A program made the position numbers and the translations under genes. 58,850 nt of DNA from an uncultured Clostridia bacterium (GTDB taxonomy: Bacteria; Bacillota; Clostridia; TANB77; CAG-508), in contig CALXKA010000003.1 in NCBI GenBank assembly GCA_944388765.1, positions 1-58,850 of the forward strand, in the 5' to 3' direction. Within the stretch, counting starts at the first letter, position 1. Every line of letters starts with the position of its first letter. Below the pieces are notes generated by a model. It was not told the DNA's origin and did not search any database. It saw only the letters and a list, made by a program, of their open reading frames with translations. Below, in pieces: positions 1-58,850 of this stretch.

Positions 1-205
1 TTACTAACATTCCTAATAAAAATGAATTTCTTGCTTTTCTTTGCATTGGATTTGTTGCCATAACAAATTCCTCCCTTTATATTAATTTTTCTATATTTTT
101 TTACAAAATATCCATCTCTTATATTTTAACTCAAAGGTATTCTAAAATCAATGAATTTGTATTGTGTTATACAAAATTCATATTTTTGTAATGTTTTTGT
201 AATAT

Positions 206-1075
206 TTAGTGTATTTTTTCTAAAATTGTTGCAACTCCCTCTTGTTCATTACTATCTGTAATATAATTTGCTATTTCTTTTATTGTAGGATTACTTTGTC
301 CCATGGCAACTCCTAATCCTGCTTCTTCTATCATTTTTTTATCATTTATATTATCTCCAATAGCAACTATTTCTTCTTTTTTTATATTTAGTTTTGACAT
401 TAAAAATTCTAATGCATACCATTTATCAACATTTTTGGCTGATATTTCGGTATAATAATATTCTATTGGTATTTCTTCCGTTCCTTGTTGTATAAGTTTT
501 CTTGACATATGAGATACATCTAGAACTTCTATGTTTTCTATTTGATTTAATTTTTTTATAATTGATTGAAAAACACTTTTATTCTCATCACATATAGTTA
601 TTTTTAAAAATTTTTCTTCTTGCATTTTATTTATATATTCATACATATTTTCAACTATATTTATATGTGTTTGTTTATCTTCTGCTTTTTTTAAATTTTC
701 TTTATAGTAATATAAAACATTGTATTTTAAAGCTGTTGAAATTATAGTTTTATCTGTATATACATTATATGATATACTATTTTCTTCACACATCTTTATT
801 ATTTCTAATACTTTTTCTTTATTTAAGTAATTTTCATATAAAATCTCATTTTTTTGGATATCATAAATAAGAGCACCATTTCCTGCAATAAAGTATTTAG
901 TGCTCCCAATTTCGTTTGCAATTGTTTTTATTGAATCAATCGGTCTTCCTGATGCAATTATTACATCAATTCCTTTTTCTATTGTTCTTTTTATTTGTTT
1001 TTTTGTGTTTTCAGTAACTACTCCATATCCATTTAGCATTGTTCCATCTAAATCTATCGCTATTAATTTATACAT
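206..1075 (-). CDS. Cof-type HAD-IIB family phosphatase
   Basis: 289-aa ORF. N-terminal 'IAIDLDGTML' (DxD nucleophile motif) and C-terminal 'GDNINDKKMIEEAG' HAD motif IV. The length and cap region are typical of Cof/YidA-like enzymes. Confidence 0.8.
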   Translation of the reverse strand: MYKLIAIDLDGTMLNGYGVVTENTKKQIKRTIEKGIDVIIASGRPIDSIKTIANEIGSTKYFIAGNGALIYDIQKNEILYENYLNKEKVLEIIKMCEENSISYNVYTDKTIISTALKYNVLYYYKENLKKAEDKQTHINIVENMYEYINKMQEEKFLKITICDENKSVFQSIIKKLNQIENIEVLDVSHMSRKLIQQGTEEIPIEYYYTEISAKNVDKWYALEFLMSKLNIKKEEIVAIGDNINDKKMIEEAGLGVAMGQSNPTIKEIANYITDSNEQEGVATILEKIH

Positions 1076-1272
1076 ATTATTTCCAACTCCTTATTTCTTT
1101 TGTTTTACATTTTGCTTTTTTATTATACTTTTTTTTACATTAAATTGCAATATAGTTATTTTCATTTTTTGGTAAAAATTTCTTGTTTAATTTTCTTCTT
1201 TTCTACACATTATAGTATTAGAAAAAGCAAAAGTTTTTTCTTAAATGTAATATTGCAGGAGGTGAAAAAACA

Positions 1273-1470
1273 ATGGCAAACTCATCAAACAAAAAATTAG
1301 TTCCAGAAGCTATGACTGCTTTAGATAAATTCAAATATGAAGTAGCTAGTGAAGTAGGTGTTAATTTAAAAGACGGATATAATGGAGATCTTTCTTCAAG
1401 AGATGCTGGTAAAATCGGTGGACAAATGGTTAAAAAAATGATAGAACAAGCTGAAAGAAACATGAAATAA
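1273..1470 (+). CDS. small acid-soluble spore protein, alpha/beta type
   Basis: 65-aa ORF with '...KFKYEVASEVGV...' and 'GGQMVKKMIEQAE', the two conserved SASP alpha/beta blocks. A GGAGGTG RBS lies 8 nt upstream and the gene has its own terminator. Confidence 0.85.
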   Translation: MANSSNKKLVPEAMTALDKFKYEVASEVGVNLKDGYNGDLSSRDAGKIGGQMVKKMIEQAERNMK

Positions 1471-1550
1471 TTACTAGAATATTAGTTTTTATATTCAACT
1501 AGGTAGGAAGTTAAATTTTGTTTTTATATATTTATTTTTAAATACATAAA

Positions 1551-1576
1551 GGCAGGATTTGATTTCCTGCCTTTTT
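1551..1576 (+). terminator. intrinsic terminator of the SASP gene
   Basis: GGCAGGA / TCCTGCC 7-bp stem followed by TTTTT. Confidence 0.7.
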
Positions 1577-1835
1577 AGTTTTATTTTATTAGTACATAAT
1601 CTGGGTCATTTTCACATATATCTTTTACTTTTATATCTTCTTCTTTTTAAAATTTTTTATTAAGTTTATTCATGTATATGTTATTACTGTATATTCATTA
1701 AATCTTGCTGTTAATTTCATATTTATAAAATATGCTGTGTTATTAATAATATTTTCACTTTATATTCATTGATAGTTCTTTTTCATATTTTATTTAATAT
1801 TTTTTCCTTTTAGTTTTTGATTTCCTACCTTGATT

Positions 1836-2567
1836 TTAAATTTCATTCAATATTCCAATTAATATATATCTTGCATCTTCATACTCATATGAGCAAGTTG
1901 ATAAAGTTATCAATTTATCTGTTTCTCTTATATTAATATCACTTTTAAAATCAGATTTCTGTAATAATTTTTCTTTTTGTTCTTGATTTATTTCATTTAA
2001 ATTATATATATCATCTTTTAAAGAAGCTGTATATCCTGCAATCAGTTGAATTTCATAGTTTTTTTCTTGTGTAAAATAGTATATTATTTTATGATTATCA
2101 TAATATTCTTGTTTTTTATAATTTTGAAGCGTTCCAAACATTTCATCACTTTTCATATTATGTCCATATATTATTGTATTATCATCTTCTAAATTTGGAT
2201 TATTTCGATAATCCATAAATATACTTCCTGAGGTATTATATTCTCTATTTATAAGCCTATGTAGATAATATTGATTATCTTTTGCTTGTACAACTGGATA
2301 ATTTATTGGTGTGTTTTCAGAATAAATCCAACCAACTATATCTTGGTTTTTTTCTTTTAATGTAGAGAAGTTTACATTTATAGGTGTTTTTTCTTTATCT
2401 CTTGTTAGTTCTGTGTTTGGAACTTCCGTTATTATATCTTCAATCAATTCTTTTTTTAATTTTTTATTAGCATTTTCTTCTTTTATATAGTTATATATAT
2501 TATATGCTGAATATATAAATATTACTAAACAAATCCCAAGAAGTATAATTTTAATTATCTTTTTCAT
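1836..2567 (-). CDS. srtB: class B sortase
   Basis: N-terminal TM anchor, 'IYGHNM' His motif and 'TLSTCS' catalytic Cys motif (class B type). The ATG at 2567 is preceded by AAAGGAAA; the GTG extension to 2600 in the ORF track has no RBS. Confidence 0.8.
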   Translation of the reverse strand: MKKIIKIILLGICLVIFIYSAYNIYNYIKEENANKKLKKELIEDIITEVPNTELTRDKEKTPINVNFSTLKEKNQDIVGWIYSENTPINYPVVQAKDNQYYLHRLINREYNTSGSIFMDYRNNPNLEDDNTIIYGHNMKSDEMFGTLQNYKKQEYYDNHKIIYYFTQEKNYEIQLIAGYTASLKDDIYNLNEINQEQKEKLLQKSDFKSDINIRETDKLITLSTCSYEYEDARYILIGILNEI

Positions 2568-2651
2568 TTTTTTCCTTTCTTTATATGTAAAATGTTGCAC
2601 ATAAATTATCTTTAGTGCAACATAAAAATTTATTTGTTTATTTGTTTTTAG

Positions 2652-3044
2652 TTATTTGCTTTCCTTTTCTAAAATATATTTACCACCCATAGTGCCTTCT
2701 TCTCCATTTAATGTTAATGTGCCATTTTCAAGTTCAAATCTATATGTAGCATCATGGACAGCTTCATTTTCAAAATCTAATATTAATTTATTTTCATTTA
2801 TTGTATAACTATATTCATATTTTGTTTCATTATCATACATAGCACCTTTACCGTTATTATCAAATTCATATTTCACATTTTCATTATATATGAATGTACC
2901 GATTAATGTATTATTTTCAATATTAGTGCTATTATTATCATTATTATTAATGATAGCTATAGTGATTCCTACAGCTATCATTATAATTATTAATAAAATT
3001 ATGATTATTTTGAATGTTTGCTTATGTTTCTTTTTGTTTTGCAT
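2652..3044 (-). CDS. membrane-anchored hypothetical protein
   Basis: 130-aa ORF with an N-terminal basic stretch plus one TM helix ('IIIILLIIIMIAVGITIAII') and an N-rich linker. It sits between the anchor protein and srtB. No recognisable family, and the start is uncertain (it overlaps the 3' end of the upstream gene). Confidence 0.5.
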   Translation of the reverse strand: MQNKKKHKQTFKIIIILLIIIMIAVGITIAIINNNDNNSTNIENNTLIGTFIYNENVKYEFDNNGKGAMYDNETKYEYSYTINENKLILDFENEAVHDATYRFELENGTLTLNGEEGTMGGKYILEKESK

Positions 3045-4759
3045 TTAGCAATACCTATAAAGCAAATTCCTGAAATAACAAGTAAACTAATCCATAATGT
3101 TATATTACTATTGTCTCCTGTTTTAGGTTTTGTTGCATCTGTACTCTCTTTGTTTTCTTCTGCAACTGTTTCTGTTTCATCTGTTACTGCTGTTTCTTCT
3201 TGTTCAACTGTTTTTACAGGGATTACTTCACCTTGTCTTACTACTCGTTGACAATCAAGGCAATATAAATCTCCTGTGTATCCTTCTGTTTCTGTTGTTG
3301 CTTCAACTGCATCTCTAAGTTCTGTATTTGCATGCATCAATGGATTTATTTCTCCATATTCTGCTCCACATACCATACATTTTGCTTTTTCTACACAAGT
3401 AGCTGTTCCACCTTTATGCTCTGCTAATGGAATTACTGTTCCTTTTTGTAATTCTATTCCACAGTCTTTACAATATAAATCTCCTGTGTATCCTTCTTTT
3501 ATACATGTTGCTTCAACTGCATTTCTAGTTTCTGTATTTACATGGTTTGAAGAATCTACTTCCCCATATTCTGCTCCACATACTTCACATTTTGCTTTTT
3601 CTGTGCAAGTAGCTGTTCCACCTTTATGAGCTTCTTGATCTACAATATTTCCACATCCACATTCTTTCCAGTGATCTTCTGTATCTGCTTCCCATTCTCC
3701 ATATTGATGTGCTGCTTTTATTACTAAATCTTCTTCTGTTGCTTCTTGTTTATTTTCATCAAATAGTTTTCCACATACTGAACATTTATAATGAGCATCT
3801 ACTCCATCTTTTAATTCGTCAGCTGTATGTATTGCATCTACTTTTTCTATTAATTCTCCATATGAATGATCTGCAAGTGGTAATTTTGCATTTGTACCAC
3901 TTATAACTTCTCCACAGTCATCACATGTTACGTATTCACCATTTCCTTGTACCATACAAGTAGATGGTACTGCCTCATGTTTTGTTGTATTTTCATGTGC
4001 ACAAACAACTGTTACTTCACAAGTAGCACTATGTGTTTTATCTAGTGTATATACTGTAATTGTTACTGGCTCATTAGTTGTTTTTAAAGCTGTTACGACC
4101 CCATTTACAACACTTACTGTTGATGAGTCTTCACTTTCCCATATTACTCCTTGGTCTGCTGTTGCTGGTTCAACTGTTGCAACTAATGTGTCTGTTTTTC
4201 CTGCATCAAGTGTTAATGTTGTTTTATTAAGTGAAATTCCTGTTGCTGGTACTGATACTTTTATTGTTGAATTCACAGAACTAAACTCACTTGCTGGTAA
4301 CGCATCCATATTTTCATTTGCAAATTCAGTATCTCTTAATTCTACTGTATAATTTCCTGAAGTCGTATTTTCATTAACTGTACATTTGAATGTAGCTACT
4401 GTTATTTCTCCACTTATATTTAATGGATCTAAATCAAGTACTGTTATTCTTCTAGTTTCTTCTGTATAATCTATTTCTGCTATATTTCCCATTTGGTTTA
4501 CAAAGTTAGAATCTAATTTACCTGAGTTTGCTACATATGTTAGACCTTCTGGTATCCCAAGTTCTGTATAAATTGAACATATTGGTCCTGTTGTTTTAAC
4601 TTTGATTGTATAATTGATTGTATCACCTGGATTTACTTCTTGCTTATCTGCTGTTACTGTTAATGTTGCTCTTGGTTCTACTGCTAATACTGGCATGATA
4701 GGCATTAAACTAACAGCTAATGCTAATATAAGTAAAATTGAAATAAGTTTTTTTCTCAT
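3005..4759 (-). CDS. cell-wall-anchored surface protein: cohesin-like module + Big_2 + Cys-rich repeats + KPKTG sorting signal
   Basis: Signal peptide 'MRKKLISILLILALAVSLMPIMPVLA'. Residues ~31-170 follow a cohesin-like pattern ('NPGDTINYTIKV','ITVATFKCTV','GNYTVEL'). Residues ~172-250 are Big_2 ('TLDAGKTDTLVATVEP..VIWESEDSSTVSV'). Many CxxC pairs follow. The C-terminus is 'KPKTG' + hydrophobic helix + 'KCKTKRNISKHSK'. RBS is GAGGGGG. Confidence 0.75.
   Translation of the reverse strand: MRKKLISILLILALAVSLMPIMPVLAVEPRATLTVTADKQEVNPGDTINYTIKVKTTGPICSIYTELGIPEGLTYVANSGKLDSNFVNQMGNIAEIDYTEETRRITVLDLDPLNISGEITVATFKCTVNENTTSGNYTVELRDTEFANENMDALPASEFSSVNSTIKVSVPATGISLNKTTLTLDAGKTDTLVATVEPATADQGVIWESEDSSTVSVVNGVVTALKTTNEPVTITVYTLDKTHSATCEVTVVCAHENTTKHEAVPSTCMVQGNGEYVTCDDCGEVISGTNAKLPLADHSYGELIEKVDAIHTADELKDGVDAHYKCSVCGKLFDENKQEATEEDLVIKAAHQYGEWEADTEDHWKECGCGNIVDQEAHKGGTATCTEKAKCEVCGAEYGEVDSSNHVNTETRNAVEATCIKEGYTGDLYCKDCGIELQKGTVIPLAEHKGGTATCVEKAKCMVCGAEYGEINPLMHANTELRDAVEATTETEGYTGDLYCLDCQRVVRQGEVIPVKTVEQEETAVTDETETVAEENKESTDATKPKTGDNSNITLWISLLVISGICFIGIAKCKTKRNISKHSK
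3215..3628 (-). repeat. two tandem ~210-nt (70-aa) Cys-rich repeat units inside the anchor gene
   Basis: 'HKGGTATC[TV]EKAKC[EM]VCGAEYGE...EGYTGDLYC.DC' occurs twice back to back (aa 378-447 and 448-~515). The DNA repeat is visible as 'tctcctgtgtatccttct' at both ~3270 and ~3480. Confidence 0.8.
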
Positions 4760-4840
4760 TATATTTACCCCCTCTAAATTTTATACAAATATTTTATACT
4801 TATTAGTTTTAAAAGTCAAGTAATTTTGATTTTTTGTTTT

Positions 4841-5033
4841 TTAAAATACTATATTTCTCTTTACATAAGCCAATACTTTTCCATAGTCTACTAGTGTTAC
4901 TTCTCCATCTTGGTTTACATCAGCAGCTTTTAAATTTTGTCCAGTTAATAGTTTTGTTCCTTTGACATGCGCTAATATGTTTCCATAGTCTACTAATGTT
5001 ATTTCTCCATCTCCATTTACATCTCCTAAGATA
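4841..5033 (-). repeat. dockerin-module DNA repeat, copy 1
   Basis: Manual alignment against 6523-6715 gives 12 mismatches in 193 nt. Similarity stops abruptly upstream of the module. Confidence 0.85.
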
Positions 5034-6472
5034 TTTCTTTGTGTATTACTTCCTATTATTTGATTTTCTTCTGTATAGCAATACAATCTATTATTTTCTA
5101 TAAATTTTGCTCCTACTGTTCCAATTTCTGCTTTTAATTCCACATCACGATCAAATGATGTTTCATATATTTCTTTCATATATGAATTTGTTGGAATTGT
5201 AAATGTCGTTATGTTTTCTATTTCAGAAGGTGTTTTAGCTATTCCTGTAACCTTTCCTCCATCTAGTGGATCATTAATTACATAAACTAATCCATCATAT
5301 GAAAAACTTACTACATTTGCTTTTCTTGTTGCTCCATTAAAAACTCCATGAGTAGAATCTAAATAGATCCATTTTCCATCAACAAATGCAGCAGACCATT
5401 CATGTGTTACATTAGATACTGTTGCTGTTGGAATACCACATAAATATAGCATATAATTTGTAAGTATAGTGTATGCTTCACAATTTCCCATCTTTTCATT
5501 AAAAATGCTATAAACTCTATCAATAGTAGCATTTGCTCCATAGTTGTCCATATAATTTATATTATAATATACCCATGTACAAATTTCTCTTGCTTTTTCT
5601 GTTTGTGTTGTACAATTTGCTGTTAATTCTTCTACTTTTGCTTTTATTTCTTGATATGTTTCATTATTTTCATCTTTTTCATCGCAAAAGTATGTACGAT
5701 ATCCATTTAATTTATTTCCTGACCAATTAGTTCTATTATGTGATGTTATTCCTAATGTTTGCAAATTTGATGTAGGTAATACATCTAAATATGATTGATT
5801 TGTAATTGTTGTTGTAGTTGTTTCATTTGAATTTAATTCATTAAATGTTCTTCCATAAACTCTTGCATAATAAAATGCATTTGAATATTTATATCCAGAA
5901 ATTGTAGCTGTATTACTAAATGTTTCTTCTGAATCATCTATTACAGTATATATTGCTTCTATTTTGATATTTTTTAATGATGTACATTCACCAAATGCAT
6001 ATTCATTAATATATGCTATATTTTCTCCCAAATCTGCTTCTTGCAATGAATAACATTGATAAAACGCTCCCATTCCAATTCTTGTTAATTCTTTTGGGAA
6101 TTTTACTGTTTCTAAATTTCCACATTCTGCAAATGCTCTTAAACCAATTGTTGTTACTGTATCTGGCAATGATATTGTCTCTAAGTTTGTGTGCTTTTCA
6201 AAAGCACGATCAGATATAGATGTTATATCTCCATTAAAAATAACATTTTTTACTTGGTCTTTGTAGTCTATCCACGCACTTGTAGAACCACTCATTTTTC
6301 CACTACCAGTGATGGTTAGAGTACCATCACTATCTAATGTCCATGTAATATCATTTCCACAAGTCCCTGATGCAATTTCATTTGTTGCATATACATTTCC
6401 AAAATTTAATATGTTTATTAATAATATAAATATTATTAATGAAATTTGAAGTATTTTCAATATTATTTTCAT
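4841..6472 (-). CDS. secreted LRR (BspA-type) + transglutaminase-like cysteine protease core + C-terminal dockerin protein
   Basis: Signal peptide. Repeats of the form '...AF..C..L..I.LP..V..IG..AF' (LRR_5-like). Transglutaminase-core pattern 'GNCEAYT...HEWSAAFVDGKWIYLDSTHG' (C-H-D). Terminal 'DVNGDGEITLVDY...DVNQDGEVTLVDY' dockerin. Confidence 0.8.
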   Translation of the reverse strand: MKIILKILQISLIIFILLINILNFGNVYATNEIASGTCGNDITWTLDSDGTLTITGSGKMSGSTSAWIDYKDQVKNVIFNGDITSISDRAFEKHTNLETISLPDTVTTIGLRAFAECGNLETVKFPKELTRIGMGAFYQCYSLQEADLGENIAYINEYAFGECTSLKNIKIEAIYTVIDDSEETFSNTATISGYKYSNAFYYARVYGRTFNELNSNETTTTTITNQSYLDVLPTSNLQTLGITSHNRTNWSGNKLNGYRTYFCDEKDENNETYQEIKAKVEELTANCTTQTEKAREICTWVYYNINYMDNYGANATIDRVYSIFNEKMGNCEAYTILTNYMLYLCGIPTATVSNVTHEWSAAFVDGKWIYLDSTHGVFNGATRKANVVSFSYDGLVYVINDPLDGGKVTGIAKTPSEIENITTFTIPTNSYMKEIYETSFDRDVELKAEIGTVGAKFIENNRLYCYTEENQIIGSNTQRNILGDVNGDGEITLVDYGNILAHVKGTKLLTGQNLKAADVNQDGEVTLVDYGKVLAYVKRNIVF

Positions 6473-6522
6473 TTTTTAGATTATTCCTTTCTTAGATATA
6501 TCTTTATTTAAGTTTTTATTAA

Positions 6523-6715
6523 TTAAAACTGTATATTCCTTTTTACATAGGCCAATACTTTTCCATAGTCTACTAGTGTCACTTCTCCATCTAGGTTTAC
6601 ATCAGCAGCTTTTAAATTTTGTCCAGTTAATAGTTTTGTTCCTTTAACATGTGCTAATATATTTCCATAATCTACTAATGTTATTTCTCCATCTCCATTT
6701 ACATCTCCTAAGATA
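6523..6715 (-). repeat. dockerin-module DNA repeat, copy 2
   Basis: See copy 1 at 4841-5033. Confidence 0.85.
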
Positions 6716-9219
6716 TAATCAACAACATTTATAGTAGCTGTAGTTTTTAGTCCATCAACTTCTGCTGTAATTGTTGTTAATCCTTTTGTTTTTGCTGTTA
6801 TAGTTCCATCATTACTTATTGTTGCAACATTTGTATTACTGCTACTCCATTTAATTTCTCCATCTGGCTGCGCTCCTTCAGGTGTCATTTTTAATTCTAG
6901 TTTTTTGGTGTCTCCTATTCTTATAGATGCTGTATCTAAAGATATTCCTGTTAATACTTTATCTAGTGAAAAGAAATTAATAGGATATTTTATTACATAA
7001 GTATTTCCATAATTATCTGCTAACCCATGTACTTCAACTTCAACTGATTTTCCATTTTGAATTGAATAATTTCCATCAGTTAAATAATTTTTTAATTCAT
7101 CTGGAATATCAAAAAAATATGTTCTATATATGTTATCATAGTACAAGCTAAAATCTTCATTTGCAGATGAATATTCTTTTCCATTTGCTTTTAATACAAT
7201 GTATTTTGGTGTTTCCACAAAATATCCTTTATTTGTTAATGTTACAGACCACATTGCATTATAATTAATTGATTCAACTGGGAAGTTTCCTGGTGATGGC
7301 CATGCATAATATCCTTCATTATTATTTCTTTCTCCATCTCTAAATACATTTACTACACCATATCTACTTGCAAATCCATATGAAGCTGATGTTGCTTTTG
7401 GATCAAGTAAACTTAATCTATGGCCAACATCTTTATACATATTTGATGTGTCATCTATATATCCTTTTATTGAATATGCCATTAAAGTACCTTGACTTAT
7501 ATTTGCTGAATATCCAATTCCTGCACTAGTTGCAGAATATCCTTGTTTATAGAATTCTTCATCCATATCACTAGGTCTTGAAGGATAATGCGTTAATATA
7601 TTTCTTGCCGCTAATAATACGGCTCCTTTTTGAGAATAATCCATATATTGATCATTTTGCGTAATATTGTCTAGTCCCGCAATCCATCTAAAATAATTTA
7701 TTTGATTAAGTGTATCTGTTTTTACTTGTGGTAATAGTGATCCTGCTGTGTATGGTGCACTTATAGATGGCGTTTGATCATAAAGGTTAGATGTCGTATT
7801 TACTATACTTAATTTATCATATTTATTTTTTATTTGTAATTTTGTATGTGTTAATGCCACATGATCAGTTATTTCTATATTTTGTGTTACATTGTCATAA
7901 TCTGATAAATTTACTGTTAATGCATAAAATTCTCCATTTTTTAGATATTCTATTAAGATATCATTACCATTTTTATATACTCCTGTAATTCGTTTATCTT
8001 CTCCTATTGATAAATATTTCTCTATTTCATTTGTATGCCAATTATAAATATGTAAAATTCCTTGCACTCCTCCTACATACGCATATGTATCATCATGTGA
8101 TGTTATACTTGCAATATTTGAATAAGAACCATCTATGTCAATTGATCCTTTTATTGTATATGAAACCCCTGACTCAGTATTTGCGTTATAATTTATTTCA
8201 TAAAATTCTCCATATTGGTCATATGCATGTGTTTGTGAATCATCTAAAAATGTCCATAACATTCCTCCATATTCTCTCATTGTATATATCTCATTATTTA
8301 CAAATTTACCATTATCGATTTTTATAATACAATCATTCCACCATGATGGTATACCTCCTTGATTAATACCTAATGCACAAAAAATAACTGTATTTTGTTT
8401 ATTAGTACCAATTAAGTCGATTGCATTACAACCATTAACATATATACCACTTTTTGTATAGCTATCAATTGGATTTCCATCTTTTGTATATGATAATATT
8501 GTTAATTCTTCTTCAGTACTTCCTGCTGTTAGAAGATATATATTGTGATTAGAATCTATGCAAAATTCACCTTCAAATTGATCATATGTTATTGGAAATG
8601 TTTGATCATAGCAAATAGTTTCTGTTTCAGTGTCATATCCTACAATTCTTAATTCATCATATTCTCTCGTAGAATATAATGCATGATAGATTACTTTGTC
8701 TTGAACATAATATCCTCTTACTGATTCTACATCAAAATTATTCCAATTACTAAATATATCTGTATATTCTCCTGTTTCAAAACAATATCTTTTTATACGT
8801 ACAAAATTTAACCCATTTTCTCTTGAGTATGTATAATTTTTTCCATCTCTATTTACATATACTTTTGTAGTTACATCTTTACCATCTATTAATGTCCCTT
8901 CGTATGAGTCTAAACTATATGTACTAATTGCTGCTCTCGATTTTAAATTTGTATTTTGAATTTCTAAATTTTCTTCAGATAATTTTCCAATGTCTAAATC
9001 ATTTGAATCTAAGTTTTCTTGTTCTGCATTAGTATTTTGAATTTTCTTTTCCTCTATATTGTTATTTGTTTCTTCATTTTGTCTTTCTTGTCCATTTACT
9101 ATACTTAACTCATTTGTCGCTTCTTCTTGTGTTTCTTCTGTTGCAAAAACATTAAATGAAATGTTGAATATTAAAGAAAAAATAATAATAGAAGATAAAA
9201 CTTTTAATTTTTTACCCAT
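6523..9219 (-). CDS. large secreted protein with CAP/SCP-like domain, Big_2 domain and C-terminal dockerin
   Basis: Signal peptide. CAP-like block 'YFRWIAGL...GHRLSLLDPKATSASYGFA'. Big_2 'ISLDTASIRIGDTKKLELKMTPEG..IKWSSSNTNVATIS'. Dockerin 'DVNGDGEITLVDY...DVNLDGEVTLVDY'. The start is set at the second ATG (9219), which has a GGGGA RBS and fits the promoter position. Confidence 0.8.
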   Translation of the reverse strand: MGKKLKVLSSIIIFSLIFNISFNVFATEETQEEATNELSIVNGQERQNEETNNNIEEKKIQNTNAEQENLDSNDLDIGKLSEENLEIQNTNLKSRAAISTYSLDSYEGTLIDGKDVTTKVYVNRDGKNYTYSRENGLNFVRIKRYCFETGEYTDIFSNWNNFDVESVRGYYVQDKVIYHALYSTREYDELRIVGYDTETETICYDQTFPITYDQFEGEFCIDSNHNIYLLTAGSTEEELTILSYTKDGNPIDSYTKSGIYVNGCNAIDLIGTNKQNTVIFCALGINQGGIPSWWNDCIIKIDNGKFVNNEIYTMREYGGMLWTFLDDSQTHAYDQYGEFYEINYNANTESGVSYTIKGSIDIDGSYSNIASITSHDDTYAYVGGVQGILHIYNWHTNEIEKYLSIGEDKRITGVYKNGNDILIEYLKNGEFYALTVNLSDYDNVTQNIEITDHVALTHTKLQIKNKYDKLSIVNTTSNLYDQTPSISAPYTAGSLLPQVKTDTLNQINYFRWIAGLDNITQNDQYMDYSQKGAVLLAARNILTHYPSRPSDMDEEFYKQGYSATSAGIGYSANISQGTLMAYSIKGYIDDTSNMYKDVGHRLSLLDPKATSASYGFASRYGVVNVFRDGERNNNEGYYAWPSPGNFPVESINYNAMWSVTLTNKGYFVETPKYIVLKANGKEYSSANEDFSLYYDNIYRTYFFDIPDELKNYLTDGNYSIQNGKSVEVEVHGLADNYGNTYVIKYPINFFSLDKVLTGISLDTASIRIGDTKKLELKMTPEGAQPDGEIKWSSSNTNVATISNDGTITAKTKGLTTITAEVDGLKTTATINVVDYILGDVNGDGEITLVDYGNILAHVKGTKLLTGQNLKAADVNLDGEVTLVDYGKVLAYVKRNIQF

Positions 9220-9245
9220 ATAAAATTCCCCTTTCATTTTTTCAT

Positions 9246-9286
9246 ATTATATCAGATTATTTTTTCTTTGTGAATACTTTGTGAAT
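9246..9286 (-). promoter_or_regulatory. sigma-A-type promoter of the dockerin operon with tandem direct-repeat operator
   Basis: On the minus strand: TTCACA (9269-9274), 17-nt spacer, TGaTATAAT (-10 at 9246-9251). ATTCACAAAG occurs twice with 11-nt spacing (9266-9275 and 9277-9286) and overlaps the -35. Confidence 0.55.
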
Positions 9287-9352
9287 TTTTTATTTTTGCT
9301 GCCAGTATTGCTTAGAATTTTATGTTTTCAATTATTTTTAACAAACAGTCCT

Positions 9353-9408
9353 AGAAAAAAGCACACCATAAAATGCCAATTTTTTATGCATGACATTTTA
9401 TAGTGTAC
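9353..9408 (-). terminator. intrinsic terminator after hpf
   Basis: 15-nt arms GTACACTATAAAATG / CATTTTATGGTGTGC with one mismatch, followed by TTTTTT on the minus strand. Confidence 0.65.
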
Positions 9409-9440
9409 TTCAAAATAAAATTATTCCTAATTATCTTTAT

Positions 9441-9968
9441 TTATGCTTCTGGTTCTACTAATCCATAGTTTTTCCCATCTTTTAATTTATGTACAACATT
9501 TACTTTTCCTGTTTCAACATTTATAAATGTTAGGAAATTATGTGATGGTTTTTCTTTTAATTTTAAAACAGCATCTTCTGGTAACATTGGTTTGATTTCA
9601 TAATATGATGTTTTTATTATTTCATCAGTTATTTCTGATATTTTGTCATCTGTTGTTTCCATTGTTTTTATTGATGCATCTCTCATCATTTTTTCTTTCT
9701 TTGTTTTTGCTTTTCTAATTTGCCCTTCTAATATATCAATATCTTTATCAATTGATGCATACATATCTTTATCTTCTGTTACTGCTCTATACTTTTCTCC
9801 TGCTGCTGTTACATATATTTCTGCTATTTGCTCGTTTTTTTCTGTTCTTAGTGTAACTTCTGCTTCTGCATCTTCAAAATATTTATCTATTCTGTCTAAT
9901 TTTCTTTCTACGTAATCATTTATTGCATCAGTTATCTTTAGTTCCTTCCCTGTTATTTTTATTTTCAT
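9441..9968 (-). CDS. hpf: ribosome hibernation promoting factor (long form)
   Basis: 'MKIKITGKELKITDAINDYVERKLDRIDKYF' is a typical HPF/YfiA N-terminus, with a C-terminal dimerisation domain. GGGAG RBS precedes the ATG at 9968. The 42-codon upstream extension in the ORF track is rejected. Confidence 0.85.
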   Translation of the reverse strand: MKIKITGKELKITDAINDYVERKLDRIDKYFEDAEAEVTLRTEKNEQIAEIYVTAAGEKYRAVTEDKDMYASIDKDIDILEGQIRKAKTKKEKMMRDASIKTMETTDDKISEITDEIIKTSYYEIKPMLPEDAVLKLKEKPSHNFLTFINVETGKVNVVHKLKDGKNYGLVEPEA

Positions 9969-10050
9969 AAAAATCGCTCCCTTCTCTTCTTTTATGTTTG
10001 TTTTTAGTATATCTTTATTATATATGTTATTTCTTCTTTTTTCAAGTTTT

Positions 10051-10779
10051 TTAAAATAATTCTTCCATTTTATACTCTTTTTCCATTTTTTCATTAAAAT
10101 ATAATTTTGATATAAGTTTAAATTCTTCTAATGATTCGTCTTTAATTGTAAAAGAAAATAGTTTTTTAGAAGGTGCTGTTATTGTGTATTTTATTGCATT
10201 TAATGTACTTTCAGTCATACTAATTGAAGATTTATCTTGTTTTGAACAAGCTTCACATTTTAGTCCATTATCTCTTAGACTAAAATAGTGTAAATTCTCT
10301 TTTTGCTTACAATTAATGCAGCTTTCAGTTTTTGGTCTAAATCCTAAGATGCTTGCTAGCCTTAATTTAAATATACTTAATACTAATTCTAAATCTTTAT
10401 CTATTTCTGATATTACGTATAAAGTATTTAAAAGTAGTTGTAAAATATTAAAACAATTTTGATTTTCATGTGTCACATCTTTTATTATCTTATTAATATG
10501 TACTGCATATTTTAATTTATCTAAATCTGTTCTTATGTTATAAAATACTTCTATTGGTTCTACCGAGTTTATATGATATGTATTTGTTCCTTTATACATT
10601 AAATATTCTCCAAAGCAAAACATTTGTGTACCTGCTAAAAGAGCACTTCTTGGTCTTCGTGCTCCCTTAGCTACACATGATATTTTTCCTACATTTGGTG
10701 TTAGTATTGTTAACATTTTGTCAAAATCGCCCATATTATTTTCTGATAATACTATTCCACTTATTTTTGTACTTGCCAT
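10051..10779 (-). CDS. recO: DNA repair protein RecO
   Basis: 242 aa. OB-fold N-terminus '...GIVL...GDFDKMLTILT...GKISCVAKGARR' and a Cys4 zinc motif 'CINC...CEAC'. Conserved position downstream of era. Confidence 0.85.
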   Translation of the reverse strand: MASTKISGIVLSENNMGDFDKMLTILTPNVGKISCVAKGARRPRSALLAGTQMFCFGEYLMYKGTNTYHINSVEPIEVFYNIRTDLDKLKYAVHINKIIKDVTHENQNCFNILQLLLNTLYVISEIDKDLELVLSIFKLRLASILGFRPKTESCINCKQKENLHYFSLRDNGLKCEACSKQDKSSISMTESTLNAIKYTITAPSKKLFSFTIKDESLEEFKLISKLYFNEKMEKEYKMEELF

Positions 10780-10816
10780 TTATTTTGTTTCACCTTTTCT
10801 TTTCTAGCTTCTATTT

Positions 10817-10984
10817 TTAATTTTCTTGATTATCTTTATTTATATTGTTTTTTAATTCTTCTTGTAACAAATTAATATTTTGTTCTTGTATTCCTTTTTC
10901 TACTTCTTCAATTTGTTTTAGTTCTAAATATGTGTTAATATCTCCTGTGTTTTTAAATGCTTGCCACGCCATTTTTTTAATCAT
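10817..10984 (-). CDS. YqzL-family small protein (below the ORF-track length cutoff)
   Basis: 55-codon ORF 'MIKKMAWQAFKNTGDINTYLELKQIEE...'. The W..F..TG.I..YL..K pattern and the position between era and recO match the B. subtilis era-yqzL-recO arrangement. The start could instead be the internal ATG at 10972. Confidence 0.6.
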   Translation of the reverse strand: MIKKMAWQAFKNTGDINTYLELKQIEEVEKGIQEQNINLLQEELKNNINKDNQEN

Positions 10985-11053
10985 GCTATCACTTCCTTTT
11001 TAAAGTTTTACCTTTAATTTTATCTTTTGCATTTTTTTTAATTTTATTCTTTA

Positions 11054-11959
11054 TTACTTATTTAATTTAAATTTATTTACAATATTATCATTTTCTTGCC
11101 AATCTTCTTTTACTTTTACCCATGTTTTTAAATTCACTTTAACTCCAAAGTTTTGTTCCATATCTATTCGTGCCATTCTTCCTATCTTCTTTAACATTTC
11201 TCCGTTTTTACCTATAATTATACCTTTATGTGAGTTTCTCAAACAATATATTGTTGCTTCTATATCATAGATATCTTCATTATTTTTATTTTTTCTTTGT
11301 TTCATTTTTTCAACTTCTACATATATTCCATGAGGCACTTCATCTTGTAATAACTTTAAGGCTTTTTCTCTAATTGTTTCTTCTGCGAGTTGTCTTAAAG
11401 TTTGATCTGTATATTCTTCTATATCATAGTATGCAGGTCCTTCATTTAAGTTCTTTTCTATTTCATCTAATATTATTTCTCTATATTTAATGTTTATTGC
11501 AGAAATTGGTATTACTACTTCAAAATCATATTCTTTTCTATATAAATCAATTAGGCTTAGTAATTTTTCTCTTTTTACTAAATCTATTTTATTAATTATT
11601 AGTATTGTTTTTCTTTTTGCTTCTTTTATTTTTTCTAAAATTCTCCTATCTCCTCTTCCAATTTCGTCACTTGTTGCTTCTATCAAAAATAATATAATAT
11701 CACTGTCAGCAATACTCCCAAATGATGTTTCTATCATTGTTTCATTTAATTTTGTTTTTGGCTTATGAATACCTGGTGTGTCTGTAAATATTATTTGCGA
11801 ATTTTCTCTATTTACTATTCCTTTTATTGCTGTTCTAGTTGTTTGCACTTTATTTGCTATTGCAGCTACTTTTTCTCCTACTAACAGATTTAGTAATGTC
11901 GATTTTCCTACATTTGTTCTTCCTATTAATGTTACAAACCCTGATTTAAATTTTGTCAT
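11054..11959 (-). CDS. era: GTPase Era
   Basis: 'KSGFVTLIGRTNVGKSTLLN' G1 motif, 'DTPG' G3, 'NKID' G4, and a C-terminal KH domain. The ATG at 11959 has an AGGAA RBS; the ATG at 11977 has none. Confidence 0.9.
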   Translation of the reverse strand: MTKFKSGFVTLIGRTNVGKSTLLNLLVGEKVAAIANKVQTTRTAIKGIVNRENSQIIFTDTPGIHKPKTKLNETMIETSFGSIADSDIILFLIEATSDEIGRGDRRILEKIKEAKRKTILIINKIDLVKREKLLSLIDLYRKEYDFEVVIPISAINIKYREIILDEIEKNLNEGPAYYDIEEYTDQTLRQLAEETIREKALKLLQDEVPHGIYVEVEKMKQRKNKNNEDIYDIEATIYCLRNSHKGIIIGKNGEMLKKIGRMARIDMEQNFGVKVNLKTWVKVKEDWQENDNIVNKFKLNK

Positions 11960-12049
11960 ATATTTGTTTCCTTTCATTTTTACTTTACTTTTATATTATA
12001 CACTATTTTTTTGCTAAATTTGTAGAATTAGCGAAAATTATTTAAATTT

Positions 12050-12082
12050 TTTAAAAGGATTCTAGGTTCGTTCCTAAAATCC
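12050..12082 (-). terminator. probable intrinsic terminator after the glycosyltransferase gene
   Basis: 10-bp stem GGATTTTAGG / CCTAGAATCC (one G-U pair) followed by TTTT on the minus strand. Confidence 0.5.
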
Positions 12083-12088
12083 TTCTTA

Positions 12089-13381
12089 TTATGCATATGC
12101 TTGTCTTTTTCTGAAACTTAATAAGTTTGTAATCTCTCTTTCCGTATTTTTTGCTTTTTTTGTCTTTCTTGCTCTTTCTTGTTCCAATTCTCTTTTTTGT
12201 TTTTCCGCCATAGATTGGCAAATTGCTTTTTGATATGTAAAATGGGTATCTTGCGCTATTTTACTCCAATTATATTCATTTCTAACTTTATTTTTTGCTT
12301 TTTTTGTTATATCTGCACATAATTTATGATCATATAATAGCTCTAAAATAGAATCTGCTATTGAATTAGGATTTCCACAGTAACTTTTCATTCCATTTAC
12401 TTTATGTTCTACTATTTCATTTAGTCCTCCAATATCTGATACTACAACTGGATTTTCTGAAAGCATTGCTTCTAATGCTACTATTCCAAATGGTTCATAT
12501 GTACTTGGAAATACTGATATATCAGCTGCTTTATACATTTTTTGTACATCTTTTCCACTCATATATCCTGCAAAATATACTTTGTTCTCTATCCCCATTT
12601 GTCTTACTTGTTCTTTTAATTCTTCTAACATTCCGCCTTTTCCGCAAATTACTAACTTAGTATCATGGTATCCATTTAATATTTTTGGCATTGCTGCAAT
12701 TAGATGTTGTATTCCTTTTTCATATACTAATCTTCCCATGAAAAGAATAATTTTTTCATTATCCATTGCATACTTTCTTCTAAAATTATAATCTCTTTCT
12801 ACTCCATTAAATAAACTTAAATTAACCCCATTTGGTACTACATTTATTTTTTCATATGGTAAACCAAATAGTCTTTGTAATTCGCCCTTCATGTAATTAC
12901 TATTTACTATTACTTCTGATGATTCATATGTAAGCATCCATTCTGTATCATTTATATATCTTTGTTGTTCATCATGTATCCCGCTATTTCTACCAGCTTC
13001 TGTTGCATGTATTGTTGAGACAATTGGTATATTGTATGAATTTTTTAATGTTTTTGCTGCATACGCAACTAGCCAATCATGAGCATGTATTACATCAAAA
13101 TTTCCTTCTTTTGCAATTATCTCATTAGCTTTTGCTACCATATTAAAATTCATTTGCATAATCCAGTCTATAAAATTATTTGGATTAATCATATAATTAT
13201 CTACACGATAAACCTTTACGCCTTTATCATCTTCAAAATACGGTACATCTCCATCTCTATATGTAACTACTGTTACATCATGTCCATCTTTTAATAATGT
13301 TCTTGATAAATCATATACTACTCTTGCTATCCCACCTACTACTCTTGGTGGATATTCCCATGTTAACATCAATATCTTCAT
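12089..13381 (-). CDS. GT4-family (group 1) glycosyltransferase
   Basis: 'MKILMLTWEYPPRVVGGIARVV' GT4 N-terminus and an E-x7-E region 'PSTYEPFGIVALEAM'. GAAGGGG RBS precedes the ATG at 13381. The basic C-terminal tail is unusual. Confidence 0.8.
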   Translation of the reverse strand: MKILMLTWEYPPRVVGGIARVVYDLSRTLLKDGHDVTVVTYRDGDVPYFEDDKGVKVYRVDNYMINPNNFIDWIMQMNFNMVAKANEIIAKEGNFDVIHAHDWLVAYAAKTLKNSYNIPIVSTIHATEAGRNSGIHDEQQRYINDTEWMLTYESSEVIVNSNYMKGELQRLFGLPYEKINVVPNGVNLSLFNGVERDYNFRRKYAMDNEKIILFMGRLVYEKGIQHLIAAMPKILNGYHDTKLVICGKGGMLEELKEQVRQMGIENKVYFAGYMSGKDVQKMYKAADISVFPSTYEPFGIVALEAMLSENPVVVSDIGGLNEIVEHKVNGMKSYCGNPNSIADSILELLYDHKLCADITKKAKNKVRNEYNWSKIAQDTHFTYQKAICQSMAEKQKRELEQERARKTKKAKNTEREITNLLSFRKRQAYA

Positions 13382-13560
13382 TGATATTACCCCTTCTTTC
13401 TTGAATTTTCTTTTGTTTTCGACGTTTTTCTCTTCATTCTTTTCTATTGTATACAATTTTTCTATAAATGTAAATGCTTTTTTTCTATTTTTTAAAATTT
13501 TTTATAATAATATATAAAACTTGCTTTCAAGAATTTGAACTCTTAAAAACAAGTTTCTAT

Positions 13561-14904
13561 CTAAAAATTAAATTCCTTTTCTATAAATGATGTATCATAC
13601 TTATTTGTTTGAAAATTTTTGTTATCTAATATTTTTAATATAAAATCTGCATTTGTTGTTATTCCATCTACAACTAACTCTGCAACAGCACTTTTTAGTT
13701 TTGCTAGTGATTCTTCTCTTGTTTTTCCATGAACAATTATTTTTGCTATCATAGAATCATATGTTGGTGGAATTGTATATCCACTATATATAGCTGTATC
13801 CACTCTTATCCCATTTCCTCCTGGTATATGTAATCCTGTTATTGTTCCTGGGCATGGCATAAAATTCTTATCTGGATTTTCTGCATTTATTCTTGCTTCC
13901 ATACTATGACCATTTACTTTTATATCATTTTGCTTTATTTTTAGTTTTTCACCACTCGCTATTTTTATTTGTTCTTTTATAATATCAATTCCTGTGACCA
14001 TCTCTGTTACTGGATGTTCTACTTGTACTCTTGTATTCATTTCCATAAAATAAAAGTCTTGGTTTTTATCAACTAAAAATTCTATTGTTCCTGCATTTGT
14101 ATATCCTATTTCTTTTACTGCTTTTACTGCTACTTCTCCCATTTTCTTTCTAGTTTCATTGCTTATAATACTTGCTGGTGTTTCTTCTATTATTTTTTGG
14201 TTTCTTCTTTGTACTGAGCAATCTCTTTCTCCTAGGTGGATACCATTTCCGTGTTCATCTGCCAAAACTTGTATTTCAACATGTCTTGGATTTTCTATGA
14301 ATTTTTCCATATATATACTATCATCATTAAATGAAACTTTTGCTTCTTGTTTTACCAGACTATATGCCTTTTCCAATTCTTCTTTATTATGAGCTATACG
14401 AATTCCTCTTCCGCCTCCACCAGCAGATGCTTTTAATATAACTGGATATTTTATTTCTTCTGCTAATTTAACGGCCTCTTCTTTTGAGTATATTAACCCA
14501 TTAGATCCAGGAACTACTGGCACTCCTACTTTTTTCATTGTTTCTTTTGCTTTTGATTTGTTTCCTAATAATTCTATTAATTGATAGTTTGGTCCTATAA
14601 ATTTTATTCCCATCTCTTCACATATTTTAGCAAAATTTGCATTTTCTGATAAAAAACCAAATCCTGGATGGATACTATCTGCACCTGTTAAACAAGCAGC
14701 TTCTAGTATAGATTTTATATTTAAATAACTTTTTGCTGATTGTGCTGGTCCAATGCAAATTGCTTGATCTGCTAATTTTACATGTAAAGCATCTTTATCT
14801 ATTTCTGAATATATTGCTACTGTTCTTATACCCATTTCTCTACATGCTCTAATTATTCTAACTGCAATTTCTCCTCTATTTGCTATTAATACTTTTTTTA
14901 ACAT
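13561..14904 (-). CDS. accC: acetyl-CoA carboxylase biotin carboxylase subunit
   Basis: 'KVLIANRGEIAVRIIRACREMGI', ATP-grasp glycine loop 'GGGGRGIR', 447 aa. Confidence 0.95.
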   Translation of the reverse strand: MLKKVLIANRGEIAVRIIRACREMGIRTVAIYSEIDKDALHVKLADQAICIGPAQSAKSYLNIKSILEAACLTGADSIHPGFGFLSENANFAKICEEMGIKFIGPNYQLIELLGNKSKAKETMKKVGVPVVPGSNGLIYSKEEAVKLAEEIKYPVILKASAGGGGRGIRIAHNKEELEKAYSLVKQEAKVSFNDDSIYMEKFIENPRHVEIQVLADEHGNGIHLGERDCSVQRRNQKIIEETPASIISNETRKKMGEVAVKAVKEIGYTNAGTIEFLVDKNQDFYFMEMNTRVQVEHPVTEMVTGIDIIKEQIKIASGEKLKIKQNDIKVNGHSMEARINAENPDKNFMPCPGTITGLHIPGGNGIRVDTAIYSGYTIPPTYDSMIAKIIVHGKTREESLAKLKSAVAELVVDGITTNADFILKILDNKNFQTNKYDTSFIEKEFNF

Positions 14905-14924
14905 TTTTTCTCTCCTTTTAACTA

Positions 14925-14971
14925 AATGGAGTAAATTTTAAGTAATTAATAATTACTTTTAGTACTCCATT
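14925..14971 (-). other. long near-perfect hairpin in the fabZ-accC intergenic spacer
   Basis: AATGGAGTA (14925-14933) pairs perfectly with TACTCCATT (14963-14971). An inner AAGTAATT/AATTACTT stem adds to it. No U-tract follows; the accC RBS lies directly after it. Confidence 0.5.
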
Positions 14972-14995
14972 AAATTGCATGAAAACTTTTTTTAT

Positions 14996-15418
14996 TTAAA
15001 CTATTGCAAAAGTTAATTCTCCTTTTGCTGCAACTTTTCCGTCAACTGTTGCTATTGCTTCCCCTATTCCTATTGGGCCTTTTTTCTTAATTATCTTAAC
15101 TTCTAATTTTAGTCTATCTCCTGGTACAACTTGTTTTTTAAAACGAAGTTTATCTATTCCTCCAAACAAGGCATTTTTACCTTTGTTTTCTTCCATTGAA
15201 AGTATTGCAACTGCTCCTGTTTGTGCTAATGATTCGACTATTAATACCCCTGGCATAATAGGATTTCCTGGGAAATGACCTTTAAAATAGTATTCATCTT
15301 CTGATACATTTTTATATGCTATTGCACTTTCTCCTGGTTTATATTCTTCTACTTCATCTATCATTAAAAAAGGTTCTCTTTGTGGGATTATTTTTTTTAT
15401 TTCTTCTTTATTTAACAT
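14996..15418 (-). CDS. fabZ: 3-hydroxyacyl-ACP dehydratase FabZ
   Basis: '[19 protein letters not shown]' hot-dog active-site block, 140 aa. Confidence 0.95.
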
Positions 15419-15442
15419 ATATTTCCCTCTTTTCTACTTATT

Positions 15443-15471
15443 TTGATTTTATTTCAATTTTATGATATAAT
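15443..15471 (+). promoter_or_regulatory. sigma-A-type promoter of the orphan plus-strand gene
   Basis: TTGATT (15443-15448), 17-nt spacer, extended -10 TGaTATAAT (-10 hexamer at 15466-15471). Confidence 0.6.
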
Positions 15472-15511
15472 ATTATTATGTAACTTATTATTTATTAATG
15501 GAGGTATAAAC

Positions 15512-15757
15512 ATGAAAGCAGCTTTTAGTAAACTTATGAATGATTTCAGAGCATCTGATGAACGGATTTCTCTTGTAGAGGAGTTACAGCAAAAAGCTAT
15601 ACGAAATCCCAATTCAGAACTTGCTGATGATCAAGTTATTGTTAGCGCTTGTCATACAACAGCAGTAATTGATGATGTATTTTTTGCAATATACAAAAAA
15701 TTACCTCAAAAAATAATCACTGCATCTGAAAGGAGCAAGATTGTCAGCATGATCTAA
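15512..15757 (+). CDS. hypothetical small protein (81 aa), compositionally atypical, inserted between accB and fabZ
   Basis: GGAGGT RBS lies 6 nt before the ATG. The ORF uses codons rare in neighbouring genes (cgg, gag, cag, ccc, agc, gtc, atc). It has its own promoter and a GC-rich terminator. No family recognised. Confidence 0.6.
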   Translation: MKAAFSKLMNDFRASDERISLVEELQQKAIRNPNSELADDQVIVSACHTTAVIDDVFFAIYKKLPQKIITASERSKIVSMI

Positions 15758-15763
15758 CCTCCT

Positions 15764-15790
15764 ACCGGCGGGATATCGCCGGTTTTTTTA
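15764..15790 (+). terminator. intrinsic terminator of the orphan gene
   Basis: ACCGGCG ggatat CGCCGGT perfect 7-bp GC-rich stem followed by TTTTTTT. Confidence 0.8.
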
Positions 15791-15791
15791 T

Positions 15792-16266
15792 TTATTTTAT
15801 TTTAAATAAAGGTTTTCCATATTCAACTACATCTTCATTATTTACGCAAATTTCCACTATTTCTCCATCAAATTCTGATTCTATTTCATTCATTAGTTTC
15901 ATAGCTTCAACAATACATAATACTTGACCTTTATGTACTTTATCTCCAACTTTTACAAAAGGGTCTTTCTCTGGTGCAGAACTTGCATAGAAAGTTCCTA
16001 CCATTGGACTTTTTACTATTTTATAATTTTCTTCTTCTTCATTTTTTATGTTTACTAATGCTGTTCCTTTATTTTCTCTTATTACTGGTGTTGTCATTGG
16101 TGCACTGCCTTCTATGACATTAGCTCCTCCTGTTGCAATAACCACTTCTTTTCCGAGTATTTTTAGTCATACTAATTTTTATTCCTTCTGGGAATTCTAT
16201 TTCTAACGAATCTAAATTTGAATTTCCCATATCATCGATTAATTTTTTTATATCTTTGTAATCCAT
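15792..16266 (-). pseudogene. accB: biotin carboxyl carrier protein AccB, interrupted by a 1-nt frameshift
   Basis: The ATG at 16266 opens 'MDYKDIKKLIDDMGNSNLDSLEIEFPEGIKISMTKNT', a typical BCCP N-terminus, but that frame stops at 16120-16122. The biotinyl domain ('EAMKLMNEIE') is in another frame, which is open only from 16166. Removing one base near 16150-16156 (CGGAAAAG) gives '...TKNTGKEVVIATGG...'. Confidence 0.75.
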
Positions 16267-16358
16267 AATATCATTCCTTTCAGATTTTTATTATTTATTT
16301 TATGATATTTTTGTTATTTTGAAAAGAGTTTCATTATTTAAGTTTTACTTAATTGTAT

Positions 16359-17594
16359 CTAAATCTTTTTTAATAAAATACTACTATTGTGTCCTCCAAA
16401 TCCTAATGAATTTGACATTGCATATTTTATTTCTATATTTCTTCCTGTATTTGGTACTACATCTAAATCACATTCTTCGTCTGGTACTTTATAATTAATT
16501 GTTGCTGGTACAAATCCTTCTTTTATTGCTTTACTACAAACAATTGCTTCTACTCCTCCTGCTGCTCCTAAAAGATGTCCTGTATGTCCTTTTGTTGAGC
16601 TTACCATTACTTTTTTTGCATTTTCTTCTCCTAATGCTGTTTTAATTGCTTGTGTTTCACAACTATCATTTAAATGTGTTGAAGTGCCATGAGCATTTAT
16701 GTATGTAATTTCTTCTGGTTTTACATTTCCTTCTTCCATTGCTATTTTCATTGCTCTTGCACCGCCTTCTCCGCCTGGTGCAGGTGATGTTATATGATAT
16801 GCATCTGATGTTGCTCCATATCCAACTATCTCAGCATATATTTTTGCACCTCTTTTCTTTGCGTGTTCATATTCTTCTAGAACTAATACTCCTGCTCCTT
16901 CTCCCATGACAAAACCACTTCTTTCTTTGTCAAATGGGATACTTGCTCTTGTTTTATCTTCTTCTTTTGTTAATGCTTTTATGTTTGTAAAACCTGCTAT
17001 ACTAAGAGGTGTTATTCCAGCTTCTGTTCCTCCTGCTAATACTATATCTTGATATCCATGTTTTATCATTCTAAAACTTTCACCTATACAATGTGTTCCA
17101 GATGCACATGCTGTTACCATAGCCATTGACTCTCCTTTTGCTCCTATATCAATTGCTACATTTCCTGTTGCCATGTTTAATATTCCCATTGGTATATACA
17201 TAGGGGATACTCTATCTGGTCCTTTTTCATTACATTTTTTATTTTCTATTTCTATTGTTTCAATTCCACCTATTCCTGAACCAATTATTATTCCTACTCT
17301 TTCCATGTTTTCTTTTTCTTTATCTAATCCACTATCTTTCCAAGCTTCTCTCGATGCTATCATTGCATATTGTGAAAACAAATCTAATCTTTTAGCTTCT
17401 CTTCTTTCAAAATAATCTTCTGGATTATATTCTTTTACTTCTGCTGCTAATTTAACTTTAAAATTTGTAGTATCAAATTTAGTAATTTGGTCTATACCAC
17501 ATTTTCCTTCTTTAATTCCTTTCCAAAATTCTTCTACATTATTTCCTAGTGGTGTTATTGCACCTAATCCTGTAATCACTACTCTTCTTTCCAT
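16359..17594 (-). CDS. fabF: 3-oxoacyl-ACP synthase II
   Basis: 411 aa. Active-site Cys block 'VTACASGTH', 'INAHGTST', 'GHLLGAAG'. Confidence 0.95.
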   Translation of the reverse strand: MERRVVITGLGAITPLGNNVEEFWKGIKEGKCGIDQITKFDTTNFKVKLAAEVKEYNPEDYFERREAKRLDLFSQYAMIASREAWKDSGLDKEKENMERVGIIIGSGIGGIETIEIENKKCNEKGPDRVSPMYIPMGILNMATGNVAIDIGAKGESMAMVTACASGTHCIGESFRMIKHGYQDIVLAGGTEAGITPLSIAGFTNIKALTKEEDKTRASIPFDKERSGFVMGEGAGVLVLEEYEHAKKRGAKIYAEIVGYGATSDAYHITSPAPGGEGGARAMKIAMEEGNVKPEEITYINAHGTSTHLNDSCETQAIKTALGEENAKKVMVSSTKGHTGHLLGAAGGVEAIVCSKAIKEGFVPATINYKVPDEECDLDVVPNTGRNIEIKYAMSNSLGFGGHNSSILLKKI

Positions 17595-17621
17595 TTCTAT
17601 TCCCTTCCTTTAAATTTTATT

Positions 17622-18362
17622 TTACATTACCATTCCGCCATCTATATTTATAACTTGACCTGTTATATATGAACTCTTTTCTGATCCTAAAAAATATATT
17701 AATTCAGCAACTTCTTTGGCTTTTCCCATTCTTTTTAGAGGTATTTGATCATGTATTGATTCTTTTACACTATCTGATAATACATCTGTCATATCTGTTT
17801 CAATAAATCCTGGTGCTACTGCATTTGCTCTAATATTTCTTGATGCTAATTCTTTTGCGATACTTTTTGTAAATCCTATTATTCCAGCTTTTGATGCAGA
17901 ATAATTACACTGTCCTGCATTTCCAGCGACTCCTACTACTGATGAAAGATTTATTATACTTCCATTTCTTTTTTTCATCATATATTTTGTAACTGCTTTT
18001 GTTACTAAATATGTTCCTTTTAAATTTATTTCTATTACTTTATTAAATTCTTCTTCACTCATTCTCATTAATAGATTATCTTTTGTAATTCCTGCATTAT
18101 TTACAAGTACATCTATTTTTTCAAACTTTTCAATTGCCTTGTCTACCAATTCTTGTACTTCTTCTTTATTTGATACATCTGCTTTTAGTATCAAGCACTC
18201 TACACCTTTTTCTTTAAATTCTTTTTCTAGTTCTTCTACATTTGTTTTGTCTGATACATAATTTATAACTACATTGTAGCCGTTATCTGCATATTTTAGT
18301 GCAACTTCTTTTCCTATTCCTCTTGATGCGCCTGTAACTAAAACCGTTTTTCTTTCTTCCAT
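17622..18362 (-). CDS. fabG: 3-oxoacyl-ACP reductase
   Basis: SDR 'VTGASRGIG', 'NNAG', 'YSASKAG'. 246 aa, located in the fab cluster. Confidence 0.9.
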   Translation of the reverse strand: MEERKTVLVTGASRGIGKEVALKYADNGYNVVINYVSDKTNVEELEKEFKEKGVECLILKADVSNKEEVQELVDKAIEKFEKIDVLVNNAGITKDNLLMRMSEEEFNKVIEINLKGTYLVTKAVTKYMMKKRNGSIINLSSVVGVAGNAGQCNYSASKAGIIGFTKSIAKELASRNIRANAVAPGFIETDMTDVLSDSVKESIHDQIPLKRMGKAKEVAELIYFLGSEKSSYITGQVINIDGGMVM

Positions 18363-18396
18363 TTTTCTCTTCCTTTCTTTAATTTATTATTCTAGT

Positions 18397-19332
18397 TTAA
18401 ATAAATTGTTCTAATGTCTCTAAATTATTTATATTAATAGTTTTTGCTTCTTTGTTATCCTTTTTTATAAATCCTGTTAAGACTTTTCCTGGTCCTATTT
18501 CAATGTATTCTTCTATTCCTTCATTTTTCATTAGATTTATTGCTTTATCAAATCTTACTGGACTTATTATATGTTTTGCTAATATTTCTTTTATCTCATC
18601 ATCTTTTTTGTAATATGTTCCATCTAAGTTTTTTATAACTTTTACTTTTTGTTCACTTTCTGGTAAAATATTAAATTTTATATTTTCTAATTCTTTTTCA
18701 TATGCTTTTTTTGCTTCTTCCAGTTTTATTGTATGGAATGGTCCGCTTGTTTTTAGTTTTATTGCTCTTTTAGCTCCTGATTGTTTTAATAATTCTATTG
18801 CTTCCTCTATTGCATTTGTTTCTCCTGATATTGCTGTTTGTGTGCTACAATTATAGTTAGCTGGTACTACAAATTTTCCTTGTTCTTGTAAGTTTCTACA
18901 AATTTCTTCTATTTTTGAACTTTCTAATCCTATTACTGCTGCCATTGAATATTCTTCTTTTGGTAATAGATTACCCATATAATATCCTCTTTTTTTTATT
19001 AATCTTATTCCATCTTTAAAAGAAATTATTCCCGCATATATCAATGCTCCATATTCTCCCAAGCTTAAACCTGTTGCTATTTCTGCTTCAATTCCTTTTG
19101 ATTTTAAAACTTCTAGCATTGCCAAACTTGTTGTTAAAATTGCTATTTGTGTATTTTCTGTTTTATTTAGTTCTTCTTCTGGTCCTTCAAAACATATCTT
19201 TTTTACATCTATTCCTGATATTTCACTTGCCATATCATATACTTTTTTTGCTTCTTCATATTTTTCATAAATATCTTTTCCCATTCCAACCATTTGTGCT
19301 CCTTGACCTGGGAATAAAAATGCTCTTTTCAT
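18397..19332 (-). CDS. fabD: malonyl-CoA:ACP transacylase
   Basis: 'FLFPGQGAQ' and 'GLSLGEY' active-site Ser. 311 aa. Confidence 0.9.
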   Translation of the reverse strand: MKRAFLFPGQGAQMVGMGKDIYEKYEEAKKVYDMASEISGIDVKKICFEGPEEELNKTENTQIAILTTSLAMLEVLKSKGIEAEIATGLSLGEYGALIYAGIISFKDGIRLIKKRGYYMGNLLPKEEYSMAAVIGLESSKIEEICRNLQEQGKFVVPANYNCSTQTAISGETNAIEEAIELLKQSGAKRAIKLKTSGPFHTIKLEEAKKAYEKELENIKFNILPESEQKVKVIKNLDGTYYKKDDEIKEILAKHIISPVRFDKAINLMKNEGIEEYIEIGPGKVLTGFIKKDNKEAKTININNLETLEQFI

Positions 19333-19343
19333 AAAACTCCTCC

Positions 19344-20288
19344 TTATATTTCTAATAAAATGCTTCCTGTATTTAATCCTCCGCCATAACCTAATAAAAT
19401 AACTTTATCTCCTTCACTTAATAGATTTTTTTCGAACATTTCATTTAACGCAATTGGTATGCTTGCACAAAATGTATTTCCTGCATACTTTATATTTGTA
19501 AACATTTTTTCTTTTTCTAATTTTAGTCTTGTATCTATTGATTTCATTATTTTACTATTTGATTGATGTGGTATTATATATTTTACATTTTCTATCTTTT
19601 CTTCTGATTTTTTCAAAAGCTCTTTTATATTTTCTATTGTATTTGTAACAGCATATTTATATATTTCTTTTCCATTCATCTGTATTTTTTCATTTATCTT
19701 ACATGTTAATATTTTATTTTCATCAATTTCTGCATTTATGTTTGAAATATATTTTTTATTTTTTACTGTTCTTTCTAGTAAAAGTACTCCTGCTCCATCT
19801 GATAATATTATTGATGTTCCTACATCTTTTTTATCTGTATACGCTGAGAGTTTATCTACTCCAATTATTAATGCTTTATTTACTCTGTTAGTTGATAAAT
19901 ATAATTGTGCTATATCTATTGCATTTATATATCCACTACATCCTGCTAATATATCTAAACAGATGCACTTTTTTATTTCTAGTTTTTTTTGAATTTCATT
20001 TGATATCCCTGGCATCAAGTTTGATGGACTTGTTGTTGCTACTATTATAAGATCTATTTGTTTTAAAATTTCTTCTTTTTTTTCTTTATCAAATTTGCTG
20101 ATTAAATTATCTACTGATTTTTGTGCTAGTTCTTCTATTGTTTCCTCTTTTGCGTAATATCTTTCTTGTATGCCTGTTCTTTTATATATATATTCTTTTT
20201 CTAGCCCTAACTTAGCTTCTAAATCACTGCTTTTTACTTTATGGTTAGGAAGATATATTCCGCTTTTTATTACTTCTATACTATTCAT
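19344..20288 (-). CDS. fabH: 3-oxoacyl-ACP synthase III
   Basis: 'LAGCSGY' catalytic Cys, 'PHQSN' His, 'GNTFCASIP' Asn. The ATG at 20288 lies 5 nt after a GGTGA RBS; the GTG start at 20297 in the track sits inside that RBS. Confidence 0.9.
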   Translation of the reverse strand: MNSIEVIKSGIYLPNHKVKSSDLEAKLGLEKEYIYKRTGIQERYYAKEETIEELAQKSVDNLISKFDKEKKEEILKQIDLIIVATTSPSNLMPGISNEIQKKLEIKKCICLDILAGCSGYINAIDIAQLYLSTNRVNKALIIGVDKLSAYTDKKDVGTSIILSDGAGVLLLERTVKNKKYISNINAEIDENKILTCKINEKIQMNGKEIYKYAVTNTIENIKELLKKSEEKIENVKYIIPHQSNSKIMKSIDTRLKLEKEKMFTNIKYAGNTFCASIPIALNEMFEKNLLSEGDKVILLGYGGGLNTGSILLEI

Positions 20289-20351
20289 TTTTTTCACCTA
20301 TATATTTATACACTATTTTTTAAAATTTTTCTATTGGAATGAGTGGTCAAA

Positions 20352-20389
20352 TAGAAAAATAGGCTAATTTTTCTATGTTTTAGCCTATT
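20352..20389 (-). terminator. intrinsic terminator after the WG-repeat gene
   Basis: Perfect 10-bp stem AATAGGCTAA / TTAGCCTATT followed by TTTT on the minus strand. Confidence 0.75.
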
Positions 20390-20399
20390 TTCATCATAT

Positions 20400-21971
20400 T
20401 TAATTATTTTCTTCTTCGTTATTTTCATTGTTTTGATCTGATTGTTGCTCATTATTATTTTGTTCTTCATTTCCATTATTGTTTTGTTCTTCATTTTCTT
20501 GTGCTTGTTGTTGATTATTGTCTTGTTGTTCATTATTATCGCTATTTTGTTCATCTTCTGCATTTTGTTCTTGATTATTAGTAGATGTATTTGTATTGTT
20601 AGTTGTATTTGTGTTAGTATTAGAATTTGTACCACTTTCATTTTGTTTTCTTACTCCTCTTGCATTTAGATATTCTTCTGCATCAATTACTTGATCATTT
20701 ACTCCAATGTAATAGTGTTTTTCTCCTCCACTTATTGTCATATATATATCATCTGCAATAGTTGCGAATAATTCTTCTCCTGCTGCATTTAATAGTGTAT
20801 ATTTATCATCTATACATGCTACTAATACATTATAGTCTGGAATAATTAATAAGTTATATGCATCTTTATTATTTGATGCTATATATCCAAAACTGTCATA
20901 TTTAAATTCTACAACTTGGTTTCCATTTTTATCAAATAATCCCCAATAATCTCCTTTTTTAACTGGAATTAGATTGTTAAGTAATAAATATTTACTTTTT
21001 ATATTATTTTCAGTAAATTTTGATGTATCAATTCCTACTTGATCATTCTCTATGTATATTTTTATAACTCCATTTGTATCTATTACTCCTGATTTTTTAT
21101 CTCTTGTTGCAACATATAAACCTGCATCACTATCCATTAAAGTTATACTATCATATATTATTTGTACTTTTGTTTGTCCTGATTTTGATAAAATTCCTAC
21201 TTTTCTATCTGTTTCTACTAAGAAATCCTGAAAACTTGGTAAGTATGTAATATTGTCATATTTAGCATCTAATAATGTTTTCCCTGCTGTATCTATTACT
21301 CCATACTGGTCTTTATTTCCTTCTTTCATTACTACTAGCATATTGTCTAATATTGCTTTTTGATTAGCAAAAGTTTCACTTAACTCGGAATATCCATAAT
21401 CTAATACATAAGGTGTGTAAAATTGTACTAAATATGGTAATGTAAATATATTTATCCTATTTGCTTCTTGATCATATGAAAAACTTACATTAAAAGCTTC
21501 TTGTAGTCCTTCTGTTGTTGTATATAGGACTCCATTTATTGCTTTTACTGGATTTTTTATATGAACATATTCATAATCATTATTGTTTTGTGTTAAATCT
21601 AATTTATATATTGTATTTGAACCTAGTGTAAAATTTGCAACTTCATTTTCAGATTGTACATAACATTTACTTTGGCTTTCAGATTTATCACTATATTCTC
21701 CATTATAGCTTTCATATCCTAAATAACTAGCTATTTCTTTTATCGGTACATAAATTGTACCATCACTTTCAAATACTAGTAATTGTTTTAAACTCTCATT
21801 TGATTGTCCATTAAGTGTTAATCTTAACGTTGTGCTTTGAATATATACTAAATATGAAACAATTCCTACTATTATTAAAAATACTATAATAATTGCAGCT
21901 AGAATAATTTTTGTTGTTCTTTTTTTCTTTTTTTCTTCCTTTGTTTGGAAGCTTTCTTCGATTAGATTCAT
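20400..21971 (-). CDS. membrane-anchored WG-repeat protein with N/Q/E-rich low-complexity tail
   Basis: One TM helix ('IILAAIIIVFLIIVGIVSYLV'). Repeated '..YGVID..GK.L...KYD.I' and 'WGLFDKNGNQVVEFKYD' (WG/KWG-type repeats). The last ~80 aa are almost only N, Q, E, T and S. The ATG at 21971 follows a GGTGGG RBS. Confidence 0.7.
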   Translation of the reverse strand: MNLIEESFQTKEEKKKKRTTKIILAAIIIVFLIIVGIVSYLVYIQSTTLRLTLNGQSNESLKQLLVFESDGTIYVPIKEIASYLGYESYNGEYSDKSESQSKCYVQSENEVANFTLGSNTIYKLDLTQNNNDYEYVHIKNPVKAINGVLYTTTEGLQEAFNVSFSYDQEANRINIFTLPYLVQFYTPYVLDYGYSELSETFANQKAILDNMLVVMKEGNKDQYGVIDTAGKTLLDAKYDNITYLPSFQDFLVETDRKVGILSKSGQTKVQIIYDSITLMDSDAGLYVATRDKKSGVIDTNGVIKIYIENDQVGIDTSKFTENNIKSKYLLLNNLIPVKKGDYWGLFDKNGNQVVEFKYDSFGYIASNNKDAYNLLIIPDYNVLVACIDDKYTLLNAAGEELFATIADDIYMTISGGEKHYYIGVNDQVIDAEEYLNARGVRKQNESGTNSNTNTNTTNNTNTSTNNQEQNAEDEQNSDNNEQQDNNQQQAQENEEQNNNGNEEQNNNEQQSDQNNENNEEENN

Positions 21972-21984
21972 TTGTATCCCACCT

Positions 21985-23590
<1,606 letters not shown>

Positions 23591-23602
23591 ATATAAAACT
23601 CC

Positions 23603-24358
23603 CTAATTGACATTTTTTAATTTATCTTCTATTTCTAATAATTGTCTTAAATATATTCTTTTAGGATTATCTAATTTATCCAATTCATTTACTGAATGTC
23701 CGATTTTTAGAAAATAAAGCTTATTAAATTCAATTTCTTTATTGTTATCTTCTAGCCATTTTTTATATTCTTCAAAATGTTTATTTAATTGTCTTGCAGT
23801 CAAGTTTGAAATTGCTTTTAAGATAATAGTATAAGCATGTCTTGTTCCTTCTGGTATTTCTATATATTTAAATTTATAATTTTTTATTTGTTTCTTACTA
23901 TATAAATCAATATTTAGTTCTTCTTTTAGTTCTCTTTTAGCAGTTTCTACGATATCAATTTCTCCATTTAATATATCTTCTTTGTCTATTCCTCCACCTG
24001 AAACTTGCAAGCAGTTTGGATATGATGTATTTTTGTCTAATTCGCCTATCACTGCATATCCATCAATTGTTTCTATAAATACTCCACTTGATATTTTATG
24101 ACATGCATATTTTTCTTCTATTCCATGTCTTTCATCATATAAATAATGAGCATAATTTGTCTTTTCAAGATGTAATATTATTTCATTATTTAATTCTTCC
24201 ATTTTTGTTACATTCCAATCTTCCCCGTTAAAAAGATGTTGATTATTTTTTATTTGTTCTTTCCAAAATAAATCTATTTGTTTTTTTAAATCTTCTGGTA
24301 GTCTTATTGTTTTATTTGTATGTTTTATCTTTATAGTCTTGTTTGTATGTAATATCAT
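23603..24358 (-). CDS. Nudix hydrolase with N-terminal extension
   Basis: Nudix box 'GGGIDKEDILNGEIDIVETAKRELKEELNI'. 251 aa. Confidence 0.7.
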   Translation of the reverse strand: MILHTNKTIKIKHTNKTIRLPEDLKKQIDLFWKEQIKNNQHLFNGEDWNVTKMEELNNEIILHLEKTNYAHYLYDERHGIEEKYACHKISSGVFIETIDGYAVIGELDKNTSYPNCLQVSGGGIDKEDILNGEIDIVETAKRELKEELNIDLYSKKQIKNYKFKYIEIPEGTRHAYTIILKAISNLTARQLNKHFEEYKKWLEDNNKEIEFNKLYFLKIGHSVNELDKLDNPKRIYLRQLLEIEDKLKNVN

Positions 24359-24369
24359 TTTTTCTCCTT

Positions 24370-25395
24370 TTATTCTATAAACATTGCATCTCCAAAACTA
24401 AAAAATCTATATTTTTCTTTTACTGCTTCTTTATATGCTTTCATTATGAAGTCCTTACTTGCTAATGCTGAGACTAGCATTAAAAGTGTAGATTGAGGTA
24501 AATGAAAATTTGTTATTAATCCATCTATACACTTAAATTTATATCCTGGATATATAAATATTTGAGTATCATCTTCTATTTGTTTTACCATTCCCGTCTT
24601 TTCATCGGCTATTGATTCTAAAACTCTGCATGATGTCGTTCCAACTGCAATTACTCTTCTTTTCTCTTGTTTTGCTTTATTTATTTTTTCTACATCTTCT
24701 TGTTTAATATAGAAATGTTCTGAATGCATTTTATGAGCTTCAACTGTTTCTTCTTTAACCGGTCTAAATGTACCTATTCCAACATGTAATGTTACATTTG
24801 CGATTTCTATTCCTTTTTGTTTGATTTTTTCTAATAAATCTTCTGTAAAATGTAACCCTGCTGTTGGTGCTGCTGCTGATCCTTCATATTTTGCATATAC
24901 TGTTTGATATCTATCTTTTTCTTTTAAATTTTCATGTATATATGGTGGTAATGGCATAAGTCCAATTTCATCTAGAATTTCATTAAATATTCCTTTATAT
25001 TTAAACTCTACTTTTCTAGTTCCACCTGGCATTATATCTAAAATTTCTGCTACTAATATTCCATCTCCAAATATAACTTTTGTACCAACATGCAATTTAT
25101 TTCCTGGTCTTACTATTGTTTCCCAAATATCTTTTTCTATATTGTTTAGTAATAAAAATTCTACATTTGCTCCTGTTTCTTTTTTTCCATAAATTCTTGC
25201 TGGTATTACTTTTGTATTATTCCTTACTAATACGTCTCCTGGCTTTAAGTAATCAATTATGTCTCTAAAAATTTTGTGCTCTATTGTTTGATTCTTTCTA
25301 TTTAAAATCATTAATCTTGATTCATCTCTTTTTTTTATTGGTGTTTGAGCTATTAGTTCTTCTGGTAATTCATAATCAAAATCTGTTACTTTCAT
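24370..25395 (-). CDS. queA: S-adenosylmethionine:tRNA ribosyltransferase-isomerase
   Basis: '[19 protein letters not shown]...R..SRLM' N-terminus and '[10 protein letters not shown]' C-terminus. 341 aa. Confidence 0.95.
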
Positions 25396-25411
25396 TTTTT
25401 CATCTCCGTTT

Positions 25412-26759
25412 TTAATTATATACTAATTGTATTTTTCTACCTAAATTATCAAATATTTCTAAGATTTCTTCAATTAAGTTTTCTGGCTCTTTAAAGACAT
25501 CTTGTATTTCATATGAATAATTGAAATCACTGCTTTTTGCAGGCTTTAATTTGTATATTATTTCTGGCAAACCTATATTACCAGTTTCTGTTTTTATTTC
25601 TTTATTCATATAGTCTGTGTACCATTTTTTTTGTCCTTCTAATATTTCATTTTCATATCCATATTTTTCATAGTCATGTAGGGCTGGTATCTGATATCCA
25701 TATTCTCCTGCATTTCTTTCTAACGAATGTAAAAATTCATGTAAAAATACTTCTTCTGGAAATGTGTTTATTCTTGAATCATATTTATATATATAGCTAC
25801 GTGAATCATTTGGAAGTCTTATATTTGAATATCCTATTCCATAGTAATCCATTGAACCTAATCCTATCCAATCATTTACTTTTATGTCTTTTTCATGTTC
25901 TTCATCTCCGCAATCTAATTACAACAAAAATATGATCATAATCGTTTTGAGATATGGTATCTTTTATCTGTTCTTCTATATCCTCTGGTGCTACATAATA
26001 TCCAAATTCGTTATCATATGATAACTTTGTAATTGGTGTATTTACTTGATATATATCTACATCTGCTGTCATCTTTCCTTTTGATAGTTCACTGCATGAA
26101 TTTTTAAATCTATTTACTGTATTTTTTATATCAGTAATATCATTTTGAGTTACATTTAATTTTACTTCTTTTCTGTCTATTGTAACATCTGTTGTTTCAA
26201 ATATGAAGCAAGCAAATTTCCAATTATTATTGCTAGTTACTGTTCCTTCTTCAATTGTAAAATCTGAAAACCATGCTTCACCTTTTGCTTCTCCTAAATA
26301 TCCACCTAATCTAAAACCAATATTCACTTCTTCTCTGTCTTTACTATTAAATATGAGTTCTATTTTTTGCCAATCTTGTGTTCCTGATATTGCAATAGAT
26401 CTTTCTGTTGTTCCTTCTATAGCTATTTGTGCTCCAATCCCTGAATTTTCAGTTTCAGCTTCTATATTGTTTGTTTTTACCATACATGTTATTTTGTATG
26501 GTGTATTTTTTTCTACATTTATTGTTTTATAAAACATTGCATCATTATATTCCGGCGATTCTATTTTATAACTTCTGCTATCGCTATATTTTATCTTTTT
26601 GTCTCTTTTAAAATTTGAAGTATATATATTAGTTTCACTTCTTGTAAAATCATTAAAATTATTTAATTGATAATATTGATATGCAAAATATAGTAATATA
26701 AATAGAATTATTAGTGTAAAAAAATATATAATTCTGCTTATTAATCTTTTTTTAGTCAT
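25412..26759 (-). pseudogene. membrane-anchored protein with CBM-like beta-sandwich + HExxH metallopeptidase-like domain, split by a 1-nt frameshift
   Basis: The upstream frame ends '...DYDHIFVVIRLRR*' at 25902. The downstream frame is open from 25918 and reads 'LDCGDEEHEKDIKVNDWIGLGSMDYYGIGY...HEFLHSLE'. Deleting one base at ~25908-25912 joins them as '...VVIRLGDEEHEK...'. AAGGAG RBS precedes the ATG at 26759. Confidence 0.65.
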
Positions 26760-26932
26760 ATCATTCTCCTTGTTCTTTTGTTTCTTTATTATTATATATG
26801 ATTTCAAGTTTTATAGCAATATTTTTTATGATGTTTTTAATAATAGGAAAAATATTCTTTTAATTAATATTTAAAAGGCTATATAATAGATTATAAATCC
26901 AGTATATAGTCTTTTTATATTAATTATAAAAA

Positions 26933-29041
26933 TTAATTTTGTTTTAATCCTTTCATTGTGAGATTTATTCTTCCTTGTTCATCTATGTCTGTTACTTTAA
27001 CAGTTACTTTATCTCCTACATGAAGTACATCTTCTATATTTTTTATTCTTTCTTTTGAGATTTGAGATATGTGTAATAGTCCTTCTTTTCCTCCGCATCC
27101 TAAATCTATAAATGCTCCAAAGTTCATTAATCTATTTACTTCTCCATAATAAATTCCGCCAACCTCAATTTCTCTTACTATATCTTCTATCATTTCTAAT
27201 GCTCTTTCAGCTTTATCATTTTCTGTTGAATAGATAAATACTTGTCCATCTTCTTCTATATCAATTTTAACTCCTGTTTCATCAATAATTTTATTTATCA
27301 TTTTTCCACCAGGTCCAATTACATCTTTTATTTTGTCTACTTTAATTTTTGTACTTACTATCCTTGGTGCATATTCAGAAATTTCTTTTCTTGGCTTACT
27401 TATTACTGGAAGCATTACATCTTCTAATATATGTTTTCTTGCTTTTCTTGTTTTTGCAAATGCTTCTTTTATGATATCATATGTCAATCCATCGCATTTA
27501 ATATCTACTTGTATTGCTGTAATACCTTTTTCTGTTCCTCCTACTTTAAAATCCATGTCTCCAAAGAAATCCTCTAATCCCTGAATATCGACTAACATTA
27601 CATAATCTTTATCATTATCTGGGTTGGTTACTAAACCTGTTGAAATACCTGCAACTGGTCTTTTAATTGGAACCCCTGCATCCATTAAGCTCAAAGTACT
27701 TCCACATATACTTGCTTGTGATGTTGATCCATTTGAAGATAGTACTTCTGATACAACTCTTATTGCATATGGAAATTCTTCTGTTGATGGTAATACTGGC
27801 ACTAATGCTTTTTCTGCTAATGCTCCATGTCCTATTTCTCTTCTTCCAGGTCCACGAGAAGGTCTTGCTTCTCCTACACTGTAACTTGGGAAGTTATAGT
27901 GATGCATATATCTTTTTGATTCTTCTGTATCTATACCATCTAATGTTTGTTCTTCGCTAATCATTCCTAGTGTTGCAACTGATAATACCTGTGTCTGCCC
28001 TCTTGTAAATAAAGCACTTCCATGAGTTCTTGGTAATAGTCCTACTTCACATGATAATGGTCTTATTTCATCTAATGCTCTTCCATCTACTCTTTTATGT
28101 TCAACAAAAATCATTTCTCTAACACATTTTTTCTCTAATTTGTAGATTGCCTCTCCTATTTCTTGTTTATGTTCTTCAAATGCTTCTTCTCCAAATTTTT
28201 CTGTGTATGTGTTTTCAATTTTTTCTGTTAATTCATCAATATTATTATCTCTTGTTTCTTTGTCAGCTTCTTGCACTTTTTCTTTCATTTCATCTTTAAA
28301 ATTTTCTTCTATAAAGTTATATATATCTTCATTTACTTCAAATGACTTATACTCAAATTTTGGTTTTCCAATTTCTTTTTGTATTTTTTTGATAAATTTG
28401 CATAGTTTTTTAATTTCTTTATGAGCTTCTTTTATAGCTTTTAACATTATATCATCTGGTACTTCATTTGCTCCTGCTTCTATCATAGTTATTTTCTTTT
28501 CTGTTGCAGCAACAGTTAGTGTTAAGTCTGATTTTTCTCTTTGTTCTTCTGTTGGGTTTATGACTATTTGTCCATCTACTAACCCAACATTTACAGCTGC
28601 TGTTGGTCCATTAAATGGTATATTAGAAATTGCTAGTGCTGTTGCTGCACCTATCATTGCTGCAACTTCTGGTGAATTATCTTGTTCTACACAAAGTACA
28701 GTTCCTACAACCACAACATCATTTCTAAAATCTTTTGGAAATAAAGGTCTTAAAGGTCTATCAATTGCTCTTGATGTTAATATTGCTTTGTCACTTGGTT
28801 TTCCTTCTCTTTTTAAAAATCCTCCTGGTATTTTTCCTACCGCATATAGTTTTTCTTCAAAATCTACTGATAATGGGAAGAAATCAATTCCTTCTCTTGG
28901 TTCTTTTGATGCAGTTACATTTACTAATACACATGTATCTCCATAACGTACTAATACACTTCCATTTGCAAGTCCTGCCATTTTTCCTGTTTCAATTATA
29001 AGTTTTCTACCTGCTAATTCTGTTTCATAAGTTTTAAACAT
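26933..29041 (-). CDS. pnp: polyribonucleotide nucleotidyltransferase (PNPase)
   Basis: Two RNase PH domains, a KH domain and an S1 domain ('GGIYYGEVNRLMNFGAFIDL'). AAGGAG RBS precedes the ATG at 29041. Confidence 0.95.
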   Translation of the reverse strand: MFKTYETELAGRKLIIETGKMAGLANGSVLVRYGDTCVLVNVTASKEPREGIDFFPLSVDFEEKLYAVGKIPGGFLKREGKPSDKAILTSRAIDRPLRPLFPKDFRNDVVVVGTVLCVEQDNSPEVAAMIGAATALAISNIPFNGPTAAVNVGLVDGQIVINPTEEQREKSDLTLTVAATEKKITMIEAGANEVPDDIMLKAIKEAHKEIKKLCKFIKKIQKEIGKPKFEYKSFEVNEDIYNFIEENFKDEMKEKVQEADKETRDNNIDELTEKIENTYTEKFGEEAFEEHKQEIGEAIYKLEKKCVREMIFVEHKRVDGRALDEIRPLSCEVGLLPRTHGSALFTRGQTQVLSVATLGMISEEQTLDGIDTEESKRYMHHYNFPSYSVGEARPSRGPGRREIGHGALAEKALVPVLPSTEEFPYAIRVVSEVLSSNGSTSQASICGSTLSLMDAGVPIKRPVAGISTGLVTNPDNDKDYVMLVDIQGLEDFFGDMDFKVGGTEKGITAIQVDIKCDGLTYDIIKEAFAKTRKARKHILEDVMLPVISKPRKEISEYAPRIVSTKIKVDKIKDVIGPGGKMINKIIDETGVKIDIEEDGQVFIYSTENDKAERALEMIEDIVREIEVGGIYYGEVNRLMNFGAFIDLGCGGKEGLLHISQISKERIKNIEDVLHVGDKVTVKVTDIDEQGRINLTMKGLKQN

Positions 29042-29190
29042 ATTTTTTTCTCCTTTTCTAATTATTTGCACCTTACTTTTACTAAATAAGTTTAATTAGA
29101 TTGTAACCTCTATAATGTATTATAAAGAATTTTATAACACATTATACAAGCTACTTTACTATATTAAACTTATTTAATATATAACCTCAT

Positions 29191-29220
29191 AAAAGCCCAT
29201 GTCTAAAAAACATGGGACTT
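29191..29220 (-). terminator. rpsO terminator / pnp-leader hairpin
   Basis: CCCATG / CATGGG stem followed by TTTTAT on the minus strand, between rpsO and pnp. This is the usual site of the rpsO terminator and pnp processing hairpin. Confidence 0.6.
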
Positions 29221-29229
29221 TTATAAAAA

Positions 29230-29493
29230 TTATTTTCTTAATCCTAATTTTTCAACTATATCTCTATATCTGTTAATATCTTTTTTAGCCACATAGTTTA
29301 ATAAATTTCTTCTTTTACCTACCATTTTTAAAAGACCTCTTCTTGAATGATTGTCTTTTTTATGGATTTTTAAATGCTCTGTTAATTCATTAATTCTTTC
29401 TGTTAAAAGAGCTATTTGAACTTCTGGTGAACCAGTATCATTTTCTTCTCTTTTATATTGATTAATGATTTCTTGTTTTCTTTCCTTTGTCAT
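29230..29493 (-). CDS. rpsO: 30S ribosomal protein S15
   Basis: 87 aa. '[33 protein letters not shown]'. Confidence 0.95.
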
Positions 29494-29590
29494 ATTTACA
29501 CCTCCTAATTTATTTTTTCCTTTAACTGAGCCAAAAGTTTAGGTGCTTCCTTTTTAGCTAAGTAAAAGGTATGTCATCTTTGACATATCT

Positions 29591-29619
29591 ATTTTACTAT
29601 ACTTTTTTATATTTTTCAA
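29591..29619 (-). promoter_or_regulatory. sigma-A-type promoter of rpsO
   Basis: On the minus strand: TTGAAA (29614-29619), 17-nt spacer, TAAAAT (29591-29596). The ~90-nt leader contains the hairpins ATGTCA/TGACAT and CCTTTT/AAAAGG, which could form an S15 autoregulatory structure (not verified). Confidence 0.5.
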
Positions 29620-29650
29620 GTGTTTTGAACATTTTTATTTTGTTACTCTA

Positions 29651-31672
29651 CTAAATTACGTTTCTAATTTTTTGTATTAAGTAATGGCTTCCTCCTTCAC
29701 TGTTATCTTGTATATTCTCAACCATACTTACAATCAATAAATTATTTCCATCTCCTTTATTAGTTGTAAAACAATTAAACCATCCTAATGTTCCACTTTC
29801 TGTATCTTCAATTGAAGTTTTAAGTTCTGCTGTTCCTGTTTTTCCTGCTATTGTTGTTCCTTCAATTTTCATATCGCTTGCTGTTCCATTTTCAACTACT
29901 TGTATTAAATCATTCTTTATTGTTTCTGCTGCTTCTTTTGTTATAGCTTTTTCTTTTAACATTTTTCCAACATTACTATCCTTATATTCAATTCTAGGCT
30001 TAATCATGTTTCCTTCATTTGCAAATGCCGAATAAATAGATGCCATATGTATTGGATTTACTAAAATATCTCCTTGACCATATCCAGAGTCTGCAAGTTT
30101 TGTTTCTCCTTCTATTATTGTTCCATTATTAGATGCATATTGTGATTTAGCAAGTGTTAAAGGAAATTCAATTTGTTCATTAAATCCTAATTTATTTAAA
30201 CTACTTGTAAAATTTTCTGTTCCCATTTTTAATACAGACTGAGCAAAATATATATTATCTGAATACATTATTGCATTCATTAAGTTTTTTGGTCCATTAT
30301 ATGCAGTTAATGTTGTAATATTATAGTTTCCCCAACTTGAATCTTTTTGCCAACTTGTACCTGTATATCCTAGATCTTCATTAGGATCTATTGTTCCAAG
30401 TGTTAATCCTATTGCCCCTGTTACAGGTTTAAATGTTGAACCCGGACAATATTTTTGTATAAATCTGTTATATAGTGGTTTAGATTCATCATTATTTAAA
30501 GTATTCCATTGTTCTGTTGTCATTCCTACTACAAAATCATTTGAATCAAATGTTGGTGTACTAACTAGTGCAAGTAACTCTCCTGTTTGTGGTTCCATTA
30601 CTACAAAAAGTCCTTTATCATTTTGCATTTGATTATATATATTTTTTTGCAAGTTGCTATCTATTGTTAATTTTACATCTTGCCCATCTTTTTTGTCTTG
30701 TTTTATTATTTCTGTTTTTTCTTCTCCTTCTTCATCTAGTATGTATATTCTTGTCCCATCAATTCCCCTTAATGTATCTTCATATGCTAATTCTAATCCT
30801 GATTTTCCAATCAAACTATTTGATGTATATCCTTTGCCTTCATTTTTTTCAAGCTCTTCTGCATTTATTTCTTGCACATAGCCAATTAAATGTCCTGCTT
30901 CTTTTCCAAGCACATATACTCTACCATCTTCTTTATTTATCATCACACCTGATATTTGCAATAATTGTTCTTTTAATTCTGTATTTGAATCTGATATCTT
31001 TTTAATTGGTACAAATGTATCATCTTTTACATATGATACATTTAAACTTTTATTTATATAATCTACTGATACACCTGTTAACTCTGATATTCTACTTATA
31101 TTTTCATCTTTATTTGATCCTAATTTTCCTGGTACTATTCCAACTGATGCGATTTGACCATCTTCTGCAAGAGGATTATTATTTCTATCTAAGATACTTC
31201 CTCTTTTTGATTTTATTGTTTCTACCCTTACTTTATCTGTTTCATTTAGTTCTGGAAATATTATTTTTGATGACCATCTTAATTTATATTCTTTGTCTTG
31301 TTTTACCATATTTACTGAATTATCAAATTCAACTTCACCTGCTGATGTATACATCTTTTGATGATAGTTAATCTTATATTCATCATCTTCTTTTACTATT
31401 TCTTTAATTTCTATGCTAATGTTTGTACTATCAATTCCCTCATATATATTTTGATTTCTAGTTATGAAATTTTCTTTATCAATTGTATTAATATTTGTCA
31501 CTTTTTCATACATTGCTTCATAGTTTTTATCGTTTATTAAATTCATATAATCTATTAGTGATTGTTTTGCTTTTTCTTCATCATTTTTGTTTATTATTAA
31601 AATAGTTGCTACTATTATTGCTATAATTATTAATATTATGACTATACCAATTATTACTTTTTTATTTTTCAT
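29651..31672 (-). CDS. class B penicillin-binding protein (transpeptidase) with NTF2-like MecA_N-type N-terminal domain
   Basis: TM anchor. 'STFK' (SxxK), 'SDN' (SxN), 'KTGTA' (KTG). 673 aa. Confidence 0.85.
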   Translation of the reverse strand: MKNKKVIIGIVIILIIIAIIVATILIINKNDEEKAKQSLIDYMNLINDKNYEAMYEKVTNINTIDKENFITRNQNIYEGIDSTNISIEIKEIVKEDDEYKINYHQKMYTSAGEVEFDNSVNMVKQDKEYKLRWSSKIIFPELNETDKVRVETIKSKRGSILDRNNNPLAEDGQIASVGIVPGKLGSNKDENISRISELTGVSVDYINKSLNVSYVKDDTFVPIKKISDSNTELKEQLLQISGVMINKEDGRVYVLGKEAGHLIGYVQEINAEELEKNEGKGYTSNSLIGKSGLELAYEDTLRGIDGTRIYILDEEGEEKTEIIKQDKKDGQDVKLTIDSNLQKNIYNQMQNDKGLFVVMEPQTGELLALVSTPTFDSNDFVVGMTTEQWNTLNNDESKPLYNRFIQKYCPGSTFKPVTGAIGLTLGTIDPNEDLGYTGTSWQKDSSWGNYNITTLTAYNGPKNLMNAIMYSDNIYFAQSVLKMGTENFTSSLNKLGFNEQIEFPLTLAKSQYASNNGTIIEGETKLADSGYGQGDILVNPIHMASIYSAFANEGNMIKPRIEYKDSNVGKMLKEKAITKEAAETIKNDLIQVVENGTASDMKIEGTTIAGKTGTAELKTSIEDTESGTLGWFNCFTTNKGDGNNLLIVSMVENIQDNSEGGSHYLIQKIRNVI

Positions 31673-31702
31673 ATATATTCCCCCAATTTATATGTTTTTA
31701 GC

Positions 31703-31748
31703 GTATAAAAATACAGCTGTAAACTTTACTTGTAGTCTACATCTGTAT
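31703..31748 (-). terminator. probable intrinsic terminator after splB
   Basis: ATACAGATGTA / TACAGCTGTAT arms (one mismatch) followed by TTTTAT on the minus strand. Confidence 0.55.
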
Positions 31749-31771
31749 TAATTTTTTGTCAAGTTAATTAT

Positions 31772-32770
31772 TTAAACTATATATTCTATTTTGTTATTGG
31801 GAAAGTATTTGTTCATTTGCTCCCTTAAAAATATTTCACTTTCTTTTCTTATATCGTTTTTGTACATATATTTTCCTCTACCTCTACCTGTCATTATTTC
31901 TTTATTATATAGATTAATTGCGTTTGGAAAGGCTTCTTCATTTATTTTTGTATGAACATAGCTATATGTCATAAATATTATTTCAAAAAATGTATCTTTT
32001 TTTACTTTTTCTGATAATTCAGAATTTAATCTTTTTATTAGTTCTAAATATATTTCTTTCCAATTATCTACTAAAATTACTGGTGCAATTAGTATCCCTA
32101 TTTTATATCCCGCTTCTTTTAATTTATTTATTGCTTCAATTCTTCCAGTTAATCTTGATGTTCCAAATTCTACTTTGTTTATTATTTCTTCTGGATTTAC
32201 ACTTACCCTTATTGTAACTTTTCCTTTATGATCTAATGGTAAAATATCATCAACCATATCAAATTTGGTTGGAAATGTTAAATGTCCTTTTTTACTATTT
32301 TTAAAATTTTCTATTGTCCATGGCAAGTTATTTGTTATGATATTTTCTAGTATTAAATCACTATTGCTTCCTATTTCAAATGTTAATTCTTTTTCTGAAC
32401 TATTTGCTGTTTTTATTATTTTTTCTAACATTTGCTCCCTATTTACAAACAATCTTAAATATGAGCATTTGTTATAATTGCACACTAAATAACAGTACAT
32501 ACAAGAAGCTGTACATCCTGATGATGTATATGGTACTAGATAATCTGATGTTTTATGATTTTCTATAAATTTGTGTGTTTTTCTTATTCCTATTATTAAA
32601 TTTCTTTTCATCTCTGGAAATTCTTTATTTTGTTTCTTTCTCATTTCTTCTATATTATTATGATTTTCTATTTCTACTTTATTTACATCTTCATATTGTT
32701 TCATTAGTTGTTTTCCTAATGGATATTCTAATATTTCTTTTTCATAATAAATAGTTCTTGGTTTAAACAT
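31772..32770 (-). CDS. splB: spore photoproduct lyase (radical SAM)
   Basis: 'CTASCMYC' CxxxCxxC cluster. The overall pattern is collinear with B. subtilis SplB, including the C-terminal 'FPNNKIEYIV'. GAGGAG RBS precedes the ATG at 32770. Confidence 0.85.
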   Translation of the reverse strand: MFKPRTIYYEKEILEYPLGKQLMKQYEDVNKVEIENHNNIEEMRKKQNKEFPEMKRNLIIGIRKTHKFIENHKTSDYLVPYTSSGCTASCMYCYLVCNYNKCSYLRLFVNREQMLEKIIKTANSSEKELTFEIGSNSDLILENIITNNLPWTIENFKNSKKGHLTFPTKFDMVDDILPLDHKGKVTIRVSVNPEEIINKVEFGTSRLTGRIEAINKLKEAGYKIGILIAPVILVDNWKEIYLELIKRLNSELSEKVKKDTFFEIIFMTYSYVHTKINEEAFPNAINLYNKEIMTGRGRGKYMYKNDIRKESEIFLREQMNKYFPNNKIEYIV

Positions 32771-32854
32771 ATTTTTCTCCTCATATTTATTATTTTTATT
32801 TTTTCTTTTTTTATACAAAAAAAGGACCTATTAATTAATAGATTCTTTTAAAAT

Positions 32855-33820
32855 TTATACTTCTACATAATTTATTAATTCTATTTGGTTTGAAATAAAA
32901 TCTAAATTATCATCTATATCTTTTGATAAATCTGTTGTCATATATTTTTTGTTGTCATCCGCAAATATTGTAACTACAGCATTTTCTATTTTTTCAGTTA
33001 ATAAAATGCTACCTATTAAATTTGCACCAGAAGATATTCCAACTCCTAATCCTAGATTTCTTGATAATTTTCTTGACATATTTATTGCATCATTATCATT
33101 TATTAAGATAATATCGTCTATCTTATTTTTATCTATTAAATCTGGTACAAAGTCATCTCCAATTCCTTCTATTTTATGCTGTCCTAGTATTTTTCCTTGT
33201 GATATTATTGGCATTTTATCTGGCTCTATTGCAACTATTTTCATGTTTTTAAATTTTTCTTTTAATTTTTTGGTTGTTCCCATTAGTGTTCCGCCTGTTC
33301 CAACTCCTGATACAAATCCTCCTATTTGCTCTGATATTTGCTCTAATATTTCTTTTCCTGTTGTTTCATAATGTGCTTGGAAATTATCTTTGTTTGCAAA
33401 TTGATTTGATAAAAATCCATTTTTTTCTTTTGCTAATTTTTTTGCTTCCTCAACACATTTTAGAAACCCTCCATCTTGTCTGGATATTAAAGTAATATTT
33501 GCCCCATAGCTTTTCATTAGTTCTACTCTTTCTTTACTCGCCCAATCTGGCATAAATATATATACTGGATGGTTATAATATGATCCAAGCGCTGCTATTG
33601 ATATTCCGGTATTTCCACTTGTTGCTTCTACTATTGCCATATTATCTTTTAAATTTCCTCTTTCTTTTGCATTTTTTATAATATAGTAGGCTACTCTATC
33701 TTTTATACTCCCTGTTAGATTATAGTATTCAAGTTTTGTATATACATATCTTTCTTTTCCTCTAAATTTATAATTTATTTTTATCATTGGTGTATTTCCT
33801 ATAACTTTTTTTCCTAACAT
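32855..33820 (-). CDS. PLP-dependent cysteine synthase family protein
   Basis: 'SIKDR' PLP-lysine motif, 'SGNTG', 'GVGTGGT'. GGAGG RBS is best spaced for the ATG at 33820. Confidence 0.8.
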   Translation of the reverse strand: MLGKKVIGNTPMIKINYKFRGKERYVYTKLEYYNLTGSIKDRVAYYIIKNAKERGNLKDNMAIVEATSGNTGISIAALGSYYNHPVYIFMPDWASKERVELMKSYGANITLISRQDGGFLKCVEEAKKLAKEKNGFLSNQFANKDNFQAHYETTGKEILEQISEQIGGFVSGVGTGGTLMGTTKKLKEKFKNMKIVAIEPDKMPIISQGKILGQHKIEGIGDDFVPDLIDKNKIDDIILINDNDAINMSRKLSRNLGLGVGISSGANLIGSILLTEKIENAVVTIFADDNKKYMTTDLSKDIDDNLDFISNQIELINYVEV

Positions 33821-33868
33821 ATACATACCTCCTGGTTGTTATAATATATGTATATTTTTTACAATATG

Positions 33869-34516
33869 TTATTTTTTTATTTTTACTCCTAGAAGGTATA
33901 ATAACTCTATTGCTTGAAAGCTTTCTATTATTGCTCCTTTTATATCTTCTTGCGATATAGCTATTCCATCTATTATTGCATTTGATAAATCTATGTTTTT
34001 AAAGCTTGTCTTAAACACTTGTGCTTGCGTTAAGTCTGTATTATTTTGAAAATATACATTTTTGAGCTTATTTTCTTGAAAATTACTGTTTCTTAAAGTT
34101 GTTTTGTTAAAGCATACATTTTCTATACTTGATATTGATAAATTGATATAATTTGCATTTGTATCATTAAATGTCACATTATATATTCTTGTTTCTGCTA
34201 AATTTGAACCTGCTAGTTTACAATTATTGAATTCGCATCTAATGAAAGCAGAATTTTCAAATGAAGTATTAGAAAAATTACAATTATCAAATATTACATC
34301 TATAAATGTATTATTTTCTAGTTTTCCTTCCAATATTTCTACATTATGAAATTTAGATTTTTCTATTTTTGTATCATATATTTTTTCATTTTTTAAATTA
34401 ATATTTTCTATTATTTTATATTCTAATTCTTGATAGTTTTCTTCTAATTCAGAATTTAAATCATCTATTTTTTGTAATTTTTCTATTTGAATCTTTTGAG
34501 GTTTTAATATATTCAT
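33869..34516 (-). CDS. pentapeptide-repeat protein
   Basis: Long run of A(D/N)LxX-type pentapeptides ('NCNFSNTSFENSAFIRCEFNNCKLAGSNLAETRI...'). Confidence 0.8.
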   Translation of the reverse strand: MNILKPQKIQIEKLQKIDDLNSELEENYQELEYKIIENINLKNEKIYDTKIEKSKFHNVEILEGKLENNTFIDVIFDNCNFSNTSFENSAFIRCEFNNCKLAGSNLAETRIYNVTFNDTNANYINLSISSIENVCFNKTTLRNSNFQENKLKNVYFQNNTDLTQAQVFKTSFKNIDLSNAIIDGIAISQEDIKGAIIESFQAIELLYLLGVKIKK

Positions 34517-34527
34517 TCTTTCTCCTT

Positions 34528-35091
34528 CTAACATATATTTTTATTTTTGATATAACTATCTTTAAATTCTTCTGCTAATATATCCATGCTAATTCTATCA
34601 TAATATTTTCCATTAGCAAATTCTGCTTTTCTTCTTCTACCATATTCCTTAAATCCACATTTTTTATAGCATGCAATTGCTCTTTTATTAAATTCCATTA
34701 CATCTAATTTAATATTATTTAAATTTAGATAATTAAATCCATAATCTAATATTAATCTAATTGCTTCTGTTCCATATCCTTTATTTCTTGCTTCTTTATC
34801 TCCAATAAAAACTCCAAGTGTTGCTCTTCTACTAATGTAATTTATTTTTTCTAATGATATAGATCCTATTAATTTATCCGTTTTCAATTCAATTATTCCA
34901 AATGTTGCTTCTTCATTTATATGTTTTTCTAAATATTCTTTTTCTGCCTCTATTGTTACTAATGCTCCGCTTCTTCCTAAATAATCTGTCGTTTCAAAAT
35001 CATTTAACCATTCTGTAAATTTTTCCACATCATCTACGTTTCTTGGCGATAAATATATTTTTTCTCCTAATAATTTTTTAAAATATTCCAT
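34528..35091 (-). CDS. GNAT family N-acetyltransferase (RimJ/RimL-like)
   Basis: 'RNKGYGTEAIRLILDYGF' and 'N.RAIACYKKCGF'. The ATG at 35091 follows an AGGAAG RBS. Confidence 0.8.
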   Translation of the reverse strand: MEYFKKLLGEKIYLSPRNVDDVEKFTEWLNDFETTDYLGRSGALVTIEAEKEYLEKHINEEATFGIIELKTDKLIGSISLEKINYISRRATLGVFIGDKEARNKGYGTEAIRLILDYGFNYLNLNNIKLDVMEFNKRAIACYKKCGFKEYGRRRKAEFANGKYYDRISMDILAEEFKDSYIKNKNIC

Positions 35092-35103
35092 TTTTATCAC
35101 TTC

Positions 35104-35601
35104 CTATTCTAAATTATATTTATAGCATACTTCATCATATTGTTTATCACCTATTGTTATTTTTCTTTCATTGCATAACTTTCCTCCAATTTTTTCATAG
35201 AATTTTCTTGCATTTTTATTTTCTTTTAAGCACCATATAACCGCTTCTTTATATCCTTTATCTTTTAGTATTTGCATAGCTTTTTTAGATAAACTCTTTC
35301 CTATTCCATTATTTCTTTCATCATATTTTATATATAAAGCATATATTTCTCCATATTCTTTTTTATTATCTCTATTTTCTCCAAACCTACAATATCCTTT
35401 TACATCTTCATTGTCTATATATACAATTGATTTTTGTTTTTCATATTTTTCTTTTATATTTTTTGCTCTATCTATATAATTTAAAGCTTCTAGATAATTG
35501 CTATCAATTATTCCTTTGTATGATATTTTCCAGTCATCTACAATTATTTTTGCAATTTTGTCTATATCCTTTTCTTCGTAATATCTAATCACTTTAATCA
35601 T
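35104..35601 (-). CDS. GNAT family N-acetyltransferase
   Basis: 'RNNGIGKSL' and 'N..ARKFYEKIGG'. Confidence 0.8.
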   Translation of the reverse strand: MIKVIRYYEEKDIDKIAKIIVDDWKISYKGIIDSNYLEALNYIDRAKNIKEKYEKQKSIVYIDNEDVKGYCRFGENRDNKKEYGEIYALYIKYDERNNGIGKSLSKKAMQILKDKGYKEAVIWCLKENKNARKFYEKIGGKLCNERKITIGDKQYDEVCYKYNLE

Positions 35602-35614
35602 CCCCTATAAAATA

Positions 35615-36400
35615 TTATACCTTTTCAACTATTTCTAATATGTGCGAACTATATCCAATCAAATCTTTTCTGTCACAATTTTTTAAATGATAGTCTACAT
35701 ATATTTCGAATTCTTCATCATCCATTTTATTGATATATTCAGCTAAATTAGGTGCGATTCCATCTGTTGCAATTGTTTCTATTTCTTTTACATTATATCT
35801 TGATATTAAGTTACTAAAATCTTTTACTTTAAATGTTGAAAATATTTCTTCTTTTATCTTAGCAACATTCCAATTTTTATCACAAATTTCTTTCAATCTT
35901 TTTAAATTTCCTTTTCTCACCCCGTATGAATATATAACAGCATCATCTGTTATATATGCAATAAAAATTTTTCCACCTTTTTTAGTTACCCTGATAGCTT
36001 CTTTTATAGCTTTATCTATATCTAAATCTTCATATAAATGATATAATGGTCCTAATACTAATGTAATATCAAAACTATTTTCTTCATATATGCTTAAATC
36101 TGTGGCATTTCCTTGTATTGCTTTTATTTTCATCCCATTAGTTATTTTGCTTTTTAAAATTTCTAAATTTTTATTAATTAATTCTATACTGTTAACATCA
36201 AACCCTTTTTTAGCATAATAGATTGAATATCTACCTGTTCCTGCACCGATTTCTAATATTTTATTTCCTCTTTCTAAATATTTTTCTATGTATTTAGTTG
36301 TTGTAATAAACTCTATTTGATGTGCTTTGTCTTTTATTAATCTTGAATCTTCATCATAATTGTTATAATATTCATTTAAAATTTTTTCTACTTCATTCAT
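35615..36400 (-). CDS. class I SAM-dependent methyltransferase
   Basis: 'ILEIGAGTGRYS' motif I. 261 aa. Confidence 0.8.
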   Translation of the reverse strand: MNEVEKILNEYYNNYDEDSRLIKDKAHQIEFITTTKYIEKYLERGNKILEIGAGTGRYSIYYAKKGFDVNSIELINKNLEILKSKITNGMKIKAIQGNATDLSIYEENSFDITLVLGPLYHLYEDLDIDKAIKEAIRVTKKGGKIFIAYITDDAVIYSYGVRKGNLKRLKEICDKNWNVAKIKEEIFSTFKVKDFSNLISRYNVKEIETIATDGIAPNLAEYINKMDDEEFEIYVDYHLKNCDRKDLIGYSSHILEIVEKV

Positions 36401-36412
36401 ATTAATCTCCCC

Positions 36413-37318
36413 TTATTTTAATTTTCTTATCATTTTATAATGAGTTTTTGTCTCGTCATAAATTTCAAATCCCACTTTTTTATATAGAAATCTTGCCGGA
36501 TTTTCTTTAAATACTTGTAATATAGTATTTCTTTTGTCAGTTTCGTCTATTTTTAATTGCTCTTTTAATATTTCTTTTCCTATACCTTTTCCCTGATATT
36601 TTTTATCTATATAAAATAGACCTATTTCACTTTCATTATTTTTATTAATATAATTTGTAAACATTCCTATAACCTCATTTTTATATGTAATAATATTTAT
36701 ATTGTCAATATTTTTGTTTATAGACTCTTTAAAAAACTTAACTTGAAATTCATCATTCCAGGGTCCATATATTTTTTCTACATACCACTTAAAACATTCT
36801 TTTTTTGTTTGATATAAATAATTAAAATCTTTTTCTTCGTATTTTTTAAAATTATATATATCTAATTTCATTGGTGTAAATATTATCCCATCAATTTTTT
36901 GTAGTGCATCAGTATCTTTAAATCCTTTTGCATGATAAAACTTTATTCCACATATAGATGAGTTTACTGTTATTTCTTTTATATTTTTATTATTTTTTCT
37001 ACAATAAAATTTTGCTTCTTCTAATAGTTTTGTAGCTATTTTCTTTCTATGATATTTTTTATCTACAAATAAAAGTGCAATATGTGAGTAATCTTTAACT
37101 GCAATCATTCCAACGATTTTATTATCATCTTTCATTATAAAAATTTTCATATTTTTATTTAATTGTTTTTTTATGTTATCATAATTGGCAAATTTATAAA
37201 AATTTTCTATTTCTTCTTTTGTATAATAGGGTGCTTCAAATTCATCAAAAACTCTTTTTACTAATTTCATAGTTTCTTCTAATTCATTTATTTTCATTTC
37301 TTTTAATAAACTTTTCAT
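36413..37318 (-). CDS. tandem double-GNAT acetyltransferase
   Basis: Two acetyl-CoA motifs, 'HRKKIATKLL' and 'QGKGIGKEIL'. The C-terminal half is paralogous to 50320-50763 ('ILQVFKENPA...THYKM'). Confidence 0.75.
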   Translation of the reverse strand: MKSLLKEMKINELEETMKLVKRVFDEFEAPYYTKEEIENFYKFANYDNIKKQLNKNMKIFIMKDDNKIVGMIAVKDYSHIALLFVDKKYHRKKIATKLLEEAKFYCRKNNKNIKEITVNSSICGIKFYHAKGFKDTDALQKIDGIIFTPMKLDIYNFKKYEEKDFNYLYQTKKECFKWYVEKIYGPWNDEFQVKFFKESINKNIDNINIITYKNEVIGMFTNYINKNNESEIGLFYIDKKYQGKGIGKEILKEQLKIDETDKRNTILQVFKENPARFLYKKVGFEIYDETKTHYKMIRKLK

Positions 37319-37365
37319 TTTCTCATCTCCCTCATAATATAAAAAGCCCTGCTAAGAAATCTCAT
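37315..37365 (-). CDS. possible 16-codon leader peptide (uORF) 'MRFLSRAFYIMREMRK'
   Basis: AAGGAG lies 9 nt upstream of its ATG. Its TGA stop overlaps the GNAT ATG (ATGA). Its SD and first codons form the two arms of the leader terminator. Confidence 0.3.
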   Translation of the reverse strand: MRFLSRAFYIMREMRK

Positions 37366-37513
37366 TTATTAAGACTCCTTAGCAAGACTTATTCATCTTA
37401 CTTTCTGTGTAAGTAATTATCTATTTTAACTACTCTGTACCGCTCAAATTTATATTTTAGGTACACTCTTAATTTATGTATAAAATTTTATCATGTTATT
37501 TCCTTTTTGTCAA
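37319..37513 (-). promoter_or_regulatory. promoter plus ~165-nt structured leader (attenuator or riboswitch-like) of the GNAT operon
   Basis: On the minus strand: TTGACA (37508-37513), 17-nt spacer, TGaTAAAAT (-10 at 37485-37490). Hairpins GTACC...GGTAC and CTTAC...GTAAG follow, then an intrinsic terminator, then a GAGGGAG RBS. Confidence 0.6.
37341..37388 (-). terminator. leader (attenuator) terminator upstream of the double-GNAT gene
   Basis: 9-bp stem CTTGCTAAG / CTTAGCAGG (one G-U pair) followed by GCTTTTTAT, placed between the promoter and the start codon. Confidence 0.6.
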
Positions 37514-37532
37514 TATCATTTTACATAATCTT

Positions 37533-39425
37533 CTATTTTTCTTCAACTTCTTTCTCAATAGCCCTCTTTTCTCTCATTACTCCATCATCTTCTATGCAAT
37601 AATGTTTGTCTACATATCTTTGCGCTAAATCAACCCTATGTGTTACTACTATTCCCATTGCTCCTACATCTTTAATTGCTTGTATTATTGATTTTAGTTG
37701 TTCATCTATTAATTCATCTTCGACATTTCCAACTGGTTCATCTACTAATATTATTGATGGATTTTCTGTTGTTCTATATAGAGCCTGAGCCAATGCTAAT
37801 CGCTTTTTTTGTCCTGTTGAAAATTGATTATAATCCTTTGATGATAAATCTTCTAGTATTTTTTCACTTTCTAGCTTAACATCTTTTAATACTTTTTCTA
37901 ATTTTTCTCTTTCTTCTATTGTAACTTCTGAAATAGACTCTTTTCCTGTTATCTCTTCTAATACATTAGAATATATTCCTAACTTTTTATCTGCTTTTAC
38001 AGCTATAAATTGTTTTCCTAATTTATCTACTACTTCTTCTCCATCTATTAATATTGCATTTCTGTTATTTATATCTCCTCTTTTTAATAATCTTATAAAT
38101 GTACTTTTTCCTATTCCTGATTTCCCTGATAATAGTACTACTTCTCCTTTTCGTATTGAAAATTCTGGAATTTCTATATTATGCCTAAAATTTACTTTTC
38201 CTGTATCTTGATTTGTTTCTTGATAAAATTTTCCTTTAAGATTCTTTATTTCTAAGCTTTCAAACGGTTTTTGTATTTCAATTAATGGATCTTGCTTTTC
38301 TTCAATTTGTCTTACAATATCTTCTACTTCTTCTTCATATTCTTTTAATTTTTGATTTTCATGTTGAAATTTATACATAAAAGTCACATTATCCATTATA
38401 TTTCTTATAAGATAGCTATTCTGGCTTATTTCTACTAATATTTGTGATATAGTTTTAGCATCAAGTTTTTCTGCATTCTTTAATTTTTCTACTCCTATCA
38501 TACCAGTTAGTATTGACATTGATATTATTTCTATTGCTTTCATTAAATTTACTTTATTTTCAATTTTAATTTCTTCTCCATGAGCTATATGTATATTATC
38601 TTTTATTTCATTTAGTTTGTCTTTTTCTTCAATTACACTACTTGGCTCATTTTCTACTAGATTTCCTGATAATCTTCTAACATCTCTCATTTTGTCTCCT
38701 ACTTTTTCTTTGTAATCTTTTGTAACATATTTTCTTCCAATTAAAGTTCCTACACTTATTAATCCAGTTATGCCTAATGCTTTTGCTATATTTTTAGATT
38801 TTTTACTTTCACTACAAATTGCTCCTAACATACTTGCTAGACTCATACCAAGTCCAAGATACGTAGAAAATTTATTATCTTGTATATAATGTAGTTGGTT
38901 TTCATACTCACTAATAATACTTGCTATTTCTTCTTCTGACATAGATATTTCTATTTCAACATCCTTTTCTTTTCCATTTTTATCTTTATCCTTTATTTTC
39001 TTCTTTTTTGTTATTATTCCATCTCTTGAACTTTGTATTATGTCATACATGTTTTCTAAATTAGCAATTTCTCTTTCTGCATTGAATTTTAAATGCATAT
39101 TATTCTCATACATGTTCAAAAAATCAAATAAAGGTCCCTTTCCTAACCTTAATAAAGTTATCAATTTTACAGTTTCTGGCTTTAATTCTTTATTATCTGA
39201 ATTTAAATTTCTTAAAATTGCTTCTAATCCTGTATCTCCTACAATTTCTAAAAATTCAATTCCTCTAATTATATGTATTAAATCTGAATTTTTAAATTTT
39301 CCTGTCTTAAATTTTTCAATTCTTGTATATTTCCTTTTTTTAGGTTTACTCCCTAAATTTGTTTTTATTTTTGAAGTTATAATTTTTGCTGTTTGACCTA
39401 TATTTGGAATATATTTTTTACCCAT
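37533..39425 (-). CDS. atypical ABC protein: ~400-aa N-terminal region with ~3 predicted TM helices fused to an ABC ATPase domain
   Basis: Walker A 'GKSGIGKST', signature 'FSTGQKKR', Walker B 'ILVDEP'. The N-terminal part is charged and coiled with hydrophobic stretches ('YLGLGMSLASMLGAIC','ALGITGLISVGTLIG','IEIISMSILTGMIGV') and resembles no permease family I recognise. Confidence 0.65.
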   Translation of the reverse strand: MGKKYIPNIGQTAKIITSKIKTNLGSKPKKRKYTRIEKFKTGKFKNSDLIHIIRGIEFLEIVGDTGLEAILRNLNSDNKELKPETVKLITLLRLGKGPLFDFLNMYENNMHLKFNAEREIANLENMYDIIQSSRDGIITKKKKIKDKDKNGKEKDVEIEISMSEEEIASIISEYENQLHYIQDNKFSTYLGLGMSLASMLGAICSESKKSKNIAKALGITGLISVGTLIGRKYVTKDYKEKVGDKMRDVRRLSGNLVENEPSSVIEEKDKLNEIKDNIHIAHGEEIKIENKVNLMKAIEIISMSILTGMIGVEKLKNAEKLDAKTISQILVEISQNSYLIRNIMDNVTFMYKFQHENQKLKEYEEEVEDIVRQIEEKQDPLIEIQKPFESLEIKNLKGKFYQETNQDTGKVNFRHNIEIPEFSIRKGEVVLLSGKSGIGKSTFIRLLKRGDINNRNAILIDGEEVVDKLGKQFIAVKADKKLGIYSNVLEEITGKESISEVTIEEREKLEKVLKDVKLESEKILEDLSSKDYNQFSTGQKKRLALAQALYRTTENPSIILVDEPVGNVEDELIDEQLKSIIQAIKDVGAMGIVVTHRVDLAQRYVDKHYCIEDDGVMREKRAIEKEVEEK

Positions 39426-39522
39426 TTCTATTCTCCTTTATTTAGTTTACATATTCATTTTACCATATTTTCCTATAAAAATAAAGAGCTAAGATTTTTC
39501 TTGCTCTTTAAAATACTTTTCT

Positions 39523-49517: not shown

Positions 49518-50309
49518 CTATTTTAATATTTTATCTAAAAATATTGCTACACCATCTTCATCATTGGATAATGTTATTTCTTTTGCCTGGTCTTTAACTT
49601 CTTTTAGTGCATTCCCCATTGCTACTCCTAATCCAACTTTATTGATTATTGATAAATCATTTGTACTATCTCCAAAAAATATAACTTCATCAAGGCTTAT
49701 TTCTATTTTCTTACATAATATTTCTAAGGCTTTAAGTTTATCAATTCCTTTTGGATTTAGTGCAATCCATTTTCTAGAATTGTTATTATCTGTATCTGAC
49801 ATTTCAAAAACATTTAAGTCATCAAATTCACTTTCTATATATTTCTTATTTTTGTTAATTTCTTCATTATTCTTTAAAAAAATATTCATTCTTACTATAA
49901 TTTCTTTAATGTCTTCAAGACTATTAATCTTAACTGTAAATCCATTATTTTTTATATTTTCTTTTTTATAAATATAATACTTATTTAAAGAACAATAATC
50001 AATTTGTTCTGCAAAATCTTTAAAGTTGTTCGTTATATTTATGAGTGTATTTCTATTAATATGTCCTATATCAATTCCAATATTATTTTCTACATCATAA
50101 ATATAAGACCCATTATTTAAAATCAAATAATTAAAAGTATTAATATTACAAACATTATTTACACTTGATAAATTTCTAGCTGTTATTCCAACAATAATGT
50201 ATTTATTATTTTTATATTTTTGTAGTACATCTCTGTTTTTTTCTGTAATTTTTTTATCACTTGTTAAAAGTGTACCATCAAAATCCATTGCTATTAATTT
50301 ATATTTCAT
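49518..50309 (-). CDS. Cof-type HAD-IIB family phosphatase
   Basis: 'LIAMDFDGTLL' and 'GDSTNDLSIINKVGLGVAMGNA'. Confidence 0.8.
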   Translation of the reverse strand: MKYKLIAMDFDGTLLTSDKKITEKNRDVLQKYKNNKYIIVGITARNLSSVNNVCNINTFNYLILNNGSYIYDVENNIGIDIGHINRNTLINITNNFKDFAEQIDYCSLNKYYIYKKENIKNNGFTVKINSLEDIKEIIVRMNIFLKNNEEINKNKKYIESEFDDLNVFEMSDTDNNNSRKWIALNPKGIDKLKALEILCKKIEISLDEVIFFGDSTNDLSIINKVGLGVAMGNALKEVKDQAKEITLSNDEDGVAIFLDKILK

Positions 50310-50319
50310 TGTACCTCCA

Positions 50320-50763
50320 TTATTTTATATTTTCCATTTTATAATGTGTTTGTGTTTCTCCATATATTTTAAATCCTAAATGTTCATAAAAACTTTTGGC
50401 TGGATTTTCTTTAAATACTTGTAAAATAGTTCTAATTTTCTTTTGATGATTTTCTTTTAGTTGCTTTTCTAAAATCTCTCTTCCTATTCCTTTATTTTGA
50501 TATTTTTTTAATATACTTATTTCATTAATAAACATGTCTCCTTCTTCTGTTATATGTGTTACATATATTCCTATTTGCTTATCAGCAATTAATATAATTT
50601 TTTTATGGTGTAAATGTTCTTGTAAATCTTTCCTTAGTCTTTCTTTTTGCTCATCTTCTCTCCATCCCCATATTTTATCAACATACCATTTAAAGTTTTG
50701 TTTTTTTAATTCAAATAAAAGATCAAAATCTTCTAGTGTACAATTTCTAAATGTATATTCCAC
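50320..50763 (-). CDS. GNAT family N-acetyltransferase
   Basis: 'QNKGIGREILE'. Paralogous to the C-terminal half of 36413-37318. Confidence 0.8.
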   Translation of the reverse strand: MEYTFRNCTLEDFDLLFELKKQNFKWYVDKIWGWREDEQKERLRKDLQEHLHHKKIILIADKQIGIYVTHITEEGDMFINEISILKKYQNKGIGREILEKQLKENHQKKIRTILQVFKENPAKSFYEHLGFKIYGETQTHYKMENIK

Positions 50764-50783
50764 TTCTATTTCCTCTTTTCTAA

Positions 50784-51302
50784 TTATTTTAAATAACTAT
50801 ATTTTTCACTTACAATTTTATATAGTTCTTTGGCTCCATTACTTAATTCATTTTCATCAACCTTGCCAATTTTATATTTTTCATATCCTAAACATTTATC
50901 AGGTTCAGCTATTTTTAATTCGCCGCTTTTTAGTTTTCCTTTATATGCAAGATATACCCATGCTTGTTCTTTATTATTTCTCGTATCATATGTTTTGGCG
51001 TAAGTTGATGTTATAAATTCTTCTATTTCGATATTTGCTTCATTTCCAACTTCTTCTACTATTTCTCTATATAAAGCACTTCTGAAATCAATATCGTCTT
51101 CTTTTACTCTGCCACCAATTGTTTCTAGTTTAAATCTTTCATCTCTACAACCTGGCCCTCTTCTTTGAAAGATGATTCTGTTATCTTCGTCAAATGCATA
51201 AACAATAACCGCTACCTTATATTCTTGTTGTATATTATCATTTTCATTTAATTTTTCTTTTAATTCTATCATATTTTTTACTTCATCTAAAAACAATTTC
51301 AT
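50784..51302 (-). CDS. Nudix hydrolase
   Basis: Nudix box 'GGRVKEDDIDFRSALYREIVEEVGNE'. Confidence 0.8.
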   Translation of the reverse strand: MKLFLDEVKNMIELKEKLNENDNIQQEYKVAVIVYAFDEDNRIIFQRRGPGCRDERFKLETIGGRVKEDDIDFRSALYREIVEEVGNEANIEIEEFITSTYAKTYDTRNNKEQAWVYLAYKGKLKSGELKIAEPDKCLGYEKYKIGKVDENELSNGAKELYKIVSEKYSYLK

Positions 51303-51324
51303 TTAATTTTCTCCACAATTCATT

Positions 51325-51675
51325 TTATTTTTCTAATAATTTACATTGTTCTTTATACCATGCGGGAGTACAAATCATAATTATTTTACAATCTCCTTCC
51401 CAATAATAAAATTCTCCTTTATCAATTAGAATAACATCCCCTTGCTTAAAAGATATTTTTTCATCTTTTTTATTGATTGTTCCTATTCCTTCTAATATGT
51501 AACATATTTCTTTGCACATTTCATTACTGCAATATCCTTTTTTAGGATATCTACCATTAATTGTATTAATACAAAAATCAATATCTTTATCATTTAATCC
51601 GATACTGTATTCTAATAATTTGCTGGTATCACTATTTTTTACAATTTTTGCTTCACTACTTTGTACTTTTTTCAT
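51325..51675 (-). CDS. cupin-domain protein
   Basis: 116 aa. 'EICYILEGIGTI....FKQGDVILI' follows a typical cupin beta-barrel pattern. Confidence 0.6.
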   Translation of the reverse strand: MKKVQSSEAKIVKNSDTSKLLEYSIGLNDKDIDFCINTINGRYPKKGYCSNEMCKEICYILEGIGTINKKDEKISFKQGDVILIDKGEFYYWEGDCKIIMICTPAWYKEQCKLLEK

Positions 51676-51707
51676 AATAATCTTAATCTCCTCTGATTAC
51701 ATAATTT

Positions 51708-52337
51708 TTAAATATGATATGTTTTCAATTTTTCAATGTATTCTTTTATACTAATATCATTTATATCTTCTGGTTTTAATTTACAATATCTCATAATTTG
51801 TTTTTCTATCCCCAAAGAACAATCTATTAAGTGATTTGCTTTTTCTTCATTAGACCATACTGATAATGGTTTATTTTTATATCTTATTTTTGCATCTTCT
51901 AATCTTTCTTCTATACTTGTAACACCATCTGGTGCTACTCTTTGGTCGCAATAAGCACAAATTTTTCTTTCATATGAATTTGAATTTAATGTTTCTTCAT
52001 TTTTCCTTGATCTTTTTCCATCTAATATTTTTAATTCTTTTTCAGTTAGACCTTCTTGTTTTCCTATTTCTAAGTTAATTTCATGGTCATTAGTTCCATA
52101 TCTATCAAAATATTTTTTTCTTATTTTTAAAAATTCTTCATCGCTTGAAAAATCTTCTGGTATTTTCACCATATTTCCCATATCATGTAACAAACATACT
52201 CTAATAATTGATTTTTGGTCTATTTCTGGTCCGTTTCAATTATCTATTATCAAATTACTACATGCAGCTACCCTTAACATATGCATCTGTAAATTTTCTG
52301 GCAAATAATATTTTCTATAAATTTCTATAATATTCAT
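51708..52337 (-). pseudogene. HD-domain protein interrupted by an in-frame TGA (codon 34)
   Basis: The ATG at 52337 (ATGA overlap with the upstream stop) opens 'MNIIEIYRKYYLPENLQMHMLRVAACSNLIIDN', then TGA at 52236-52238. The same frame continues 'NGPEIDQKSIIRVCLLHDMGN...'. The H...HD motifs straddle the stop. Confidence 0.7.
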
Positions 52338-52780
52338 TTAATGTTCTCTCCTTTACTAGAAATTTTATTTTCATACTCATAATTCCAAATATTTAAATGT
52401 CCTTTTGCTTTTATCGGATTTTTTAATATTCGAATATTATCTAATATCCAAGCATATCTTCCTTCTTTATATTCACCACAAATGTATTCTTGATGATTAC
52501 TTTTTTTCATATCCTCTACATATTCTTTATTCATATAAATGCAATCTACTAAATTACATTTACAAATAATATTCCCAAAATTTAATGAGCTATTTTTTAT
52601 TAAATTCATAAGTTCTTTATTTTCTTTACATTTCTTTGATATATGAGTACTACTTGCATGTATATATAGCTCTCCTCGATATGAAGTTTTCCAGCTTCTT
52701 GTTTCTATTTTCTTTTTATTTTCTTTAATTAAAGTAGCATACGGTTCTGTTAGACTTAATACTTTCATTATTTTCTCCAA
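52334..52780 (-). CDS. ASCH-domain protein
   Basis: 'MKVLSLTEPYATLIKENKKKIETRSWKTSYRGELYIHAS' follows the ASCH/PUA-like pattern. Confidence 0.6.
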   Translation of the reverse strand: MEKIMKVLSLTEPYATLIKENKKKIETRSWKTSYRGELYIHASSTHISKKCKENKELMNLIKNSSLNFGNIICKCNLVDCIYMNKEYVEDMKKSNHQEYICGEYKEGRYAWILDNIRILKNPIKAKGHLNIWNYEYENKISSKGENIK

Positions 52781-52789
52781 CTATTAATT

Positions 52790-53158
52790 TTATTTTACTT
52801 CTTTATCTATCCATGCCATTATCACATTTACAATATATTCCTTTTGTTCTTCACTTAATTCTATTCCAGCTTTTATTTTATGCCATTTATATAAACAGCC
52901 TCTACAACAAGTTGCAGTAGCATGTTGTGCTATAAATACAGGATGTCCTTTCATAGGTGTTTGTTTTCCATCATTAGGTATATATTTAGGTGCTAATCTT
53001 TTATTTATAAAATCATAAGCATGTTCTCTGATTTTTTCTATTCCTTTTTCTTTTATATATTCTTTATCTTTTTGCTTTAAATGAAATTTATTTCTAAAAT
53101 TTGATTTTGACAATCCATTTAGTATATTTTCTACTCTTACATTTTGCACTTTTATCAC
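52790..53158 (-). CDS. DUF4186-family protein
   Basis: 'HPVFIAQHATATCCRGCLYKWH' is the conserved DUF4186 block. The start is probably the GTG at 53149, 5 nt after an AGGTGA RBS. Confidence 0.6.
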   Translation of the reverse strand: MIKVQNVRVENILNGLSKSNFRNKFHLKQKDKEYIKEKGIEKIREHAYDFINKRLAPKYIPNDGKQTPMKGHPVFIAQHATATCCRGCLYKWHKIKAGIELSEEQKEYIVNVIMAWIDKEVK

Positions 53159-53262
53159 CTTTTAGAATTTTTATTTTCCTTACTATATCATAGATTTTCA
53201 AATTTCTCAATTAGGCATATAAATTTTTATATATATTTTAATACCTATATACATAATATTAC

Positions 53263-53291
53263 TAAAAATAAAGCACCATTTTATTGGTACT
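53263..53291 (-). terminator. intrinsic terminator after the alpha/beta-hydrolase gene
   Basis: AGTACCA / TGGTGCT 7-bp stem (one G-U pair) followed by TTATTTTT on the minus strand. Confidence 0.55.
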
Positions 53292-53308
53292 TTATTAAAA
53301 TTTATGTA

Positions 53309-53860
53309 TTATAGATAACCTACAATATCTTCAAATGTATCATATCCACTTTCACTATTAATGTGTCCTGCATTAGGAATAAAAACTTGCTTTGTTGCAA
53401 TTTTATCTGCAAAATCTTTTTCAACTTCATACTTTACATATGGATCATTATTTGAATAAAAACACACTATTTCCTTTGCATATTGCTTTACATTTTCCAG
53501 ATTGTCTAAATACATAGACTTATTGACAGCATCATATTCTTTGTTTATTCCTAAATAATTATTAAATCCACACACAAATATTAATTTTTTAACTTTTACT
53601 TTGTTTTGAATTAAAAATTTTGCTATAAAAACTGGCGCTATACTATGTCCTATTATAGTAGTATTTTCATTAATTAATCTTAAATCCAAATAGTATTTAA
53701 GTAGTTTACTCCAATTTTCATAATTTTGGTATCCTATTCCAATAGGAAAGTCTGGCACATATACTTGCTTTCCATTATCCTCTATAAAATCATGTAACCA
53801 CCCTATCCAATTTGAATATGGGCTACTAAATGAACCATGGATTATAAAATAATTTTCCAT
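53309..53860 (-). CDS. YdeN/RBBP9-type alpha/beta serine hydrolase
   Basis: 'YFIIHGSFSSPYSNW' and nucleophile elbow 'IIGHSIA'. 183 aa. Confidence 0.65.
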   Translation of the reverse strand: MENYFIIHGSFSSPYSNWIGWLHDFIEDNGKQVYVPDFPIGIGYQNYENWSKLLKYYLDLRLINENTTIIGHSIAPVFIAKFLIQNKVKVKKLIFVCGFNNYLGINKEYDAVNKSMYLDNLENVKQYAKEIVCFYSNNDPYVKYEVEKDFADKIATKQVFIPNAGHINSESGYDTFEDIVGYL

Positions 53861-54355
53861 TTATATCTCCTCCAATTTATAATTCACACTTAAAATATTT
53901 TCTTTTTCATCTACTTGTATATGCATTTTAAAGCTATATTCATCATTGGTTAATCCCTTTATAAAAAATCTGTCTAAAATGATTATATTAGATAATATTT
54001 TTTCTTTTTTTAATAGTTCATTAATCTCTATCCATTCTGATGTATTTTCTTTAAAATCTTGTGGTTTTCCTTTATACTCATCACATATAAATACTTCAAA
54101 GTCAAATATTCTATTTGGGTATTCAACAAGCATATTTCCCTTATATTTCAAGTCTTTAATTTTTAGTCCCGTTTCTTCTTTCATTTCTCTTATAGCTGTT
54201 TGCTCTGCTGTTTCTCCTTCTTCAATTTTGCCACCTGGTATTTCATAATACCCTGCTTTTTTATTACTTTCTTTATATTTTGTTACTACCACTTTATTAT
54301 CTTTTATTAAATAGCATCTAACTGCTTTTCTTATAGGCTTTATTTTATTATTCAT
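53861..54355 (-). CDS. Nudix hydrolase (MutT-like)
   Basis: Nudix box 'GGKIEEGETAEQTAIREMKEETGL'. Confidence 0.8.
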   Translation of the reverse strand: MNNKIKPIRKAVRCYLIKDNKVVVTKYKESNKKAGYYEIPGGKIEEGETAEQTAIREMKEETGLKIKDLKYKGNMLVEYPNRIFDFEVFICDEYKGKPQDFKENTSEWIEINELLKKEKILSNIIILDRFFIKGLTNDEYSFKMHIQVDEKENILSVNYKLEEI

Positions 54356-54917
54356 TTGATGTTTCTCCTATATTGGTAAATTTTTCTCTTAAATTATATT
54401 TATTTAGATTTTCAACTGTTGTAAATCCATTAGGTTCTTTTACTCTTTCTAAAAATACAATTCCATCTAAATGATCACATTCGTGTTGAATTAATCTTGC
54501 GAAAAATCCATTTAATTGTTTTACTATTTTTTCTCCTTGTTCGTTATAATAAATTAATTCAATATTCTTATATCTTTCTACTCTACCTCTAATACTAGGA
54601 ACACTCATACAACCTTAGTATTGTATGTCTGTTTCTTTTGACAAATTCTTCCACGTAGGATTTATCATGGCAGTTACTGGTATTTCTTCTGCGTTATTAT
54701 ATTTTATATTTTCTTTTTTAGCACCTACTACAATAATTCTTTTATTTATGCCTATCTGCGGTGCAGCAATTCCTAATCCTACTCCAAATTCTAATGTTTG
54801 TTTTAAATCTTCTATAATGTCCAAAATTTCATTATCTATATTTTTTATATCTACTTTTTCACATATTTTTTCAAGAATAGGATCTCCTACTTCTCTTACT
54901 CTTAAAACTTTTCCCAT
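54348..54917 (-). pseudogene. def: peptide deformylase paralogue interrupted by an in-frame TAA
   Basis: Motif 1 'GIAAPQIG' lies upstream and motif 3 'QHECDHL' downstream. TAA at 54615-54617 sits exactly where the Glu of motif 2 'EGC(L/M)S' is expected ('..DIQY*GCMSVP'). Confidence 0.75.
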
Positions 54918-54930
54918 ATTCTTACTTCCT

Positions 54931-55620
54931 TTAACTATTTTTGCAAGCATTTATGAATGCTTCAAAAATCATATTCATTTTTGAGTCTTTTTTGTATAAG
55001 CTTTCTGGATGAAATCTAACTCCAATATAAAATTTTTTATCCTTAGATTCTATAACATCTGGATATCCATCTTCGCAAAATGCAACTTTATCTAATTTTG
55101 GGCAATCTTTTACTGCTCGTTTATGTATAGAATTTACCATCATTTTATCTGTTTTAACTATATTATAAAACTTAGATGTTTTATCTATTTTTATACTATG
55201 TATATATTCATCAAATGACACATTATGTTTATCCGGATTATTAATTTTATACGTTGTTCCACCTAATGCTCTAACAATATTGTTTTGTCCAGCACATATT
55301 CCTAATATTGGTAAATCATTGTCATAACAATATTTTGCTATTATACTTTCATAGTTGTCTGTCGCTGTTCCTCCTTGCAATATGATACCATCACATAATT
55401 TTATTTGTGTAATCAAATTTTCCTTTTCTTTTGATAATAAATTATCTTTATACTCATCTCCACTATAATTAATTTCTGATTCGGTTGGCAATATTGCAAT
55501 TGCAATTCCGTTATTATCAAATATGGCTTGTTTTATTTCATCTCCTATAAAAGTATTTATTCTACTTGATTCATATTTATCATAATGTTTTGCCACTATG
55601 CCTATTATAGGCTTATTCAT
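54931..55620 (-). CDS. class I glutamine amidotransferase-like / peptidase C26 (gamma-glutamyl hydrolase) family protein
   Basis: 'LGICAGQN' nucleophile Cys and 'RFHPE'. The ATG at 55620 follows an AGGAAG RBS. Confidence 0.7.
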   Translation of the reverse strand: MNKPIIGIVAKHYDKYESSRINTFIGDEIKQAIFDNNGIAIAILPTESEINYSGDEYKDNLLSKEKENLITQIKLCDGIILQGGTATDNYESIIAKYCYDNDLPILGICAGQNNIVRALGGTTYKINNPDKHNVSFDEYIHSIKIDKTSKFYNIVKTDKMMVNSIHKRAVKDCPKLDKVAFCEDGYPDVIESKDKKFYIGVRFHPESLYKKDSKMNMIFEAFINACKNS

Positions 55621-55634
55621 AAGCTTTCTTCCTT

Positions 55635-56291
55635 TCAACTATTTATTTCATTTTTTAAAATCCATTTTATATCTTCAATAGATTTATTAATGTTAAATCT
55701 TCCATTTCCTACTGGGTAATATACAGGATAGAATTTGTATTCCTTTCCATTAATTTTAAGTTTAAATAATTTTTTTCTACATTGTGAAACAGATATCTTT
55801 TGTCCTAAAACGATAGAACTTACTTGGTTTCCAAATAAAATTGTTACTTTTGGATTTACTATTTCTATTTCTTGTTTTAATAAATCTAGATACTCTTCAT
55901 AAACACTATCTGGAAGCTCTCTTGCATCCACTTGTGTACATTTTCCTAAATTAGTAATAAAATATTTGTGTTGTTTTACATCTTTATATACATTTTTAGC
56001 AAATTCTTCTGTCCATTCTTTACCTTTTATGGCCCTTATTTTTTTATAAATATCTTCATTTATTAAATCTAATTGATAAAATAAATCCCAAACATTTTTA
56101 GTTCCTATCCATGGAGATTTTATTCCTTTCCACTCTTTTGATGCTGCTATGTTTCTCCCTGTTGGATTCATAAAAACAAAACAAATATCTGGATTTTTTA
56201 TACATCCTCCGTTATAAATAGAGTCTAATTCTTTTGCTCCATATTTTTTCTGTAATTCATCATATTTTGGTTCTAAATCTTCTAATTTCAT
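55635..56291 (-). CDS. uracil-DNA glycosylase superfamily protein
   Basis: 'CFVFMNPTGRN' (G/M-NP-x-G type motif A) and 'ITNLGKC'. 218 aa. The UDG family was not resolved. Confidence 0.6.
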   Translation of the reverse strand: MKLEDLEPKYDELQKKYGAKELDSIYNGGCIKNPDICFVFMNPTGRNIAASKEWKGIKSPWIGTKNVWDLFYQLDLINEDIYKKIRAIKGKEWTEEFAKNVYKDVKQHKYFITNLGKCTQVDARELPDSVYEEYLDLLKQEIEIVNPKVTILFGNQVSSIVLGQKISVSQCRKKLFKLKINGKEYKFYPVYYPVGNGRFNINKSIEDIKWILKNEINS

Positions 56292-56407
56292 TATTTATTC
56301 CTTTATTATAATTAATTTTTCTATCATTATATCTTCTACAAAAGCTTTATTCCGATTTTCATCATTGCCTAACTATATTTTTCTGCGCAGTCGATATTTA
56401 ATAAAAG

Positions 56408-56860
56408 CTATTTAACTTCTATGTCTTCTATACTCAAAATATCTGCATAAATGTCTGCTTTTGCATTTCTTTTTTCTGTTAATATACCTAGACTAATTAT
56501 ATTGTTTTCCGCTTCATAATCTTCAAATGTACATTTGCCTTCTACTTCATTTTCATTTCCAAATTCTATATTAGTAATAAATTGATGTCCTTCTCCTGTT
56601 TTATAAAATGTCATATTATTGTATTTTATTTCATTTTCTGATATTCTTTCATATTTCATATTTTCAATTACTTTTTCTATATATATCAGCTCATCATCTG
56701 GTATTATAACTAATACTTTATTATTATTTAATTCACATTTTATATATGATGTTGTTTTATCTTCTTCTATTGAGTACCATGTTTTAGTCTTTACTATATA
56801 TTTTGTACCTTTAATATTTATTTTAGTATTTTTATCTAACATGTTTATCAAATTTTTCAT
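56408..56860 (-). CDS. hypothetical protein (possibly DUF4178-like)
   Basis: 150-aa ORF with coding-like composition. The family assignment is weak. Confidence 0.45.
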   Translation of the reverse strand: MKNLINMLDKNTKINIKGTKYIVKTKTWYSIEEDKTTSYIKCELNNNKVLVIIPDDELIYIEKVIENMKYERISENEIKYNNMTFYKTGEGHQFITNIEFGNENEVEGKCTFEDYEAENNIISLGILTEKRNAKADIYADILSIEDIEVK

Positions 56861-56993
56861 TTTGCCGCCCCTTTATATCATTAATATTTCATTATTTCTT
56901 TTATTAAATCTCTCAAAAATATCCTTTATTGTTAATATTTTACTTGTTTTTATTTCATTTTAATCTAAATATATATATTACCCTTCCATAATC

Positions 56994-57398
56994 CTAATCT
57001 TCCTCTATTATTTCCATCAAAATTCCATTTGGATCTTTAATGAAAAAATATGGCTTTCCAAGTCTTCCTTTATTTATAATAATATCTGAATCATTTAAAT
57101 TGTTTTCTTCTACGAATTTTTTAGCTTTTTCTATATTTTTCACACCTAATCCAAAATGTTTATTTCCAACCGTTTTTAAATCTACTTCTAAATTTTTTGA
57201 ATGCTCTGGTAATGGTTTCTCTTCTTGATGATAATGAAATATTTCTAATATCATATTTTCTAAGCTAACCATTACTATATCTATCATTTTGTCATGATAT
57301 TCTTTCTTTATTTTAAACCCAAACTTTTTGTAAAATTCTAGACTTTTTTCTAAATTATCAGTACTAATACTTACATGATTGAAGCTAAACATATTCAT
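56994..57398 (-). CDS. VOC/glyoxalase-family protein
   Basis: 'FNHVSISTDNLEKSLEFYKKFGF' and '..FFIKDPNGILMEI'. Confidence 0.75.
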   Translation of the reverse strand: MNMFSFNHVSISTDNLEKSLEFYKKFGFKIKKEYHDKMIDIVMVSLENMILEIFHYHQEEKPLPEHSKNLEVDLKTVGNKHFGLGVKNIEKAKKFVEENNLNDSDIIINKGRLGKPYFFIKDPNGILMEIIEED

Positions 57399-57555
57399 TT
57401 CTCCTTTATTATTTTTTGTTTCTAGTAATTCATTTTATTTGTTGTCATATCTATTATAAAATCTCAATTTTTTATTAACATTTGTGGGCTTGTCATTCAA
57501 TGTGTATAGGTATTGTACAATGTATTCTCACCTACCTTCAATTTTAATTGAGGTT

Positions 57556-58443
57556 TTATATTCTTTTGACTTTTAATCCATCTTCCATATTTATTTTTGT
57601 AGGTATAATATATTTAGCATCAATTTTATGTGATATTAAATTAGTGGTTACTTTCATTGCTCTTGAACCATCAAACCATTTAGGATTATCACTATTTTGT
57701 CTAATTCTATCTAAAGATGTTACTAAAGCATCTTTATCATAATTGTCACTCATTTCAGTTGTTAGCATATATTTTTGTTTTTCATTTTTATACAAAGTAT
57801 TATCTATTAATTTATATCCTGCATTATTATACCAATATAAATGATCTCCACCCGCTAATATTAAAACATCTGCTTTAAAATTTATATCTCCTATCAATTC
57901 ATTCACAAATTTATAAACATCACTAAAAGAACAATTTGGGATATCATTTTTTAGGGTATCAAATTTATTTGTAATATCTACAACTCCAAAATTGTAATAT
58001 TTTTTATCAATGATTTTTTTATTATTTACAAATATAAGCTCTATAGAGCCTCCTCCACCTATAAAAACACAAATATTGCCATTATATTCTATATTATTAT
58101 AACAACCTAGTGCTGTATAATTTGCTTCATCTTCTTGAGATACAACTTGAATTTGTAGACTAAATTTGTTATATAATTTTTTATTAATTTCATTTAACTC
58201 TTTTTTAGATATATTTCTAAATATACTACATCCATAAATACTTATATTTTTTGTATAGTTCAAAGCATTATTTATTACTTCGCACAATCTATCTAAGTCA
58301 TTTTCATTAATTTTATTTTCATTCTTATAGTTTTTCTTAAATTCAATTGTGGTAGTGTTTTCATATATTATATCTTCATCTTTGTATATATGTGTTTTAG
58401 TATTATTACTTCCTATTTCAATAATACTAAATATATTATTCAT
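57556..58443 (-). CDS. Ppx/GppA-family (ASKHA) phosphatase-like protein
   Basis: 'IIEIGSNNTK', 'SQEDEANYTALG', 'FIGGGGSIEL' (phosphate 1, adenosine and phosphate 2 motifs). Confidence 0.6.
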   Translation of the reverse strand: MNNIFSIIEIGSNNTKTHIYKDEDIIYENTTTIEFKKNYKNENKINENDLDRLCEVINNALNYTKNISIYGCSIFRNISKKELNEINKKLYNKFSLQIQVVSQEDEANYTALGCYNNIEYNGNICVFIGGGGSIELIFVNNKKIIDKKYYNFGVVDITNKFDTLKNDIPNCSFSDVYKFVNELIGDINFKADVLILAGGDHLYWYNNAGYKLIDNTLYKNEKQKYMLTTEMSDNYDKDALVTSLDRIRQNSDNPKWFDGSRAMKVTTNLISHKIDAKYIIPTKINMEDGLKVKRI

Positions 58444-58653
58444 TTTATTTATTCTCCTTTATCATATTTTACATTTTTCTGACATTTCATAATATTTTAT
58501 CAAATATTCCCATCACCCTTCTTTATCTGTAATTTCCTTATAACTATCTTTAATTTTCTCTATAATTCTACCTGCCATTACTTTCTTAATTTCTTTCCTC
58601 AAGCTATATTTCTTCTGAAATACTTAAATAGTATTCAATAATTTTTCTATCTC

Positions 58654-58850: not shown

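What the first reader, a model, noticed from the sequence alone, without database searches (positions are those of the whole stretch)
1836..9286. Sortase-B-coupled, non-cellulolytic cohesin-dockerin surface display operon
Three things are seen in the sequence. (i) 3005-4759 encodes a secreted protein whose residues ~31-170 have a cohesin-like beta-sandwich pattern. This is followed by Big_2, a Cys-rich region and a C-terminal 'KPKTG' + hydrophobic helix + basic tail, which is a sorting signal of the (S/P)PxTG type reported for Clostridioides difficile SrtB. (ii) A class-B sortase (TLSTC motif) lies two genes downstream on the same strand. (iii) The two genes immediately upstream both end in a canonical two-segment dockerin, but neither carries a glycoside hydrolase or CBM module. 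One is BspA-type LRR + a transglutaminase-like Cys-protease core; the other is a large beta-rich region + CAP/SCP + Big_2. My inference is a minimal display system in which one covalently wall-anchored cohesin presents alternative adhesin- or protease-like cargo. Cohesin-dockerin pairs outside cellulosomes are known in general. I do not know of a described system with this sortase-B coupling and this cargo set.
Basis: partly seen in the sequence, partly recalled or inferred. Interest (0 to 1): 0.78.

Follow-up and report, generated by a model that had tools for sequence, protein, structure and literature searches.

The report
Sortase-B-anchored cohesin–dockerin surface display cassette
An uncultured spore-forming gut Clostridia bacterium carries a five-gene operon that most likely fixes one cohesin "socket" to its cell wall with a dedicated class B sortase and plugs two secreted, non-carbohydrate-active proteins into it through near-identical dockerins; similar cassettes are found in many gut Clostridia genomes.

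Summary
All three observations hold. Five genes on the minus strand (9219-1836) lie between one promoter-like site and one terminator-like hairpin. Two are secreted cargo proteins with canonical two-segment dockerins: one has an unknown N-terminal region, CAP and Big_2; the other has BspA-type LRR and a transglutaminase-like core. Neither has a GH or CBM module. The third gene is the anchor. The fourth is a small membrane protein (DUF5640). The fifth is a class B sortase (TIGR03064, 203 bits).

The anchor's N-terminal domain misses the Pfam cohesin cut-off (19.2 against 24.1 bits). Its AlphaFold2 model (pLDDT 96.9) matches almost only solved cohesins. Homologous anchors carry a Pfam-positive cohesin at the same position. 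The C-terminus is a class-B-type sorting signal (KPKTGD, TIGR03063 above cut-off).

The cassette recurs in many gut Clostridia assemblies. Dockerins within one cassette are 84-97% identical; between cassettes they average 31%. Dockerin type co-varies with cohesin type (Mantel r about 0.6, p <= 4e-4) but not with the stalk. In some genomes the LRR-transglutaminase cargo is fused directly to the stalk and sorting signal.

The display interpretation is supported. Binding and sorting are untested. It is a new variant of a known kind: sortase-anchored single-cohesin scaffoldins (ScaE, Sca2).

The parts
9246..9274 (-). Promoter-like site: TTCACA, 17-nt spacer, TG-extended TATAAT (11 of 12 matches), just upstream of gene 1
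   Evidence: Consensus scan and sequence reading. This is a pattern match only, not proof of function.
6523..9219 (-). Cargo 1, 898 aa from ATG 9219 (the mechanical ORF starts at 9237). Order: signal peptide, about 400-aa region of unknown fold, CAP/SCP-like domain, Big_2, C-terminal dockerin
   Evidence: Pfam Big_2 38.6 bits and Dockerin_1 38.1 bits. CAP scores 21.5 against a cut-off of 21.1 when scanned alone, and 2 of 6 homologues hit CAP. RBS and start codon. Called as 898 aa on related contigs.
6526..6711 (-). Dockerin of cargo 1, with two Ca-binding segments DVNGDGEITLVD and DVNLDGEVTLVD
4841..6472 (-). Cargo 2, 543 aa. Order: signal peptide, BspA-type LRR_5, transglutaminase-like Cys-protease core with an intact Cys331/His357/Asp372 pattern, C-terminal dockerin
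   Evidence: Pfam LRR_5 97.2 bits, Transglut_core 46.2 bits, Dockerin_1 39.9 bits. PDB sequence hits to BspA-like LRR proteins. Motif positions.
4844..5029 (-). Dockerin of cargo 2. It is 97% identical in protein and 93% identical in DNA to the cargo 1 dockerin
3005..4759 (-). Anchor ('mini-scaffoldin'), 584 aa. Order: signal peptide, cohesin, Big_2, Cys-rich stalk, disordered linker, SrtB sorting signal
4244..4681 (-). Divergent cohesin module (anchor residues 27-172)
   Evidence: AlphaFold2 pLDDT 96.9. Foldseek top hits are cohesins 5n5p, 6kgf, 2vn5 and 2xdh. 14 of 26 homologous domains match PF00963. hhalign against the Pfam-positive cohesin heads of homologous anchors gives 94.5% probability and E 7.8e-8.
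3215..4003 (-). Cys-rich repeat stalk (residues 253-515), with no Pfam model at or above its cut-off. Invariant Cys, His, Gly and Tyr positions across homologues
   Evidence: pLDDT 75-88; at least 586 related stretches in species-representative genomes.
3008..3130 (-). Cell-wall sorting signal: KPKTGD, hydrophobic helix, KCKTKRNISKHSK tail
   Evidence: TIGR03063 22.4 against a cut-off of 18.15. P3 Pro, P1 Thr and P2' Asp are invariant in 16 homologues. Consensus over 130 tails.
2652..3044 (-). DUF5640 protein, 130 aa: N-terminal membrane anchor plus a lipocalin-like domain. Its start overlaps the end of the anchor gene by 40 nt
   Evidence: Pfam DUF5640 72 bits. It always directly follows stalk proteins in related loci.
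1836..2567 (-). Class B sortase, 243 aa from ATG 2567 (the mechanical ORF starts at 2600). His136, Cys225 (TLSTC) and Arg233
   Evidence: TIGR03064 203.4 bits against a cut-off of 153.75. Best PDB relatives are B. anthracis SrtB at 1e-42, then S. aureus, C. difficile and C. perfringens SrtB. Residue positions.
1548..1574 (-). Terminator-like hairpin with a 10-bp stem. It is bidirectional and shared with the convergent SASP gene
   Evidence: No terminator-like site was found on the minus strand inside the five-gene block.

Best explanation
This is a self-contained, non-CAZyme cohesin-dockerin surface-display operon.

Shown:
- Five co-oriented genes lie between one promoter-like site and one terminator-like site.
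- All five products carry a signal peptide or an N-terminal membrane anchor.
- Two cargo proteins carry near-identical type-I-like dockerins.
- One anchor protein has a cohesin-fold head, a Big_2 domain, a roughly 260-residue Cys-rich stalk, a roughly 30-residue disordered linker and a class-B-type sorting signal.
- A class B sortase with an intact His/Cys/Arg set is encoded two genes downstream of the anchor.

Inferred:
- The anchor is exported by Sec and held by its C-terminal helix.
- SrtB cleaves it after Thr547 of KPKT|GD and links it to peptidoglycan.
- The linker and stalk carry the cohesin beyond the wall.
- The secreted cargo proteins bind that single cohesin through their calcium-loaded dockerins and compete for the same site. 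Both dockerin halves are alike (LV-D-YG), so a dual binding mode is possible.
- The cell thereby displays a BspA-type LRR / transglutaminase-like protein and a CAP-domain protein, most plausibly adhesins or protein-modifying enzymes that act on host, dietary or neighbouring-cell surfaces.
- Because each cassette carries its own matched cohesin-dockerin type, cargo can be swapped or added without re-evolving the anchoring machinery.

The role of the DUF5640 membrane protein is unknown. It is a constant partner of the stalk, so it may help the stalk fold or be exported.
For: Domain calls.

Cohesin fold and homology. Relatives with this cohesin subtype include multi-copy scaffoldin-like proteins that score up to 82 bits on PF00963 and carry dockerins.

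Sortase class and signal:
- TIGR03064 and TIGR03063 are both above their cut-offs.
- The nearest solved relatives are Isd-type and C. difficile SrtB.
- P3 Pro, P1 Thr and P2' Asp are invariant across the family.
- The consensus over 130 tails is [S/K/N]P[Q/K]TGD.
- This matches published SrtB substrates: DNPKTGDE, where the P2' Asp is needed for full activity of B. anthracis SrtB, PVPPKTGDS for C. difficile, and the (S/P)PxTG type (PMC11987632, PMC4155245).

Operon: gaps of 50, 81 and 51 nt and one 40-nt overlap; one strong promoter-like site and one terminator-like site at the two ends.

Synteny:
- The same block with the same flanks occurs in at least 4 samples of the species and in a sister species.
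- The order cargo(s), anchor, DUF5640, SrtB occurs in L001-L007, L009 and L010. L011, L012 and L017 have the same order without a detected DUF5640 gene. Six further loci (L016, L018, L019, L026, L030, L042) have anchor and DUF5640 but no adjacent sortase within the fetched DNA.

Pairing:
- Dockerins are 84-97% identical within a locus and 31% on average between loci.
- Cohesin identity against dockerin identity gives Mantel r = 0.58-0.60, p = 2e-4. With one locus per cluster, r = 0.57, p = 4e-4.
- Neither correlates with Big_2 or the stalk.
- Between sister species, the cohesin (84%), the dockerins (84-91%) and the sorting signal (85%) are among the best-conserved parts; whole proteins are 71-80% identical.

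Fusions: LRR + TG + stalk + signal, followed by DUF5640 and SrtB, in L013, L014 and L023; P0007, P0008 and P0010 show the same LRR + TG + stalk architecture.
Against: - No binding, cleavage or localisation data exist.
- The window's own head domain is below the Pfam cohesin cut-off. Its first roughly 50 residues resemble DUF11 repeats. A CLIPPER adhesin domain and integrin domains also appear among the fold hits.
- The rest of the genome was not available, so other cohesins, dockerins, sortases or CAZymes cannot be excluded.
- The Mantel controls (Big_2, stalk) vary over a narrow identity range and are weak controls. The loci are not phylogenetically independent.
- The promoter and terminator are consensus matches only.
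Confidence: 0.75

Rival explanations
1. The anchor's head is a cohesin-shaped adhesin domain of the DUF11 / CARDB / CLIPPER kind and does not bind dockerins. The two dockerin proteins dock onto a scaffoldin encoded elsewhere in the genome, or are bound in some other way. The gene neighbourhood would then reflect only co-regulation of surface proteins.
For: PF00963 is below its cut-off for the window's domain, while DUF11 / TIGR01451 is at or above its cut-off for the first strands. The profile search hits giant DUF11-repeat proteins on positions of about 6-60. The CLIPPER domain 9ifr ranks 14th in the fold search. The rest of the genome was not examined.
Against: Nearly all of the top 50 fold hits are cohesins. 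hhalign gives 94.5% probability against Pfam-positive cohesin heads that occupy the same position in homologous anchors. Cohesin type co-varies with the type of the neighbouring dockerins, independently of the stalk. Dockerins are homogenised within each cassette. Multi-copy relatives score 82 bits on PF00963.
Confidence: 0.12
2. The class B sortase polymerises the anchor, or another substrate, into a pilus-like fibre, as some class B sortases do. On this reading it does not attach the anchor to peptidoglycan.
For: Some class B sortases are pilus-associated; the S. pyogenes enzyme 3psq is among the PDB hits at 1.4e-26. The Cys-rich stalk is long and repetitive.
Against: The closest solved relatives are the wall-anchoring Isd-type and C. 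difficile SrtB enzymes, at 1e-42 to 1e-30. The cassette has only one substrate gene. No Cna-type pilin domains were found. The sorting signal matches the wall-anchoring SrtB consensus, including the P2' Asp.
Confidence: 0.05
3. The cassette is a peripheral module of a larger polysaccharide-degrading cellulosome or amylosome system in this organism. The anchor would then play the role of ScaE or Sca2 and would also bind dockerins of CAZymes or adaptor scaffoldins encoded elsewhere.
For: ScaE and Sca2 do exactly this. Sca2 binds amylase dockerins as well as dockerins from a peptidase and an LRR protein (PMC4611034). R. flavefaciens has transglutaminase-Doc and LRR-Doc operons inside a cellulosome producer (PMC2930009). 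Multi-cohesin relatives of this cohesin subtype exist.
Against: No GH, CBM or scaffoldin gene was identified in the cassette; the rest of the 58.8-kb window was not scanned against domain libraries. No GH or CBM family was reported among the Pfam calls for genes of the related cassettes. The cassette's dockerins are private to each locus. This reading does not contradict the display mechanism; it only widens the client list.
Confidence: 0.15

Closest known systems
Ruminococcus flavefaciens ScaE (single-cohesin, sortase-anchored scaffoldin)
   Same: A single cohesin on a secreted protein with a C-terminal sorting signal. The protein is covalently attached to peptidoglycan and serves as the cell-surface socket for dockerin-bearing partners (PMC2930009). 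Solved R. flavefaciens cohesin structures are among the best fold matches.
   Different: ScaE has a canonical LPXTG signal, and it anchors a large cellulosome through ScaB and CttA X-dockerins. Here the signal is KPKTGD with a dedicated class B sortase in the same operon. The spacer is a Cys-rich stalk plus Big_2. The clients are two co-operonic proteins without CAZyme modules.
Ruminococcus bromii Sca2 (amylosome anchoring cohesin)
   Same: A cohesin plus a predicted sortase signal in a human gut Firmicute. The cohesin was shown to bind dockerins from a peptidase and from an LRR protein, as well as from amylases (PMC4611034).
   Different: Sca2 is part of a starch-degrading system. The cited paper does not describe an operon that links the cohesin, its clients and a sortase. 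No SrtB-type signal, Cys-rich stalk or DUF5640 is described there.
R. flavefaciens FD-1 group 4b dockerin operon (ORF01263-01267)
   Same: Five head-to-tail genes encode Transglutaminase-like-Doc (four genes) and LRR-Doc (one gene). Their C-terminal regions and dockerins are conserved while the N-termini vary (PMC2930009). The cargo here shows the same pattern.
   Different: The published description of that operon does not mention a cohesin, an anchor or a sortase gene in the locus. Here the cognate cohesin anchor and its sortase are part of the same transcription unit.
Class B sortase systems (S. aureus and B. anthracis IsdC-SrtB; C. difficile SrtB)
   Same: A class B sortase gene lies next to, or in the same operon as, its substrate. 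The signal is of the NPxTx / (S/P)PxTG type with Asp at P2' (PMC11987632, PMC4155245). The enzyme is 1e-42 to 1e-30 from the solved SrtBs.
   Different: The known substrates are haem-uptake proteins, adhesins or hydrolases that act by themselves. Here the substrate is an adaptor whose function is to hold other proteins non-covalently.
Non-cellulosomal cohesin-dockerin pairs (C. perfringens toxin and glycosidase complexes; Archaeoglobus fulgidus)
   Same: The cohesin-dockerin pair is used outside plant cell-wall degradation. The fold matches to 2jh2, 2w1n and 2xdh support the relationship.
   Different: To my knowledge those systems link secreted enzymes to each other, and in A. fulgidus the function is unknown. 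They are not described as a sortase-anchored display cassette.

Membership tests
Cohesin (PF00963) | Sequence match to the family HMM at or above the gathering score | tested here: not met
   Window domain: 19.2 bits against a cut-off of 24.1, E 0.0014, aligned over 2-128 of 139 positions. There is no hit in the full-length scan. 14 of 26 homologous domains match at E <= 0.1 (best 2.4e-7). Homologous anchors P0009, P0013, P0016 and P0027 pass the cut-off at the same position.
Cohesin (PF00963) | Nine-stranded flattened beta-sandwich (jelly-roll) fold like solved cohesins | tested here: met
   AlphaFold2 pLDDT 96.9. Foldseek finds almost only cohesins in the top 50, with E down to 3.5e-10 and TM 0.6-0.73. 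Profile-profile comparison with Pfam-positive cohesin heads gives 94.5% probability.
Cohesin (PF00963) | Calcium-dependent, high-affinity binding of a dockerin | not testable with these tools
Indirect support comes from co-variation of cohesin and dockerin types across 13-17 loci, r about 0.6, p <= 4e-4.
Dockerin type I (PF00404) | Two roughly 22-residue segments, each an EF-hand-like calcium loop (D-x-N/D-x-D-G-x-x-x-x-x-D) followed by a helix, with an HMM score above the cut-off | tested here: met
   38.1 and 39.9 bits against a cut-off of 22.9. The loops are DVNGDGEITLVD / DVN[LQ]DGEVTLVD in both proteins.
Class B sortase (TIGR03064) | HMM score above the equivalog cut-off; catalytic His, Cys (TLxTC) and Arg; N-terminal membrane anchor | tested here: met
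   203.4 bits against a cut-off of 153.75. His136, Cys225 in TLSTC and Arg233. Best PDB relatives are SrtB enzymes. A hydrophobic N-terminus is visible in the translation.
Sortase B sorting signal (TIGR03063) | NPxTx-like pentapeptide, hydrophobic segment and basic tail at the C-terminus, with an HMM score above the cut-off | tested here: met
   22.4 bits against a cut-off of 18.15 over residues 545-568. The sequence is KPKTGD + LWISLLVISGICFIGIA + KCKTKRNISKHSK. Actual cleavage was not tested.
Cellulosome / amylosome | Dockerin-bearing glycoside hydrolases or other CAZymes and CBMs assembled on cohesin scaffoldins | tested here: not met
   No GH or CBM family appears in either cargo or in the anchor at E <= 0.1. 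None was reported in the Pfam calls for genes of related cassettes. The whole genome was not available.
Transglutaminase-like cysteine protease superfamily (PF01841) | HMM score above the cut-off and a Cys-His-Asp triad | tested here: met
   46.2 bits against a cut-off of 23. GNC331, TH357 and LD372 occur in the expected order. The triad assignment rests on motif reading, not on a structural alignment.
CAP/SCP (PF00188) | HMM score above the gathering cut-off | tested here: inconclusive
   19.0 bits in the full-length scan, below the 21.1 cut-off. 21.5 bits when residues 495-765 are scanned alone. 2 of 6 homologous regions match, best E 4.8e-6.

The most novel reading that the evidence does not exclude
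Gut Clostridia carry a widespread, sometimes mobile, plug-and-play surface-display cassette. In it, a SrtB-anchored Cys-rich stalk (with its DUF5640 partner) bears a private cohesin, and each cassette's private dockerin type recruits one to five interchangeable adhesin-like or enzyme cargoes (LRR, transglutaminase-like, CAP). This would amount to a family of mutually orthogonal cohesin-dockerin pairs whose main role is commensal surface decoration and adhesion, not polysaccharide degradation. It would be an undescribed system-level use of both class B sortases and cohesin-dockerin modules.
Probability: 0.5. Interest if true: 0.72.

Novelty: new variant of a known kind. Interest (0 to 1): 0.6.

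Why it matters
If the pairing is confirmed, four things follow.
1. The known clients of class B sortases would extend from stand-alone surface proteins to an adaptor that holds other proteins non-covalently.
2. It would show a compact, operon-encoded cohesin-dockerin system with no CAZyme cargo in the cassette, recurring across uncultured gut Clostridia from ruminants, rabbit, mouse, chicken and human (record titles). This suggests a general route by which these commensals display adhesins or protein-modifying enzymes.
3. It would supply a natural set of apparently orthogonal cohesin-dockerin pairs. At least four dockerin types co-vary with their cohesins, which is useful for synthetic surface display.
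4. It would give first functional context to two uncharacterised elements: the Cys-rich stalk repeat, which has no Pfam model above cut-off, and DUF5640, for which the literature search found nothing.

Tried and rejected
- Single-sequence search of the PDB with anchor residues 1-252 found only the Big_2 part and no cohesin. Only the profile search and the fold comparison revealed cohesins.
- The full-length Pfam scan of the anchor gave DUF11, not cohesin. I considered that the head is a DUF11 / CARDB-type domain. I ranked this as a minor rival after the fold search, the hhalign result and the co-variation analysis.
- Rfam found no riboswitch, leader or other RNA family in 1-12000 or in the whole window.
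- DUF5640 has no PDB sequence relative and no paper in the library.
- The cargo 1 N-terminal region of about 400 residues has no Pfam or PDB sequence match.
- A fold search with the full-length anchor model gave no informative match for the Cys-rich stalk.
- Searches for cohesin + dockerin + 'sortase B' returned only reviews and a secretomics analysis, none describing this arrangement; searches for non-cellulosomal cohesin-dockerin in gut bacteria returned cellulosome and amylosome work.
- A pilus-assembly reading of the class B sortase was considered and given low weight (see rivals).

Full report
**Anatomy.** The region holds five co-oriented genes on the minus strand.
- Cargo 1 is the mechanical ORF 9237-6523. 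The sequence shows AAAGGGGAA seven bases before the ATG at 9219, and gene calls on near-identical contigs give 898 aa. I therefore place the start at 9219.
- Cargo 2 is 6472-4841 (543 aa).
- The anchor is 4759-3005 (584 aa).
- A DUF5640 protein is 3044-2652 (130 aa). Its start overlaps the anchor's end by 40 nt.
- The sortase is the ORF 2600-1836, probably starting at 2567 (243 aa).
- The other gaps are 50, 81 and 51 nt.
- A TG-extended sigma-70-like promoter match (11 of 12) lies at 9274-9246. The only minus-strand terminator-like hairpin lies at 1574-1548. It is shared with a convergent alpha/beta-type SASP gene at 1273-1470 on the plus strand.
- These are consensus matches, but together with the spacing they fit one transcription unit. 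Rfam finds nothing in the region.

**Domain checks.**
- Pfam confirms Dockerin_1 at the C-terminus of both cargo proteins (38.1 and 39.9 bits against a cut-off of 22.9).
- Cargo 2 has LRR_5 (97 bits) and Transglut_core (46 bits). Cargo 1 has Big_2.
- The CAP domain of cargo 1 is marginal: 19.0 bits in the full-length scan, and 21.5 bits against a cut-off of 21.1 when scanned alone. Two of six homologous regions match.
- No glycoside hydrolase or CBM family appears.
- The transglutaminase-like core keeps a Cys331 / His357 / Asp372 pattern. This is motif reading, not a structural alignment.
- The sortase is a class B enzyme. TIGR03064 scores 203 bits against 153.75. It has His136, Cys225 in TLSTC and Arg233. 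Its nearest solved relatives are B. anthracis SrtB (1e-42), S. aureus NPQTN-specific SrtB, and C. difficile and C. perfringens SrtB.
- The anchor's C-terminus, KPKTGD followed by a hydrophobic helix and a basic tail, passes the NCBIfam SrtB-target model (22.4 against 18.15).
- The window contains exactly two dockerins and one such sorting signal.

**Is the head a cohesin?**
- By sequence alone the answer is borderline. The full-length scan gives only a DUF11 hit below its cut-off. The isolated domain aligns with PF00963 over nearly its whole length, but at 19.2 bits against 24.1.
- A profile of 26 homologous domains finds cohesins in the PDB only weakly.
- Fold evidence is clear. The AlphaFold2 model has pLDDT 96.9 and pTM 0.90. 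Its Foldseek matches are almost exclusively solved cohesins: R. flavefaciens ScaB Coh5 (5n5p), C. acetobutylicum CohA2 (6kgf), C. cellulolyticum, C. thermocellum, and the non-cellulosomal A. fulgidus and C. perfringens modules. E-values go down to 3.5e-10 and TM scores are 0.6-0.73.
- Homologous anchors at 46-53% overall identity (P0009, P0013, P0016, P0027) carry a Pfam-positive cohesin at the same position. hhalign relates the two head types at 94.5% probability, E 7.8e-8.
- An exhaustive profile search finds 5,495 representative proteins. These include multi-copy scaffoldin-like proteins. P0124 has five copies, scores 82 bits on PF00963 and carries a dockerin. P0133 has five copies, LRR_5 and dockerins.
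- The same search also hits giant DUF11-repeat proteins, but only on the first roughly 50 positions. This explains the DUF11 signal.

**The anchor as a whole.** The full-length model (pLDDT 79.9) has four parts.
- The cohesin and Big_2 are confident (pLDDT above 90).
- The Cys-rich beta-hairpin stalk at 253-515 is moderately confident (75-88). It has 19 Cys, many in CxxC spacing.
- The linker at 519-550 is disordered (below 50).
- A helix spans 553-570.
This is the layout expected for a wall-spanning stalk that holds a binding head away from the cell.

**Sorting signal and its enzyme.**
- In the 16-sequence alignment, P545, T547 and D549 are invariant. These are P3 Pro, P1 Thr and P2' Asp.
- Over 130 distinct C-termini of stalk proteins, the consensus is [S/K/N]-P-[Q/K]-T-G-D-N. 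Pro and Thr were fixed by the search pattern. G occurs at P1' in 89 of 130 tails and D at P2' in 93 of 130.
- This matches characterised SrtB substrates. B. anthracis IsdC has DNPKTGDE, where the P2' Asp is required for full activity. C. difficile has PVPPKTGDS and the (S/P)PxTG type (PMC11987632, PMC4155245).
- The window's KPKTG is one residue away from NPKTG.

**Comparative genomics.**
- The identical five-gene block with the same flanks (HPF on one side, SASP and a HAD hydrolase on the other) is present in contigs from at least four samples. It is also present in a sister species whose anchor is 76% identical.
- The only named genome is an uncultured Clostridia MAG, E03__bin191, at 99% identity.
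- More distant loci keep the order 'one to five dockerin genes, then cohesin-Big_2-stalk anchor, then DUF5640, then class B sortase'. They come from sheep, deer, goat, rabbit, mouse, chicken and human gut assemblies, and their flanks differ. These are L001-L007, L009 and L010, with L011, L012 and L017 lacking a detected DUF5640 gene. Six more loci (L016, L018, L019, L026, L030, L042) lack an adjacent sortase within the fetched DNA.
- Cargo domains recur: LRR_5, Transglut_core, CAP and Big_2.
- In L013, L014 and L023 the LRR + transglutaminase module is fused directly to the same Cys-rich stalk and sorting signal, followed by DUF5640 and SrtB. P0007, P0008 and P0010 show the same LRR + transglutaminase + stalk architecture. 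This fusion ties the cargo type to wall display on this stalk.

**Evidence for cognate pairing.**
- Within a locus, all dockerins are 84-97% identical although the cargo bodies are unrelated. Between loci, mean identity is 31%. In the window the two dockerins are 97% identical in protein and 93% in DNA.
- Dockerin types track cohesin types. The L004/L005/L009 cassettes have the Pfam-type cohesin and a 'TPYDAxLINV' dockerin. L011/L017 have another cohesin and an 'AQDAVxILKYVAHNI' dockerin. The window and L001 form a third type.
- A Mantel test of cohesin identity against dockerin identity gives Spearman r = 0.58 (17 loci, p = 2e-4), 0.60 without a near-duplicate, and 0.57 with one locus per cluster (13 loci, p = 4e-4).
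- Neither cohesin nor dockerin identity correlates with the Big_2 or stalk of the same anchor, where r lies between -0.13 and 0.15.
- Between the two sister species, the cohesin (84%), the dockerins (84-91%) and the sorting signal (85%) are among the best-conserved parts; their proteins are 71-80% identical overall.
- These controls are imperfect: the stalk varies over a narrow identity range and the loci share ancestry. Even so, the pattern is what a private cohesin-dockerin pair predicts.

**Mechanism.** The most likely sequence of events is as follows.
1. The operon is transcribed as one unit.
2. All products are exported or membrane-inserted.
3. SrtB cleaves the anchor after Thr547 and attaches it to peptidoglycan.
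4. The linker and stalk project the cohesin beyond the wall.
5. The two secreted cargo proteins bind it, one at a time, through calcium-loaded dockerins.

The two halves of each dockerin are alike, so dual-mode binding is possible. That is inference from what is known of type I dockerins. The cargo domains suggest adhesion (BspA-type LRR) and protein modification or proteolysis (transglutaminase-like core, CAP). Their targets are unknown. DUF5640 is a constant neighbour of the stalk gene, even where no sortase is adjacent. I can only guess that it assists the stalk.

**Comparison with what is known.**
- Sortase-anchored single-cohesin scaffoldins are established: R. flavefaciens ScaE with an LPXTG signal, and R. 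bromii Sca2, whose cohesin binds dockerins of a peptidase and an LRR protein as well as amylases (PMC2930009, PMC4611034).
- R. flavefaciens FD-1 has a head-to-tail operon of four transglutaminase-like-Doc genes and one LRR-Doc gene with homogenised C-termini (PMC2930009).
- The cargo set and the principle are therefore not new.
- Several features differ here:
  - the class B sortase and its NPxTG-like signal;
  - the co-operonic arrangement of clients, socket and sortase;
  - the Cys-rich stalk with DUF5640;
  - the absence of any CAZyme in the cassette;
  - the locus-private cohesin-dockerin types.
- Literature searches found no description of this arrangement.
- I rate it a new variant of a known kind, well supported in silico and untested biochemically.

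Noticed in passing
L002 6563-18354 (also L003): In a relative, the whole cassette (TG-LRR-Doc cargo, anchor, DUF5640, sortase, second Doc cargo) plus a large serine recombinase sits between two pieces of a cotJC / Mn-catalase gene, directly after cotJA and cotJB. The recombinase is called as two ORFs, a Resolvase N-terminal part and a Recombinase part. The two cotJC pieces match Pfam profile positions 1-66 and 113-197. This looks like an intervening mobile element of about 11 kb in a sporulation gene (skin-like), which would make the display cassette horizontally mobile.
   Followed up: partly
window 2652-3044 (-); L016, L018-L020, L022, L026, L027, L030, L042, L057, L063, L067, L078: A small DUF5640 protein (N-terminal membrane anchor plus a lipocalin-like domain) directly follows Cys-rich-stalk surface proteins in every locus where the downstream DNA is present and the stalk protein carries this type of tail. 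This holds even where no sortase is adjacent. No paper and no solved structure were found.
   Followed up: partly
window 3215-4003 (-), anchor residues 253-515: A repeated Cys-rich module (about 70 aa) has the pattern H-x-GG-x-ATC-xx-KA-x-C-xx-C-xx-EYG ... H-x-NTE ... ATC-xx-EGYTGD-x-YC-x-DC. No Pfam model reaches its cut-off and there is no informative fold match. At least 586 related stretches occur in species-representative genomes, mostly gut Clostridia, often fused to LRR, Big_2, cohesin or dockerin modules. It is probably a metal-binding or disulfide-stabilised stalk.
   Followed up: partly
L013 8762-11449, L014 8762-10768, L023; proteins P0007, P0008, P0010, P0014, P0018, P0025, P0035: These are direct-fusion variants: LRR_5 + transglutaminase core + Cys-rich stalk. 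In the loci, an SrtB-type signal and then DUF5640 and the class B sortase follow. Here the cargo is displayed covalently, without a cohesin-dockerin joint.
   Followed up: partly
proteins P0124, P0133, P0138: The same cohesin subtype occurs in multi-copy scaffoldin-like proteins. Two have five copies and one has two. All three also carry dockerins, and P0133 also has LRR_5. Larger assemblies built from this subtype therefore exist elsewhere.
   Followed up: no
anchor residues about 31-85; The first roughly 50 residues of this cohesin subtype (TLTVTADKxxVxPGDxIxYTV...) match the repeats of giant DUF11-repeat proteins (up to about 40 stretches per protein) and TIGR01451. This suggests a sequence-level link between DUF11-type repeats and this cohesin clade, or a shared strand motif.
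   Followed up: no
window 1273-1470 (+): An alpha/beta-type small acid-soluble spore protein gene converges on the cassette and shares the bidirectional hairpin at 1548-1574. Together with cotJ, yabP and yabQ in related contigs, this marks the host as a spore former. The mechanical ORF at 1218-1463 on the minus strand is probably just its antisense shadow.
   Followed up: partly
window 7756-8949 (-), cargo 1 residues about 91-494: This roughly 400-residue region has no Pfam or PDB sequence match. It is conserved in the dockerin cargo of L002 (E 3e-133) and L017 (E 4e-85). Its fold was not modelled here.
   Followed up: no

What the first reader, a model, noticed from the sequence alone, without database searches (positions are those of the whole stretch)
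37315..37513. Promoter-proximal terminator with embedded uORF upstream of the acetyltransferase operon
A near-consensus promoter (TTGACA-17-TGaTAAAAT) is followed by a ~165-nt leader. The leader has two hairpins, then an intrinsic terminator, and only then the GNAT RBS. The left arm of the terminator contains an AAGGAG sequence 9 nt upstream of an ATG that opens a 16-codon uORF (MRFLSRAFYIMREMRK). The uORF's TGA overlaps the GNAT ATG. This layout resembles ribosome- or ligand-dependent attenuation as used by antibiotic-inducible resistance genes. I could not match the leader to any riboswitch class I know.
Basis: partly seen in the sequence, partly recalled or inferred. Interest (0 to 1): 0.62.

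Follow-up and report, generated by a model that had tools for sequence, protein, structure and literature searches.

The report
Trimmed ykkC-type alarmone riboswitch before GNAT operon
The leader in front of this acetyltransferase operon is a real, widely conserved RNA switch: a stripped-down relative of the known ykkC riboswitches that sense the starvation alarmone (p)ppGpp. It most likely turns on a set of drug-modifying and export genes in uncultured gut Clostridia, and the small reading frame inside it is incidental.

Summary
The uORF is not conserved: only 7 of 87 distinct homologous leaders have an ATG there.

The RNA itself is strongly conserved, in 84 of 301 genomes of the order and twice in this genome. 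It lies upstream of GNATs, natA-type ABC-2 exporters, MFS pumps, P-loop kinases, methyltransferases and peptidases.

The nascent RNA folds into a four-way junction (P0, P1, P2, P3). P3 and P0 use the whole left arm of the terminator, so the aptamer and the terminator exclude each other, which makes it an ON switch.

No Rfam family matches the window copy. GC-richer relatives do link it, in both directions, to ykkC/Guanidine-I (RF00442).

The published (p)ppGpp pocket positions are invariant: A-5, G-6, AGC, ACAC. The P3-P0 linker AGGAG has the A-N-GAG form of the pppGpp-specific natA aptamer C101 (ACGAG).

My reading is a trimmed ykkC subtype-2a-like riboswitch. The ligand is probably (p)ppGpp, but this is unproven.

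The parts
37485..37513 (-). Sigma-70-type promoter: -35 TTGACA (37513..37508), 17-nt spacer, extended -10 TGaTAAAAT (37493..37485). The inferred transcription start is about 37479-37477.
   Evidence: 11 of 12 matches plus TG. A promoter-like site with the -10 ending 7-13 nt before the conserved U(A/G)(A/G)GAGU occurs in 81 of 87 homologues.
37368..37473 (-). Aptamer domain: a four-way junction of P0, P1 (with P1a), P2 and P3.
   Evidence: This is the MFE fold of the nascent transcript in 88 of 90 (P0) and 83 of 90 (P3) homologues and in the window itself. Covariation is shown.
37467..37473 (-). P0 5' strand AUUAAGA. Its last A (37467) corresponds to A-5 of (p)ppGpp aptamers. The unpaired G 37466 corresponds to G-6.
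   Evidence: P0 is paired in 98% of cells, with 9 double-change cells against 1.5+-1.0 in shuffles. A-5 and G-6 are invariant in 87 of 87. Their roles are taken from PMC9881157.
37436..37465 (-). P1 (37465..37460 with 37441..37436), enclosing CUA, the P1a hairpin (37457..37446) and GAGC (37445..37442). The P1 3' end reads ACA with its last A paired, the 'P1-ACA 0/1' arrangement. The whole stem-loop is only 30 nt and has no P1b.
   Evidence: Compensatory pairs are UA/AU/GC and CG/UA. AGC is invariant in 87 of 87.
37411..37435 (-). P2 hairpin.
   Evidence: The stem sequence varies and covaries.
37407..37410 (-). Invariant ACAC (the 'P2-ACAC' motif). In solved ppGpp aptamers its first C pairs with the guanine of the ligand.
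   Evidence: Invariant in 86-87 of 87. The role is taken from PMC9881157 and PMC6031431.
37382..37401 (-). P3 hairpin (GUAAGAU / GUCUUGC), which acts as the antiterminator. Its 3' strand is the outer part of the terminator's left arm.
   Evidence: Paired in 85% of cells, with 34 double-change cells against 16.4+-3.1 in shuffles (0 of 500 reach it). The pairs change between families: UAAG:CUUG/A, CGAG:CUCG, UGAG:CUCA. P3 acts as the antiterminator in ppGpp riboswitches (PMC6003355).
37375..37381 (-). P3-P0 linker UA-AGGAG.
   Evidence: AGGAG is invariant in 86-87 of 87. It has the same A-N-GAG form as the ACGAG linker of the pppGpp-specific aptamer C101.
37368..37374 (-). P0 3' strand UCUUAAU. 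It lies in the inner left arm and loop of the terminator.
37336..37390 (-). Intrinsic terminator (expression platform): a 20-bp hairpin at 37390..37344 followed by a U-rich tract.
   Evidence: The hairpin alone folds at -27.3 kcal/mol. The whole leader folds at -42.0 kcal/mol in the OFF state against -22.8 in the ON state. Covariation in the stem is shown.
37315..37365 (-). 16-codon uORF (ATG 37365..37363, TGA 37317..37315). It is specific to this window and probably incidental.
36413..37333 (-). Ribosome-binding site GAGGGAG (37333..37327) and the first regulated gene, a 301-aa double-GNAT acetyltransferase.
33869..36400 (-). The rest of the co-directional operon: a SAM methyltransferase (261 aa), a GNAT (165 aa), a SpeG/RimL-like GNAT (190 aa) and a Qnr-like pentapeptide-repeat protein (221 aa).

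Best explanation
The leader is a transcriptional ON riboswitch of the ykkC fold family. It is closest to the natA-type branch of subtype 2a, the (p)ppGpp riboswitches.

Transcription starts a few bases upstream of the element. The nascent RNA first folds into a four-way junction: P0 formed by the 5' and 3' tails, a trimmed P1/P1a, P2 and P3.

P3 and P0 together use the whole left arm of the downstream terminator. If the ligand holds the junction together, the terminator cannot form and RNA polymerase reads into the GNAT-methyltransferase-GNAT-GNAT-pentapeptide operon. Without ligand, the much more stable terminator displaces P3 and P0 and transcription stops.

Shown here:
- conservation of the element;
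- the four helices and their covariation;
- mutual exclusion of the aptamer and the terminator;
- homology to the ykkC family;
- invariance of the published pocket positions.

Inferred:
- that the ligand is (p)ppGpp, possibly with a preference for pppGpp as in the natA aptamers C101 and C94;
- that the switch works in vivo.

I put about 0.85-0.9 on 'ykkC-family ON riboswitch'. Given that, I put about 0.55-0.6 on '(p)ppGpp is the ligand'. The confidence of 0.55 is for the whole statement.
For: - Distribution: 84 of 301 genomes of the order and three families carry the element. This genome has two copies, before unrelated genes. More than 120 pattern hits were found, all but one in uncultured gut Clostridia MAGs.
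- Position: the element is always sense and upstream of an ORF (87 of 91).
- Structure: 17 of 35 terminator-state pairs have compensatory changes. P3 and P0 are supported on an alignment that was not fitted to them. The truncated-transcript MFE is the four-way junction.
- Energies: OFF -42.0 kcal/mol against ON -22.8.
- Family link: GC-richer relatives found with my model score on RF00442 (L227 59.8 bits against a cut-off of 63). My model, built only from AT-rich copies, scores canonical ykkC loci: L259 59.4, L247 54.2, L260 47.3, PRPP 38-42, guanidine-I 34-39 bits.
- Literature: PRPP and ppGpp aptamers have exactly this P0/P1/P2/P3 junction, with P0 in the expression platform and P3 as antiterminator.
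- Pocket: A-5, G-6, AGC, ACAC and AGGAG are invariant in 87 distinct sequences. The linker A-N-GAG matches ACGAG of the pppGpp-specific C101/C94 natA aptamers. Relatives L247 and L233 carry ACGAG itself.
- Shared gene association: 9 of 87 members precede a NatA/DrrA-like ATPase, and in three of the four next genes scanned the following gene is a PF06182 permease. GC-richer members of the same linker type are mostly natA-associated.
- Alarmone synthesis: the genome encodes a long RSH and a small alarmone synthetase.
Against: - RF00442 finds nothing at E<=10 in the window, nothing at E<=1 in 20 close homologues, and nothing at E<=1 in 41 genomes of the genus and order. Membership therefore rests on transitive homology.
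- P1b is absent. The P1 stem-loop is 30 nt, against 41 nt or more in tested aptamers. The ykkC blocks CUAGGGUUCC/GGUCC and the P3 loop GGGAUAAAAGCCC are replaced by AU-rich sequence. In solved structures these blocks form the P3-P1a docking that helps build the pocket.
- The unpaired stretch between P3 and P0 is 7 nt in the window (UAAGGAG), against 4-5 nt in binders.
- The main target genes (GNATs, kinase, methyltransferase, peptidases) are not reported for (p)ppGpp riboswitches. They would fit a toxic-compound sensor equally well.
- There are no binding or transcript data.
Confidence: 0.55

Rival explanations
1. The fold and mechanism are the same, but the specificity is new. On this reading it is an orphan ykkC subtype whose ligand is not (p)ppGpp. 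Candidates are another phosphorylated nucleotide or alarmone (pGpp, (p)ppApp, a toxic nucleotide or aminoacyl-nucleotide analogue), or a cationic amine or guanidino compound common in the gut.
For: - The ykkC scaffold is known to switch ligands with very few changes, and one orphan subtype (2d) remains.
- P1b is lost and the P3 loop is changed, and the linker is longer.
- The regulon is dominated by amine-acetylating GNATs. The best, sub-threshold, NCBIfam hits are SpeG and PaiA.
- The regulon also includes exporters, an MccF-like S66 peptidase, M20 and S51 peptidases, a PNP/UDP phosphorylase and a P-loop kinase. This is the pattern seen with detoxification riboswitches.
Against: - All positions that contact (p)ppGpp in the solved or tested aptamers are invariant.
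- The PRPP-type G in the P3 internal loop is absent.
- The linker has the form seen in the two pppGpp-preferring natA aptamers.
- The natA-type ABC operon is a shared target.
Confidence: 0.28
2. The conserved leader is bound by a protein or another macromolecule, not a small molecule. Candidates are an antiterminator protein or the 30S subunit through AGGAG.
For: An 11-nt block, AGGAGUCUUAA, is invariant and resembles a perfect Shine-Dalgarno sequence. Sequence invariance on its own cannot separate protein binding from ligand binding.
Against: - Homology to a fold family in which every characterised member binds a small molecule.
- No conserved co-occurring RNA-binding gene was seen next to the element, and the downstream genes are heterogeneous.
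- The invariant block is explained by the linker plus the P0 strand.
Confidence: 0.05
3. Ribosome-mediated attenuation through the uORF. Translation or stalling on MRFLSRAFYIMREMRK would control terminator formation or would couple translation to the GNAT start.
For: In the window, AAGGAG lies 9 nt upstream of an ATG, and the uORF stop overlaps the GNAT ATG (ATGA).
Against: - The start codon is present in only 7 of 87 homologues (11 of 87 with GTG or TTG). The peptides are 4-16+ residues long and unrelated. The start codon is absent from the paralogous copy in the same genome.
- The uORF starts inside the terminator loop. A ribosome could therefore load only after the termination decision, and the terminated RNA would end inside the uORF.
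Confidence: 0.03
4. There is no regulation. The hairpin would simply be the terminator of the upstream 630-aa ABC-like gene and the promoter a chance match, or the unit would be a free-standing small RNA gene.
For: - The upstream gene stops at 37533, only 20 nt before the -35, with no terminator of its own in between.
- Promoter-like sites are not enriched in the region.
Against: - The promoter, aptamer and terminator are conserved as a unit in front of many different genes and after many different upstream genes.
- An ORF follows on the same strand in 87 of 91 cases.
- The pairings that compete with the terminator covary.
Confidence: 0.03

Closest known systems
(p)ppGpp riboswitches, ykkC subtype 2a, natA-associated aptamers C101 (Clostridiales bacterium oral taxon 876) and C94 (Clostridium sp. 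BL8). Sources: Sherlock et al. 2018, PMC6003355; RNA-DRaCALA study, PMC9881157.
   Same: - Four-way junction P0/P1/P2/P3, with P3 as antiterminator and an intrinsic terminator as platform.
- A-5 followed by an unpaired G-6, then U pairing with the last A of the P1 'ACA' (0/1 arrangement).
- The AGC bulge nucleotides and ACAC.
- A 5-nt linker of the form A-N-GAG (AGGAG here, ACGAG in C101/C94) directly before P0.
- A NatA-like ATPase plus PF06182 permease operon among the targets.
- Clostridial hosts.
   Different: - No P1b, and a 30-nt P1 stem-loop.
- The ykkC blocks GGGUUCC/GGUCC and the GGGAUAAAAGCCC P3 loop are replaced by AU-rich sequence.
- Two more unpaired nucleotides before the linker.
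- Not detected by RF00442.
- Most targets are GNATs, MFS pumps, kinases, methyltransferases and peptidases, which are not reported for this class.
- Ligand binding has not been tested.
PRPP riboswitch, ykkC subtype 2b (Sherlock et al. 2018, PMC5912903; structure in Knappenberger et al. 2018, PMC6031431).
   Same: The same fold with P0, the same A|G|U start, GAGCG and ACAC. My model scores PRPP elements at 38-42 bits.
   Different: - PRPP elements have the linker GUAGG, P0 UUUCGC and a G-containing internal loop in P3 (AGG/AGU).
[quoted passage not shown]
- None of this applies here.
Guanidine-I riboswitch, ykkC subtype 1 (Rfam RF00442).
   Same: The P1/P2/P3 scaffold, the conserved elements CUAG...GAG(A/C)G...ACAC, and an ON switch with a terminator.
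   Different: - Guanidine-I has no conserved P0. Its tail is GGGAGA.
- Its targets are Gdx/SugE, MATE and guanidine-degrading enzymes (L237, L238, L241).
- RF00442 does not detect the window element.
Gd4v motif, an orphan variant of guanidine-IV (Lenkeit et al. 2022, PMC9788692).
   Same: An orphan or variant riboswitch enriched in gut metagenomes. It is often upstream of GNAT and exporter genes and is an ON switch with a terminator.
   Different: The fold is unrelated: two hairpins joined by a kissing-loop pseudoknot. Its commonest target is a PLP transaminase.
Leader-peptide (ribosome-mediated) attenuators of resistance genes (erm, cat, bmrCD, vmlR type). Named from my own knowledge.
   Same: A promoter-proximal terminator in front of resistance-like genes, with a short ORF present in this window.
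   Different: Those systems need a conserved leader peptide placed upstream of the competing helices. Here the ORF is not conserved and begins in the terminator loop.

Membership tests
ykkC fold family (Rfam RF00442 and its subtype-2 variants) | The element scores above the Rfam gathering threshold (63 bits). | tested here: not met
   There is no RF00442 hit at E<=10 in the window, at E<=1 in 20 close homologues, or at E<=1 in 41 genomes of the genus and order. The GC-richer relative L227 reaches 59.8 bits.
ykkC fold family (Rfam RF00442 and its subtype-2 variants) | Homology is detectable in both directions through intermediates. | tested here: met
   Model R1, built only from AT-rich copies, finds L227, L228 and L233, and these or their relatives score on RF00442. 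R1 also scores canonical guanidine-I, PRPP and ilv-type 2a loci at 34-59 bits.
ykkC fold family (Rfam RF00442 and its subtype-2 variants) | P1 with P1a and P1b and the blocks CUAGGGUUCCG / GGUCCGAGAG; a P2 hairpin; P3 with the loop GGGAUAAAAGCCC. | tested here: inconclusive
   P1, P1a, P2 and P3 are present and covary. CUA(G) and GAGCG are kept. P1b and the GGGUUCC/GGUCC blocks are missing, and the P3 loop is AAGAU...AAGUCUU. GC-richer members of the same linker type (L259, L260, L247) keep the canonical blocks.
(p)ppGpp riboswitch (ykkC subtype 2a) | A P0 helix formed by the 5' and 3' tails, giving a four-way junction. | tested here: met
   P0 has 5-9 bp in all 90 sequences and is paired in 98% of cells with compensatory changes. 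It is present in the MFE fold of 88 of 90 truncated transcripts. The definition is from PMC6031431.
(p)ppGpp riboswitch (ykkC subtype 2a) | A conserved A as the last nucleotide of the P0 5' strand, followed by an unpaired G (A-5, G-6). | tested here: met
   Both are invariant in 87 of 87 distinct sequences. The criterion is from PMC9881157.
(p)ppGpp riboswitch (ykkC subtype 2a) | An invariant ACAC between P2 and P3. | tested here: met
   Invariant in 86-87 of 87.
(p)ppGpp riboswitch (ykkC subtype 2a) | A conserved G and C in the bulge between P1a and P1b (G-43, C-44). | tested here: inconclusive
   AGC is invariant (87 of 87) at the equivalent place (GAGCG, as in PRPP and 2a elements). There is no P1b, so the bulge context differs.
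(p)ppGpp riboswitch (ykkC subtype 2a) | A 4-5 nt purine-rich single strand between P3 and P0: (A)NARG or NAGG, or ACGAG in the pppGpp-specific C101. | tested here: inconclusive
   AGGAG lies directly before P0 and is invariant. It has the A-N-GAG form of C101. In the window two further nucleotides (UA) are unpaired, giving 7 nt in all. The third position is G, not the consensus A.
(p)ppGpp riboswitch (ykkC subtype 2a) | No PRPP-type G (G96) available to pair with the first C of ACAC. | tested here: inconclusive
   There is no G-containing internal loop on the 3' side of P3 in the window (GUCUUGC-UA-AGGAG). The exact structural equivalence cannot be fixed from sequence alone.
(p)ppGpp riboswitch (ykkC subtype 2a) | Typical gene associations: BCAA or glutamate synthesis, or natA plus COG3694/COG4587 ABC operons. 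| tested here: inconclusive
   A natA-type ATPase follows in 9 of 87 members, and the next gene was a PF06182 permease in three of the four scanned. That PF06182 equals COG3694/COG4587 is from my memory. No BCAA or glt genes were found. 55 of 87 members precede GNATs.
(p)ppGpp riboswitch (ykkC subtype 2a) | Selective binding of ppGpp or pppGpp and ligand-dependent antitermination. | not testable with these tools
   This needs in-line probing or DRaCALA and transcription assays.
PRPP riboswitch (ykkC subtype 2b) | Association with purine-biosynthesis genes, the GUAGG linker and a conserved G in the P3 internal loop. | tested here: not met
Guanidine-I riboswitch (ykkC subtype 1) | A GGGAGA tail without a conserved P0, and guanidine export or degradation genes. 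| tested here: not met
Leader-peptide transcription attenuator | A conserved, translatable leader ORF positioned so that the ribosome decides between alternative helices. | tested here: not met
   An ATG is present in 7 of 87, the peptides are unrelated, and the ORF begins in the terminator loop.

The most novel reading that the evidence does not exclude
This is a naturally minimised ykkC aptamer: no P1b, a remodelled P3-loop/P1a contact and a longer linker. Either it still reads (p)ppGpp with a much smaller scaffold than any tested aptamer, or it has moved to a new, gut-relevant ligand. In both cases it places a resistome-like set of genes under one RNA sensor across an uncultured order of gut Clostridia: several GNAT families, a P-loop kinase, a methyltransferase, a Qnr-like pentapeptide protein, an MccF-like peptidase, and ABC-2 and MFS exporters. 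The bolder half of this reading is the new ligand, which would make it a fifth solved or sixth known specificity of the ykkC scaffold.
Probability: 0.28. Interest if true: 0.78.

Novelty: new variant of a known kind. Interest (0 to 1): 0.56.

Why it matters
Three points follow if the reading holds.

1. Current annotation misses the element. Rfam 15 finds nothing in the window, its close homologues or the order. A whole uncultured order of gut Clostridia therefore appears to lack ykkC-type switches while about a quarter to a third of its genomes carry one to four copies.

2. It would show how far the ykkC scaffold can be trimmed while keeping every pocket nucleotide. That is useful for understanding, and for engineering, alarmone aptamers.

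3. If the ligand is (p)ppGpp, the stringent-response alarmone directly switches on acetyltransferases, a kinase, a methyltransferase, a gyrase-protector-like protein and exporters. That would be a direct RNA link between starvation or translation stress and intrinsic drug modification and efflux in gut anaerobes. I found no report of these gene classes under a (p)ppGpp riboswitch.

If the ligand is something else, this is a new orphan specificity in the most versatile riboswitch fold known.

Tried and rejected
- Direct Rfam scans of the window and of 20 homologous loci found nothing relevant.
- I proposed a third hairpin, CUUAC/GUAAG, as an anti-antiterminator. It cannot form in the two other families of the order, so I dropped it.
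- I considered the Gd4v/guanidine-IV variant because of its GNAT and gut association. The fold and main target differ, so I rejected it.
- I compared complementarity between the linker and the terminator arm with shuffled linkers. It was only weakly discriminating per sequence (mean run 5.8 against 4.4 nt; 35% at p<=0.05) because the sequences are AU-rich. I relied instead on covariation between families.
- Two class-level hits (L230, L232) and L231 lack ACAC and AGC, and I set them aside as false positives.
- NCBIfam gave no above-threshold name for any regulated GNAT, methyltransferase or kinase, so substrate-based ligand inference failed.
- Literature searches for a GNAT-associated ykkC variant or a further named subtype found none.
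- The phylum-level search added only PRPP and ordinary 2a elements.
Full report
**1. The observation**

All genes around the finding are on the minus strand. Reading that strand, the layout is as follows.

- The 630-aa ABC-like gene ends with TAG at 37535..37533.
- A promoter follows: TTGACA (37513..37508), 17 nt, then TGaTAAAAT (37493..37485). That is 11 of 12 matches plus the extended -10 TG.
- About 140 nt of leader follow. It holds two hairpins and a 20-bp hairpin (37390..37344) followed by a U-rich tract. The scan found 2 terminator-like sites against 0.1 expected.
- GAGGGAG and the ATG of a 301-aa double-GNAT (37318) come next.
- AAGGAG (37380..37375) lies in the left arm of the terminator. 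An ATG in the terminator loop (37365) opens MRFLSRAFYIMREMRK, and its TGA overlaps the GNAT ATG.

The leader folds far better than shuffled sequence (z = -6.2). The description is therefore accurate.

**2. The leader is a conserved RNA, not a local accident**

- A second copy, 70% identical, lies in the same genome (C17:18100-18240). It follows pyrD and precedes an unrelated P-loop (AAA_18/SKI-like) gene. It has the same promoter type and compensatory changes in every stem, but no ATG in the terminator loop.
- BLASTN found the element in 42 of 151 genomes of the family.
- A covariance model built from 25 copies (A1, R1) found it in 84 of 301 genomes of the order. These span three families, with up to four copies per genome.
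All but one are uncultured Clostridia MAGs from human, sheep, goat, rabbit, chicken and deer guts, for example Clostridium sp. CAG:571, CAG:452 and UMGS1570.
- In 81 of 87 distinct copies a promoter-like site ends 7-13 nt before the first conserved block, so the element starts at the 5' end of its transcript.
- An ORF follows on the same strand in 87 of 91 cases.

**3. The uORF**

A start codon 4-12 nt after the AGGAG occurs in 7 of 87 distinct copies (11 with GTG or TTG). The peptides are 4 to more than 16 residues long and unrelated. The uORF also begins inside the terminator loop, so a terminated RNA would end within it. I regard it as incidental to this window.

**4. Structure and mechanism**

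RNAalifold supports P1 (with an inner hairpin P1a), P2 and the terminator. Of 35 pairs, 17 have compensatory changes.

Two further helices compete with the terminator.

- **P3:** GUAAGAU (37401..37395) pairs with GUCUUGC (37388..37382), the outer left arm of the terminator.
- **P0:** AUUAAGA (37473..37467) pairs with UCUUAAU (37374..37368), the inner left arm and loop.

I counted pairs on the 91-sequence alignment A2, which was fitted to the terminator and not to these helices.

| Helix | Cells paired | Double-change cells | Shuffles (mean±sd) | Shuffles reaching the observed value |
|---|---|---|---|---|
| P3 | 85% | 34 | 16.4±3.1 | 0 of 500 |
| P0 | 98% | 9 | 1.5±1.0 | 0 of 500 |

Slid controls were 57% paired or less for both.

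Between families, the P3 core changes from UAAG:CUU(G/A) to CGAG:CUCG or UGAG:CUCA. P0 changes from UUAAGA:UCUUAA to AAUAGGA:UCUUAUU.

I then folded transcripts cut just before the terminator's right arm. P0 appeared in 88 of 90 and P3 in 83 of 90.

| State of the window leader | Energy (kcal/mol) |
|---|---|
| Nascent RNA, MFE (four-way junction) | -24.6 |
| Complete leader, junction (ON) state | -22.8 |
| Complete leader, terminator (OFF) state | -42.0 |

The default outcome is therefore termination. Anything that stabilises the junction gives readthrough, so this is an ON switch.

**5. What it is related to**

Rfam 15 gave no relevant match in the window at E<=10 or in 20 homologous loci at E<=1.

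A class-level search with R1 found weaker, GC-richer hits upstream of the same gene classes:

- L227, upstream of a GNAT;
- L228, upstream of a NatA/DrrA-like ABC ATPase;
- L233, upstream of an MFS transporter.

It also found elements before purL and purC (L229).

Scanning these loci with Rfam gave Guanidine-I/ykkC (RF00442) just below threshold. L227 scored 59.8 bits against a cut-off of 63, L229 scored 48 and 43, and L233 scored 38. L229b sits directly after a purine aptamer, which is the published tandem guanine-PRPP arrangement.

In the other direction, R1 scores loci found with RF00442 in 301 Clostridia genomes:

| Locus or type | R1 score (bits) |
|---|---|
| L259 | 59.4 |
| L247 | 54.2 |
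| L260 | 47.3 |
| PRPP elements | 38-42 |
| Guanidine-I | 34-39 |
| ilv-type ppGpp element | 36.8 |

The link to the ykkC family therefore runs in both directions, but through intermediates. RF00442 itself finds nothing in 41 genomes of the genus and order, including carriers.

**6. Agreement with the literature on ykkC subtype 2**

- PRPP and ppGpp aptamers differ from guanidine-I by a helix P0 formed by the 5' and 3' tails. This gives a four-way junction P0/P1/P2/P3, and P0 takes part in the expression platform (PMC6031431).
- P3 acts as the antiterminator (PMC6003355).

I had derived this same architecture from the sequences before reading those papers.

The RNA-DRaCALA study (PMC9881157) lists the features needed for (p)ppGpp binding:

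- the P0 stem;
- a conserved A at the end of its 5' strand, followed by an unpaired G;
- a G-C in the P1a/P1b bulge;
- ACAC after P2, whose first C pairs with the ligand's guanine;
- a 4-5 nt purine-rich linker between P3 and P0.

In 87 distinct copies of the element, A-5, G-6, AGC, ACAC, the linker AGGAG and the first two P0 nucleotides are invariant or nearly so. The P1 3' end in the window reads ACA with the last A paired, the '0/1' arrangement.

**7. Which branch of the family**

I parsed the tails of the RF00442 hits.

| Type | Linker, then P0 3' strand | Downstream genes |
|---|---|---|
| Guanidine-I | GGGAGAUAU, no P0 | SugE, MATE |
| PRPP | GUAGG + UUUCGC | purine genes |
| ilv-type ppGpp | CAGG + UUUCUUC | ilv genes |
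| N(G/C)GAG group (window type) | AGGAG, UGGAG, CGGAG or ACGAG, then UC... | see below |

The N(G/C)GAG group contains the window element, L259 and L260 (AGGAG), L250, L257, L258, L261 and L263 (UGGAG or CGGAG), L228 (CGGAG), and L247 and L233 (ACGAG).

- Eight of the GC-richer members precede NatA-like ABC ATPases. L247 precedes a GNAT and L233 an MFS transporter.
- PMC9881157 gives the linker of C101 as 5'-ACGAG, shared with C94. C101 is the natA aptamer of Clostridiales oral taxon 876 and is pppGpp-specific (Kd 119 nM). C94 is the natA aptamer of Clostridium sp. BL8. It prefers pppGpp and binds ppGpp at about 400 nM. Both have a short P1 and the 0/1 ACA/GCA arrangement.
- The window's AGGAG differs from ACGAG only at the position that the consensus leaves free.
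- In the order studied here, 9 of 87 elements precede a NatA/DrrA-like ATPase. In three of the four next genes scanned, a PF06182 permease follows. This is the operon type reported for natA-associated ppGpp riboswitches. The equation of PF06182 with COG3694/COG4587 is from my memory.
- The genome encodes a long RSH enzyme and a small alarmone synthetase.

**8. What is different**

- The element is much reduced. The P1 stem-loop is 30 nt, against 41 nt or more in tested aptamers.
- P1b and the blocks GGGUUCC/GGUCC are absent.
- The P3 loop GGGAUAAAAGCCC has become AAGAU...AAGUCUU.
- Two extra nucleotides are unpaired before the linker.

In solved structures the P3 loop docks into P1a and helps form the pocket. 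A change or loss of specificity therefore cannot be excluded.

The regulon is also unusual. The 87 first downstream ORFs break down as follows:

| Downstream gene class | Number |
|---|---|
| GNATs in total | 55 |
| of which SpeG/RimL-like Acetyltransf_3, ~187 aa | 33 |
| ABC ATPases | 9 |
| MFS transporters | 7 |
| P-loop AAA_18/SKI-like | 4 |
| SAM methyltransferases | 3 |
| S66 (LD-carboxypeptidase/MccF-like) peptidases | 3 |
| M20 peptidases | 2 |
| Histidine phosphatase | 1 |
| PNP/UDP phosphorylase | 1 |
| S51 peptidase | 1 |
| 61-aa ORF, not scanned | 1 |

The window operon adds a Qnr-like pentapeptide-repeat protein. I found no report of these classes under a (p)ppGpp riboswitch.

**9. 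Verdict**

The interpretation 'ligand-dependent attenuation' is right, and the uORF part is not.

The element is a trimmed, AT-rich variant of the ykkC subtype-2 fold and is closest to the natA-type (p)ppGpp aptamers.

- Shown: conservation, helices, mutual exclusion with the terminator, family link, invariant pocket positions.
- Inferred: the ligand, and function in vivo.

Earlier notes of this scan on other genomes describe similar ykkC-like leaders before GNAT and MFS genes. They agree with this reading, but they are not independent evidence.

Noticed in passing
G000 contig C17:18100-18240 (minus strand) = L002 1501-1641: A second copy of the same riboswitch lies in this genome, between pyrD (a 302-aa dihydroorotate dehydrogenase) and a 187-aa P-loop AAA_18/SKI-like protein with no NCBIfam name. 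It has a conserved TTGACT-17-TGaTAAAAT promoter.
   Followed up: partly
window 37533-39425 (minus strand): The upstream 630-aa protein has one ABC ATPase domain (residues 421-565) behind about 400 residues with no Pfam match. It stops 20 nt before the riboswitch promoter with no terminator of its own. Its transcripts probably run into the riboswitch terminator.
   Followed up: no
L229 614-740 and 1501-1627; L251: Other Clostridia genomes (G724, G440) carry textbook PRPP riboswitches before purC and purL. One of them directly follows a purine aptamer (Rfam Purine, 77.6 bits), the known guanine-PRPP tandem.
   Followed up: partly
L011 1502-1654 (G074:C23): One copy carries an insertion of about 35 nt, with hairpin potential, in the terminator loop between GGAGUCUUAA and the right arm. 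The aptamer is intact.
   Followed up: no
L088 1700-1825 and 3582-3708 (G096:C8): Two elements lie 1.8 kb apart on one contig. The second keeps P1 and P2 almost identical to the first, but it lacks ACAC, P3 and the AGGAGUC tail and ends in a different terminator. It looks like a recombined or decayed copy.
   Followed up: no
L022 (G084:C5:40262-40398): This copy has an intact aptamer, but the terminator's right arm and U-tract are replaced by unrelated sequence. It may be a constitutively open or dead switch.
   Followed up: no
L024 (G101:C8), downstream of the element: The GNAT reading frame right after this copy looks broken, with an early stop after about 10 codons of a RimJ-like start. The first long ORF begins 315 nt downstream.
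   Followed up: no
L230 387-510 and L232 1501-1624: Two genomes from different families share a nearly identical ~124-nt element ending in GUCUUGUAAAACU...GCAAGGCUUUUUU. It scored weakly with my model but lacks AGC and ACAC, so it is probably a different terminator-containing leader.
   Followed up: no
window 33869-34534 (minus strand): The last gene of the riboswitch-controlled operon is a 221-aa pentapeptide-repeat protein. Its best, sub-threshold, NCBIfam match is the Qnr family (49.6 bits against a cut-off of 240).
   Followed up: partly
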